From contig OX597828.1 in the NCBI GenBank assembly GCA_951406725.2, positions 63,612,001 to 63,676,000 of the forward strand: 64,000 nucleotides of DNA. The letters run 5' to 3'. This document shows positions 1-64,000 of this stretch, in pieces. The DNA comes from Octopus vulgaris (lineage: Eukaryota). Both the position numbers and the translations under genes were made by a program. Within the stretch, counting starts at the first letter, position 1; each line of letters starts with the position of its first letter. The notes beneath the pieces were generated by a model. The model saw only the letters and a program-made list of their open reading frames with translations, made no database searches and was not told the DNA's origin.

Positions 1-315
1 GTTGTCTTAATCTTGGGACACGCTGGCAAGGACAACATAGAGTCAACCTTGGTCAGCTTGACATCCTCATTTTATCCAAACACCCAGACAAAAACAGTAG
101 TATGTCGTGATAAATGAAACATCACCAGAACTAAATAGGAAACATACGTAGAAGGTAGTCATACCCCTATATCCACAGTTTATATATATATATATACGAG
201 TGTGTTAAATAATAAAGCACTAAAAGAGAATGACTCTGGCTAGACACAACAAAATATGCTTCAACATACGAGCTCAAATAAAGATTCTTGCAAACCAAAT
301 CCCAAAACGAAATGG

Positions 316-358
<43 letters not shown>

Positions 359-584
359 TAAATAAATGGAGTTTAACGCAGGTGTAAATCAAATATTTTT
401 ACATATATATATATACATACATATATATATATACATATATATATACATATATATATATATGTATATATATATATACATATATATATGTATATATATATGT
501 ATATATATATATATAAATATATATAACATTATTGGTGAATTGAAGAAATGGAGCTGAACGCAGATTGAACAGAAATCGTTTTAT

Positions 585-620
<36 letters not shown>

Positions 621-629
621 GTATATATG

Positions 630-1025
630 TGTACTGTCGTTACTGTCCTGTTTTTTTACCATTTTTTTACCATTTTTTACCCCTCTGCGAAAAGATCTCA
701 GAATTTTAATTGATTTGCTTTTCGCAGGAAGGAAAGTTTCTTGTCGAAGATACGTCTCGCTTTTATCCTTCGAAACGTAGAGTAGATGAAACCTTAGCGA
801 CTGAAGAAGGGGTTTTTTCGTTGCGTTAATTGTCCTGTACTCCATTTTTTGTTGTTTTTAAAAAAATGTCCTGTTCCTTTGGTTTGTGTCTATGTTTTCG
901 TTTCTCTTTGTGTTCGACGTCCCTTTGGTGTCCTGTACTCATATATGCGTGTATATGTACATGTAGAGGTAGGTACGTACATATATGTTTATATATATGC
1001 ATATGTTTTATTTCATTTATTAATA
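630..1025 (+). mobile_element. Non-autonomous repeat carrying the permuted HHR (copy A)
   Basis: Homologous to 42975-43440 (-), 26931-27185, 27978-28235 and, more distantly, 55335-55625 (-). Flanked by (TA)n. Confidence 0.8.
751..812 (+). ncRNA. Candidate non-circularly permuted (pseudoknotted) hammerhead ribozyme, copy A
   Basis: TACGT-C-TCGCT (751-761) ... CCTTC-GAA-ACGTA (767-779) ... AGCGA-CTGAAGA-AGG (796-810). Stem III TACGT/ACGTA, stem I TCGCT/AGCGA, GUC triplet at 754-756. Confidence 0.7.
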
Positions 1026-1067
1026 TATATATATATATATATGTATATACATATATATATATATATA

Positions 1068-1148
<81 letters not shown>

Positions 1149-1223
1149 ATATATATGTATGTATATATGTATATATGTATATATATATGTATATATATAT
1201 GTATATATATATACGTATATATG

Positions 1224-1258
<35 letters not shown>

Positions 1259-1520
1259 GTGTATATATATATGTATATATGTATATATGTGTATATATGT
1301 ATATATGTGTATATATATGTATATATATATATATGTATATGTATATATGTCTCTCTCTCTATATATATATATGTGTATATATATATATGTATATATATGT
1401 ATATATATGTATATATATATGTATATATATGTATATATATGTATATATATATGTATATATATATGTATATATATATGTATGTATATATATATATATATAT
1501 GTATGTATATATATGTATAT

Positions 1521-1561
<41 letters not shown>

Positions 1562-1593
1562 TATATATGTATGTATATATGTATATATGTATA

Positions 1594-1911
1594 CAAAAAG
1601 CAATAAAGATTCAAGTTAATTTAAATGAATTTACTTGAATATGGTACCTAACTTAGATGCACCAAAAAAACTATACTGTTTTAACAATACAGTAATGTGG
1701 GGTGATTATAAGCGAGAAAGAAGCAACAAGAATGGATAGGTTTTTAGTACAATCGTTTCATACAAGGACAGGCTTTATTAAAAGTTGTAAAAATTACAGC
1801 ATATAAACGTGTCCTGTACTCATCAGCTAAAATACATGTGAGTTCTCTAGACATCCTATTGGTTGAGGTTATACTCATGAAGTAGATAATTAAGTAACAT
1901 AAACAGATTTC
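1594..1911 (-). repeat. Inverted 5' pseudo-LTR of the PLE
   Basis: Near-perfect reverse complement of ~1997-2315 (caaaaagcaataaagattcaag...aaacagatttc), with an ~85-bp spacer. Confidence 0.93.
1742..1832 (-). ncRNA. Type I hammerhead ribozyme in inverted pLTR
   Basis: Reverse complement of the 2076-2166 motif. Confidence 0.88.
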
Positions 1912-2075
1912 ACCTTCTCTGTGATACTGTTAAAACTTTTTAAAAAATTCTGTGATAAGACTGTACATCATCTTTAAAGAACTTTAATGAACTTTGGAAA
2001 TCTGTTTATGTTACTTAATTATCTACTTCATGAGTATAGCCTCAACCAATAGGATGTCTAGAGAACTCACATGTA

Positions 2076-2166
2076 TTTTAGCTGATGAGTACAGGACACG
2101 TTTATATGCTGTAATTTTTACAACTTTTAATAAAGCCTGTCCTTGTATGAAACGATTGTACTAAAA
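2076..2166 (+). ncRNA. Type I hammerhead ribozyme in 5' pLTR
   Basis: Stem I TTTTAG/CTAAAA; CTGATGA 2082-2088; stem II GTACAGGACA/TGTCCTTGTAT; GAAA 2149-2152; minimal stem III AC-GATT-GT; predicted cleavage after GUA (2160). Confidence 0.9.
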
Positions 2167-2294
2167 ACCTATCCATTCTTGTTGCTTCTTTCTCGCTTAT
2201 AATCACCACACATTACTGTATTGTTAAAACAGTATAGTTTTTTTTGGTGCATCTAAGTTAGGTACCATATTCAAGTAAATTCATTTAAATTAAC

Positions 2295-5219
2295 TTGAAT
2301 CTTTATTGCTTTTTGAATATATTCCCATACAGTCTGTATGTTTTTCTGGTACTTAATTTCTCAACAAGAATGGAAAAAGTAAACATTGAGTTCTCCCCTA
2401 AAGACATCCCCTTACATAGTATAGATGAATATAATTGGCTTCTCATTCATAGGATTAACGATTTCATTAGAAGAATCAGGTGGAAAACGTACCATTTTGA
2501 TGTCAAACAGAAGAAGAAACCACAGGAAAAGAATACCGAAAAGAATTTTAGAAGAATTTTTAAAAGTAGAAAAAGCCCACCTCAGAACCCATTCCTGGAG
2601 AACTTTGAGAAAGACTTGCTGAATCTTATAGATGATATTAGCTTCAAGGAACACCCGTTAAGGTATAACCCTCACCTTAGACGCCTTAGGAACTTTATTC
2701 AGTCAACCCGGTGCAAACATGGAATCCTAGTACCAGCAGATAAAACGGGTAATATGTATAGAGTTGATTACGATATTTATAGCAAATTAATTAGGAAGGA
2801 ACTAAACTCCAAATATAAAATTACGACTAAGAACAATTTGAAAAAAGTAAACATGGAAATGAAAGAGATCATGGAGAAACTAAATTTAACGGATAGAACG
2901 GAGCCACTTAAACCGTGTGAGCCCAGGATCAACCTTAAAGACCACAAAAAGAACTTCTTGGAAAACCCTTCGGTAAGGCTGATCTGTCCAACTAAGTCGG
3001 ACATTGGCCGACTTAGTAAATCTATCCTGGATACTGTTCTACCCCAAATAACCCCCCTTCTCCCCTTAAACCTATGGCTAAGTACGGACGAAGTTCTAAA
3101 ATGGTTTAACTCTCTAAATAATACTAGTAGTCTGTCCTTTATTCAGTTCGATATTAATAGTTATTACTCTAGTATTTCCCCTATCTTACTCAACAAATCA
3201 CTAATATTTGCCATGAATCGCTCCCTCATATCTAGAGAAGAAATCAATATTGTGCTACTAGCTAGGAAGACATTTATAGAATTTGAAGATAAATTATGGA
3301 CTAGAGCAGATACACCTAATTTTTTTGATATACCAATGGGTTCCAGTGATTCGGCTGAGGTAACCAACCTAGTAGGCGCATATCTATTAAAATGCATAAG
3401 CAAGGATATCCCAGAAATACAGGGGGGTCTATATAGGGATGATGCTCTGTTTGTTATCCCTAGTAATAATAAATCTGTTATAGAAAGGATTAGAAAGAAA
3501 ATTAATAAGTTCTTTAAGGATTTCAACCTCAGTATAACGTATGAACCGGGCACTAAAATAGTTAACTTCCTAGATATTACGCTAGACCTGAACTCCAAGC
3601 TACATTACCCATTTAGAAAGGAAGGCGAAATCACGAATTACGTAAATAAATTATCAAATCATCCCCCAAATATAATAGAATCTTTAGTAAGAAATATTTC
3701 ATTAAGAATTTCAAAATTATCATCCAATAAGGATATATTTAACTCCCATTCTGAGCATTATAATGCGGCGTTAACCAAGGCTGGATACAACCAAAAGATT
3801 ACATTCGTTGATAAGGGGAACTCATGTATTCCTAATAATGAAGTTATCAGTAATCACGTAAGCAGCAATACAGACCAAGCCCGAAATAAAAGTAGAATTA
3901 AATTAACGGTAAACGCTAATCTAGCGTACAGGCCCAACAATTCAAATAGAAGCATTGACCAGAAAATAGGTAAATCGGATAATATCGAAGTAGATAAACC
4001 TAAGATGCACACAAATAAAAATAAAAATAAAAATAATGGTAATAAATACAATAACTCCGGTGAGATGAATAGTAGTAATTCTAATAACCCTAAATTTAAT
4101 AAAAAAGATATATTATGGCTGAATATTCCTTTCAACTGTGCGATACAATCGGATATACAGAACAAATTCAAAGTAATTCTGGAAAAAAATTTCCCTATCT
4201 CTCATAGATATCATAGAATTATTTCTAGGAAAACAGTTAGGATTTCTTATTCAACCCTCCCAAATATGTCCACTTTAATAGCTAAGATTAATAATAACAA
4301 CATTAAACTAGCCAGGAAAGATAGAAATAAAAATAATAATATCAGCAGGAATACCAATAGCAATTATAATAATACTACCAACAATAAAAACAGCAATAGT
4401 AACTATCAAAACATAGGTGAAATTAGTAACCACAGAATGACTAATAACATTAACATTAATAGTAATAATAACAATGCCGATATTAATAGAAGTAATAATG
4501 TTAATAATAGAAATAATAGAAATAAGGCTAATGGAGAAAATAAGGAGAATGAAAATATCAGTGATATCTATAACAACAATATGCAGTCGGATAAAAAGAC
4601 TAACAATAATAGTAACATTACCAATAATATAAGAAATCATGGTAGGACTTTAGACCTAAATGATGAAACAGAAGGATCAATAAATAATAGCAATACTTTA
4701 GATATCAGCACTAACTATAGAAATGATAATCAAAGTAATAGGAACCTAAGACATCTACCCAAGAATAATCCAAAGCCTGAAGTTGTTCCTCCTGTGTGTA
4801 AGTGTAGAATAAAATCAAAATGCCCGGCACCTGGTCTATGTGGGGAAAATAATGTAATCTATAAATGTACCATATCCACGGAGAATAACAAATATTTTTA
4901 CATTGGATGTACAATTAATTTTCTTTCTAGAGTTAGAAATCACATCTCGTCTTTTAAATTACGTCATAAAGCTGGTACCACCACACTTTCAAACAAAATC
5001 TGGGAACTCAAAAATAATAATAATAATTATAACCTTAATTGGGAAATAGTTAGGAGAGCAATTCCGTACAAAAATAGTAGGGTTGGTTGCCAACTATGCT
5101 CCATGGAGACGTATGAAATTCTAAAGCATAGAAAACATAGAAACTTATTGAATAACCATATCGAACTAGGTCAAGTTTGTGTCCACGCTAAATTGAAGAC
5201 TTTAAAATATTTTAAATGA
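2295..5219 (+). CDS. Penelope-like element polyprotein: reverse transcriptase + Cys-rich linker + GIY-YIG endonuclease (probably Naiad-like; first ATG at 2370)
   Basis: 974-aa open frame. RT motifs: ADKTGN, LKDHK, FDINSYY, PMGS, GLYRDD, VNFLDITL, SNHPP. Then CKCxxxxxCPxxGLC, VIY...YIG...R...H (GIY-YIG), and CQLC...E...LLN...CVH at the C terminus. The ORF track start is a TTG codon. Confidence 0.96.
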   Translation: MNLYCFLNIFPYSLYVFLVLNFSTRMEKVNIEFSPKDIPLHSIDEYNWLLIHRINDFIRRIRWKTYHFDVKQKKKPQEKNTEKNFRRIFKSRKSPPQNPFLENFEKDLLNLIDDISFKEHPLRYNPHLRRLRNFIQSTRCKHGILVPADKTGNMYRVDYDIYSKLIRKELNSKYKITTKNNLKKVNMEMKEIMEKLNLTDRTEPLKPCEPRINLKDHKKNFLENPSVRLICPTKSDIGRLSKSILDTVLPQITPLLPLNLWLSTDEVLKWFNSLNNTSSLSFIQFDINSYYSSISPILLNKSLIFAMNRSLISREEINIVLLARKTFIEFEDKLWTRADTPNFFDIPMGSSDSAEVTNLVGAYLLKCISKDIPEIQGGLYRDDALFVIPSNNKSVIERIRKKINKFFKDFNLSITYEPGTKIVNFLDITLDLNSKLHYPFRKEGEITNYVNKLSNHPPNIIESLVRNISLRISKLSSNKDIFNSHSEHYNAALTKAGYNQKITFVDKGNSCIPNNEVISNHVSSNTDQARNKSRIKLTVNANLAYRPNNSNRSIDQKIGKSDNIEVDKPKMHTNKNKNKNNGNKYNNSGEMNSSNSNNPKFNKKDILWLNIPFNCAIQSDIQNKFKVILEKNFPISHRYHRIISRKTVRISYSTLPNMSTLIAKINNNNIKLARKDRNKNNNISRNTNSNYNNTTNNKNSNSNYQNIGEISNHRMTNNININSNNNNADINRSNNVNNRNNRNKANGENKENENISDIYNNNMQSDKKTNNNSNITNNIRNHGRTLDLNDETEGSINNSNTLDISTNYRNDNQSNRNLRHLPKNNPKPEVVPPVCKCRIKSKCPAPGLCGENNVIYKCTISTENNKYFYIGCTINFLSRVRNHISSFKLRHKAGTTTLSNKIWELKNNNNNYNLNWEIVRRAIPYKNSRVGCQLCSMETYEILKHRKHRNLLNNHIELGQVCVHAKLKTLKYFK

Positions 5220-6532
5220 TTAGAATATTCGTAACTAGATAGATAGATATAACTTGATTTCTACTAGTATAACACTGCTTTAAGTAGATAACTAAGAGTT
5301 CTCACACTACAGTTATCTTTTTCCTTATATCTGCATCAGGTTTTTTTTTGAGAACAGGGAAATGAATAGTACTTATACGCTGCTTAATTGAGGCTTTATT
5401 TAATTTCAAACTCATAATTTTAAATTCTTAATTTTAAATCTTAATTGTAATTTGTAATTTTAATTCCTAACTTAATCTAATTTAAGTAGCATAACTCTAA
5501 TAAAATAAAATGAGTTACTATAGCCCCATAATTCTATTTCGAAATTAAATAAATAAGGCTACTCCCTCGGTGATAATATGATTATCTTCATTATGATAGA
5601 CAATCCCCTAACACCTTGTAAATGATATTCTAAGATTTGACCTGTAGTCCGTCAATGTATGAATAATAAAGGCAACTCCTTAAGACAATATAATGAATAA
5701 ATTAAATAAGTAAACTTTAATGACTTTTTGATAAGATTATACTTAGATTTTCCTAATGTATTTTCTTTTGATTTTAGCATCTGACCCCTAAACCCCTGAC
5801 TGTGTTATCTCTTTTGATTCTCTTTAAATTCATAGCTGATTTCAACAGCAATAAATTAGCTGTTTTACTGGTCAAAGAATAATATTCTCCTCTAGTTCCT
5901 AGATGCCTGTAAATTAAAACCAGACTTGCCGTCTGCTAATTCTTCTGTATAACTAGAACCCTCTTTTTTTTTTTCTTTTTCTTTTTTCTTTTTTCTTTTT
6001 TTTCCCTTCTTTCCCTATTTCTTTCTCTTTTCTCTTTTTTCTTTTTCTTCTTCCTATTCTCTTTTTCCTTTCTCTTCTCTTTTAGTCCCTCTCCCCCCCC
6101 TTTTTTTGCTCCCTCCTCCTTTATTTTCTCTCTTTTCTTCTATTCCCTCCCCTTTTCTATTCTTTGCCTCTCTAGAAAGCCCTTCAGCCTTTAAAAGTTA
6201 AATAGCTACAGCCTCTTGTAAATAGCAGTAATGTGATTAATGTGGCAAATACCTAATCATATAACAAGAATTGATACCTACCTCATTGTGTTCAACCATT
6301 GATAAATTTATCGCCTGTGAATATGAAATTCCTCTTCATTTCTCTGGAAATTTACATCTACACCATTGGAAATTGTGCATCTATACAAAGGATTAATTCA
6401 CCCTCTCTGTAATGCTAATAAGCAGGAATTGAGACCCACCTCGTTGTGATTAACAATGGATAAATTTGTCGTCTGTGAGTATGTAATCCCTCATCATATC
6501 TCTGGATATTCATATGTGCACTGTGGATTAGG

Positions 6533-6820
6533 TCACCTTCTCTGTGATACTGTTAAAACTTTTTTAAAAATTCTGTGATAAGACTGTACATCATCTTTAA
6601 AGAACTTTAATGAACTTTGGAAATCTGTTTATGTTACTTAATTATCTACTTCATGAGTATAGCCTCAACCAATAGGATGTCTAGAGAACTCACATGTATT
6701 TTAGCTGATGAGTACAGGACACGTTTATATGCTGTAATTTTTACAACGTTTAATAAAGCCTGTCCTTGTGTGAAACGATTGTACTAAAAACCTATCCATT
6801 CTTGTTGCTTCTTTCTCGCT
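6533..6820 (+). repeat. 3' pseudo-LTR (direct repeat of 1910-2198)
   Basis: tcaccttctctgtgatactg...gttgcttctttctcgct is repeated with only a few differences. Confidence 0.94.
6699..6789 (+). ncRNA. Type I hammerhead ribozyme in 3' pLTR
   Basis: Same motif as 2076-2166; CTGATGA 6705-6711, GAAA 6772-6775, GTA 6781-6783. Confidence 0.88.
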
Positions 6821-6983
6821 GTATATATGTATATATATGTATGTATATATATATATATATGTATGTATATATGTATATATGTATATATATATATGTATAT
6901 ATGTATGTATATATATATGTATATATGTATGTATATATATATATATGTATATATGTATGTATATATATATGTATATATGTATG

Positions 6984-7015
<32 letters not shown>

Positions 7016-7537
7016 TATATATGTATATGTATATGTATGTATATATATGTATATGTATATATATATGTATATGTATATGTATATATATATGTATATATAT
7101 ATGTATATATATATGTATATATATATATGTATATATATATCTATATATATATATGTATATATGTGTATATGTGTATATATGTGTATATGTGTATATATGT
7201 ATATATGTGTATATATGCATATATATGTATATATGTGTATATATGTGTATATATGTATATATGTATATATATGTATATATGTATATATGTGTATATATGT
7301 ATATATATATATGTATATATGTATATGGATTCACATATGTGGTGCCCCAGCATGGCCGCGGCCTTCGGGCTAAAATATTTTTAAGGATTTAAGGTGTACA
7401 TATATATGTATATATATATATATGTATATGTATATATTTATTTATATATATATATATATATCTGTATGTTATATAGATGTACATATATATATATATGTAT
7501 ATGTATATATATGTATATGTATATATATGCATATATG

Positions 7538-7583
<46 letters not shown>

Positions 7584-7660
7584 CATATATATATGTTTAT
7601 ATGCATATATATATTTATGTATATGTATACATATGCGTGTGCGTGTTTATAACTATATAT

Positions 7661-7699
<39 letters not shown>

Positions 7700-8398
7700 T
7701 GTATATATGTACATATACACACACACATAAATATATTTGTGTTTTAATAGTACATATAAGTTAATAGTTTCACTCTGACCCTGCCCCCAGCCCCCATTCC
7801 CAACATTTATCCTCCCACAACTTCTACCCCTTTTCCCTTCTTTTCTTCCTCCACCCTCCTCTACCCACCATTTTTTGACATATCCTGCAGTTGTTCCACT
7901 GGAGGAAGCTCAACGCTGAGATTTCCCTGAGAGAAAGAAATATTGAATTTACGTACGAACCAAAATCAGTCTGTATGTGTGTATGAGTGCGCGCGCTCTG
8001 TGTAGCCGTGGTGTATATATATGTATGTATGTGTGTTTCTCTCTGTGTGTTTGTGTGTGTGTATGCGAGCGCGCTGTGTGTGGTTGTGGTGTATATATAT
8101 ATATATGTGTGTGTGCCTTTATGTATATATGTACATATAGCAATATTTAGCATTGTAAGCACTAAATTTAGATCAAAAAGAAATTAGTTGCCAACATGTG
8201 ATAGAATCAACAGTCCTGATATATGTGCTAGAGCATACATATACATACATATCATACATACATACATACACACACACATACTTACATACATACATACAAA
8301 CGGAGTTATATACACATTTGCGTGCATACAGATACATGCATATTTACATATATACACACAAGGTTACATATATGCATAAATTTGCATGCGCGTGTGTG

Positions 8399-8967
8399 TA
8401 TCCCAGAAGCATCACAGTTGCAGAGAACTCAGTACGCATGACTACTGGAACCTCGTTCAGGTCTCTGTAAAACCAGCTGCCGCTCTTTCGGTTTACCTTT
8501 TTTTTCCTCATGGAAGGTTTTTATCATCGGAGCAAAACCGTTGCTCTTCGAGGCTCTTGGTGTTTTAACTGGTATAACAAGCGCTTTCCACAGGTCAAAC
8601 GATTCTCCCTTGTCCCATCCGACATAAACTGGCTCCACTGCATCGCATACGACTTGTACCAGCTTTCCTCATACACAACTCTTCTGATGGTGCATTCTGA
8701 AAACTTGTGGCCCTTCGTATTGGTTTAATTCTGAGGATTTCATTGATTATTTCTTGGACTTTTTGTACAAAGTTACTTGGTCTGATGCTATTAGGACCCT
8801 GCACATGCATTTTGTTGTTAATTGCTGATGTTGGGTCCTCTTCGGCAGCTCTCATCCTCTTTCGAACTTTCAGGAAGCAGGTTATCTCTCTATCACTCTG
8901 CTAGCATTTTAAGACAGCGATTACAACAGGCCTTTCTATTTGCTGAGTCAACCTGGTGTTTGGCATT
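8399..8967 (-). pseudogene. Decayed Tc1/mariner-superfamily transposase
   Basis: Frameshifted translation includes NSIRPSNFVQKVQEIINE, YKSYAMQWSQFMS...RENRL, FCSDDK, KVNRKSGSW and VPVVMRTEFSATVMLLG, i.e. the region around the first catalytic D of a DDD/E transposase. Confidence 0.75.
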
Positions 8968-9165
8968 ATATATCTGAAAAGTAAGGTACAGAAAAAATAA
9001 ATTAGAAAAGAGTTAGAACTCTTGAAAGAGACGTCTTCAAAAAACATCACGAACCCTGGATATATATATATATATATATATATAATAATAAACATTAGGG
9101 AATAAATCCAAATTTACAGGGAAAAATCAGATTTATGATTGAATCCAATTTTATAGTAAAATATA

Positions 9166-9315
9166 ATATAATATTAATTAGAGACAAAACCACTATTATG
9201 CAAATCAAACAAAGAAAGACTTAATCCAATACATAAAAATTTTTATATAAATTAAATATAATTAAGATTTGTTTGATTTGCATAATAGTGGTTTTGTCTC
9301 TAATTAATATTATAT
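9166..9315. repeat. 48-bp perfect inverted repeat at the end of a small insert between (TA)n tracts
   Basis: 9166-9213 is the reverse complement of 9268-9315. Confidence 0.85.
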
Positions 9316-10392
9316 ATATATATATATAAGCATTCATGCGCACGTGTGCCAGTGTAGTTTATGCTGACGAAAACAAATAGTAGATTAGGTTTTTAAAAAA
9401 TCTTTATGAATAAATATTATCACTTGTTTCTCAATTTTTTTTTTGTAATAAAATGTCTCTGTGACATTAAAAATGTACGTAAATTTTCTTCATGCCTCGC
9501 GGCTTTCAAACATCTGAAGTTTATATAACAGTATGTATGTATGTATGTATGTATGTATGTATGTATGTATGTATGTATGTATGTATGTATGTATGTATGT
9601 ATGTATGTATGTATGTATGTATGTGTGTATGTATGTATGTATGTATGTATGTATGTATGTATGTATGTATGTATGTATGTATGTATGCATTTATATACAT
9701 ACATGTATGTATGAATAGATGTATGTATGCATGTATGTATGTATGTATGTATGTATGTATGTATGCACGTATGTATTTAGTGGCGGTGCTGGAGGTAGTG
9801 AAGGTCACATAGTACATGAATCGTGTATTGTTGTACAGACTTAGGTCATCGGTGATTGTGTTGGCGATTGTTGCTGGTGGCGGTGGGAGATGGCAATTGC
9901 GGTAGTGATGATGGTGATGGTGGATGTTGTAGTAGAGACAACAGAAGTAGTTGTGATAGTGATTGTGGTGTTGGCGGTGGTGGAGGATGAGGTTGTAGTA
10001 GAAATAATGATGATCCCATTGCAAGTATCGGGGTAAGCGCTGGGGGTAGTGGTGGCATTGGGACAAACGTTCCCTTCACCCTGAAACTACTCAGGTCAAC
10101 TCATACATACAAAGCTACACACACACATATAATGTACTGTTCCGTGATAGAAAGATCAATAAAACGTATATATATATATATATAAATTAATATACATATA
10201 TAAATATATTATATATATATATATATATATTAGTATGTATATTGTGTATATATATAATGTACTGTATTCGTTTTTCGTCTTTCCTGTTTCAGCTCAGAGC
10301 TGCGGCCATGCTGATTCACCGCCGTTTTGTGCTACACTGTTATTACGACGAACCTCGTCTAATATGTGGCACTTGGTGAAGAATGGAGTACC

Positions 10393-10456
10393 TATGTCCG
10401 GGTTCCAGTTAGTAATTTTCCTTATAAGGAAAATTACTAACTGGAACCCGGACATA
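10393..10456. repeat. 64-bp perfect palindrome
   Basis: tatgtccgggttccagttagtaattttcctta|taaggaaaattactaactggaacccggacata. Confidence 0.92.
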
Positions 10457-10624
10457 TATATACCGCTCTGGATCCTAATGTAAGCGTTATTATTAATATT
10501 ATGAATAATAATAATGGTAACATTAATGGTATTGACAACGATAATGATGCTAACTTTAATGACACTTTAGAAATTATTATGAAGTAATATAATGTACAAT
10601 TGACTATGTATATTTGCATCTAGG

Positions 10625-11408
10625 TACTAATTTGTGTATGTTTATTATCACAATATTAAGTCGAAAAACTGAGACATTGAGTGTGGAACACATATATATG
10701 TTTACTAATTTATATTATTTATTTATATAATTATGTATATGTATATTTTTATATGTATAGGAGTGTGAGTATATGCACTCATATGTATATATATATGTTG
10801 TATTATGGGCATGCACCCACACCCATGTGGGTATATATGTAGACTGATTTATATTACATAATCTCCGAAGAGGCCTTATGATATTTTTGTAAATGTCTCA
10901 TTTATATCTATATATTGACCAACCATAAAGGGCTAATATTGGTAAAATGAGACATACTTATCTACATGGCCGAAACAGCTGTAAGATGTAATCTATACTT
11001 ATATTTATATTTACTTATATTTATATTCTCTTTTATATATATTCTACTTATTATACAACATTATTCGTTTATGTACACTTTTTTATGTACATTCCCTTAT
11101 GTACACTGATTTGTTCTGCTTTTTATATTTAACCCTACAGTCTCTTATGTGGTGGTTTAATAAAGTATGTAATTGAGTATTATCTGGTAATTGTTATTTG
11201 ATTTAGATGTATTTCTCCATTTTCTTATCTTGTATTAGTAATTTGTGGTAAATCATTTTACCTTTGCCCATATAATACAGTAAATGAATTAATTGCATCG
11301 CAATCATTAACATTTATGTATTAATTTTGTTGGGTACTTCACTAGCAGTATATTGGATATATGTTATCCCATGGAGGGTTGCATTTACAACCCCTATCTC
11401 AATTTGTA
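10625..11408 (+). mobile_element. Non-coding pLTR-like element with type I HHR (HHR 10861-10987, core CCGAAGA)
   Basis: Homologous to 51950-52678 (-). ATCT-CCGAAGA-GGCC...GGCC-GAAAC-AGCT-GTA-AGAT; ends in (TA)n. Confidence 0.8.
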
Positions 11409-11420
11409 TATATAATATAT

Positions 11421-11599
<179 letters not shown>

Positions 11600-11989
11600 G
11601 TATTGTAGAAATATGTGTTTACACACATGTACACACACAAACACACTCACACATCAATACATTATAATTTGAAGACTCGTATTACGAGTAATCGGAATTC
11701 CTCGTTTCCGATCCTCACCCGCTAAACTGAGCTTGTTTTCTTTTGAAAGTTTTTGAATATTCCTTGAAATATTGAATGAAAGTTCGAAGAAAGCGTATAC
11801 CGTTATGTCCTTTCGTTTTAAAACCTTTGAGAGAAACAGCTGTTTCGAGCTCACGTTTTTGTTTTTTTTGGTGTTTCTTGCGGTAATTTTATAAAACGTC
11901 TTGAAATTGATTCGAGCGAAGTCACTCTAATAACCTTATTTATGAAATGCTCTGTTTAAAAAATGTTTTAAAATAATACATTTTTTAAG

Positions 11990-12680
<691 letters not shown>

Positions 12681-12790
12681 TAATAAAGAATATTTATTCA
12701 ATAAAATATACATCAATAAAGAATATTAATTCAACATTATGAAACCGAACGAAATTCAAGGAGGCTGGTAATTTACATAAAATATACTTA

Positions 12791-12848
<58 letters not shown>

Positions 12849-13051
12849 CAGTAGCTGACCCAAAATATCATTAAAGTATTACCTTCCAACGTAGCTTAAT
12901 GTTGATGCCAAAACGATATACAATAGCTTCCACAAGAAACACTGCCTTGGGGCAATATAGTCAATTCTCCTGCCATTATGAGCGTGTGTTTATGCGCGTG
13001 TGTTTGTGTGTGTAGATTTGTTTGTGGGTATGTGTGTGGGTATGTGTGTGC

Positions 13052-13089
<38 letters not shown>

Positions 13090-13163
13090 TCATACACACA
13101 CTACGTATACGCACTAAATACACATATACACACACACTGAAATGGTTGGACAATTTTATTCCC

Positions 13164-13306
13164 CGTGGTGAATTGTAGCTTCCCAATCACATGTTTCTGG
13201 GTTCAGTTCCACTCCGTGGTAACTTCCAAAAGTGCTTTCTACTATAGCCTCAAACCGAACAAAGATTTGTGAGTGGATTTGGTAGACGGAAACTGAAAGA
13301 AGCACG

Positions 13307-13366
<60 letters not shown>

Positions 13367-13572
13367 CTTTGTGTTTGTCCACCCATCACCGATTGACAAT
13401 TGGTATTGGTGTGTTTACGCCCCCGTAACTTAACAGTTCGGACTAACAGACCGATATAATAAGTACGAGGCTTAAAAATATGTCTTGGATCGATTTGCCC
13501 GACTAAAACCCTTTAAGGCGGTGCTCCAGTATGGCGGCAGTCACGTTACTGAAGCGAGTAAAATAATAAGAG
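13164..13572 (+). mobile_element. tRNA-derived SINE, family 1 (octopus-type, internal microsatellite)
   Basis: Matches other copies: gggttcagt-ccact (B-box-like), ggatttggtagacggaaactgaaagaagc, ggcggtgctccag-atggc. Confidence 0.8.
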
Positions 13573-13902
13573 AATATATATATTTTAAAAAAGGTTGTTG
13601 TATAAGTCCAGAACAAAGGTACAAGGTGAACTACAAAAGGAAATGAAAACAAGACAAAGTTGCAGGTTTAACTTGTATTCCAATATTTCGAGGCGAATAC
13701 CTCTTCTTCATGACATTTGGAAAACGTGTTTGTTGGAAAACATTGTTGCTCAGACGCACAGAAGAGTAACGGCTTTTTCCAACTTCTCGCATTGTTCCGG
13801 CCTTAAGCAACAACCTTGTTACTCAACACAATGCTTCGCCAAAAGTACTTCATTATACATACATACATACATACATATATATACAGTATATATTATATAT
13901 AC

Positions 13903-14096
13903 TCTTTACTCATTTACTCTTTTATTTGTTTCAATCATTTGACTGCGGCCATGCTGCAGCACCGGCTTAGTCGAACAAATTTATCCATGGACTCATTCTT
14001 AGTAAGCCTAGTACTTATTCTATCGGTCTCTTTTGCCGAACTGCCAGGTTATGGGGACGTAAACATCGGTTGTTAAGCTATGGAGGGGGACAAACG
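13903..14096 (-). mobile_element. SINE family 1, 3' half
   Basis: Reverse complement of the SINE tail. Confidence 0.75.
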
Positions 14097-14199
14097 CACA
14101 TACACACACACACACACACGCGCATACACACACACGCGCGCGCGCGCACACACATATAAGCAAAAAAGGAAATGGGGGACTGCGTGTTGCTAGACAGGT

Positions 14200-15800
14200 C
14201 AGCTGTAGACAGAAACACTTTTTTGAAATTCAGTGAGTAAGAAAATATTTAAGCATTTTTATAGACAACTGGCATGAAACGTTCACCTTCTCACAAATTA
14301 TTCATTTATATGTATACCAGTAATTAGTAACAGAGGAATACATTTGTAAGTATCTATGAAGCAATCTCTAAAAGTTACTGTTTTCCGGAGAAAAAGTGAC
14401 CAGCTAAGTTAGTTTAGGCTTGGCTGTAAGATCAAGAAATCCACTTTGGAAGCACGTGGTCATAAGAGGTCAAGAGTTACTTCAACTCTAGCCTCGATGC
14501 AACGAATGCCCTGTGAGTGTATTTTGTTGACAAAATGTGTGGACATCCGCTGTCTGTCTGTCTGTCTGTATGTATGTATGTATGTATGTATGTAAACCAC
14601 AAAACAATATGGATTAACAATCTAGGATTGCAATGTATCCTCTTGCCTGTGATAATTCTGAAGCACCCCAATCCTCTGAATATGGTTGAATATACCCCAG
14701 AAAACAGTAATTTTGTTGGACAAAATGGAAACTTGTTGAAATGAATATTTTCAACATGTCTCAGGTAACTTTCGATATCCCATTCCAACGATTCCATCTA
14801 GTCGAGATAAAGCCGCTGACTTTGAGAAAGAGGTTGAAATTCCTTTTAAAGTTTGGAAGAAAATTCGAATATTGAATGAGAGAGTACCTAATTAAGCGAA
14901 TGTGCATAACATTGTACAACTTTGATGTTCGCACCAAAAATCTCCTTTATCCCATCATGCTCGATTCATCATAAATTTGTGCGATGAAATTTTGGCCACA
15001 CTTGAATTCATTAAAAATAAATGTTGAACTTCTGTTAGTGATGCAGCTTCTCTGATTTTCCTGATATCGACATATCTCAAAAACCATTTTTCAGTCTTTT
15101 CCTTCTCCTCAGCACATCTCAAAATGTGTGACAATTGAAATTTCATTCGAAGGTCCGTTGCGTCATCAAATATAACAGCAACAAATGCTGTTTTTTTAAA
15201 ATCATTGCCTTAATGTCACATTCACTTGTAGCAGCTATACAATTAAATGATCGCATTTACAATATCACTTGAAAGTCCAGAAAATGTGCAGTTGGCATTT
15301 TTCTTCAGGAAATCTAATTGCGATCTTAAACAATCATTTATTCCGCTACAGCTTCGCATATAGCCAGAAAATTAGTCTTTGGTCTGATTCCTCTGTTTCG
15401 TCGTGTCTTCCGAATGGTAATTCTTGACATGACAAAACTTCAATAAAAGGAATTAACTTTTTCCATATATCATGATTTTTCTCGGGAACTGAACCTAAGT
15501 TGCTTTTCAATGATCGATTGTCGTATCAATTCATTGTCGGCTAAAGATTTTCGGAGCAATTACAGAATTTAGATTGATTCAGAGATGTGTGTTTTGTCAA
15601 AGTTGTATTCAAGTCATGCAAATTGCAGTAGCTGTCCATATGGTGTTCAAATGTTGACAAAATGACAGACATAAGAAACAGAACAACTTATTCAGAATGG
15701 GTCATCCCGTCATTCACTCATACTGTCGGCCATAATGCTTGGAATCAAAATAACGATGACATTCCTTGCTGCCCACTTTGGTTTTGATTTTCATTTCAGA
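14200..15800 (-). pseudogene. Decayed hAT-type (ZMYM1/DUF4371-like) transposase
   Basis: Broken translation includes QELPFGRHDETEES and KTAFVAVIFDDATDLRMKFQLSHILR...EKWFLRYVD, resembling the LxFRGHDE and F.ii.DE.tD...eQls..lR motifs. Boundaries are approximate. Confidence 0.7.
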
Positions 15801-16107
15801 CGTTGCCTTCTCTTTTCCGAGAATGGTTGTATTCTTCTTATCTGCGAAACTTTTGTAAAGGATGGGGAAGGAGAAAGGAAGCTGAGGTAATTGTCTCTTT
15901 TGCTGTCCTGGGGGTAAATGACAGCGTGGAAAATGTTACTGGGTTTTTAAAAAAATCTTTTTTGAAAAAATCGAAGCTTTATTTTAAAATAAAGTTGAGC
16001 TGTCAGTTAACTCTTTTTTTCGTAACCCTTTTAAACAAATTTGAATCTTTGAAAATATATTTTAAAGCATTGACATGGATTAATGGATGAAAACTTTACT
16101 TTTAAAT

Positions 16108-16138
<31 letters not shown>

Positions 16139-16319
16139 ACACGCATGCGCGTGCGCACACAAACACACGCATGCGCGCGCACACAAACACACAGAAACAA
16201 ACTTTTTCGGCTGCTTCTTTTCGCTCGAAATCGAGAAGAAAACTCTGGGGTCACATGACTGAATTCTGCTCTTAAGAAGGGATCAAAAATACTCCCCATA
16301 GGTTAAATATTAAAAAACA

Positions 16320-16610
16320 AGTGTGGTTCTGTGGTAAGAACCTTGCTTGATAACCACATGGTTCCGGGTTCAGTCCCAATTCGTGGAAACTTGGGCAAGT
16401 GTCTTCTACTATAGCCTCGGACCGACCAAAACCTTGTGTGTGGATTTGGTAGACGGAAACTAAAAGAAGCCCATAGTATATGTATCTATGTGTGTCTTTG
16501 TATCTGTGTTGATTAACCACTAACGCTTGGCGACCATTGTTGGTGAGTTTACGTTGCCGTAACTTTGCGGTTCAGCTCGAGAGACCGATGGAATAAGTTT
16601 CAAGTTTTAA
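16320..16610 (+). mobile_element. SINE family 1, diverged
   Basis: Homology to 32429-32910. Confidence 0.75.
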
Positions 16611-16993
16611 AAAATGTCCTAAAAATTCTTATAACGTTATATCGGAGTTGTGGTTAAAAATTTAAATCCAGATATAACAATAATCTTTCTAATTTTAGGG
16701 ATTGTGGTAAGAGGCATTCAACGACTCTTTTGGTTTTAATCTGGAAACTTAAAGACGAAGAGACCAGTTTCGACATCAAATGTTTAAATTGTTTAAACGT
16801 TATCTGCTCAAGAGACATCTGACAAACAATTTTGTTCACAGTTTGATAAATGGCGGAATAAATTATTGTTTCGGCCAGGAAACCCTGGGTAGCTGTATTT
16901 AACAAGATTTGTTCAGGTTTTTATTATAACATCATCTTTACTCTCTTATCTGACCGAGTGATTTTCTTCATGTTGAAGAATTACCACTTAATC

Positions 16994-17061
<68 letters not shown>

Positions 17062-17302
17062 ATTGTATATGGTTCAAAGTTACAGAAAAAAAGAAAACGA
17101 AGATAGGTGAGGAAACAACGAGCATGTGTATTAGTTTGACGCTCGAGAAGATTAAAAACTCCTTGACGTTTAGAGCTTACGATCTTCGATAAAAAAAGGA
17201 TTGAGAGAGAAAAAATGTGTGGGGATTAACGGTACGACACACACACACACACACACGCTCACGCACACACGCAAGCACGCACGCGTGCGCGCACACACAG
17301 AG

Positions 17303-17355
<53 letters not shown>

Positions 17356-17375
17356 CATGTATGTATGTATGTATG

Positions 17376-17408
<33 letters not shown>

Positions 17409-17410
<2 letters not shown>

Positions 17411-17813
17411 TCTTTACTCTTTTACTTGTTTCAGACATTTGACTGCGGCCATGCTGGAGCACCACCTTCAGTCGAGCAAATCGACCCCGGGACTTATTCT
17501 TTGTAAGCCCAGTACTTATTCTATCAGTCTCTTTTGCCGAACCGCTAAGTGACGGGGACGTAAACACACCAGCATCGGTTGTCAAGCAATGCTAGGGGGA
17601 CAAACATAGACACGCAAACATAAACACACACTTAAATTTATATACATATATACGACGGGCTTCTTTCAGTTTCCGTCTACCAAATCGACTCACAAGGCAT
17701 TGGTCAGCCCGGGGCTATAGTAGAAGACACTTACCCAAGATGCCACGCAGTGGGACTGAACCCGGAACCACGTGGTTGGTTAGCAAGCTACTTACCACAC
17801 AGCCACTCCTGCG

Positions 17814-17816
<3 letters not shown>
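17409..17816 (-). mobile_element. SINE family 1, full length
   Basis: Minus strand ggcgcaggagtggctgtgtggtaag...gggttcagtcccact...aagtaaaagagtaaagag. Confidence 0.88.
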
Positions 17817-17892
<76 letters not shown>

Positions 17893-18351
17893 GTACACAT
17901 ACGTATATATGTGTTTATGCATTTATATGTGTGAGTGTGTGCATGTGAGAAATTACAATAAATTTTAATCTATTAGTTCCAACGTACGTTTCACCATTAC
18001 AGTTGTTTGGAACACCGCACTGCGTATACCAAATGCATTGGGATGTTTAACCAGAACGAATCATCAGGGCTTCAACTTATTGCATTAACTTACAAAGAAC
18101 TAATAATAAAAATTTGCATTTATCACCAATTTCTCCTTCATTTGCTCTGTCTAAGTATTTACTTAACCACTTTCCCGGAAGCAGACTGGATGATGACAAT
18201 CTACGTGGAGCTCGGAATCTAACAGTAGCAGACGCACGTCTGCTTCTACACACAACATGTATACGCACGCATGCGCGCGCTCAAATACACACAGGTATAT
18301 AAATATGCATGTGTACATACATACATACATACAAACATATTTATATATATA

Positions 18352-18387
<36 letters not shown>

Positions 18388-18464
18388 TTGCACACACACA
18401 TATATATATATATGCATGCAAAAATGTGTCTATGTATGTGAATACGTGAATATATATATATAAG

Positions 18465-18496
<32 letters not shown>

Positions 18497-18673
18497 CTTG
18501 TGTGTGTGTGTGTGTGTGTGAATCCAATGTGACCAGATGTTAAAAAGATGCCAGAATGAGTCCAATCAACTTGATAGATTGACTCGTTAAATGAGGCAGA
18601 CGCATTCTTCAATCCCGCTCCACCAATGGATACAAACCCCACAGCATCCCAGCCGACATCATCACCACCACCA

Positions 18674-18709
<36 letters not shown>

Positions 18710-18779
18710 CCACCAACACCACCAAAATCATCACAATATCTTCCATTATCATCAACTTTCCAGTTATCAACGCTATCAA

Positions 18780-19925
18780 CACTCGTCATCGTCGTCGCCG
18801 TCGCCGTCACCGCCGTCCACCACCACCACTACCACCACCACCACTACCACCACCACCACCACCACTGCAACCGCCACCGCCGCCAACCACCACCACCACC
18901 ACCACCACCTCCACCACCTCCACCACCTCCACCTCCACCACCTCCACCTCCACCACCACCACCACCACCACCACTGCCTCCGCCCTCGAGGCCAATACCT
19001 ACTATCGTTGCCACCACCACAACTAGCCCCACTCTCACCCTCCCCTTTACCATTTCTCTGCAAGTACCCCAATCCACACTCTCGCCCCACACCGCTCCTC
19101 ACCACCACGCACCACTCACCCCACGACCCACAATACTACTCCCAAAGCAAACGACTCCTCTCACCCCTGCCACCACCACCCTCACCGCCACTGTTAACCG
19201 TTAGTAGTATTCATTAGTGGTGTTTGTGGCAGTGCTGGTGGCGGCGGTGGTGGCGTTGCCATCCCATTCCGGGGGTTGACATCCTTATTACAGCTGCAAA
19301 CCCACCCACCTCCCTTCCACGCCTATCTGAAGATATCATATTCTTAGTGTTTTATGATGATGATGGCCATATTGATGACTCGACGACGATGACGATGATA
19401 ATGATGGTGATGGTGATGATTGTGATAGTGGTTTGGTAGCGGGTGGGTGAGAGTGTGAGAATGGTAACGGTATGTCAACGCCACGCCGCCATTAACAACA
19501 CCACCTAAACTATCACCGCCACCGCCACCACCATCACCACCACTACAACCACCACCGCCAACACCATCACTCTCCCACCACTACCGCCACCATCACTCCC
19601 CCACCACTACCGCCACCATCACTCCCACCTACCACCACCACCACGAGAACGATGACCAGAATCCCCATCAGCATCGCCAAAGTGACCACGCCTATCAGGA
19701 TCACCATCATCTATTATCGCCATCATCATTAGCACCTTCATCACCACCACCACCACCACCACCACCACCACCACCACCACCACCACCACCACCACTTCCT
19801 CCCGCCTCCACCACCACCACCACCACCACCACCACCACTTCCTCCCGCCTCCCCCACCATCACTCCCTCCCACCACTATCACCACCACCACCACCACCAC
19901 CACCACCACCATAACAACCATCATC
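18780..19925. repeat. (CCA)n/(CAC)n low-complexity tracts
   Basis: Trinucleotide repeats, open in several frames on both strands. Confidence 0.8.
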
Positions 19926-20313
19926 AGTCTCAGCCCCCACCACCCCTGTCATAGTAAATGGAGCGGTACGCTGGGGGTTGGTAGGGGTGGGGTTGGAGAG
20001 GGAGAACATACCATTCATTGATTGACATTCTTATTAGAGCAGACAAAAGAAAATCTAAAATAAAAAGCAAAATGTAGAAAACAATTATAAAATAAAATAG
20101 CCTGCCCCAGGGCAACACTGGTCTATCAACTTCGTGTGAACCCCCGTCTTTTATATATGCATATATAGAGGAGGGGGTTCCTAAAATGAATGTTATTCAT
20201 TCTAGGAATATATATCTATTTTTAGCGGTACGTGTGTGTGAGTGTATGCGCGTGCGCGTGTGTGAGTGTGTGCGTGTGTATACATACACACGCACACACA
20301 CACACACACACAT

Positions 20314-20399
<86 letters not shown>

Positions 20400-20579
20400 G
20401 TGTGTGTGTATATATATGTGTGTGTGTGTGTGTATATATATGTGTGTGTGTGTATATATATGTGTGTGTGTGTGTGTGTATATATGTGTGTGTGTGTGTG
20501 TGTGTATATATATGTGTGTGTGTGTGTGTATATATGTGTGTGTGTGTGCATCTATGTATATATATGTATGTATATATAA

Positions 20580-20618
<39 letters not shown>

Positions 20619-21174
20619 GAGAGATAGTTAGATGTAGGTATAATATATAGATATGTATGTGTGTATGTACAGAGATGGCTGTGGGTGTTGTTATGTGTGT
20701 GTGTATGCATATGCGTGTTAGCGTGATTACGTGAGTGACTGGAGGTATGTGAGGGTGTTGCTGATATGACCGTGTCAGACAGTGCGTCAGTGTGTGTGTG
20801 CACGTGTGTGTAAGTTTGTGTATGTGTTTGTGTGTGCCTAAATGTGGGCGTTGTGATGAGCGTATATGTGGATGCGAAGATGTGTGTGTATTTGTGTGTA
20901 TATGTGAAGGTGTAAGTGTATTTAATCATATGTGTATGTATAATTGTATGTGTGTATACATGTGCACAAATTTGCATATGTATATTCATATATAAAAATA
21001 ATTGTATGTGTATGTATATGTATGCAAAGATGCATTCATGTATGTGTGTATATAAGTTTATATATATATATATATATAACGGAACACAAAAAATGAGACA
21101 AGAACGCAAATCATCCAGGCAGATGATACAAAAACGAGACAAGCGGAAAACAAGGACTTGTCTTTCGGGGTTTT

Positions 21175-21231
21175 CTTTTCTCAGTCGAGTTCCAGATTAT
21201 TTTTGCAATTTCGGCTGGTTATACTCGAGAT
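21175..21231 (-). ncRNA. Degenerate, 5'-truncated permuted-hammerhead-like motif of a second family
   Basis: Minus strand: AT-C-TCGAGT-ataaccagcc-GAAA-ttgc...-ACTCGA-CTGAGAA. Segment order and spacing match the main family and stem I is 6 bp; the core and stem II are decayed. Confidence 0.4.
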
Positions 21232-21238
21232 ATACATG

Positions 21239-21350
<112 letters not shown>

Positions 21351-21589
21351 CATATAATGAAAATAAGTAACAAGATATTAAGTGGTAATGCAGTACGACC
21401 GTTTCAAGCGACTCCATTTAATTGAACAATGCAATCATTACATCATTTTAAACTGTTGTACAGCATTATTACTTAATATCCTGTTACATATTACGATTTT
21501 ATTCACCTTACTTCGAGCTGTGCGGATAATACTGGGCCGATCTGGTGCTTCAACTTAAGTACCTAATTCAACGGAATCTTAATTATTTC

Positions 21590-21673
<84 letters not shown>

Positions 21674-23217
21674 CACATATATACGTGTGTGTATCTGTCT
21701 CTATCTATTACTGTATCGTCCAAACTGTCGGATGTTGTTCTACCCCGCCGGTCGCAATGTGTTTACTCACATTGCTCCAGCTTCCGAATTATGCCACCCC
21801 GCTGGCTAGGCGGGGTGACATCATTATTCATCGTGTGCATGCGAGTATAGATGTATTTGTGGGCGGTTTCTGGGAGTTGGGAGCAAATAAGGTAAGAAAT
21901 ATGTTTGTGTGGGGTGAGGCAGTTTGAGTGGTAGTACATGTGTGTGTGTGTGTGTTAACATATGCATTAAAAGTGAATATTGAAGGTGTGTGTATGTGTC
22001 GTAAGGTGTGTGTCTACGTGTGTGTGTGCGTTTATATGTGGGCGTGTAAGTATGTGTGTATGTATGTGGAGGTGAGCGTGTGAGCCTTATCTGTAACATA
22101 GTATTTTTCTTAGTTCGAGGGGAAGGGCATACGTGGTAGGGGTGATAAGGTTGGTAAGAGTTGTGTTGATGGTGGTGAGGTAAGCGTGGAGGTAGTGGTG
22201 TTGGTGATGTTGGCGGCGGTGGTAGCGGTTCTGATGGTTGTGTTGAGGATGGTATTAGTGGTTGTGGTGGTAGGACAGTGCAGTGTACCTTTATTTTACA
22301 TATCTCCAAAATATCACAGCTACCATGAGAGGATTGAATTCATCTTCACCTGCTTATAAGTGAATGATTGTCCAGCTAGACGTATATAGACGCCATTTTG
22401 TGGCATAGTGCACCTGTGTCTTGGCTTGCCTTGGGCCTCTAAACGCCTTCATGGAATCGTATGGACGCCAGCATGATAAACAGCGAGATGCGTATAATTT
22501 TAGACAAGGTGGAATCCATTGCTAAGTCCAATTTCTTATTGAAAGAGTGAGGGAAGGAGAACAAGCGAGAGAGAGAGAGAGAGAGAGGGGGGAGAGTATG
22601 AACGGTCACGTCAGCGAGATTTGAACTCAGCACTCGGAGAGACGGAACGAAGCGATTGCCGCAAACCAATCTATCTGAAGATTCTTTGAATTAGTTCCGT
22701 TAGTGCTGGTCTCCCATAATCTCAGTACTTAAGGAGCGTTTTACAGTCTGAAGTTCTAAGAATGTCTATCGTTGCTGACTTACAGTTTATCAAACTGTAA
22801 ATATGGCCCAAAGTTGAGTTACAAGCTATTTGATCCGTTGGAAGACTACAAAATCAGCATCAGTCCATCTGGCTGTAAAGAGGTGCCATGGTTTGGGTTT
22901 ATAAGAACTCATCGCAAGACGTTAAGATAATAATCTCACGAGTTTTACATTAGCAAAAACAAGGAATTGATATAAGTGGGCAGAGAAGACGACGAAAGCC
23001 ATTCTTTTGAAATTGGTTTCCTATTCACCAACAGCACTAGCACCACCAGCAGCAGTAACAACAACAACAACAACAACAACAACGGTAGCATCAGTAGCAA
23101 CAGCGCCAGGGATATCTAGAAGACAGAAAGATCAATCGAAGTTCAACTGTACACCCTTCTTCACATACACCCTGCAACACCAACGGCGGTGACAGAAAAC
23201 AACTACAACAAAAGTAG

Positions 23218-23292
<75 letters not shown>

Positions 23293-23990
23293 TTGTTGCT
23301 GCTGCTGACATCAGACATATAAATTTACCATTTTCCATTACTTGAAACCAGACTGTATACATAGTACATTGCCCCCTCCCCCACCACCACCACCAACACC
23401 ATCACCAACGCCAACATCTTCTCTTCCTCCACCATCACCACTATTACCATCACCGCTACCATCATCCCCTTCACTTCCATTGTTACCGCCATCACCAACA
23501 CCACCACCAACAACAACAACAGCGTTACTTCTGCTCCTTGTGTCACCTCCAACCTGACGACCCGGCTCCACCATTCCCTGTCTAAACTTCAGCAGATAGA
23601 AGGCGATGCAAGTGAGAAACGAAATTAACGGGTTCGATTCCACATCCAAACTGCCAAACCTCCAGTTGGCTTTGTGGTTCGTCGGTGGGTTTTAGGCCAT
23701 CAACAGCAAAAAGGATTTGAACACAAAAAGTAAATGCAACTTTATCACATTTCTGAATAAATGATAGTGGCAGACATAGCTTGGTGGTTTGGATGTTCGC
23801 TCCGCAACTAAATGGTGTCAAATCCAGTCTCAAGATCACCTTGGGAAAATGTCAGACGGACCAATGCCTGGTGGGAGAATTTGGTTGACGGAAATTGAGT
23901 GGAAGCCCGTCGAGTATGTATGTATGTATGTATGTATGTATGTATGTATGTATGTATGTATGTATGTATGTATGTATGTATATATATATT

Positions 23991-24198
23991 AGTTTCCCAT
24001 TTTGGCACAAGGCCTGTAATTTTAAGGAAGGGGTAAGTCACATCGACCCCAGTACGCAATTGGTACTTAATTTATCGACTCCAGAAGGGCGAAAGGCAAA
24101 GTCGACTTGGCGGAATTTGAACTCAGAACGTAGGGACAGACGAAATGCCGCTAAGCATTTTACAGGGCGTGCTGTTGGCTCTGCCAACTCACCGCCTT
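23991..24198 (-). mobile_element. tRNA-derived SINE, family 2 (Nin/Deu-domain-like)
   Basis: gttctgagttcaaattccgcc (B box) and gactttgcctttc...gtcgataaa...ctggggtcgat, as at 40233-40443. Confidence 0.75.
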
Positions 24199-25404
24199 AT
24201 AAAATATATATATATATATATATATATATACTGAAATATATATGCAGAGAGAGGGAGAGAGATAGAGAGAAAGAGAGAGAGATGTGTATTTGTTTGTATT
24301 TGTTCCCCAATCGCTACACTTCCGGTTCGGCAACAAATACCTCGATATCTAACTCAAAATGAATGCTGAATTCCATTTATTCAACTAAAATTGTTAAGGC
24401 AGAATCCCACTATGGTCGCAGTCCAGTAACAGAAACAAAGAAAATAATAAAAGAATGGAATATTTTATAAAGTATTTGTTAATTAATCACACTATGTAAT
24501 TATACTGTAATTATCAATTCCCAAATATCAATCGTATACCGTTTATATAAATTTCATTATACTTGTCATATAAAGATATTGTAGCTGCGGTTTGATATTA
24601 CATCACTGATCCGATCTAAATAGATCGAAACATTTGAAGAATTGTGACCTTATATCCAAAGACAAGACTCACTCCTCGATTGCATTTTATAATTAATCTA
24701 ATTGATTGAAATTTCGGACTTATCTCCTTAGCATTTTTATACCAGAATTAGACATTCAGATGACATGTCCCAAACGTTAAGAGTGTAGTTTTAATTAAAT
24801 TTCTTAGCTTACTTCATCAGTCTGATATTGTCCACTTTACTCTCTCATTAACAGTGATTAATCAATGACTACGAATAAAAATATTTAATTTTCTTTTTAA
24901 ATGACTAATTTAACCATTTAGGGAATGATGTCCTTATTATCACAGTGTATCAATGAGTAGCACTTAAACTAGTGCAGATGGCTGCGTGGGTAGCGTTAAG
25001 ATATGCAGATATGGTCGAGTATCACTTAAGATCATCAGAATAAAGATGGCGGTGTGAATAAAGTCGCAAGCAGCTTGACATCATTGAGTGTCACTTAAAA
25101 TTATTAGAGTCCAGGTGGCTATGTGGACACCGGTTTCGTCTTTCAGTCATTGGACTACGGCCATGCTGAGTCACCACTTTAAAGGATTTAGTTGAAAAAA
25201 ATCAACCCCAATACTTATTTTTTAGAAGTTTGGTACGTAAACCAACACCGGCTATTATTGCGATGGAGTGAGGGCAAATACAAACATAAAAGCATACATA
25301 CATACATGAATACATACAAGCACACACACATATATATATAAGTATATAATGTTCTTATATACTTATGTATATATACAAAGTATATATATATATATAAAAT
25401 TTAT

Positions 25405-25664
<260 letters not shown>

Positions 25665-25697
25665 GTATATGTATATATATATATATGTATATATATA

Positions 25698-26286
<589 letters not shown>

Positions 26287-26373
26287 TATATATATATATA
26301 TGTATATATATATAATATATATGTATATATATATGTATGTATATATATATATGTATGTATATATATATGTATG

Positions 26374-26404
<31 letters not shown>

Positions 26405-26453
26405 GTATGTATATATATATGTATATATATATATATGTATGTATATATATATG

Positions 26454-26558
<105 letters not shown>

Positions 26559-26561
26559 ATA

Positions 26562-26600
<39 letters not shown>

Positions 26601-26729
26601 ATATATAACGGGAAGCTTTATGAAAATAAACAAAAGACGAAGGCAGGTGGAAAACAAACGAACAATTGTATTAGTATGGCGCTCAGGAAATATAAATAAA
26701 ACAAATATGTATGTATATTTATGTATATG

Positions 26730-26807
<78 letters not shown>

Positions 26808-26865
26808 TGTGTGTATATATATATATGTGTGTATATATATATATATGTATATATATATGTATATG

Positions 26866-26926
<61 letters not shown>

Positions 26927-26930
26927 ATAT

Positions 26931-27185
26931 AAACGTGGAGTAGACGAAACGGAGGCGGCTGAAGAAGGGGAACTTTCCTTGTGTCGTATGTCTTGTACCC
27001 TGTTTTTTCGTTGTTTAAAAAATGTCCGTTTCCATGGTTCTGTTTTTAGGTTTTCGTTTCTCATTGTGTTCGAAGTTTTTTTTGGGTGTCCTGTACCTAT
27101 ATATGCATGTATATATACATATAGATGTAGATACGTACATATATGTGTGTATATATGCATATGTTTTATTTATTATTTTGTTATT
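26931..27185 (+). mobile_element. 5'-truncated copy B of the permuted-HHR element (duplicate at 27978-28235)
   Basis: Starts at AAAC-gtggagtagacgaaacggaggcgg-CTGAAGA-AGGGG directly after (TA)n; the downstream sequence matches copy A. Confidence 0.75.
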
Positions 27186-27223
27186 ATATGACGAAACCCC
27201 ACGCATCCTCTTCCAAGTAAGTT

Positions 27224-27291
<68 letters not shown>

Positions 27292-27292
27292 A

Positions 27293-27353
<61 letters not shown>

Positions 27354-27400
27354 ATATATGTATGTATATATATATATATGTATATATGTATGTATATATG

Positions 27401-27586
<186 letters not shown>

Positions 27587-27816
27587 GCCACTGACCATTC
27601 AAAATACGACCATCAAGGCATTCCCAGATTTACCCACCCCCTCTCCACATCAGCCTTCTGCTTCTCCTACCCTACCAAGAACTCACAACGACCTCGAACA
27701 CACAAGTGCAAACAAGGGAGTCAGAGAAAGGCAGAATGCCACTTATATCTGAACACTACTATAGAAATATTCCTTTAAAAAAACTTTTCTTCTAATTTTT
27801 CTAAATTTAATTATTT

Positions 27817-27869
27817 AATCGTTACAGTTGAAAAGGTCTCAAAATGACCGAAACCGGTACTGAAAGATT
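27817..27869 (+). ncRNA. Minimal type I HHR, U3-A8 core variant (duplicate at 28863-28915)
   Basis: CAG-TTGAAAA-GGTC-tcaaaat-GACC-GAAAC-CG-GTA-CTG; palindromic stem III ACCGGT. Confidence 0.65.
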
Positions 27870-27920
27870 CACTATAAAATTATCTTAGCACTTTCTATTT
27901 TTGACTTGTTTTTTCATATA

Positions 27921-27973
<53 letters not shown>

Positions 27974-28273
27974 ATATAAACGTGGAGTAGACGAAACGGA
28001 GGCGGCTGAAGAAGGGGAACTTTCCTTGTGTCGTATGTCTTGTACCCTGTTTTTTCGTTGTTTAAAAAAATGTCCGTTTCCATGGTTCTGTTTTTAGGTT
28101 TTCGTTTCTCATTGTGTTCGAAGTTTTTTTTTGGGGTGTCCTGTACCTATATATGCATGTATATATACATATAGATGTAGATACGTACATATATGTGTGT
28201 ATATATGCATATGTTTTATTTATTATTTTGTTATTATATGACGAAACCCCACGCATCCTCTTCCAAGTAAGTT

Positions 28274-28337
<64 letters not shown>

Positions 28338-28340
28338 ATA

Positions 28341-28401
<61 letters not shown>

Positions 28402-28440
28402 ATATATGTATGTATATATATATATATGTATATATGTATG

Positions 28441-28493
<53 letters not shown>

Positions 28494-28502
28494 GTATATA
28501 TG

Positions 28503-28633
<131 letters not shown>

Positions 28634-28972
28634 CCACTGACCATTCAAAATACGACCATCAAGGCATTCCCAGATTTACCCACCCCCTCTCCACATCAGC
28701 CTTCTGCTTCTCCTACCCTACCAAGAACTCACAACGACCTCGAACACACAAGTGCAAACAAGGGAGTCAGAGAAAGGCAGAATGCCACTTATATCTGAAC
28801 ACTACTATAGAAATATTCCTTTAAAAAAACTTTTCTTCTAATTTTTCTAAATTTAATTATTTAATCGTTACAGTTGAAAAGGTCTCAAAATGACCGAAAC
28901 CGGTACTGAAAGATTCACTATAAAATTATCTTAGCACTTTCTATTTTTGACTTGTTTTTTCATATATATATG

Positions 28973-29138
<166 letters not shown>

Positions 29139-29181
29139 GTATATATATGTATATATGTATATATATATGTATATATATATG

Positions 29182-29212
<31 letters not shown>

Positions 29213-29317
29213 GTATGTATATATATATGTATATATATATGTATGTATATATATATACATATATTTATATGTATGTATATATATGTATATATATGTATAT
29301 AACGGATCGCTCCTTCG

Positions 29318-29407
29318 TCGCAGCCTGGAAAACACCACAGTACTTTCAAAGTACATTGAGAAATTATCTTGCTTCTTGATATATATATATATATATATGT
29401 ATGTATA

Positions 29408-29483
<76 letters not shown>

Positions 29484-30195
29484 CATAAGTATATAATGTT
29501 CGTAGCCACTTCATTCAACATGGCTGTCCGTTCGAACGGACTTCACTGCGATGTTTTAACCCCAAGACGACATCTCTTCTAGCTGGTTAACGATGCAGAG
29601 CTGCATCCGAGATATTGCGAGCAGGGGAACGAAACCCTGCGACCTTCTAGCGACGGGGCCAGCAGAACACCTCGTCTGCTAGAGGTAGCAGCTGCTCGCT
29701 TCTGCTTGCAATTTACAGACTGTAGCAGACTGAAGCCTGAAACTGCTCTATTCTACTAGGCTGTCACTAGGCCCCCACAGATCAAGAAACGATTCTTACA
29801 GCTGCAAGAAGTGGCAACAATTTAATATATTAAATATTAACAAGTCTGTAAACTTGAAGTGCTGAGTTCGACTGTCCTTGGGTTGTGAATGAACGTTAAC
29901 CAAATTGATTTTCACGAAGATGTTATTTAGATAAAGGTTCGACCCTAACTGGGGCCCAAAGACGGTCTTGTCGTTCTCTCGGACAACTCAAAGGAAACTT
30001 GGCTACCCTGTCTAGTATATCGAGACAACTCCGTGGAGACTCGCTCACTCGTTCGTTGCTCAAAAGGAAGAGCTCGGTGGCCGATTACTCCCAGTGGGCT
30101 AACAATATCCGTCATTTGTTTTATTTTATTACTCTGTTGACTGTTCTATATTTAGTTTTGATTTTTGTTTACATTAATCAGATCTGTGTGTGTGT

Positions 30196-30253
<58 letters not shown>

Positions 30254-30465
30254 GTAAAGGAGAGAGAGTGTGTGTGGGGGAGAGGGGCAGAAATGGAGAA
30301 AGAGAAGCCTCCCACCCAGTCTTTTACTGGATTTCTGACATTGAGGGGTTGGAAAAAATTATGATTTTGTTGCATGTGATTTCTCCTGCCTCTTCTAATT
30401 TCTCAATGTACTTTGAAAGTACTGTGGTATTTTCCAGGCTGCGACGAAGGAGCGATCCGTTATAT
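29318..30465. repeat. ~68-bp inverted repeats about 1 kb apart
   Basis: tataacggatcgctccttcgtcgcagcctggaaaa...gagaaatta (29318-29386) versus its reverse complement at ~30397-30465. Confidence 0.8.
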
Positions 30466-30861
30466 TGGTGTAGTCTACTCTAGAAGGAATGTTCTGTGAG
30501 CTTTATCTTGCTTCTTGATACGTTGACGGTTGAAGCATTAACCAGGTGGAAGAAAATAATTTCATTTCTTTGATTCTCGAATAAAATTATCAAGGTCAGA
30601 GACATCAGATTGCAACTCAAATTTCAGCTTTAGAAGCGTATGTTCTCATCTCACTGCTGCTGTTTTAACGTTTTCCAAGGCTCTGTTCCAGTATGGTCAC
30701 AACCTAATAACTGAAACAAGTAAAAGAATAAAAGATTAATGAATTTTGACATTTTTCTTTCAGTGGCGAGAATTAGTATCATTTCCCCTCTTTGTTCAAG
30801 CCTGAAGTCTTTACTTTCAAGTGTTTACGTATATAACTATAGAGAGAACGTGAGAAAGAGA

Positions 30862-30908
<47 letters not shown>

Positions 30909-31517
30909 TGTGTGTGTGTGTGAGTGAGAGAGAGGGTGTGTGTGAGTGAGAGAGAGAGAGGGGGAGAAAGAGAGGGAGGGAATTTCGCTGGGTCAAGAAA
31001 GAAGAGGAGAAATGAATGAGGGAGAAAGAGAAAGTTCGCAACTTATATCCAACTAGTGGTACAATAAATATAGCAACAAGAAGATTATCTTGTCAACTGA
31101 TAGTTCTCTAAATGTCTGTGTGTCGCTGAAAGCCGTCTTCATTCGAACCTGACACTAAATAGTTTGCTTACAACCTTCAAGAATGCTTACTGTTGTGTCC
31201 GTTTCTTAACAAAAATTAAGACATCAAACGACATCTTTATCCCCTTATCACATCCACTCTGCTTCTATTTCGCTTCTAACAGAATCATTTGTAGAAAAAG
31301 CAGACGATAATTGGCAGTGACAATGGAGGTCATGAACTCGTGACATCAAATAACATTTGTGCTGTCGTGTCACATGACCGACATTCTTACTCACCCATCA
31401 CCAGAAAACAATGGCGGCAGTTGTGACAGAAGTAATGGCGGTGGTGGTGAAGATGCTAACGTTGCTTTCAATGGCATCAGACCGCTAATACTGCTACCAT
31501 CATCTCCATCACCCCAC

Positions 31518-31599
<82 letters not shown>

Positions 31600-31671
31600 C
31601 TTGCGAGTGGGTTTTCCAAAAAACAAATGTTTGTTGCAATCATACACACGCTGCCTGTCGATTTTACTCTT

Positions 31672-31745
<74 letters not shown>

Positions 31746-31874
31746 CGCGTGTACACACATACATACCTACATGTATGTATGTATGTATGTATGTATGTAT
31801 GTATGTATGTATGTATGTATGTATGTATGCATGTATGTTAAATGTATCAATATGTGAATAAATCTACGTCAACA

Positions 31875-31977
<103 letters not shown>

Positions 31978-32428
31978 TATAGGCGCAAATGTGGTTGCGT
32001 GAATAAGAAGTTCGTTTTGCAGTCCCGTGATTTCCAGATCAGTTCCTCTGCGTGGCACTCTAACCAAGCCGATAAAAGGCACCGCGCATGAATCAATTAT
32101 CTTTGAAAATAACGAATAATTCAATATAATAAATTAACCATGGTTTTTCTGTCTTTGGATTAACGAGGAATTTTGCTGGGATTTACGTGCAAAATTAAAA
32201 TAAACCCGGAAGATCTCACATGGACCAAAAGACACTTGGGATTCAAGCCAAAGCCCCACCATGAACGTCAAAACTAATGTAACTAGGGAATTCTTGAATT
32301 TGGTGTCGGGGTATTTTTCTAGGTGCGGTATATATGAATACTCAATAGAAATACCCTGAAAGTTTGGCTGCTCTTGTGAGAATTTCACCTCTTTAGTTAA
32401 CCAACATAACGTGAGAAAACTTACTGAA

Positions 32429-32603
32429 GGCACAGGAGTAGCCGTGTGGTAAGTAGCTTGCTTACCAGCCACATTGTTCCAGGTTCAGTCCTACTGCGTG
32501 CACCTTGGGCAAGTGTCTTCTACTATAGCCTTGGGCCGGCCAAAACCTTGTGAGTGGATTTGGTAGATGGAAATTGAAAGAAGCCCTTCGTATATGTATA
32601 TAT

Positions 32604-32634
<31 letters not shown>

Positions 32635-32665
32635 CATATACACATATATATACACACACACACAC

Positions 32666-32701
<36 letters not shown>

Positions 32702-32910
32702 TTATGTGTCTGTTTGTCCCCCATCATCGCTTGACAACCGATGCTGGTATGTTTACATCCCCGTAACTTAGCGGTTCGGCACAAGAGACCGATAGAATAA
32801 GTACTAGGCTTACAAAGAATAAGTCCTTGGGTCGATTTGTTCGACTAAAAGGCGGTGCTCCAGCATGGCCGCAGTCAAATGACTGAAACAAGTAAAAGAA
32901 TAAAAGAATA
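32429..32910 (+). mobile_element. SINE family 1, full length
   Basis: ggcacaggagtagccgtgtggtaag...aagtaaaagaataaaagaata. Confidence 0.88.
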
Positions 32911-32949
32911 AGCCTATAGAAATGAAAATAACCCTAAAAGTAATTCTAT

Positions 32950-33260
32950 AGACAATTGCATGCTCAAAGGAGTTGTGTATAGAACTAAACTATGAGTCGA
33001 TAAGAGCTCATATACAAAATTTACATCGTAGCAACAGAAAACAGTTTCAAAATACAGTTTTACCAGCACAGAAAATCTTTTATGTAATAGTAGTTGAAAG
33101 AAGGTAATTCAGCCCTTTTCAAGATCCATTGGAAAAAGTAAACCCATACAAACATATGTCATTATGTTTTGGTGAGAATGGCTTTATCCCGTTGCAGAAC
33201 GCACAGGCATTAAATCGGAAATATGAACTATTGAAATGCTGTAGGCTTTCTTCAAAATTC
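32950..33260 (+). pseudogene. Decayed PLE GIY-YIG endonuclease 3' fragment
   Basis: Broken translation NCMLKGVVYRT, KIYIVATENSFK, YQHRKSF, LNRKYELLKCCR parallels the C terminus of the 2295-5219 ORF. Confidence 0.65.
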
Positions 33261-33403
33261 TTGATTTCGAAGCCTCTTCCACTGAACAGATAATGTATTT
33301 GGCCATTACTCTCTATTGTGTCTATTGTATCTGTTTTATTACTCTGTTGATTGTGCTATATCTAATTTCGTTTCTTTCTAGGATTGCTCAGATGTGTGTG
33401 GGT

Positions 33404-33444
<41 letters not shown>

Positions 33445-33506
33445 ATTCTCCAATTTCTAAATATCCTTTAAAAGTGCTTCAGTCTTTTTCAGGAACAAGC
33501 CATTAT

Positions 33507-33710
33507 ACAGTTCTATATTTAAGAGATGAAGAATTATGTACATTATTTACATTTGACGGATATTTGTCCTCATGTTGCTTGTTGTTAACACAACATTTCG
33601 GCTGATATACCACCTGATGAAGGCTGGAGGGTATATCAGCCGAAACGTTGCGTTAACAGCAAACAGGATAAGGACAAATATTCGTCAAATGTAAATAACG
33701 TACGTAAAGT
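33507..33710 (+). mobile_element. ~204-bp fold-back mini-insert with HHR core and 12-bp target-site duplication
   Basis: acaagccattat at 33495-33506 and 33711-33722; imperfect inverted repeat 33538-33703; CTGATGA-A-GGCTG...CAGCC-GAAAC at 33614-33646. Confidence 0.78.
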
Positions 33711-33776
33711 ACAAGCCATTATGCTAGTGCCTGTCACTCTTGAAAGAATGCTCTGTGTGCCTTATGTTTTGCTACT

Positions 33777-33836
<60 letters not shown>

Positions 33837-33975
33837 CCCTTTGGTGCAGGCCTTGTGTCTGTAGAAGAAAGGATGATGATTATTACTTTGGAGATGTTGG
33901 CTAAGTCCTTATTCTAACTTGCTTCGAGCATCAACTTTGATCCTGAGAAGATCTTTTATAACGTTTTTATAAACT

Positions 33976-34165
33976 GGCGGAATCATTAGAAAGACGGACA
34001 AAGTGCTTAACAGCATTTCTTTCGGCCCTTTATGCTCTGAATTCAAATTCCACTGGGGTCAACTTAGCTTTCAACTGCTTCGGGGTCGATAAAATAAAAT
34101 ACCAGTAAAGTACTGGGGTCGATGTCATCGACTTACCTCTTCCCTTCAAAAATTACTAGCCTTGA
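33976..34165 (+). mobile_element. SINE family 2, diverged
   Basis: ctgaattcaaattcc...ttcggggtcgataaa...tactggggtcgat. Confidence 0.7.
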
Positions 34166-35391
34166 ACCCCACAAAGTGCTGGCGTCTCGTTCTGGGGCAA
34201 ACTGTGATCTCTCTATGCTTATGAGACTTACGGCTGAAAATAAAAGATTTAAATAAGGTTTTTATAACGATTTCTCCTTCAACATGGTATTCCACCACTC
34301 ATGTTATTCATTATTCATAAGGTGTTAGCATTCAGATTTTAAATTATCATTTCTCCCATTTAAAATTATTGATTTAAATTTTGAATTCATTGAACTCTTC
34401 TAATGATTTCCTCATATTTCTTTTTTTTTTTAAATTTCCTGCCTTTTCATACATTTGAACTCGTAGTTAATCTCCTTGCTTTGATAGATATTTCTGTGTC
34501 TGTGTGTCCGTTTTGTTTTTGTTTTTATTACACCCTACAAGGAAAACACTACGTTAGATCTCCCTATCAAATTGTGCTATCTAATACACGCATTCTAATC
34601 GCTCATATCCCCTATGTATGTATGTATGTATGTATGTATGTATGTATGTATGTATGTATGTATGTATGTATGTATGCATGCATGTATGTATGTATGTGTT
34701 TGTATGTAAATATGTGTGTGTATGTATGTGTGCGAGTGTTGTGTGTGTGCGTGTATTGTGTTTGTATGCATATTTGTATATTTATATCCACGCGCGCATA
34801 CACATATGTATATATAAATGTATATTTAAAAGGTTTTTAGCAAAATTTCTAGATACACTCACAATACTTGGAAATCTAATTATGTAAGAAAAAATCTTTT
34901 AAAAAATAGATTCGACACAGACCCAATGGAAGTAATTTTTGGAGCAAGTGCCTTTCAATATTTTCAGCTTATAGAAAACAATTCCCATATAACATGTACA
35001 CACACACAGATACACACAGATACACGTGATAAAATCCGTTTGCGTTAAAGGAAGTAGCTAAAAGAACACAAAGAGAAAGTACTCAATACACAACCTTTGG
35101 AGAGAGATCATTATTATTATTACCATTATTATTATTATTGATTTGTATTAGGTACGTTCTTATTCTTGGCAGGGATTATGTGGGTAGCGGGTTACTACCT
35201 GTAATCTTCCAATGATCTTTCAAGTATTTAAAACCCTCCTCCCCCTCTCCTCTCCTCCTCCTTTTTATTATTATTATCCTCATCATCATCATCATCGTCG
35301 TCATCATCATCATCATCATTATTATTGAGTGAGGGAACAGTGCATACCATCAAAGTAACACTGGGGTAAAATATACGAAGCCCAGTATATC

Positions 35392-35453
<62 letters not shown>

Positions 35454-35847
35454 GATAAAAATCGGCCTTTACGGAATGATTATAATGCTTCTTACATGAT
35501 GCTCACACTGTAAATGCCGATTTTTATCTAATAATAAAAATAATAAAAATAAGAATGATGATGATGATGATGATGTTGATGAAATAATGTTGATGATACA
35601 TGCATGTTGTATTTCTATGTTTGTTTTCATTTCTTGAATTCTTTCTTGAAAGAACGGTATGGTTCCTAACAAAGAACCTTGGTTCCATTGATGGAATTTG
35701 GATAAGAAATGCGGAGAGGAATTACAGGTGGAACATCAAAAAAGACTTGCATAGTTTTTTTTTACAGATCTTCTAGATTGCCTTACCCATCTATGTATAT
35801 ATATGTATGTATTTATATGTATATATGTATGCGTGTATATATCTCTG

Positions 35848-35909
<62 letters not shown>

Positions 35910-36909
35910 TGTATGTATATTTTAATTTTGGGCTTAAATAAAGTTCCTCTTTGTAGTAATATACAAAATCGTCGAAATTTTGACGTGTTGAGAATCCCAG
36001 TATTTGGTCCGAATGTCAGCGTCTTGGTTTCAAATTCTGCGGCAGTCATACTTTCATCCTTTCGGGGTCCATGAAAAAAAATGTTACCACTCCTGGACCG
36101 TAGATTGGACAGGAAACCTTGTAGTATATGTTCCGTATCTTTATTTTCCGTTCCGGGTTCAATTCTCAGTATGGCCTATATCATTGTATCAATGATAGGT
36201 TTCGCCTTCCACACGATTTTACACAACAGCCTTGGGTACCCTGGGTGCATTGAGCGGATTTGCTCTATTGCAAGTGTTCAGTTGCCGGTTTCAGGTTAAA
36301 TAACTTCCTCCCACGAGTTTCGGCGGTCGTAAAGATGGTCATGGGCGGAACGCTTCCACTTGGTTAACAAAGCTCTTTTGTTTACGTCGTTTCAATTCCC
36401 GAGGTTTGCGAATAAAATGAGGTGAATATTGTTGGGATTTATTTTATTAATTCTTTTTAAAAATCTCGAACCCATAACACCCATTTATCCGAGATCTCAA
36501 GATCCTTTGAACGGGATCGAACGAGACAGTGGTCATTTGCAGTGTTCAAGGCCATCGATGTTGAGGCGTGGGAACAAGTCGATTCTATCGATCTCAATAC
36601 TTGATTGTTACTTTATTCTATCGATCTCGAATGGACGAAAGAGAGAGAGTTTATCGCAGTGGGATTTGAACTCAGCACGTAAAGAGCAAGAAGAAATACT
36701 GCTAAACAATTTGACCGACGTGTTCACGATTCTGCCAGCGCGCTACCCAGCTCGCCACCCGTGGGTATTTATACCCCGGTGCATATGTGGATGTATTTCT
36801 CGTGTAATGCGTGTACATATCTCATTTGTACATTAAGTGGATCTGTTTCATCACTCCTCTGTGTGTGTGCGCGTGTGCCCCATACAGACACGCGGATTCC
36901 ATGGAACCT

Positions 36910-37250
36910 AAATGCAGAATTCTTTTACTGTTTTACATATCTTCATTGTGTCACCAATCGAAGAGCTTCGGAGGAAGTGAGTTTTCTTTGTTCTTTCTGG
37001 GAAACCCTGAATTTCGAGGCATTTATCGATTTTTACTCAATTCCGTGAGAATATGACAATAGGTATAAATGAAATGTCTCAGTGTCGGTCACGAGACTTT
37101 CGATTTCCGTAGCAGTTCGCCAAAGATTCTGTTCTCCTGTTCTCCTTTTCCTCAGCTCTCTTGGCAGGACATTCACAACCGGAATGGAGCTAACCTCCAC
37201 AGAAATGCACAACTTTTGTTCCGTGTATGTATGTTCTCTTCAATTTTTTG
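36910..37250 (-). pseudogene. Decayed 3' end of an RLE-type (R4/NeSL-like) non-LTR retrotransposon
   Basis: Broken translation EQKLCISVEVS...VNV, IFGELLR, FIPIV, GDTMKICKTV resembles the restriction-like endonuclease C terminus. Confidence 0.5.
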
Positions 37251-37776
37251 CGTATTTAAATTCTTCCTCTGAGGAAGGAGCTGGTTTCGTTGGAATGGAG
37301 ATAACAAACAACAATTACACAATACAAAACTTTAGAAAAGTCTTGCATATTTTTACTGTTTCACTTACAGATTATATTTTTAATGTGCGAGTCAAATGGT
37401 TGATTTCCTTTTCTGAAAACCCTAGCTTATCTACATTGTCATTTAGGGATTTACTTGCAAGACCAAGTGTGTGTGTATATATATGAATGGATGGATGGAT
37501 GTAGGTAGGTAAGTACAGATGTCTCTCAGTTTAAAAGATGAATTGGTTATGCGACTCACCATGCTAATCGAAATCGTATAAAACGAGGGAAATGTTTTTC
37601 AATGATCTTATTGATAAAAAATAAAATAAAACAAGTACACAAGCGAGATTTATGCAATTAGTTATTGAAATGGGGACAATAAATGCGATAATTGCGAGTG
37701 TATATATGTGTGTATGCATGCATGTATGTATGTATGTATGTATGTATGTATGTATGTATGTATGTATGTATGTATG

Positions 37777-37807
<31 letters not shown>

Positions 37808-37922
37808 ATATGTATGTATGTATGTATGTATATATATACAAATATATGAACAAATATATGTATATAATAAATATACATACATAATACATACATACATATA
37901 TGTCTATATATATATGTATGTG

Positions 37923-37944
<22 letters not shown>

Positions 37945-37954
<10 letters not shown>

Positions 37955-38144
37955 TATAGAAGGAGCTTCTACAGGACTAGTACTGTTTCATTCAAGAGAA
38001 ATCTTCAGGAAGCTTCCTGAAGATTTCTCTTGAATGAAACAGTACTAGTCCTGTAGAAGCTCCTTCTATATAATAAATTAATTTTACTCTGCTATGTATT
38101 GAGTACCTTACTTACTGTGGTTAACCCCGAATCAACCCGGGACC

Positions 38145-38147
<3 letters not shown>
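37945..38147 (+). mobile_element. PLE-like mini-insert: 136-bp perfect palindrome (37945-38080) with an HHR-like core on each arm
   Basis: Centred at 38012/38013; CTGAAGA 38017-38023, GAAAC 38036-38040, GTC 38048-38050; stem I incomplete. Confidence 0.75.
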
Positions 38148-38194
<47 letters not shown>

Positions 38195-38309
38195 CACATA
38201 CATATATATATAGACATATATGTATGTATGTATTATGTATGTATATTTATTATATACATATATTTGTTCATATATTTGTATATATATACATACATACATA
38301 CATACATAT

Positions 38310-38340
<31 letters not shown>

Positions 38341-38399
38341 CATACATACATACATACATACATACATACATACATACATACATACATACATGCATGCAT

Positions 38400-38447
<48 letters not shown>

Positions 38448-38503
38448 GCGGAGACGTATACAAAACAAAACAAGCATGAAAGCACGCACGCACACACAAC
38501 ACA

Positions 38504-38537
<34 letters not shown>

Positions 38538-40232
38538 TACACACACACTCTCTCTCTCTCACACACACACATATACACACACACACACTCCCTCTCTCTC
38601 TCCCTATACACATATATGTGTATGTCTTTGCCCCTGTGATTATCCACCATCATCGTTTGACAATCGGTGTTGGTGTGTTTACGTCCTCGTAACTTAGCGG
38701 ATCGGCAAAAGAGACAAATGGAAATAGAATGAGTACCAGGATTTAATAAAAAGACTCCTGGGGTTGATTCCTTCGGCTAAAAATTCCACAAGTCGCGGCT
38801 TGTCCAAGTATGGCTGCAGTCCAATGTGTGAAACAAGTTGAAGAGAAAAGAGAAAAGCTATTCCCAATGTTTGAGCAGTTTATATTCATGCGTAAACAAC
38901 TCGAACCTCTCCTGGTTACATAAGATATAAAAACATAGGCGACGAATCCCAATTTGAATCTCCCTCACTTTGCCAAGAGCAGACGACGTCCACACCTCAA
39001 TGGAAGTGACGTTAAAACATTCATTAATGGATTTGGTTAACTGGAACAAAAAGATCCGTCTTTATTATTACCCATCCTTTTATTCACATAGATTACTCCC
39101 CTGGCTCAAGTACTGCTGCTTATGGAACTACATCAGGGATGAGTATTCGTTAATTTTGTACAAAGCTCTTGACTCTTATGACCAATAGAGTACTTCATAC
39201 AAATCCGGATTTGTTAAATACTCAGACATATTGCCTCACAATCGAAAGACAAGGTTTGTCGTGCGATCAGTTATCATCGTGTCATCAACACACGTAAATA
39301 TTACTATCCAGTCCGACCTTCATTCACTGGTGCCAATCCATCAATGCACTCTCCATTGATTTTTTTCTTTCTTTCTTTTCGGTTCTGAAAGGATAAATGG
39401 CAAAGGGGATAGAGTCGGAACAAAGGCCACCGACTGTTCTACCTGATGCTCTAACGCGTCTGTCAATTTGTTATTGTGTGAGTGTGTATGTGTGTTTGTG
39501 TATGTGAGTGTTAATTTTATACACCACACACACACACATACACTCACACACACATATACTAGTTTAGAAGCCGCCCTATGGAGGGCTCTTCATTGGGTCT
39601 TTGGCCCAACAATGACACTTCATGCATTGAGTACATATATTTTATTAAACTTGACCAATATTTTCCAAGCCATGAACAATTTTTATCAAAACAATGATAT
39701 AATTTGTTGACTTGGAACTTATTGCAAAGGTTCATGATAAACAACATTTTTTGTCTTTCCATTCGGGGGTCAGTACAGTTTTTTTTTCTATCTAATCTTT
39801 GTCTTTCTCTCTCTCTCTCTTTCTGTTGATTGCTTTCAACCATCACCATCACCAGTACCACTACCATCGCCACAATCATCAATGCCTTTGACTTCGCCGC
39901 CTTCTCTTCCACCACCATCACCACTGTCTTTCACATCGCTTACTATCACCATCGTCCCTTGGCATTCATTATTATAGATAGAACAGAAGCTATAGATGTT
40001 TAATTTGGGGGGAAACTGTATTTCAATTAAAGTGTATTTTATATGTATATATGTGTGTGTGTGTGTGTGTACGTGTGTATGTATAGTGTTAGAAGTGGTG
40101 TACAGATATTAAATATTGAGAAAAGAGGAGGTCGCCAGAATTTTGGGAAAATAATTTTTTTCTTTTGTCATTACTATTAGCGCTTTCATTCGTCTCTGAA
40201 CTTGTCAAGTAAAATTGTGAATGGGCAAAGAA

Positions 40233-40443
40233 ACGTTAGCACGCCGGGAAAAATGCCTAGCAGTATTTCGTCTGCCGTTACGTTCTGAGTTCAAATTCCG
40301 CCGAGCTTGACTTTGCCTTTCATCCTTTCGGGGTCGATAAATAAAGTACCAGTTTCGCACTGGGGTCGATGTAATTGACTTAATCCCTTTGTCTGTCCTT
40401 GTTTGTCCCCTCTGTGTTTAACCCCTTGTGGGTAATAAAGAAA
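40233..40443 (+). mobile_element. SINE family 2 (Nin/Deu-domain-like), well preserved; decayed copies near 36565-36740 (-), 58845-59125 (-), 59336-59555 (+) and 63135-63270 (+)
   Basis: gagttcaaattcc B box followed by gcctttcatcctttcggggtcgataaa. Confidence 0.8.
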
Positions 40444-40914
40444 CATATATAAATCAGGTATTTTTGTTTTGTTTTATTTAGAAGAGAACATTGTTTTGTT
40501 TTTTTGTTTTGTGGGGGTGAGGTTCCAGGACAATGGAGGTAGATAGGTAGAGAGGGGGATTTATTTTCAATTTGGAATGTTTTTTTTACCATTTATTTAG
40601 TATTTTACCATTGTATAGCAACTGGCAGGAGACCTGAATTCAAGAATGGTGACCTCTTTTAGGATGGGGAAAATAATCAAAAAAGGATAGGGTGCGGTCA
40701 TCACGAACAGCATTTAAAAAAAAAATAATAAAACCAAATTTCTATCAATTTCATGTTTTGTATGAACAATATTTACAAATTAGAGAAATGCGTAAAGTTA
40801 GAATATCCCAAAGTTATATATACATATACATACATACATACATACATACATACATACATACATACACATACACATACATACACACATATATATATATATA
40901 TATACCTGAATATT

Positions 40915-40975
<61 letters not shown>

Positions 40976-41056
40976 GTATATAGATGTGCATATATATGTG
41001 TATATATATATGTATATATATGTGTGTATATATATATATGTATATATATGTGTGTG

Positions 41057-41087
<31 letters not shown>

Positions 41088-41089
<2 letters not shown>

Positions 41090-41213
41090 AAGAGCGTAGG
41101 CTCGAAACGTTAAAGACTTGTTTTATTTATATTTCCTGAGCGCCATACTAATACAATTGTTTGTTTGTTTTCCACCTGCCTTCGTCTTTTGTCTATTTTC
41201 ATAAAGCTTCCCG

Positions 41214-41216
<3 letters not shown>
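41088..41216 (+). mobile_element. Short TA-flanked repeat with minimal HHR-like motif (other copies 57470-57600 +, 17085-17200 -, 26607-26705 -, 51075-51155 -)
   Basis: (CTG)TTGA-A-GAGC-gtag-GCTC-GAAACGT-H followed by ttcctgagcg...ctaataca...ccacctg-cttcgtctttt. Confidence 0.7.
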
Positions 41217-41275
<59 letters not shown>

Positions 41276-41517
41276 GTATTAAAGAAAGCAAAAATAAAAC
41301 AAAAATGATAGTGATCTGTATGCTGGTTCAGTATCTTGGCCACAGGAATTCCTGTCAAAGAGACATGGTTAAACAAAGTTGTACATCATCTCCCTCTTCC
41401 TCCCACATACCCACTCTTTCTCTCTCACTTATTGGTGCTCTTACTGCCCCCATTAACACTACAACTTTTGATAAATCATCATCAACTCTTCCTAAATTTT
41501 TGTCTCTCTTTCTTCCC

Positions 41518-41555
<38 letters not shown>

Positions 41556-42003
41556 TCGCCACTGCCTTCACCGTCTCTACTATTACTCTCACCCCAGCGC
41601 GAGGAATAGTACAAGTGTCATTGAATAGTGACACACTGACACACACAAATTAATTTTCGCATTTATTATATTATATTACATTATATATACTTAAATGCAC
41701 ACATATATATGTGTATGTGTATATGTGTGTGCGTATGTATGACTGTATTTATATACGTATACGTATGGTTTTTATCTTATTTTCCAATGTTCTTGGTGTG
41801 AACTGGTGTATTGAAACCAGATACTCCTAAACATTGGATGGGATTGGATAAGGGGGCGAGGCTGCCAATTAAAACTTAATTAACAAGTTTATTTCACGTC
41901 AGTTTTCGGTAATTAATTGATAATAAAACTGAAGTTGTATTTAATTGACAACAGGACTCTACCAAAGTACAACAGGCGAACACAAGCATTGCGCGCGCAC
42001 ACA

Positions 42004-42096
<93 letters not shown>

Positions 42097-42942
42097 ACAC
42101 ACACACATACATATATATATATTTATGTACGCATCTCTCTCTCTCTCTCTCTCTCTGTGATATACATACACACATACATAAACACACACTGGAGCACTAG
42201 AGTTTTAACGGTGATATGCTTCTGTGAACGTCAATGTCAGGATTTCTGAAAACTGTAATTCAACTTTTATCGAGTCTTTTGGTATTAATGCAAAACAATA
42301 AAAGAAATTTTAATCTTTGATATAAAAATATTTATTGGCTCATAATAAAATTAAATCACACAAATCCCTCGTTTGTATAACTCCTCCAATATCTACTCTG
42401 CCTTCTTCTTCTTCTTCTTCTTCTTCTTCTTGTCCTCTCTTTCTATACTTCTTTCTCCCTAACTGCGCGCGCGCGCGTATAGCGTTCCTTTACTCATTGC
42501 CTGCAAACAAACCCCCCATGTGCAATCTCCCTGCATCTCTCTCATGTCATTTACCCGAGGACGTAGCTTAACTTCTGCATTAGTCTGAAGAATTTTTTTC
42601 ATTTTGCATTAATGCAGGCATGTAAGTAATTTATTTATCATCAAATAATAACAATATAAATTATTTAGATGTTTTCTAAGTTATGAAACAATTTATTGCA
42701 AAATTAAAATTTTCTTATTGTTAAGTAAAAATCCTTCCAACTATTTCCCTCGTCATTCCTCACTTTCTACACTCCTTGTCGTTTTCTCTTGCGTCGTACC
42801 TTTTTATTCTGTGTTTTGTAGAATGATGATACATTAAGGAGGCTTTTTTTATGAGGAACACCGGATTACTTGAATCCATACGTTGTGAATTATATTTATG
42901 CATGTGTAGACAGATAGAGATATAAATATTAACATATACATT

Positions 42943-42974
<32 letters not shown>

Positions 42975-42976
<2 letters not shown>

Positions 42977-43440
42977 AATTAATAAATAAAATATATGCAT
43001 ACATACATACATATATGTACGTACCTACATCTACATGTATATATTCATGCATATATAAATATATATATATATATATATGTGAGTACAGGACACCACAAAT
43101 AGACGTAGAACTCAACGAGAAACGAAAACCTAAAAACAAACATGGAAACGGACTTTTTTTAACAACAAAAAAACAGTACAAGACAAACAATACAAGGAAA
43201 ATTTCCCTTCATCAGCTGTCCCTAGTTCGACTCCATGCGTGTTTCGAAGGTAAGGACAGAACACGACCCGTCGATTCAATCCTTCCTGCAAAAGAATTAA
43301 ATAAAATTCCTTTGCAGAGGGGTAAAAACAAGGAAAGAAAAAAATGTGACAAGAACAGGGCGTAAAAGCAATACAAATTAAATGCAATTACAAATAAAAA
43401 TACAAATACAAAATACAAATACAAAAAAATACAGTACACA
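42975..43440 (-). mobile_element. Non-autonomous repeat carrying the permuted HHR (copy C)
   Basis: Shares ttttacccctctgc...gcaggaagg, ttttcgtttctc and gtgtcctgtactca with 630-1025. Confidence 0.8.
43204..43265 (-). ncRNA. Candidate non-circularly permuted hammerhead, copy C
   Basis: Minus strand: CGTGT-T-CTGTCCTTA-CCTTC-GAA-ACACG-catggagtcgaac-TAGGGACAG-CTGATGA-AGGG. Stems I and III differ in sequence from copy A but still pair. Confidence 0.7.
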
Positions 43441-43935
43441 TAAAGAATAAAAACAGGATATATATATATCCAGTATCTCACAGAGCAATGTACACTCCTA
43501 AAAAATTTCAGTAAAATTGTCATTACACTGATAGTATCGAAGGAAATCAAAGTGGGAGGTAGTAATCCGGCTATTGGTCCATGAGAGACTGCTTTGATGA
43601 TCAATGTTACTATAATCTCAGAGCTTTCTACTAACATATCCGTGCATAGTCTTCTGCTCATATTGACTCATCCTTTCATCTGATGATACGTTGCCGTAGA
43701 ATCGTGGGACTTCTTTGGGCATGTATTCCAGGTTATCAGACAAAGAGTGTTGCCCAAGGAGCTGCCTTCTAAGTCCCATGATGTTATCAGCCCAATGTAT
43801 GCAAACTTGGTCAAGGGATGCACTTCGAAATTTGGTGGATTAAAGATGTTGCCGAAGAGATATGATACGACATTCAAAAGCAATTTGGATCAATATTCAG
43901 CTTCTTCCGCCTTGTTTTCGTTTTAGGTAGATGCA

Positions 43936-43966
<31 letters not shown>

Positions 43967-45014
43967 TGTATGTATGTATGTATGTATGTATGTATGTATG
44001 TATGTATGTATGTATGTATGAGTGTATGTATACTCTGAACAGCTGATTGGCTGGTTGGTTTCAGAATAATTTGCTTAATGCATATGTATCGTAATGAAAT
44101 TTCCCAAAGAATCATTTTTGGACGGTGCATATTACAATTCTGTAAAAAAAAAATTGAAGGGGACAAAATCGTGTTGGGTGGGGCACATCATTGCCTGTCA
44201 TGGTGGGCTTTGCTAAATGCATATTTATAATGAAATTTTTCATACACACATCCTCACACTCATACACATACAAGTGTGCATGTACAGATATACACTATAT
44301 ATATATATATATCATACACGTGTGTGTGTGTGTGTGTGTGTGTGTATTTATATAGATAGATAGATAGATAGATAAATAGGTAGATAAATAAATAGACAGA
44401 TAGATAGATAGTTAGAGGGATGGATCTCTGGATAGATACATATAGGGATGGCTGGCTGGCTGGATAGAGGGATAGATAAATAGATGGATAGATAGATGTG
44501 TGCGTATGTATGACATAGAGTAGGTGCTGAGCGCCCGGAGGCCGGTGTCTCCCTCACTATTATTCCTGACTCGATTCAATTATGGACGATATTGAACATT
44601 ATAATAAATAATGTGAGCTGAGACCGAAACAGCAAGCGGTGGGAATGAAGTCGCTTGCGATGGCTAACACACAGCTATAATGATTATTGTCAGATATGTG
44701 TGTGTGTGCGTGCGTGTATTATATATATAGATATATACACATATATTCTATTAGTTTATTCTTTTATTTGTTTAGTATATATGTATATATGTATGAATGT
44801 ATGTATACACATGTACATCTACGTATAAATATGAATATGCAGATATATATATATATGTGGGAGTGTGCATGTATGTATACATGTATAGCTATATATATAT
44901 AAATGCGTGTATATAGATACACATATATGTGTCTATACAAATAAATGCATGTCTACCTATACATTCATACAACATACATATACACATATAGATATACATA
45001 CATATTTATATATA

Positions 45015-45055
<41 letters not shown>

Positions 45056-45623
45056 AGTGAGTGGATATATATATATATATATATACATACTATATAGATT
45101 TACTTTTATATACAAATGTATGCATATATTACCACAAGCACACGCATACATCCCTCCCATACACACACAACATACAACACACACAATACATAACAGACAT
45201 ACAAAGAAACAGAATGGACCTCGACAACAACGTCAATAACAATAATAAAATATAACATCTCCGAGAATGCTTCACTGGATACACACACACACACCTTCAC
45301 ACACACTCACACACTCATACATACATACATGTGTGTGTGCGTGCGTGTGTGTATATATATGATGTGTGTATATATAATTTTCTCATTGACTCCGGAAGCA
45401 ATAAATATTGCCTTGTTTTCGTTTTTCTTTTTTTCGTCTTGTGAACTAATAATCTTTATTGAGACGTATGGTTGATAGGTGGCGCAATTGCATGGCGGTG
45501 GCGGTAATGATGATGATGATGATGACGATGCGGGGTGGAGGAGGATGGTGAGTAGGAAGGTGAAAGGGGGAGGGAGAGGAGTGTGGATGATAGTGACGGT
45601 AACAATGACGACGACAACGATTG

Positions 45624-45654
<31 letters not shown>

Positions 45655-46254
45655 GTGAATGTTTATTCGAAAGCATCAACAATTCTCACATCGGTTTTGT
45701 TGTTGTTGGTATTGTTGTTGCTGTTGCTAGCCTTTTTGTTGAAATTGTTGCTGTATAGCCCTCGGCCAGCCCTAATTGAAATAACAGACCAATGAAAAAA
45801 CGAATTCCAACCATGGCTACCCTGTCAGCCATCTGATGTGTCACAGTTCGCCTGTCGCCACTTAGAGTAATGTGTCATTGCTTTAAAGGCAACAAGATGA
45901 TTGGGAATGAATTGGTTGCTCTTTCTAGCACATCAAGTGACTACGTAGAGGCTTCCAACTGCTTTTCCGTTGCTGTTGTTGTTGTTGTTGTTGTTGTTTC
46001 TTTTCCGATTGCATTTGGTGTCCATATTGGCAGAGCAGTTGTTGTTAGTCATCACTACGTCTAATGGAAACCAGAAGAAGCAAGAGAGTCTGGCTGACGA
46101 TGGCGGCGGCGGCGGTGGCGGCGGTGGTGGTGGTGAGAATAGTAGTAGTAGTAGTTGTAGTGGTTGTGATGGTTATGTTTGAGGTGGTGGTAGTGGTTGT
46201 GGCGGTAAGATCTGGCTGACTGAAGATTCTGTTGTGGTGGTCGTGAAGGCATTG

Positions 46255-46548
46255 TTGTTGCTGTTGGTGGCGGCGCTGGTGGCGGCGCAGGTGGCGGCGC
46301 TGGTGGCGGTGCTGGTGGTGGCGCTGGTGGTGGCGGCGCTGGTGGCGGCGCTGGTGGCGGTGCTGGTGGCGGCGCTGGTGGCGGCGCTGGTGGCGGCGCT
46401 GGTGGTGGCGCTGGTGGTGGCGGTGCTGGTGGCGGCGCAGGTGGCGGCGGTGCTGGTGGTGGCGCTGGTGGTGGCGGCGCAGGTGGCGGCGCAGGTGGCG
46501 GCGCTGGTGACGGCGCTGGTGGCGACGCCGGTGGCGACGCTGGTGGCT
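46255..46548. repeat. GC-rich 12/15-bp minisatellite (GGTGGCGGCGCT)n
   Basis: Directly visible tandem array. Confidence 0.85.
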
Positions 46549-47238
46549 GGCTCAACTGATTGATATAAGGTGGCTGTTGTCGTTGTTGCTGTTGTTTAGT
46601 TCTTGACCCCAACTCATCTATAATCTACGACATTCCAACAATGACCATCCAGATGTATATTCCAAACTGTTTTCTAGCGAGTCCTGTTCTTAGTTCAAGA
46701 CAATGTGACTTGAAGGAGAATTAACTGTTACTTCTAGCAGTTCCTGCGACCACTTACAAAGGCTCCCGATTTGGCTGTTGGTGGTGGAGGTGGTAGTGGT
46801 GGCGATGGTTGGAAACCAGCAAAAGATGGTTGCGGCGGCGGCGGCGGTGTGGGGTGGTGTTGTCGGAGAAGCGATCGCTGACTCATCATTTTCCTTGTTA
46901 ACCAACAAGAAGACATCGCATAGATTCGAGGTCTGACTGGGTCGGGAAGGGGGTGGGTGCGTGGCGGCGGTGAAGGTGCTTATCTTGTAGTAGTGGTGCT
47001 GGCAGAGGTGGTGCAGGTGACACTGTTGTTGTAGTGGTTATAGTAGAACACACAGGGGTGATATAGGAGCAGTGGTGGTGGTGGTGGTGGTTACGGGGCT
47101 AATGTTGTAGTGGGGGTAGCGAAAGTGTTGTGGTGACGGTGGAGGTGGTCGTGGTGGAGGTAAGAATATTAACGAAGATATTGTAGTTCTCTGATTAAAT
47201 TTTGGCGCTGATCTTAAGCCATGGATGTGATGATGTAC

Positions 47239-47303
<65 letters not shown>

Positions 47304-48659
47304 CTGACTGCTGTTTCTTACAGATCGAACAACTACGTAGAGTCCCCCCTCTTTTTCCTCAAGTATGATCGTTGTGATGATGTGGTAGTGGTGGTGGTGG
47401 TGGTGAAGATAAGGCAGTAGTAGCAGTAGTAGTAGTGATCGTCGTGGTGATGGTACTAATACTTGCAGTAGTAGTGGCAGTGGTGGTGGTAGTAGTGATG
47501 GTGGTAGTAGTGGTGGTGGTGGAAGTATTGGTGGTGGTAGTGGCCGTGGTGGTAATAGTGGCGGTGGTAGTAGTAGTGGTGGTAATAGTGGCGGTGGTAG
47601 TAGTAGTGGAGGTAGTTGTTGTATTAGTGGTAGCAGTGGTGGTGGTGATGGTGGAAGTAGTGGTGTTAGTAGTAATAGTGGTGGTAGTGGTAGTATTAGT
47701 AGTAGCAGTGGTGGTGGTGATGGTGGTATAACATTTGGGAGTAGTGGTGACAGCAGCAACATTGCGCTTGGGGATGGAAGTGGTGAAGACGGTGGTGTTG
47801 ATAGGTGGTGGTGGTGGGGGGGCGATAGTGTCGGTGGTGTTGATAACAGTACATGATGGTAAATAGTATTGCATGAAGTATAGGCGATGGTTTGTCAACC
47901 ACGGCAGAGATGTGTGGCAGTAGCGGTTGTGGTGGTGGTGGTTGGTATTGCGATGGATATTACGTGAAGTAGGAGCTGAGGTAAAAGGTGAGATAGGGGA
48001 CGAAGTATTCATATAGGAGGAGGCGGAGGCGGAGGAGTGGAGCGGCGTTGTTATGGCGGGCGCAGAATATAAAATGAAGAATAATGTAAATAAAGTTTAA
48101 AAAAAAACCTTTATGACACAACAATTTCCATTCCCCCCTCCATCTTCACCACCTCTCCCGTAAGATACCATAGAAGCGATAAGCTTGATAGTTTTGTAGT
48201 TGTGTGGTGTGTGGGCAAAAATAATAATAATAATAATAAATGTGTAACATGATGTTAGATAGTATCTGACGGGGAGGAAACCAATGAGAGTTAAATCAAT
48301 CGGATGCAGATTAGCAACAATGTTGTTATTTGACAATAGCTGACTGCTTAGTGTCTTACTGCATTTGTATCAAGGCGTATTAGAGAAGGGGAATAGGGGA
48401 GGAGAGCGCACCTTGTGGGATAAAGAGAGGGGCAGGAAAGAGAGGGAGAAGAAGAGGAAGAGAGAAGGTTAGGGAGAGAAGAAGAGGAAGAGAAAATGGA
48501 AATAGGCAAATATGGCAGCATGAGAATGTGTGCGTATGGTGTGTGTGCGTGTGCGTGCGCCGATATGAGCGCGGGCAAGTGTACCTATAGATTTGGAAGC
48601 ATTTCTGAGCTTGTATGCACGTATTCATATTATGCTTGCCTGTCTGTGTATGTACGTGC

Positions 48660-48701
<42 letters not shown>

Positions 48702-48857
48702 TTCATATTTGTATTTATATATATGTATATGTATATTATATATTTGTATATATGTATATGTATATTATATATTTGTATAGGTATATATGTATATGTATAT
48801 GTATATATATGAATATATGTATACTTATATAAGTGTATATATATATATGTGCGTGTG

Positions 48858-48914
<57 letters not shown>

Positions 48915-49147
48915 AATGAGCGTACATCCATAACCTCCCACAAAAAGTATAAGGATTGCAATGCTGATTTGTATGATTGTATGTCCACGTTTGCGTGAGT
49001 GTTTCTATTCGTGGCTACACACATATGAGGTATTTATAATGTATACATACACGCACACCCAAACACACACACACAGAGCCACATACAAACACATACTCAC
49101 TCACATGCACCCATATATAGATCACGTGTGAGTGAGCGCATACATAC

Positions 49148-49223
<76 letters not shown>

Positions 49224-49579
49224 ATATATTTATAGCACGTGTATATTTATGTTTGGGGCGTATATACATGAGGTAATGAGTACAGGATTAAAACTCAACT
49301 TATTGTATTCCTCTTCCCAGCAAATCACCGAGGTCATCAGATAACGGCTTCCTCTCCCTCGCTAAAAGTTGTTGTAGATGAAAAATCCAGATTGCAACGG
49401 CCGAGTAGACGAAGAAAGCATAACAAACATAAGTGGTGTCACCAAAATCTTGGGATTCCTGGAAATTTGAACCATTATCAGAATTATTGCGTGTTTGCAA
49501 GCATCGACACAAACAATGCATCAATCAATCAATTTGGTGGGTAGAATCGATTAGATCGATTGAAATACTAAACGGTTGG

Positions 49580-49670
<91 letters not shown>

Positions 49671-49753
49671 GGCAACCATGCGGATAAAGAAATTAAATGT
49701 AAAAGCTTCGGTTTGATATACTATATCTGTGTGTGTGTGTGTGTATGCATGTA

Positions 49754-49811
<58 letters not shown>

Positions 49812-50977
49812 TGTGTGCGTGTATGTGTGTGTATGTATGTATATGGAAGTATAAGAATATATACGGATACACTCACGCTAACATATATATAAACAAATTA
49901 TGATAATTTATGGCAGAACCGAGAAGTAGCGGCGAGTAATTCTAATTCTATGTAAGGATAAGACTATAAATAGATAAAAATAAGCCACACAAATAACACA
50001 AGCGAACTATGTGTCAAAGAGAATATAAACAAGAAAATAGTACACGGAAAATAGTGCACAAAGAAGAGCACGCGCGTGGAAAGCGTAGAAATCTAAAGCG
50101 GAAAAACAGCAAACAAAAAAGTGTACAATGAAGCTAAATATATAAATGGAAGAGAACCTCACGTCTCAGCGGTTGTACGTGTATCAAGGGGAAGAAGAAT
50201 TTGAGAAAGAAAATGAATTAAGGTTCAGGAGAAGGAAAAAAAAAGGATTCGGTCCCTAAAGTAAAAAAAAAAGAAAAACGTTTGTTCTTATGTCAGGTCT
50301 TAAGTAGAGTATGTGTGTGTGTCTGCATCTGTGTGTACGTGTCTATGTGTGCGTGTATTGTCTCCAGACCTCCGATTCTAAAGCTGTTGAATTGCCAACG
50401 TTTCTTTTATTTTCCTCTCGAGCCGTTAAATTACAGGTGTGCAAATTGAAGATCAACCACACAAATCTCAGTAAAATGAGAGGACATTTAAAGGTCACCA
50501 ATATCATCCTACCCTCACCCTACTCCCTCTCCCCCCATCCCTGTCCTTGCCTTCGTCCCTTCTTCCCTCTCCATCCCTTCATATTTTTCTTCCACCCCCT
50601 CTCTTCTTGTTCTTCTTCTTCCTCCTCCTCCGCTCCTCTCACTCCACCTCTTTCCCTTCCTTCTCTCCCTCTCTCCTAATTGCTGCCTCCTCCTCGCTTC
50701 CTCCTCTACGCCTCTTCTTCTTCACCTCGTCCTCATCTCATTATCTTATTCGAAGCCTTGCCTAGAAATAATACACACCCACACCATTGCCCCAAACCTT
50801 CAAGCCAAATTACTGCTATTTCTTACAACTGCTACGTCACAAAATCACGTGACATAAAATAAACAAAATGGTATCACAAAAATCTGCAAATCATTTGAAA
50901 ATGTTTTCAGCGAAAGTTCGTTCAACTTGGTAAAAATAAATAACCTTTGAAAATAAAGGGAAATTAGTAGTACTAAC

Positions 50978-51014
<37 letters not shown>

Positions 51015-51017
51015 ATG

Positions 51018-51063
<46 letters not shown>

Positions 51064-51491
51064 AATAATGTTAATCCAAACATGAAAAGACAAAGAGAAA
51101 ACACAACAACGCGAGGACGTGGAACAAATATAGTATTATTGGACGCTCAGGAAGGAAGGGAAGAAGGAGGGGAAGAAGGAGTATGTATATATATTATGTA
51201 TGTATATATGTATGTATACATAAATATATAATGTACGTATATATGTATGTATATGTATATAATGTATGTATATATGTATGTATATATATATGCATATGTA
51301 TATATATATGTATAAGTATATATGCAAATATTTATCTATGCATATATGTATATATATATATATATGCATATATTTATGTATATATGTATGTATATATGTC
51401 TGTATATGTATGTATATATATATATATATGTATATATTTATCTATGTATAGATGTGTGTATATATATATATGTATATATATGTGTGTGTAT

Positions 51492-51574
<83 letters not shown>

Positions 51575-51802
51575 GTATGTATGAAAAGGGGCGGGCATTA
51601 AAATAATACAGAATTAATTATGAATAATTATGAGGAGGAGTGACAGGAAAAGACGTAAATTTGTGTAAATGTATTTGAAATGTAATTGAAAATAATTATG
51701 TTTTGACTGTTGTACAAATAAAGTTAGTCTTTAAGTATTTTAAACAGGGAATACTAAAAAGTTAATTAACTATTAATGAGGATGACGATGTGGTATGACA
51801 GC

Positions 51803-51839
<37 letters not shown>

Positions 51840-51848
51840 GGAGTAAAA

Positions 51849-51886
51849 CTGTCCGATGAATGGCAACGGGAAACTCAGAGTAACAG
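51849..51886 (+). ncRNA. Degenerate minimal type I HHR
   Basis: CTGT-CCGATGA-atggcaacgg-GAA-ACTC-A-GAGT-A-ACAG; stem II is poor; part of an ~80-bp insert between (TA)n tracts. Confidence 0.5.
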
Positions 51887-51918
51887 GTTTTGTTGAATTT
51901 TCTGCTGCTGTAAATAAA

Positions 51919-51949
<31 letters not shown>

Positions 51950-51953
<4 letters not shown>

Positions 51954-52678
51954 AATTGAGATAGGGGTTGTAAATGCAACCCTCCATGGGATAACATGTA
52001 TCCAATATACTGCTAGTGAAGTACCCAACAAAGTTAATACATAAATGTTAATTGCGATGCAATTAATTCATTTACTGTATTATATGGGCAAAGGTAAAAT
52101 GTTTTACCACAAATTAATAATACAAAATAAGAAAATGGAGAAATACATCTAAATCAATTAGCAAATACCAGATAATACCCAATCACATAATTTATTAAAC
52201 CACTACATATTAATATAGAACAAAACAGTGTACATGAAGGAGTAATATGGTACAATAAGTACAGTATGTATAAGAGAATATAAAAATATAAATATAAATA
52301 TAAACTACATCTTACAGCTGTTTCGGCCATGCAGATATGAATGTCTCATTTTGCTCATATTAGCCATGTGTGGTAGGTCAATATGTAGTTATAAATGAGA
52401 CACAAAAATATCCCAAGGCCTCTTCAGAGATTATGAAATACAAGCTAAATTAAATATGAATATCAGAGTAGGTACACACATACAAGTGTGGGTACATACC
52501 CATAATATATCATATACACATACATATGAGTGCATATACTGATACTCCTATACATATATATATACATATATATAATAATATAAATCAATATACAAACATA
52601 TGTTCCATATTCAATGTTACAGTTTTTCAACTTAATATTATGATATTACAATGTAGAAAACATACACATATTAATATA
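51950..52678 (-). mobile_element. Second copy of the 10625-11408 element
   Basis: Reverse-complement homology over ~750 bp; flanked by (TA)n. Confidence 0.82.
52309..52431 (-). ncRNA. Type I hammerhead with intact core and long branched stem II
   Basis: ATCT-CTGAAGA-GGCC...(TGTCTCATTT/AAATGAGACA inner helix)...GGCC-GAAAC-AGCT-GTA-AGAT; palindromic stem III ACAGCTGT. Confidence 0.85.
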
Positions 52679-52949
52679 CACATGCATAAATATGTGTGTG
52701 TATATATATGTATATATATATATGTGTATATATATATGTATATATATGTGTATATATATATGTATATATATATATGTTTATATATGTACATATATATGTA
52801 TATATGTGTATATATATAGATATACATGTATATAAATGTATATATATACATATATATGTATATATGTACATATATATGTATATATATATATATATATATA
52901 TGTAGATATATATACATATATATGTATATATATACATATATATGATATA

Positions 52950-53847
52950 AAATAAATATAAGAGAGTGGTCACTATATTGCTCACTCTAGCACCAGTTAA
53001 TCCAAAAGGTTTCAACCACGAAAATACATGTTTCCCATGAAAGCCAGTACGACTGTTAGCTCACACGGACAGGGCAAATAAAAAATAACAAAAATACAGA
53101 TTATTTTGGGACAATTGTTTCGCTATTAATGAATTAAATGTAATATTACTTACAAAAATCCATTTGTAGCTCGTCAGCCAAGACTATCTGGATGAAATCC
53201 ACTCAATCACACGCCAGATTTTACCATAACGATAAATACGCGTGTGGTTCAATTGATTACATCCGACGTTATAATTCAAATGCCCCAACCAACAGCGCGC
53301 CAAACTCTCACGGAAAACAAATACAGCATTTAGAAATAAATGCAGCATAATTATAATTAATTAATAAGGGTGAGAGAATTAGATACTAATTTAATAGTAT
53401 ATTTATTCCACACCAAGTGGCCTAGTGCTACGAGAAACCTGGATTATTTTAATATTTTATAACATATTATAATATTTTTACAAAATAAATATAAGAGAGT
53501 GGTCACTATATTGCTCACTCTAGCACCAGTTAATCCAAAAGGTTTCAACCACGAAAATACATGTTTCCCATGAAAGCCAGTACGACTGTTAGCTCACACG
53601 GACGTCCGTGTGAGCTAACAGTCGTACTGGCTTTCATGGGAAACATGTATTTTCGTGGTTGAAACCTTTTGGATTAACTGGTGCTAGAGTGAGCAATATA
53701 GTGACCACTCTCTTATATTTATTTTGTAAAAATATTAATATGTTATAAAATATTATAATAATCCAGGTTTCTCGTAGCACTAGGCCACTTGGTGTGGAAT
53801 AAATATACTATTAAATTAGTATCTAATTCTCTCACCCTTATTAATTA
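52950..53847 (-). mobile_element. Non-autonomous mini-PLE/retrozyme-like element: 533-bp unit with partial tandem repeat and ~245-bp inverted 5' arm
   Basis: Direct repeat 52950-53069 ~ 53483-53602; palindrome centred on 53603/53604 (~53357-53847); one HHR; TA-rich flanks. Confidence 0.88.
53106..53181 (-). ncRNA. Type I hammerhead ribozyme, canonical core
   Basis: TTGG-CTGACGA-GCTA...TAGC-GAAAC-AATT-GTC-CCAA; palindromic stem III ACAATTGT. Confidence 0.9.
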
Positions 53848-53990
53848 TACATATATATGTATATATGTACATATATATGTATATATATGTATATATATGT
53901 ACATATATATGTATATATATATATATATATGTACATATATATGTATATATATATATATATGTATATGTATATGTATATATATGTATATAG

Positions 53991-54421
53991 ACGTAGGAGT
54001 GGCTGTGTGGTAAGTAGCTTGTTTTACCAACCATATGGCCCAGGGTTCAGTTCCACTGCGTGGCACCTTGGGCAAGTGTCTTTTACTATAGCCTCGGGCC
54101 GACCGAAGCCTTGTGAGTGGATTTGGTAGACGGAAACTGAAAGAAGCCCGTCGTATATAAGTATATATATATATGTGTGTGTGTCAGTGTGTATGTGTGT
54201 GTGTGTTTGTGTGTCTGTGTTTGTTCCCCCAACATCGCTTTACAACCGAAGCTGGTGTGTTTACGTCCGCGTAACTTAGCTGTTCGGCAAAAGAGATCGA
54301 TAGAATAAGTACTAGGCTTCCAAAGAATAAGTCCTGGGGTCGATTTGCTCGACTAAAGGTGGTGCTCCAGCATGGCCACAGTCAAATGACTGAAACAAGT
54401 AAAAAGAGTAAAAAAAGAGAG
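53991..54421 (+). mobile_element. SINE family 1, full length
   Basis: gtaggagtggctgtgtggtaag...aagtaaaaagagtaaaaaaagag. Confidence 0.88.
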
Positions 54422-54428
54422 AAAAGCG

Positions 54429-54472
<44 letters not shown>

Positions 54473-54924
54473 TATCTATCTATCTATCTATCTATCTATC
54501 TCATAAATGCATATGTGCGTGCGTGTGTATGTATGTGTATGCATTCATGTGTGTGTACATATATATGTATCTATGTATAGACACACACACACATATATAT
54601 ATGTATTTATAGGTAGATAGAGGGATAGAGAGATGATACACAGTTAGTGTTAGCATAATAGATTATTTAAAATGTTAACGAGGTGTAAGTAATTATTGTG
54701 ACAGAGAAATGCGAAGATAAATTAATGTTGCTGTATTCGACTTAAGGAGTATTAAGCAGTTGATTAAAAATTACTTTATGGCGAAGAAAAAAAAAAAACA
54801 TATTTGTCATTACTTAAATATTGCTTTTTCTTTCTCGTCGCACATAAGTTGTGACTAAAACAGTTATTCAGTCACTGAGTAATACTTGACGGAAGGCTTC
54901 AACGAATAACACTCATTATCTAAT

Positions 54925-55330
<406 letters not shown>

Positions 55331-55334
55331 ATAT

Positions 55335-55625
55335 ATGCATATATGAGTATAGGACGTCACAAATAGTAAACAACATGATATACGAAAACAAATGAGTTGA
55401 ATCCACAAACATCGAGAGAACGAAATGGAAAACAGGAGAGGTAACATACAGAACGTCCCTTCATCGGTTGTCGGCTGCTTATCTACTCCTCATTTCGAAC
55501 ATTGAACAGACAATATGAGTCTCCGAAGGCAGTTGATCCCATAAATACCAAAATAAAACTTGGGATTTATTGAGAACAAAAACAGGACAGTGGGGACACA
55601 AGGAAACCGAACGAAGACAAACATG
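55335..55625 (-). mobile_element. Diverged copy D of the permuted-HHR element
   Basis: Shares actgtcctgttttt, gagtaga, tttcgtt(t)ctc and gtcct(a/g)tactcatat with the other copies. Confidence 0.6.
55451..55519 (-). ncRNA. Candidate non-circularly permuted hammerhead, copy D (U4C core, stem II register unclear)
   Basis: Minus strand: CTCAT-A-TTGTC-tgttcaatgTTC-GAA-ATGAG-gagtagataagcagcc-GACAA-CCGATGA-AGGG. Confidence 0.6.
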
Positions 55626-55697
55626 GAGAGTAGTTAGACCAGAACGAGCGAAAAATAGCGAAATATTTACTTTGACAAGGGTAAAGATAGAATATAT

Positions 55698-56263
55698 ATA
55701 ATAGAAATATTAAAATTACTAAGTCTCTCTAAAGGAGATTACGGCAGCGTTACTGGATATTAATAGTTGTCGCCATACTAATATGGCAGTCTAAATATTA
55801 GCTCCAAGAGGCCACGGCCTCTAGCTAGCTATATGACACACGAACCTGCGTCCATTACAACCTTCGAACAGGGGAGGTCAGCCGCTTCACCTTGCTAGTC
55901 AGACATCTGCAGACATGTTTCAGGGTTGTTGCCCTTTATCAATGCAGCGTAGTCAGAACCAGCAGGTGTCGCTACTGACCGTCTGTTCTAAGATTTTATT
56001 TACCTAGTTACAGTGGAATACATTCACTTGTTTTCAATAATAGAAATATTAAAATTACTAAGTCTCTCTAAAGGAGATTATGGCAGCGTTACTAGATATT
56101 AATAGTTATCGCCATACTAATATGGCAGTCTAAATATAAGACTAAATCTGTCGCTGATTAGCTCCAAGAGGCCACGGCCTCTAGCTAGCTATATGACACA
56201 CGAACCTGCGTCCATTACAACCTTCGAACAGGGGAGGTCAGCCGCTTCACTTTGCTAGTCAGA
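55698..56263 (-). mobile_element. Retrozyme-like partial tandem repeat (~340-360-bp unit, ~1.6 copies) with one HHR
   Basis: 55698-55903 is repeated at 56037-56263 (offset 339; the first copy lacks ~22 bp). Confidence 0.85.
55907..55947 (-). ncRNA. Minimal type I HHR, U3-A8 core variant
   Basis: CTGCA-TTGATAA-AGGG-caacaa-CCCT-GAAAC-AT-GTC-TGCAG; palindromic stem III ACATGT. Confidence 0.8.
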
Positions 56264-56312
56264 TATATATAAACGGAAGTCGTCAACTAATATTAGCTGT
56301 TGTCTAATGCTG

Positions 56313-56361
<49 letters not shown>

Positions 56362-56911
56362 AACACGGCAATGACTCTGAACATGTTTCTGTATTGTTCT
56401 GACCTCGTCACCAAAGCATGCATTTCCTGATATTTACCAAAGAAGTATTCCGAAATAAATGAAGAAGACTGTTGTACGTCGCATGGTATGCTACGATGAA
56501 ATTATTGAGAGGATAATATAATGTAGGGGCTGCATCTGCATGAAGAAACAATAGTTAGGAAGTTGGTTACTGACGATTCTGATTTACGTATTCAAAATGT
56601 ACAGTATTGGTGGAGAACTCCTTAATTTAGAAGTTCACAGACACACACACAGACACACACACACACACATACACCAATAGAAATGTGTACAAAAACATAC
56701 AAACGGCAACATGCACATAAAGAAATAGGAATTCAAGTTTGGCGTTACAGAAGTTATTACCTTTATTCTTTCTTTCCTTCTTTCTTTCTTTCTTTCTTTC
56801 CTTCTTTCTTTCCCTCTTTCTTTCTTTCATTCTTTCTTTCTTTCTTTCCTTCCTTCCTTCCTTCCTTCTTTCCTTCCTTCCTTCCTTCCTTCCTTCCTTC
56901 CTCCCTCCCTG

Positions 56912-56959
<48 letters not shown>

Positions 56960-57105
56960 ACAAGCACTGGTTTCTCTTCATTCGGGTCTTCCAAGAATTT
57001 CTGAATCTCCTCTTGGATTAAAAAAGATTAAAAATCAAATAAACAGAGAAGAAAACATGCGACGCTCGATCCAAGATTAGGAAAAGGAATTAATTTAATT
57101 GGACC

Positions 57106-57184
<79 letters not shown>

Positions 57185-57272
57185 TCATATATAGGTTTGG
57201 TAATGCAAAAAAGAAAAGTAGAACTCAAAGCCAGAGTACATATGTATGTGTATATATTTATATGCACATATT

Positions 57273-57334
<62 letters not shown>

Positions 57335-57372
57335 CATATGCATGTATATGTATATACGTATGTATATGTATG

Positions 57373-57403
<31 letters not shown>

Positions 57404-57604
57404 GTATGTATATATGTATGTAAATGTATGTATCGCTAGCCACAAAAACTTTTTTATTTTCTCTCTCTGTGTGCTTATTTCTGTGTTCTGTTCTGTTGAA
57501 GAGCGTAGGCTCGAAACGTAAAGGACTTACTCACTTCCTGAGCGTTAAACTAATACATCTGTTTGTTTTGTACACCACCTGTCTTCGTCTTTTTTTAAAA
57601 TTCC

Positions 57605-57676
<72 letters not shown>

Positions 57677-57727
57677 ACATATATACATACATACATATAT
57701 ATGCATATATATATATATATACATACA

Positions 57728-58042
57728 TCTTTTATCTTTGTTTTAGTCATTAGACTGCGGCCATAGTGGGGCACCACCTTGAAGAACCGATCCCAGTACT
57801 TATTCTATTGATCTCTTTAGCCGAACCGCTAAGTTACGGGGACGTAAATACACAGATGGTGGAAGACAAACACACACACTCACGCGCATAGACACATGCT
57901 GGGCTTCTTTCAGTTTCCGTTTACCAAGTCCACTCATAAGATCTTGGTCGGCTCGAGGCTTTACCCAAGATGCCACGCAGTGAGACCGAACCCGGAAACG
58001 TATGGTTGGAAAGCAAGCCTCTTACCACACAGCCGCGCCTGC
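57728..58042 (-). mobile_element. SINE family 1 with internal deletions
   Basis: Reverse-complement homology to 53991-54421. Confidence 0.78.
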
Positions 58043-58575
58043 GCTTCCGTGCGTTGATGATATAAAGTCTGTATATTTCTCTGTTAACAGAGAATGAAAT
58101 CAATGAAATGAAATGCGAGCAATGGTTTGATTTGAAGTCAGGATTTAGAAAATGATAGTTCAGGGGAGAGAGAGATGGGAGAAGAAGAGTGATGGGGAGG
58201 AAGAGAGATGTGGAAGAGAGAGAGAGAGAGAGATGGGAGAAGAAGAGTGATGGGGAGGGAGAGAGATGGGAGGGAGTGAGAGGTGGAGGGGGGTAGATAA
58301 AAATCTTTAAGTTTGCCAATCTGAATGATGGCGATCCCGGAAGTTGTGTGACACCGCTTATTAGGAGGATCCGGTTGTTGAGAATCCGCAGTTGTTGATG
58401 TTGGTCCAATGGTGGAGAAGCTCCCGTTGTCTCATCTTTGCTTTCTTGTTAGAGACACTCCTTGTTTGCTGTGCCAGGACCAGCAGCTAAATATCCCTCA
58501 AATCAGACGTTATTACTTTTAAAACGAAAACGGACAGATTGCGTGGTGTAGTTCGAGGTAATCTATGACTAAAAC

Positions 58576-58609
<34 letters not shown>

Positions 58610-59697
58610 TTGCATACGTGCAAACATCTCTCTCTCTCTCTCTCTCTCTCTGTACACACACACACACACACACACTTACAGACATGAGTATATGTTACAG
58701 ACAGATACATACGTATGCACTCCTACAAACAATCATGTGTTTATATAAACTCTTATTGCTGTATACACACTTATACACTCATATATACAGAGACATTTAT
58801 ACACACATACGCATATAAACAACAACGGTAATAATAAGATTGGAACCAAGGCCAGCAATTTTAGAGGAGAGTCGATAGTTGATTACATTGATCTCAGTAC
58901 TTGACCGTCACTTTATTTTATCGACCCTGGGTGGTTGAACGGCAAAAGTTGGCCTTGATGGAATTTGAAACCAGCTCGATAAGAGACGAAAGAAATCCTT
59001 CTTTGAGTCCTGACATTTCTCCCCAAAAACATGAAAGGCAAAGTTGATCACAGCAAGATTTAAAATCAGGGCCTAAAGAGCAGGAACGAATAATCCGGGG
59101 CATTTTGTCAGACGCTCTACCGATTCTGGCAATTTGCAGAGATGTTTCATTCGAATACGGAACAAAAGAAAAATTTAAGTCGATCTCGATGGGGACTTGA
59201 ACTCAGAACGTGAAGATGTATCACTAAATATGTTACCTAGTGCGATGGGGTTTGCTGGCAACTATCCTCTTTTTTCGAAAGAATGCAACAAAATACAGAA
59301 ATAACTGGCAAATGAATAATTAATTAAACACCATGGGCGGCTGATTTGGGGAATCGGTAGAGCACTGGATAAAATGCATTGCGCTGTTTGATTACAGTTC
59401 TTTGCTTTCTGAGTTCAAATCAGGCCCAGGTCAGCTTTACGTTTTATTGTTTCTGGGATCGATAAAAATCAATTCAATACAGTATCAGTCAGGTACTGGG
59501 GACCATTTCACCGGTTATACTCTGCCCCTCCCCTCTGTTAATTTGAAGCCTTATGTCTAAATATTCATTAAAAAAATTTGAGAAGTTTAACGAGATTTCG
59601 GTAATTAAGGAATTCTAGAAAAAAGATATGGAGAGGGAATTAGACATAATGGATGAGGGGGTGTGAATGGGAGAAGGACAGTATGTGAGTGAGAGAA

Positions 59698-60101
59698 AGG
59701 GAAAGAGACAGAGAGAGAAGGGATTTAAAGTGAGAGGGAGGCGAAGAGAAATAGATATATTGAAATGAAGCAGAAATGAAGAGCATCTTGAAGAAACGGA
59801 AGAAAAATGTTAAAGGAAAAGAGAAAGAAAATACAATTGTAAGAGAGGGAGGGAAGGGAAGAGAGAGAGAGAGAGGAGAGGAAGAGATACATACATACAT
59901 ATATATATATAAGGGAGGGAAGGGAAGAGAGGGAGAGAGAGGAGAGGAAGAGATACATACATACAATTGTATTTTCTTTCTCTTTTCCTTTAACATTTTT
60001 CTTCCGTTTCTTCCAGATGCTCTTCATTTCTGCTTCATTTCAATATATCTATTTCTCTTCGCCTCCCTCTCACTTTAAATCCCTTCTCTCTCTGTCTCTT
60101 T

Positions 60102-60105
<4 letters not shown>
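59698..60105. repeat. 144-bp inverted duplication with tandemly duplicated spacer
   Basis: 59698-59841 is the reverse complement of 59962-60105 with about one mismatch; ends at (TA)n. Confidence 0.9.
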
Positions 60106-60157
<52 letters not shown>

Positions 60158-60225
60158 GTATATAAAACAATATATAATTAGATAAATTGAAGGGGATGAG
60201 ACAGAGGTGTGCGATAGAAACAATG

Positions 60226-60256
<31 letters not shown>

Positions 60257-60288
60257 AATATAATATGTGACAATTATTTGGTGGCCAT

Positions 60289-60349
60289 GATAAAACTCTG
60301 AGTTTCGGATGTCGGGGCGGAAACCCACGCCGGCATCTCTTCGGCTATC
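60289..60349 (-). ncRNA. Type I HHR, U4C core variant
   Basis: GATAG-CCGAAGA-GATG...CATC(C)-GAA-ACTC-A-GAGT-T-TTATC; a partial copy of the host repeat is at ~60854-60905. Confidence 0.65.
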
Positions 60350-60752
60350 GGGCCATCGGAAAAAAAGATGGATTGAAAATGACGTGTGTGCGTGTGCGAT
60401 GTCGCGCGCGCAGAGAGAGAATGCATAATAATGCAAAATCTTTATTCGTGAATATAAAATGGTGTAAAAAGAAAAAAGACCCTATTGTAGTAGTAGTAGT
60501 AGTAGTAGTAGTAGCAGTAGTTGCATGTGTGGAAAAAAAATGTGTGCATATACATATACATATACAGAGGAACTTAGTTTGATTTGAAAACCCCACTAGA
60601 ATGGGAGAAAGCGCTAATGATCTAAGTGATATGATATATATATAAAAAATGGTAATATATAAATAAATATCTGTAAATATAAACCATCCGATCTTCTGAG
60701 TACCTCATTTCTTCTAATATATAATACCTGTACATCATCTCCATACCTACCA

Positions 60753-60815
<63 letters not shown>

Positions 60816-60924
60816 AATATGTATCTATCTATCTTTCTACATATATATATATCTGTAAATGTAATATGTGACAATTATTCGGTAGCCAAGATAAAACTCC
60901 GAGTTATCTTACCGTTTTTATTCA

Positions 60925-61014
<90 letters not shown>

Positions 61015-62163
61015 ATACGTAAGCTTTTGAGTAAATATATGACTGCTGGAAGATTGAGCAGCTAGAGGCTGACAGAGTATATTTAAATGGAGGTGGACAC
61101 ACGGACAGAAAGACAAGTGAGAATAGCGGGGGCGGTGATGGAGGATTTGCTGTTCGGAAATGGCGGATTAAGGTGGTTGACTATCTTAGCTGAACATTAC
61201 ATTATTTCCCAGTAAAAGCGAACGAGAGTGCCTCGATATGGTCACACGATATGCTAGAAATATCAGCCGAATTTCTCTCTAACTACAGTCTGCCATCATG
61301 AAAGTAAATATCTATGAAAGGACACGTTGCATAAAGTGGTTGGGGATATAAAAACTGATGATATTGTCACGACTGGATTGCATTTGAGCATAAATCTACT
61401 CGACCAAGGTTACCTGGGGTTAAACAAAAACAATAAGAACAACAACAACAGTAACATTCACGTAGTTCTAAAATAATCTCTTACTTCCGGTTAAAACAAA
61501 TACTTCCTCCATTAATCCAGTCATCCATTTTGTGTCTCACCTCCCTCTCCACTCTCTTATTGTATTGCTCCTCCTACTTCAACTCATATCTATCCCTGTC
61601 TTTTTCTCTTTCTCTCTTTTTCTCAGTATAGATATGTGTATGTGTGTGCTTGAGTGCGCATGTGTTTACGTGGCTATGTGGCAGTCATCTAATGGCTGCT
61701 TGTATATATGCGAATATACATACGCACACATACGCATATGTATAATGTACAAGTCTATACGTGTGTGTTTGTGTAGGTTATATATATATATATACCCTCT
61801 CAATGGCATTAGCACCTCTCTCTCTCTATCTATCTATCCATCTATCTATCTTCCCCTCTCTCTCCGTGCCTCTCTATATATATATCCCTCTCTCTCTGGG
61901 GAAATTGAGGTATGCATGAGTGTGTGTGTGTGTGTATTGCCCCCACTCTTTCTTTCTGTACTTCTCTTTCCGTATGACCGTTATATGCTCATATATACAC
62001 AGATACATATACAAATATATGTACATACATCTATATACATACATACATAAACAAACACATATATATACATATACATAGATAGATAGATGTATATGTATGC
62101 ATGTATATATATGTATATATATAGAGAGAGATACATATATATATATATACACACACATACATA

Positions 62164-62212
<49 letters not shown>

Positions 62213-62889
62213 TTATACATACATATATATATGTATACCACAATCCATACACATACACGCACACACACACACAAGCATATATACTAACCTAATCGAAACA
62301 AACATCCACTTTTCTCTCACACTGAGGTATACACACCCACCGGGCGTATTCCAGCCATCACCGATGATTCGATCCCGTTGTCATCGTAATCCCTATCCAC
62401 CCAACCCACTGCCCCTCTAACGCTCCACCCCATCCATATACCCCGTACACCTTGGGACAGAACAACTGGCCACGTCCAGCACACGCAACACTGCACAACC
62501 CGCATCCATCTTTGGTTTTATCGTTGCAATCATCGTCATCGTCGTCTCCTGCTGTTGTTGTTGTTCTTGTTAGTGGTGGTCGTATGGTCGTCATCATTAT
62601 AGCTATCGACGTCGTCGTCGTCGTCGTCATCATCATCATCACCATCATTAATGTCTCTATTATTATCAACAGCAGCAGCATCGTCCTCATCATCATCATT
62701 ATCATCCCCCACACCACCACCACCATCATCACCACCATCACCACCACCATCATTTTCGTCAACGTCTCCATTATCATCACCTTCATCTCTCATCAAGGTT
62801 TATTTGCATTGCGAGATTAAAAGCATGAATATAAAAGGTATGTTGACCCCCACCAACCCACCCACCCGCACACTCGCACACTCTTTCTT

Positions 62890-62922
<33 letters not shown>

Positions 62923-64000
62923 GATACACACTCTTAAATTGTTCATGTTTTGCAAACGTTTTGGTTTGAAATATTGTATATTAAAATAAACTATTTTCGT
63001 CATTATTACGAAAGACGTTAATTAAAATCCGATTCTTAATTGAAATTTAATTATAAATTCCACAATCAGTGTAAAATGGAATATATTCTCTCCTACACAA
63101 AAGATCACACCAACAGATCAATTAAATCGATGATGTGGCATTTCATCGCTTCTACGATCTGAGTTCGATTTTTGCCCTTCATTCTTTCAAGTTCGGTAAA
63201 ATAGTAGCAGCCGAGCGCTGGGTCCCATGTAATCGACTAGAATTCTCTCCCGAACTTTCAGGCCTTTAGCAGAGAGACGAGTTTTCCTTTCTGGATGGTA
63301 GCATGCAGGCAGAATGCTTCGTGGCTTTTCTTCCTGAGTTTTCATTTCTATATATCGAAGGGTTTGATGTCCTTGTGGTTTTTTTTTATCGTGAAGAGTC
63401 AAACAACTTACGTGGCCTGATGAACGTGACCACATTGGACTTCAAAATGGATCATCTTGACGAAATTGGGATCTATTTCTGACTGTATCTTTGTCTTGCC
63501 TACTCGCCTGTCTGTCTGCTTGCCTGTCTGCTTGCCTGCCTGCCTGCTGGGTTTCCGTCTCAAAACCACATCCAATATTAGGATTCTTTAACAGCATCTC
63601 TCAGTGAAAGCTATCTGCAGGGCCCTATTTTTTGTATTATGGATCAACCCTAACCAACGTGTACAAAGGAATACAAGTGATAAATCCACCACCACCACCA
63701 CTACCAGGCAGATGCAAAGTGTTCTTATGGATAAAGATTACCTGGAATCCTTTAACAAACATCAAAGAACATCCACACCTCCAGCGGCGGCGGAGGTGAT
63801 TGTAAAATCACAACGTGTCCGATATGTTTCTCTGTGGCAAATTAAATACATGACGATTACGTTACCTAGCTATTTCATCATTTGTTTATTTCGTCACAAA
63901 GTAATTAATTATGTCATGTTAATTGCCTGACATGTAATTTGATCTTTCAGCAATTTCCATCGCAAGATATAACACCGCGTGTTATTTACATCAGCGGAAA

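Follow-up and report, generated by a model that had tools for sequence, protein, structure and literature searches.

The locus raises two questions: whether chromosomal DNA of Octopus vulgaris encodes hammerhead ribozymes whose three core strands follow one another in an order that is not a circular permutation of the standard types, and where such an RNA would obtain its stem II. The window, by which we mean the whole stretch of 64,000 nucleotides that was analysed, is AT-rich eukaryotic DNA rich in microsatellites. A reading of the bare letters (the sequence-only reading) had proposed three copies of a hammerhead with the order cleavage site (block S), GAAA (block G), CUGANGA (block C), and all three were present in the window at the places given for them. 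The first, on the plus strand, has H at 756, GAAA at 772 and CUGAAGA at 801. The second (43203 to 43323, minus strand; H at 43260, GAAA at 43245, CUGAUGA at 43215) belongs to a separate subfamily and has all the helices described below; a descriptor for the order S, G, C retrieved both of these copies. The third (55455 to 55576, minus strand, H at 55514) is older, with a CCGAUGA core (a U4C change) and one mismatch in the leader, and was found by a relaxed descriptor. Two further plus-strand copies begin 18 nt 3' of H and have no S block: one (26931 to 27224) runs into the tail of its unit, and the other (27978 to 28274) is its duplicate within a local repeat of about 1.05 kb. The spacings proved to be conserved, as had been claimed, with the start of CUGA lying 29-30 nt from the start of GAAA, slightly wider than the 25-26 nt first given.

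The S block of the first copy occupies 751 to 761 (stem III strand 751-755, H17 = C756, stem I strand 757-761, predicted cut 3' of 756) and the G block 767 to 779 (stem II strand 767-771, G12-A13-A14 at 772-774, stem III strand 775-779). The C block, with the P4 strand that precedes it, covers 788 to 807 (P4 strand 788-795, stem I strand 796-800, CUGAAGA 801-807), and CUGANGA lay 3' of the G block in all copies. When the motif was searched for genome-wide, as had been suggested, the matches were far above chance. The G-to-C pattern gave 4,879 exact matches compared with 0 for the reversed control, and a disjoint G-to-C pattern gave 3,185 compared with 13, so that the two disjoint patterns together found at least 8,064 G-to-C block matches in the 2.8-Gb assembly. 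Relaxed patterns brought in more families (1,816 matches against 938 in the control, 497 against 2, and 1,094 against 282). Left out of the counts were loci with G-C words and no valid S block (L334-L336) and loci with a leader that was not resolved or was truncated (L337, L340).

In an alignment of 22 real copies made from sequence only, pairing reached 96.4% in stem III and 98.1% in stem I, and two-sided changes affected 4 of the 5 pairs of either stem, which agrees with the proposal that these two stems covary across copies. The whole core was kept in 18 of 18 subfamily consensuses (which represent 148 of 194 intact copies), and the catalytic bases CUGANGA, GAAA and UH were retained in the 18 subfamilies with widely differing stems, H never being G; this retention was partly demanded by the search patterns. 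The core bases and the covarying stems I and III identify the motif as a hammerhead in the non-circular S-G-C order. Standard models do miss it, as the sequence-only reading had expected: in an Rfam scan with 578 hits in the window, the 150 best contained no hammerhead family, nor did 47 hits on 7 loci. Three loci (L065, L134, L316) carry internal deletions, from or beside the cleavage site, that removed the stem I or the stem III strand and that possibly reflect imprecise rejoining or template jumps at the cut. Three others (L177, L182, L195), antisense to a neighbouring PLE ORF, contain type I hammerheads with a long stem II and a non-palindromic stem III, which probably belong to other repeat families.

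The order as such had been put forward as a new topology, a claim that the literature contradicts. Eckert et al. (2023, PMC10085705) describe the hammerhead as blocks S, G and C, which as three unbreakable blocks give six layouts, CUGANGA and the adjacent stem strands being assumed inseparable; the S-G-C order is their type SGC, and its cleavage in vitro was shown, at 0.007-0.19/min. They report 583 SGC examples, all from metatranscriptomes, and know the CSG order from two metagenome sequences. The Eckert descriptors ask for CUGAUGAG or CUGAUGAUG and limit the linker to 15 nt, so that most of the copies here escape them.

The origin of stem II is a separate matter. The sequence-only reading formed it from AGG immediately 3' of the core and CCT before GAAA, or from a second register of the same strands. 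The AGG/CCT helix was 71% paired and did not covary, 126 of 500 shuffles reaching its covariation score, and both registers need an A after A9, where whole subfamilies have C, T, TT, TA, CC or ACT; this degree of pairing, together with bases that vary in kind and in number, rules out stem II in either register. The five bases before GAAA pair with a strand located 19-28 nt upstream of H, and both sides change together, as in GAAGG:CCTTC, GAGCA:TGCTC, GCT:AGC and GGCTG:CAGCC (leader:G strand). In the first copy this leader strand lies at 728 to 732, the equivalent of 10.1-10.5, with its partner at 767-771. Positions 3-5 were paired in 66 of 66 cells across the 22 copies, all of them Watson-Crick, and 4 of the 5 pairs showed two-sided changes once further families had been added, among them family 6, which was found without any tail constraint. 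The leader matched its own G strand at 4 of 4 positions in 87% of 127 copies, as against at most 2% for the strands of other families; the corresponding values were 71% of 42 copies against at most 7% in a second family, and 83% of 6 copies against 0% in a third. The exception is a 3-copy AGCTC family, which is bulged (own strand 0 of 3, CAGCC 3 of 3). The least conserved pair of stem II is the G10.1 equivalent, found in 16 of 22 copies and in 17 of 20 of the extended set. As read from these alignments, the chain is opened between A9 and G10.1, and the 5' leader supplies the missing strand.

Three further helices surround this stem. P4, the 'I' helix of Eckert, begins one base past the stem II strand of the leader and takes as its partner the linker that immediately precedes stem I (734 to 740 with 788-795 in the first copy, one bulge). 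Leader and linker gave a cognate mean of -8.25 kcal/mol compared with -5.85 kcal/mol for non-cognate pairs. The contact between stems I and II is thus present as P4, with weaker support than the other helices have, its cognate partner ranking in the best 10% for 5 of 20 families only; since its register differs between families, P4 was left out of the column counting and helices were read per family. An I helix formed by the 3' tail, as in Eckert, was rejected, because tail and linker gave no signal (-5.0 versus -4.67 for non-cognate pairs). P0 is a hairpin (685 to 727, stem 685-694/718-727 in the MFE fold) that ends on the base before the stem II strand of the leader; it was 89.3% paired in 16 copies, showed two-sided changes in 4 of 5 pairs, and closed exactly on that base in 134 of 213 full-core copies. 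P5 joins the bases 5' of P0 (679 to 684) to the bases 3' of A9 (808 to 813), which are therefore part of a closing helix and not of stem II. When P5 was anchored at the base after A9 and the base before P0, the mean Watson-Crick fraction in 134 copies was 0.79 at slide 0 and at most 0.58 when slid, and of these copies 102 had T:A and 11 had G:C as the first pair. Counted by column, P5 is weaker than any other helix counted (76.7% paired, 16 copies), and its duplex energy of -7.6, compared with -5.4 for shuffles, represents a moderate gain in a set of 200 copies, of which 22 were removed because the leader scored below 4/5 and 18 because they had no hairpin.

For the full model with its five counted helices, 90.3% of 402 cells were paired in 16 real copies of divergent subfamilies, whereas slid partners gave at most 44.8%. 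Changes on both sides were found in 19 of 26 pairs, a number that 0 of 500 shuffles reached and that, as the families share history, reflects a handful of events and not independent ones. The nested MFE fold of 675-850 was unremarkable (z = -0.77). The motif covers 679 to 813, well beyond the extent of 751-812 first assigned to it, and the construct of about 735-825 that had been proposed for a cleavage assay lacks the stem II strand and the closing helix, so that a negative result with it would mislead. Because the gap after A9 is bridged by P5 and P0 and stem II comes from the leader, the model has a four-way junction at the core, in which P5, P0, stem II and the G-A tandem with stem III are predicted to meet without unpaired bases. 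Such a junction would most likely be stacked, keeping the core in its normal geometry and active.

The same rows could be read as a plain type SGC ribozyme, in which the G run after CUGANGA provides G10.1 and the core-proximal part of stem II, and the leader adds distal pairs at most or acts as a strand-swapping off-switch. The tail GG of most octopus-type families is able to pair with C11.1-U11.2 (G:C11.1 and G:U11.2; 22 of 22 rows), which was partly demanded by the search patterns, the first G of the leader is absent in 6 of the 22, and one extra base after A9 is common in SGC-1 and in Penelope minimal hammerheads. However, this tail:G-strand helix showed no covariation in the 22 rows, and the best tail pairing had three or fewer Watson-Crick pairs in 133 of 134 copies, compared with five for the leader in 113, although these leaders had been preselected for at least four pairs. 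Furthermore, some families have a spacer of up to 3-5 nt after A9, P5 with its compensatory changes accounts for the G run, and the tails of two cnidarian elements discussed below, Naiad-3_Chem and 2_Movir, cannot pair there as judged by eye from their consensi. We consider a plain SGC ribozyme improbable and retain the opened core, in which the leader provides the missing strand of stem II. Models with a composite stem II or with a mobile strand-exchange junction involving the tail TTC were also discarded, their leader:tail helix having no two-sided changes and being superseded by P5; a 68% pairing of tail and G strand depends on where MAFFT places gaps and was not counted as evidence.

One extra base at the link between A9 and stem II is tolerated in viroid and Penelope hammerheads, a detail reportedly described by De la Pena and Flores in 2001. 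The core insertions in the available part of Perreault 2011 lie at other places. A full-text search of openly accessible papers found no helix between A9 and G10.1, and neither SGC nor CSG described from Naiads or from any animal genome; the S-G-C order is already known, but a split core, a setting in animal chromosomes and a link to Naiads did not come up. The octopus copies share with the type SGC of PMC10085705 (HRIMA-1 and its variants) the order of cleavage site, GAAA and CUGANGA, the full core, a short link between stems I and II, and a helix joining the far ends of these stems after a 1-nt link. SGC-1 has the same unit (a 5-nt stem II strand, 1 nt, an I-helix strand) after CUGAUGA-U, 3' of the core, whereas here it lies on the 5' side. 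Type SGC has an unbroken block C, with the stem II strand within 1-2 nt of CUGANGA, and an I helix that pairs the G-C linker with the 3' tail; in the octopus copies block C is broken and the I helix draws on the leader. They also differ from the metatranscriptomic SGC examples in being thousands of chromosomal copies in which A9-G10.1 is opened by P5 and P0. With CSG-1 and CSG-2 they share the cyclic order, stem II strand, I-helix strand, S and G following one another, but in CSG the P4 strand, the stem I strand and CUGANGA lie 5' of S and G in one motif and run straight into stem II, whereas here they have moved to the 3' end.

Similar layouts occur at the ends of Naiad elements, which Craig et al. 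(2021, PMC8557442) describe as having no canonical hammerheads, with 8 entries flagged 'HHR_half_core'. We read by eye the last 200-650 nt of 24 of the 54 Naiad consensi, on the assumption that the FASTA order equals the table order. The split form ends 4 of the 24 (Obim, Ovul, 3_Chem, 2_Movir), and in the two cnidarian elements among them, 3_Chem and 2_Movir, the tail, unable to form stem II, makes a helix of 8 and 5 bp, respectively, with the bases that precede P0. Complete type CSG with an I helix was seen in 7 (Smim, Parc, Hpol, Hcon, 1-, 2- and 3_Nbra), and the other 13 of the 24 ends gave no resolvable layout by eye; among the 'HHR_half_core' entries, 5 of the 7 examined resolved to a layout. 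Thus at least 11 Naiad consensi appear, by eye, to carry a hammerhead of scrambled order, and this offers an answer to a point left open by Craig et al., namely why Naiads seem to be without the hammerhead of other Penelope-like elements. Five further consensi (Naiad-1/2/3_Dst, Bfor, Esco) have the core words and an apparent I helix with no valid S block by eye, and may represent further layouts. In the octopus genome, family 8 corresponds to the 3' end of Naiad_Obim and Naiad_Ovul, motif included (1,747 first-look candidates; 40 scored, 86-100%), and this family is old. The split form can be derived from CSG by shifting the first part of the motif to the 3' end, a rearrangement that duplication and trimming within a tandem would yield, and the motif would probably derive from Naiad 3' ends in which a CSG ribozyme was duplicated and then trimmed.

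We lean towards regarding the split form as a seventh natural hammerhead layout, in which the CUGANGA-stem II block is split, the ends of the RNA join in a new helix, a four-way junction sits at A9/G10.1, and four helices would form a clamp for protein-free cutting and circularisation; CSG and the split form would then be the regular ribozymes of many Naiads of nematodes, spiders, cnidarians and cephalopods, with thousands per genome. A conserved break in block C would extend the list of six layouts in PMC10085705 and would mark A9/G10.1 as a place where the core accepts additional helices, a property of use in engineering. The same split ribozyme, with a closing helix of 12-14 bp and a longer P0, occurs in a separate retrozyme-like family of 866 bp (L005 2018-2900, L034, L035, L061, L208, L341), which is often inserted beside other families in one (TA)n tract.

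The carrier units are ORF-less and retrozyme-like, with a full or tandem unit length of 589-1,019 bp, and are inserted in (TA)n. Their copies share a 3' terminus, 267 nt past H and bordered by (TA)n, while their 5' ends vary, and they occur as monomers and tandems, often partial dimers or trimers, with one hammerhead per unit. The first copy lies in a 5'-truncated unit of the approximately 0.9-kb type (630 to 1023, plus strand) between (TA)n tracts, and copies of the window's family are 99-100% identical. Immediately 3' of the (TA)n tract of the first copy there is a long, near-perfect inverted repeat (1587-1911 / 1997-2322), with arms of 248 and 84 nt that are 98-99% complementary. With Naiads (PMC8557442) the units share the (TA)n target, the fixed 3' end, 5' truncation and partial tandems with a tail; the Naiad arrangement of N-terminal GIY-YIG followed by RT in one ORF is absent from the ORF-less units of the window, and for family 8 the comparison covered 3' UTR sequence. 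BLAST of the window's families against two Naiad loci found no similarity outside the motif region. As in animal non-LTR retrozymes (PMC7229834; 10.64898/2026.07.22.740005), the units are ORF-less up to about 1 kb, contain one hammerhead each, form monomers to multimers and are linked to Penelope-like elements; those retrozymes, however, accumulate as linear and circular RNA and are described with type I hammerheads only, and the hammerhead here is not type I. The available retrozyme descriptions in these two sources include no cephalopods, and in the latter (Li, Clavereau, Pollet 2026) cleavage was seen in 1 of 9 retrozyme dimers tested. The motif also resembles the minimal type I hammerheads of Penelope pseudo-LTRs (PMC4209133), which lie near the 3' end of the element and for which precursor cutting and circles were proposed; unlike the motif here, those have the canonical order and a weak or palindromic stem III, and are active as dimers.

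The 5' ends bear on whether the predicted site is cut. In a sample of 98 copies picked by an intact G-to-C stretch, reduced to 96 by removing 2 with internal deletions, 24 of the 96 ended within 11 nt 3' of H, compared with 8 in the next 34 nt upstream (p = 2.6e-9); genome counts for one young family were 505 at H+29, 401 at H+1 and 391 at H-6. Because the peak of these ends (17 of 24) falls 7-10 nt 3' of H, not exactly at H and often with TA microhomology, stalling of the RT at the structure could be its source. Among family-1 copies, which form an unbiased set, 24 of 30 continue 5' of H, that is, most read through the predicted cut site. Given the offset and this read-through, the bias at the predicted cut is suggestive of cleavage, and the read-through copies need circles or uncut precursors. 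The case for function combines conservation with this indirect 5'-end bias.

We think it likely that the locus is explained as a whole by a split hammerhead of SGC/CSG order, opened at A9-G10.1 and predicted to cleave itself, in a Penelope-type retrozyme. The RNA would run, from 5' to 3', through P5, the P0 hairpin, the stem II strand, a 1-nt link, P4, S, G, P4, stem I, CUGANGA and P5. The source would be a non-autonomous Penelope-type element, and the ribozyme would cut 3' of H (756), freeing unit-length RNA from tandem precursors. The upstream piece, held after the cut by stem II, P4, stem III and P5, may favour re-ligation to circles. A Penelope-like RT/GIY-YIG enzyme would then prime at (TA)n from the fixed site 267 nt 3' of H, and the RT would stop near the cut 5' end or read through on circles or uncut precursors, giving rise to partial tandems.

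The fold might also be real and serve chiefly as a docking or recognition structure for the retroelement enzyme, cutting being slow or absent; the extension of most copies across the cut site, the displacement of the 5'-end peak from H and the poor cleavage in vitro of many Penelope hammerheads are consistent with this. We judge it unlikely, because all catalytic bases are kept in the 18 subfamilies despite their differing stems and, in the consensi read, in Naiads of four phyla and two layouts, and because the 5' ends show a step at the predicted site. Slighter still is the chance that the active form spans two neighbouring units or two molecules, one contributing its C block and tail and the next its leader, S and G. 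The ribozyme would then have the CSG order, the loop of P5 would be an entire unit, and the linear monomer would be inactive. In favour of this, units often occur as tandem dimers and trimers, dimers are the working form of animal type I and Penelope hammerheads, and CSG is the layout of 7 other Naiads among the consensi read; but every helix can form in one 135-nt copy with linkers like those of the active SGC ribozymes, and nothing in it is palindromic or too short in the manner that forces dimers in minimal hammerheads.

For the self-cleaving retrozyme that we favour, the candidate mobilisers are elements with a 781-aa RT and C-terminal GIY-YIG ORF. These young elements were rejected as carriers of the motif, 0 of 20 extended GIY-YIG loci having it in sense in their own 3' UTR; L181, L182 and L184 did give hits, but these are neighbours in antisense orientation. 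In L225 the 3' end of an element of the 781-aa type is fused seamlessly with a unit, and in L155 the two are joined through about 20 nt of TA. Since family 8 is old and the window's family is 99-100% identical, the intact 781-aa family appears more likely than the Naiad family 8 to be the present mobiliser; from its CX4CXXC motif we infer that it is Neptune-like. In members of this young Penelope-like family (L176-L180, L193, L194) the 781-aa RT-GIY-YIG ORF is intact and another ORF, 330-480 aa long, lies before it, for which there was no Pfam match over the cut-off; their long 3' UTR consists of CCAAT/TGACGTC repeats, and the descriptors used found no sense-strand hammerhead in these loci. 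A canonical-order minimal hammerhead with a palindromic stem III and a variant core (YUGAAAA, GRAA) is present at 27825-27862 and 28871-28908 (plus strand) and also in L225; it lies at the 3' end of a C-terminal GIY-YIG Penelope-like element and alternates with the partial SGC copies in the 1.05-kb local duplication. Finally, at L005 967-1000 and at 27185-27224 of the window, the tail past the fixed 3' end has a TA-rich stretch and a splice-donor-like AAGTAAG, which resembles the intron-bearing start of Penelope elements.

What the first reader, a model, noticed from the sequence alone, without database searches (positions are those of the whole stretch)
43204..43265. Second permuted-HHR copy with fully compensatory stems and almost no stem I-II linker
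Canonical CUGAUGA and GAAA, a 5-bp stem III, and a 9-bp stem I (one G-U) running directly into CCTTC. Both helices differ from copy A at most positions yet still pair, which argues for selection on structure rather than chance. It is the best construct for a test.
Basis: seen in the sequence. Interest (0 to 1): 0.8.

Follow-up and report, generated by a model that had tools for sequence, protein, structure and literature searches.

The report
Scrambled hammerhead ribozyme in animal retroelements
This is one worn copy of a jumping-DNA repeat that carries a self-cutting RNA motif with its pieces in a scrambled order, present thousands of times in this animal genome and apparently also in a retroelement group that was reported to lack such ribozymes; cutting itself is untested.

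Summary
The motif is real (minus strand): hammerhead blocks in the non-circular order S-G-C, with stems I and III changed on both sides at 7 of 10 pairs against copy A. It is not a lone curiosity. It sits in a 5'-truncated copy (43458-42973) of a non-coding 780-900-nt Penelope-like repeat; four related families give 12,923 pattern matches in this genome, reversed controls 0. In 90 copies picked by a distant 3' anchor, 5' ends pile up 11-fold in the 26 nt after the predicted cut, as expected if cleavage makes the RNA 5' end. By eye, 17 of 53 published Naiad 3' ends carry such permuted hammerheads, although Naiads were reported to lack canonical ones. Cleavage is untested; no autonomous partner was found; this copy is degraded and a poor test construct.

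The parts
42973..43458 (-). 5'-truncated solo copy of a non-coding Penelope-like repeat (covers unit positions 326-790 of a full unit, 91% identity), between (TA)n runs
   Evidence: blastn against unit in L282; flanks
43318..43322 (-). helix IV 5' strand (CCCCU)
   Evidence: pairs with strand after A9; 92% of cells paired in A1 but invariant there; different sequence in families C, D
43286..43317 (-). hairpin V (13 bp), directly between helix IV 5' strand and G10.1
   Evidence: 4 of 7 counted pairs change on both sides; in MFE folds
43281..43285 (-). stem II 5' strand (GAAGG, G10.1 = 43285), upstream of the cut site
   Evidence: duplex -7.3 vs -2.6 kcal/mol for the downstream strand; covaries across families
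43270..43279 (-). 5' strand of the helix linking stems I and II (pairs with 43231-43223); two mismatches in this copy
   Evidence: pair counts in 49 copies; private change at 43275
43260..43265 (-). block S, part 1: stem III 3' strand, U16.1 (43261), H17 = U (43260); predicted cut between 43260 and 43259
   Evidence: U16.1 in 20 of 20, H17 U 11 / C 6 / A 3 / G 0
43251..43259 (-). stem I 3' strand (6 bp core 43259-43254) plus UUA linker
43238..43250 (-). block G: stem II 3' strand CCUUC, GAAA, stem III 5' strand
43223..43231 (-). 3' strand of the stem I-II linking helix
43209..43221 (-). stem I 5' strand GGACAG and core CUGAUGA
43204..43208 (-). strand after A9: helix IV 3' strand (best reading) or weak alternative stem II strand; last base is a private change
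679..812 (+). copy A: same layout with GUC site, younger subfamily (element 626-1025)
26958..27179 (+). family copy whose 5' end lies inside block G (no cut site)
28005..28229 (+). second copy truncated at the same place (local duplication)

Best explanation
The family encodes a self-cleaving hammerhead with a split core. Order on the RNA: helix IV 5' strand, hairpin V, stem II 5' strand, I-II linking strand, block S, block G, partner linking strand, stem I 5' strand with CUGAnGA, helix IV 3' strand. Helices IV and V stack end to end and bring A9 and G10.1 together although they are 70 nt apart in sequence; the linking helix holds stems I and II side by side, as the tested 'interaction' helix of type-SGC ribozymes does. 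It is a type-SGC ribozyme whose last segment has been moved to the front and re-opened between A9 and G10.1. It lies about 200-250 nt from the 3' end of a non-coding 780-900-nt Penelope-like unit; cleavage of tandem or read-through transcripts makes the RNA 5' end, and a Penelope-type reverse transcriptase acting in trans, starting near the unit's 3' end, often runs off at that end. SHOWN: sequence, copy numbers, covariation of stems I, III, V and the linking helix, family-to-family change of stems II and IV, tandem and inverted layout, (TA)n targets, pile-up of 5' ends after the site. INFERRED: the 3D stacking, catalysis, the RT and its source. This particular copy is probably a dead insertion.
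For: Copy numbers 5,213, 6,583, 872 with up to 1 mismatch, 255, all controls 0. A1 (20 sequences): 93.7% of cells paired, 12 of 28 pairs change on both sides, 57 such cells vs 21.5 in shuffles, slid controls 35-50% paired. A2 (family C, 16 sequences): 92.1% paired, 8 of 51 pairs two-sided. Upstream stem II always begins with G10.1-C11.1 and differs by family: GAAGG/CCUUC, GAGCA/UGCUC, GGCUGG/UCAGCC, GACACC/GGUGUC; over 126 distinct core hits the upstream partner gives 4.9 Watson-Crick pairs on average, the downstream one 1.7, and in family C the downstream strand cannot pair at all. 101 of those 126 also have helices IV and V; reversed loci give 0 hits. 5' ends: 29 of 71 copies at risk end at 0..+25 vs 2.6 expected (ratio 11, Poisson P 1e-20), with only 3 of 42 at -25..-1 (binomial P 1.5e-4) and 7 at +26..+75 where the structure's 3' edge lies; family C repeats it, 10 of 30 at -1..+10 vs 3 at -4..-100. 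Published Naiad consensus 3' ends show the same layout by eye in 11 of 53 (five phyla) and type CSG in 6 nematode ones; the Naiad_Ovul-type motif is in this genome. An unpaired nucleotide at this same link is known in active hammerheads (PMC4209133).
Against: No cleavage or probing data. Stems II and IV do not vary within family A/B, so says nothing on them; in family C stem II has no two-sided change. In families A/B and D a 4-bp downstream register survives with G-U pairs (3.8 of 4 paired in 16 full D copies); 7 of 22 D copies have a tail that pairs better downstream than in helix IV, and L327 fits the downstream register better. MFE folding of this copy gives a competing nested fold without stems II and III; copy A folds no better than shuffles (z -0.93). 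5' ends are spread over 25 nt (median +11), the width of that window was chosen after seeing the data, and only chromosome C1 was sampled. Core letters were in the search patterns, so their invariance is partly circular; the copies are related, so counts are not independent. No autonomous partner found. The cross-phylum readings are by eye on consensus text. In another Penelope element the ribozyme needed protein and was dispensable for insertion in vitro (PMC11167929).
Confidence: 0.65

Rival explanations
1. Ordinary type-SGC hammerhead: stem II forms with the strand after A9 (extra A, then GGGG/CUUC); the upstream GAAGG and helix IV are an off-switch that is released or overridden during the cycle.
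For: Keeps block C intact as in all tested hammerheads (PMC10085705); the downstream register is retained with G-U pairs in A/B and D and fits some D copies better.
Against: Impossible in family C and only 2 bp in the Naiad-type family; weaker by about 5 kcal/mol in this copy; the I-II linking helix follows the upstream strand, not the downstream one; change between A/B and D keeps three Watson-Crick swaps upstream.
Confidence: 0.2
2. A hammerhead-derived structure that no longer cuts and is kept as a protein-binding site or a stop for the reverse transcriptase.
For: No activity data; spread of 5' ends over 25 nt; ribozyme dispensable for insertion in vitro in another Penelope element.
Against: H17 varies among U, C, A and is never G in 20, the rule for cleavage; ends do not pile up at the 3' edge of the structure (7 ends over +26..+75) but just after the site, with a sharp drop before it.
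Confidence: 0.1
3. The blocks work only between tandem units or in dimers, rebuilding a classical type II or III junction from two copies.
For: Units occur in tandem (L354/L355); most metazoan Penelope hammerheads act as dimers (PMC4209133).
Against: All partner strands lie within 120 nt of each other, stem III is a stable non-palindromic 5-7 bp, and hairpin V and the linking helix are local.
Confidence: 0.05

Closest known systems
Type-SGC hammerhead ribozymes (HRIMA-1 and variants; Eckert et al. 2023, PMC10085705)
   Same: Block order S-G-C; short (about 3-nt) link from stem I to stem II; a helix joining the other sides of stems I and II; full core.
   Different: There block C is assumed and drawn intact, and type SGC was found only in metatranscriptomes, none in genomes of known organisms. 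Here thousands of genomic copies in an animal retroelement, stem II 5' strand upstream of the cut site, two extra helices between A9 and G10.1; not tested.
Naiad Penelope-like elements (Craig et al. 2021, PMC8557442)
   Same: (TA)n targets, partial tandems, inverted 5'-truncated copies; the same split-core layout is readable at the 3' end of Naiad_Obim and Naiad_Ovul and others; the authors noted core halves that fit no descriptor.
   Different: This family has no ORF and no sequence link to a Naiad ORF was found; the paper states Naiads lack canonical hammerheads and are only remnants in cephalopods, whereas copy A's subfamily is 99% alike.
Metazoan non-LTR retrozymes and Penelope pLTR minimal hammerheads (PMC4209133; bioRxiv 10.64898/2026.07.22.740005)
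   Same: Non-coding tandem units with one hammerhead per unit, likely moved by Penelope-type enzymes.
   Different: Those carry type I motifs with weak or palindromic stem III that work as dimers; here a pseudoknotted monomer-type layout that Rfam misses even at E 10.
Hammerhead variants with additional helices (cited to Weinberg et al. 2015 in PMC13725137)
   Same: Extra helices are known in some variants.
   Different: Could not be compared: the paper is not held; where those helices sit is not known to me from any call.

Membership tests
Hammerhead ribozyme | Core C3U4G5A6N7G8A9, G12A13A14, A15.1-U16.1 | tested here: met
   U16.1 (not in the search pattern) 20 of 20
Hammerhead ribozyme | H17 not G | tested here: met
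   U 11, C 6, A 3, G 0 of 20; C in 16 of 16 family C
Hammerhead ribozyme | Stems I and III next to the core, kept by compensatory change | tested here: met
   5 of 6 and 3 of 5 pairs two-sided; 2 of 6 and 2 of 5 in family C
Hammerhead ribozyme | Stem II opened by G10.1-C11.1 | tested here: met
   met with the upstream strand in four families
Hammerhead ribozyme | Site-specific self-cleavage after H17 | not testable with these tools
   only indirect: pile-up of insertion 5' ends
Hammerhead ribozyme | Match to an Rfam hammerhead model | tested here: not met
   none at gathering or at E up to 10; expected for a pseudoknotted order
Type-SGC hammerhead (Eckert 2023) | Block order S, G, C | tested here: met
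   definition
Type-SGC hammerhead (Eckert 2023) | Block C intact: stem II strand within 1-2 nt of A9 | tested here: inconclusive
   possible but weak in A/B and D, impossible in C; upstream strand favoured
Type-SGC hammerhead (Eckert 2023) | Helix joining the other sides of stems I and II | tested here: met
   43279-43270 with 43231-43223, if stem II uses the upstream strand; two-sided changes
Naiad Penelope-like element | ORF with N-terminal GIY-YIG and C-terminal RT | tested here: not met
   no such ORF in the unit or in the loci scanned
Naiad Penelope-like element | (TA)n targets, partial tandem and inverted 5'-truncated copies | tested here: met
Naiad Penelope-like element | Sequence link of this family to a Naiad (shared pLTR or 3' end) | tested here: inconclusive
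   same RNA layout, different sequence; only broken Naiad ORF pieces found in this genome
Metazoan non-LTR retrozyme | Non-coding tandem units, one ribozyme each | tested here: met
   L354/L355 units about 790-830 nt apart; 905 nt in copy A family
Metazoan non-LTR retrozyme | Type I hammerhead | tested here: not met
   order is S-G-C
Metazoan non-LTR retrozyme | Circular RNA monomers | not testable with these tools
   only contigs available

The most novel reading that the evidence does not exclude
A hammerhead topology outside the six published block orders, with the CUGAnGA block cut away from stem II and re-closed by two stacked helices, is an active ribozyme, occurs in over ten thousand copies in this genome and across at least five animal phyla, and together with type-CSG motifs in nematodes is the missing ribozyme of the Naiad clade; it fixes the RNA 5' end used in Penelope-type retrotransposition.
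Probability: 0.55. Interest if true: 0.88.

Novelty: new variant of a known kind. Interest (0 to 1): 0.8.

Why it matters
Non-circular hammerheads were known from metatranscriptome and metagenome contigs of unknown hosts, with type CSG from two sequences. A large animal retroelement family would give them a host, a job and deep natural variation. A break at A9-G10.1 would show the core tolerates a fourth arm, which no current descriptor or Rfam model looks for, so many genomic ribozymes may be uncounted. It would also reverse the published statement that Naiads lack hammerheads, and the pile-up of insertion ends offers in vivo evidence on what Penelope ribozymes do, an open question. All of it is testable with short in vitro transcripts.

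Tried and rejected
Rfam: no hammerhead model at gathering or E up to 10. Autonomous partner: the 30 GIY-YIG loci read were C-terminal-endonuclease elements (one host gene) with no S-G-C motif; Naiad-like ORF hits were short broken pieces; no RT frame beside family copies in L001-L100, L161-L190, L333-L362. One search used the wrong side of L023 and returned an unrelated repeat. Expression: no RNA holder listed; the four runs laid were contigs, which cannot show ends or levels, so the fall in depth upstream of the site is not used. Metagenome scan: 119 matches, none with stems I and III, used only as a negative control. One search had an off-by-one error and was replaced. 5' ends beyond about -150 reflect subfamily divergence from the references and were not used. 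The linking helix was left out because MAFFT shifts its register between subfamilies. The 9-bp stem I was rejected as the family fold. Earlier findings: nothing for this genome or sequence. Three papers were not held.

Full report
OBSERVATION. The motif lies on the minus strand. Copy A (751-812, +) has the same order with a GUC site, and 7 of 10 pairs of stems I and III are changed on both sides. This is the type-SGC order of Eckert et al. (PMC10085705; I read parts 2-6 of 8 of the text and supplement search hits only). Rfam has no match.

IT IS A REPEAT FAMILY. The own genome is 2.8 Gb; from its size and its match to the published Naiad_Ovul motif I infer an octopus. The pattern for blocks G and C has 5,213 exact matches, reversed control 0. 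Of the first 90 matches on contig C1, 55 carry stems I and III (most others are 5'-truncated), against 0 of 119 metagenome matches. Three more families with the same order turned up: C (6,583 matches), D (872 with up to one mismatch) and the Naiad type (255); the counts include truncated copies. The finding's family is a non-coding unit of about 780-900 nt in head-to-tail tandems, with inverted 5'-truncated copies and (TA)n targets, the layout of Penelope-like elements. The window copy covers 43458-42973, lacks the first 325 nt of the unit and is 91% identical to it.

CCUUC pairs perfectly with GAAGG at 43285-43281, giving the canonical G10.1-C11.1 pair (-7.3 kcal/mol, against -2.6 with the strand after A9). 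The strand after A9 pairs with CCCCU at 43322-43318 (helix IV), and a 13-bp hairpin V fills the gap between that strand and G10.1. The strand after GAAGG pairs with the strand before stem I; this is the position of the 'interaction' helix that was needed for cleavage in type SGC, and it holds that position only if stem II uses the upstream strand. On a MAFFT alignment of 20 copies, 93.7% of cells pair and 12 of 28 pairs change on both sides (stem I 5 of 6, stem III 3 of 5, hairpin V 4 of 7); stems II and IV do not vary there and so carry no signal. They vary between families: four different upstream stem II pairs, each starting G-C; over 126 distinct core hits in 1.04 Mb of motif-selected loci the upstream partner averages 4.9 Watson-Crick pairs and the downstream one 1.7, 101 have helices IV and V, and reversed loci give 0 hits. 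In family C the downstream strand cannot pair with stem II at all, and helix IV is 14 bp. Against this: in A/B and D a 4-bp downstream register survives with G-U pairs, 7 of 22 D copies have a tail that suits it better than helix IV, and L327 favours it, so a two-state switch is possible. MFE folds of this copy lack stems II and III. The 9-bp stem I is not the family fold: its ninth pair is Watson-Crick in 15 of 49 copies while that base covaries in the linking helix (G-C 23, A-U 11).

A FOOTPRINT OF CUTTING. I took the first 90 of 1,936 copies found by a 28-nt anchor about 150 nt downstream of the site and mapped 5' ends by local alignment to 18 full references. Of 71 copies reaching +25, 29 end at 0..+25 (2.6 expected from the flanks, ratio 11, P 1e-20); 3 of 42 end at -25..-1; 7 end at +26..+75, where a polymerase stalled by the structure would stop. 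Family C repeats this: 10 of 30 at -1..+10, 3 at -4..-100. The edge at 0 was predicted by the fold; the 25-nt width was chosen afterwards, ends are uncertain by a few bases, and only C1 was sampled. This is indirect evidence.

NAIADS. Craig et al. report that Naiads lack canonical hammerheads but note core halves that fit no descriptor (PMC8557442, passages and supplement metadata; preprint passages). I read the last 420 or so bases of 53 of the 54 Naiad consensus sequences from search excerpts, by eye only. Eleven show the split-core S-G-C layout (Bfor with a 2-bp stem I, Amil, Aacu, Anas, 3_Chem, 2_Movir, Plae with IV and V out of view, EuTe, Obim, Ovul, Esco with an imperfect stem II; five phyla, three Acropora entries near-identical), six nematode ones show type CSG with canonical stems (1/2/3_Nbra, Hcon, Hpol, Asuum), five have unclear cores, and 31 show no such motif in the stretch seen. 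The split form is a circular permutation of CSG or SGC re-opened at A9-G10.1. I found no sequence link between the finding's family and a Naiad ORF; Naiad ORFs in this genome were broken pieces, so the driver is unknown.

MECHANISM. Most likely the ribozyme cuts tandem or read-through transcripts, the cut sets the RNA 5' end, and a Penelope-type RT working in trans from near the unit's 3' end (internal initiation is shown for another element, PMC11167929 passages) runs off 0-25 nt short of it; longer insertions come from uncut or re-joined RNA. That paper also found its ribozyme protein-assisted, dispensable for insertion in vitro and without RNA-seq ends at the site.

THIS COPY. It is a solo truncated insertion with GUU at the site, a weakened helix IV and linking helix (changes at 43204 and 43275 that nearly all laid relatives lack). 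It is a poor construct, and 43204-43265 omits the upstream strands.

WHAT IS IN PRINT. Ten searches found no report of non-circular hammerheads in animal genomes or Naiads; the library lacks most subscription papers. Eckert et al. found none in genomes of known organisms bar one weak GCS candidate. A 2026 retrozyme preprint uses type I models only (passages). An unpaired base at the A9-stem II link is known (PMC4209133 passages). Variants with additional helices are cited in PMC13725137 (passages and references), but that source was not held and PMC10162972 and PMC6765202 passages did not describe them, so the split-core claim is unchecked against it. Hammerhead numbering is from my own knowledge. 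Verdict: new variant of a known kind; interest 0.8.

Noticed in passing
PMC8557442 supplement File S5: Naiads without a permuted hammerhead often end in one of two other recurring motifs: one resembling twister (1_Movir, 4_Chem, Mgal, Bpla, Mphi, Scon, Mmer) and one resembling HDV-like ribozymes (CGi, Sglo, Olur, Tgra, Pmar, Skow, Pfla, 1/2_Chem). Family names are recalled, not tested; Naiads may swap ribozyme classes.
   Followed up: no
window 1826(-), 2082(+), 6705(+), 33614(+), 38008(-)/38017(+), 41103(+), 57512(+): Several ordinary Penelope-type type I or minimal hammerhead motifs, some as inverted pairs; none reaches an Rfam threshold.
   Followed up: no
window 43082-43094 and 1810-1822: The 3' part of the finding's repeat shares a 13-nt word with stem II of a different type I hammerhead repeat, in opposite orientation; a similar word recurs about 90 nt upstream in the unit.
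   Followed up: no
L482-L511: Family C (6,583 matches) has an AUC site, a 14-bp helix IV and no possible downstream stem II: the cleanest test construct for the split core.
   Followed up: partly
L047 minus strand near 2396: A further diverged S-G-C-like copy with its own stems, possibly a fifth family.
   Followed up: no
L257, L262 and others: Many young Penelope-type elements with open 781-784-aa frames and C-terminal GIY-YIG; candidates for the enzyme that moves the non-coding families.
   Followed up: partly
L283-L301: An AT-rich repeat family with a type I hammerhead, long stem II and palindromic stem III.
   Followed up: no
window 26900-28900: A local duplication of about 1,047 nt that includes a truncated family copy.
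   Followed up: no
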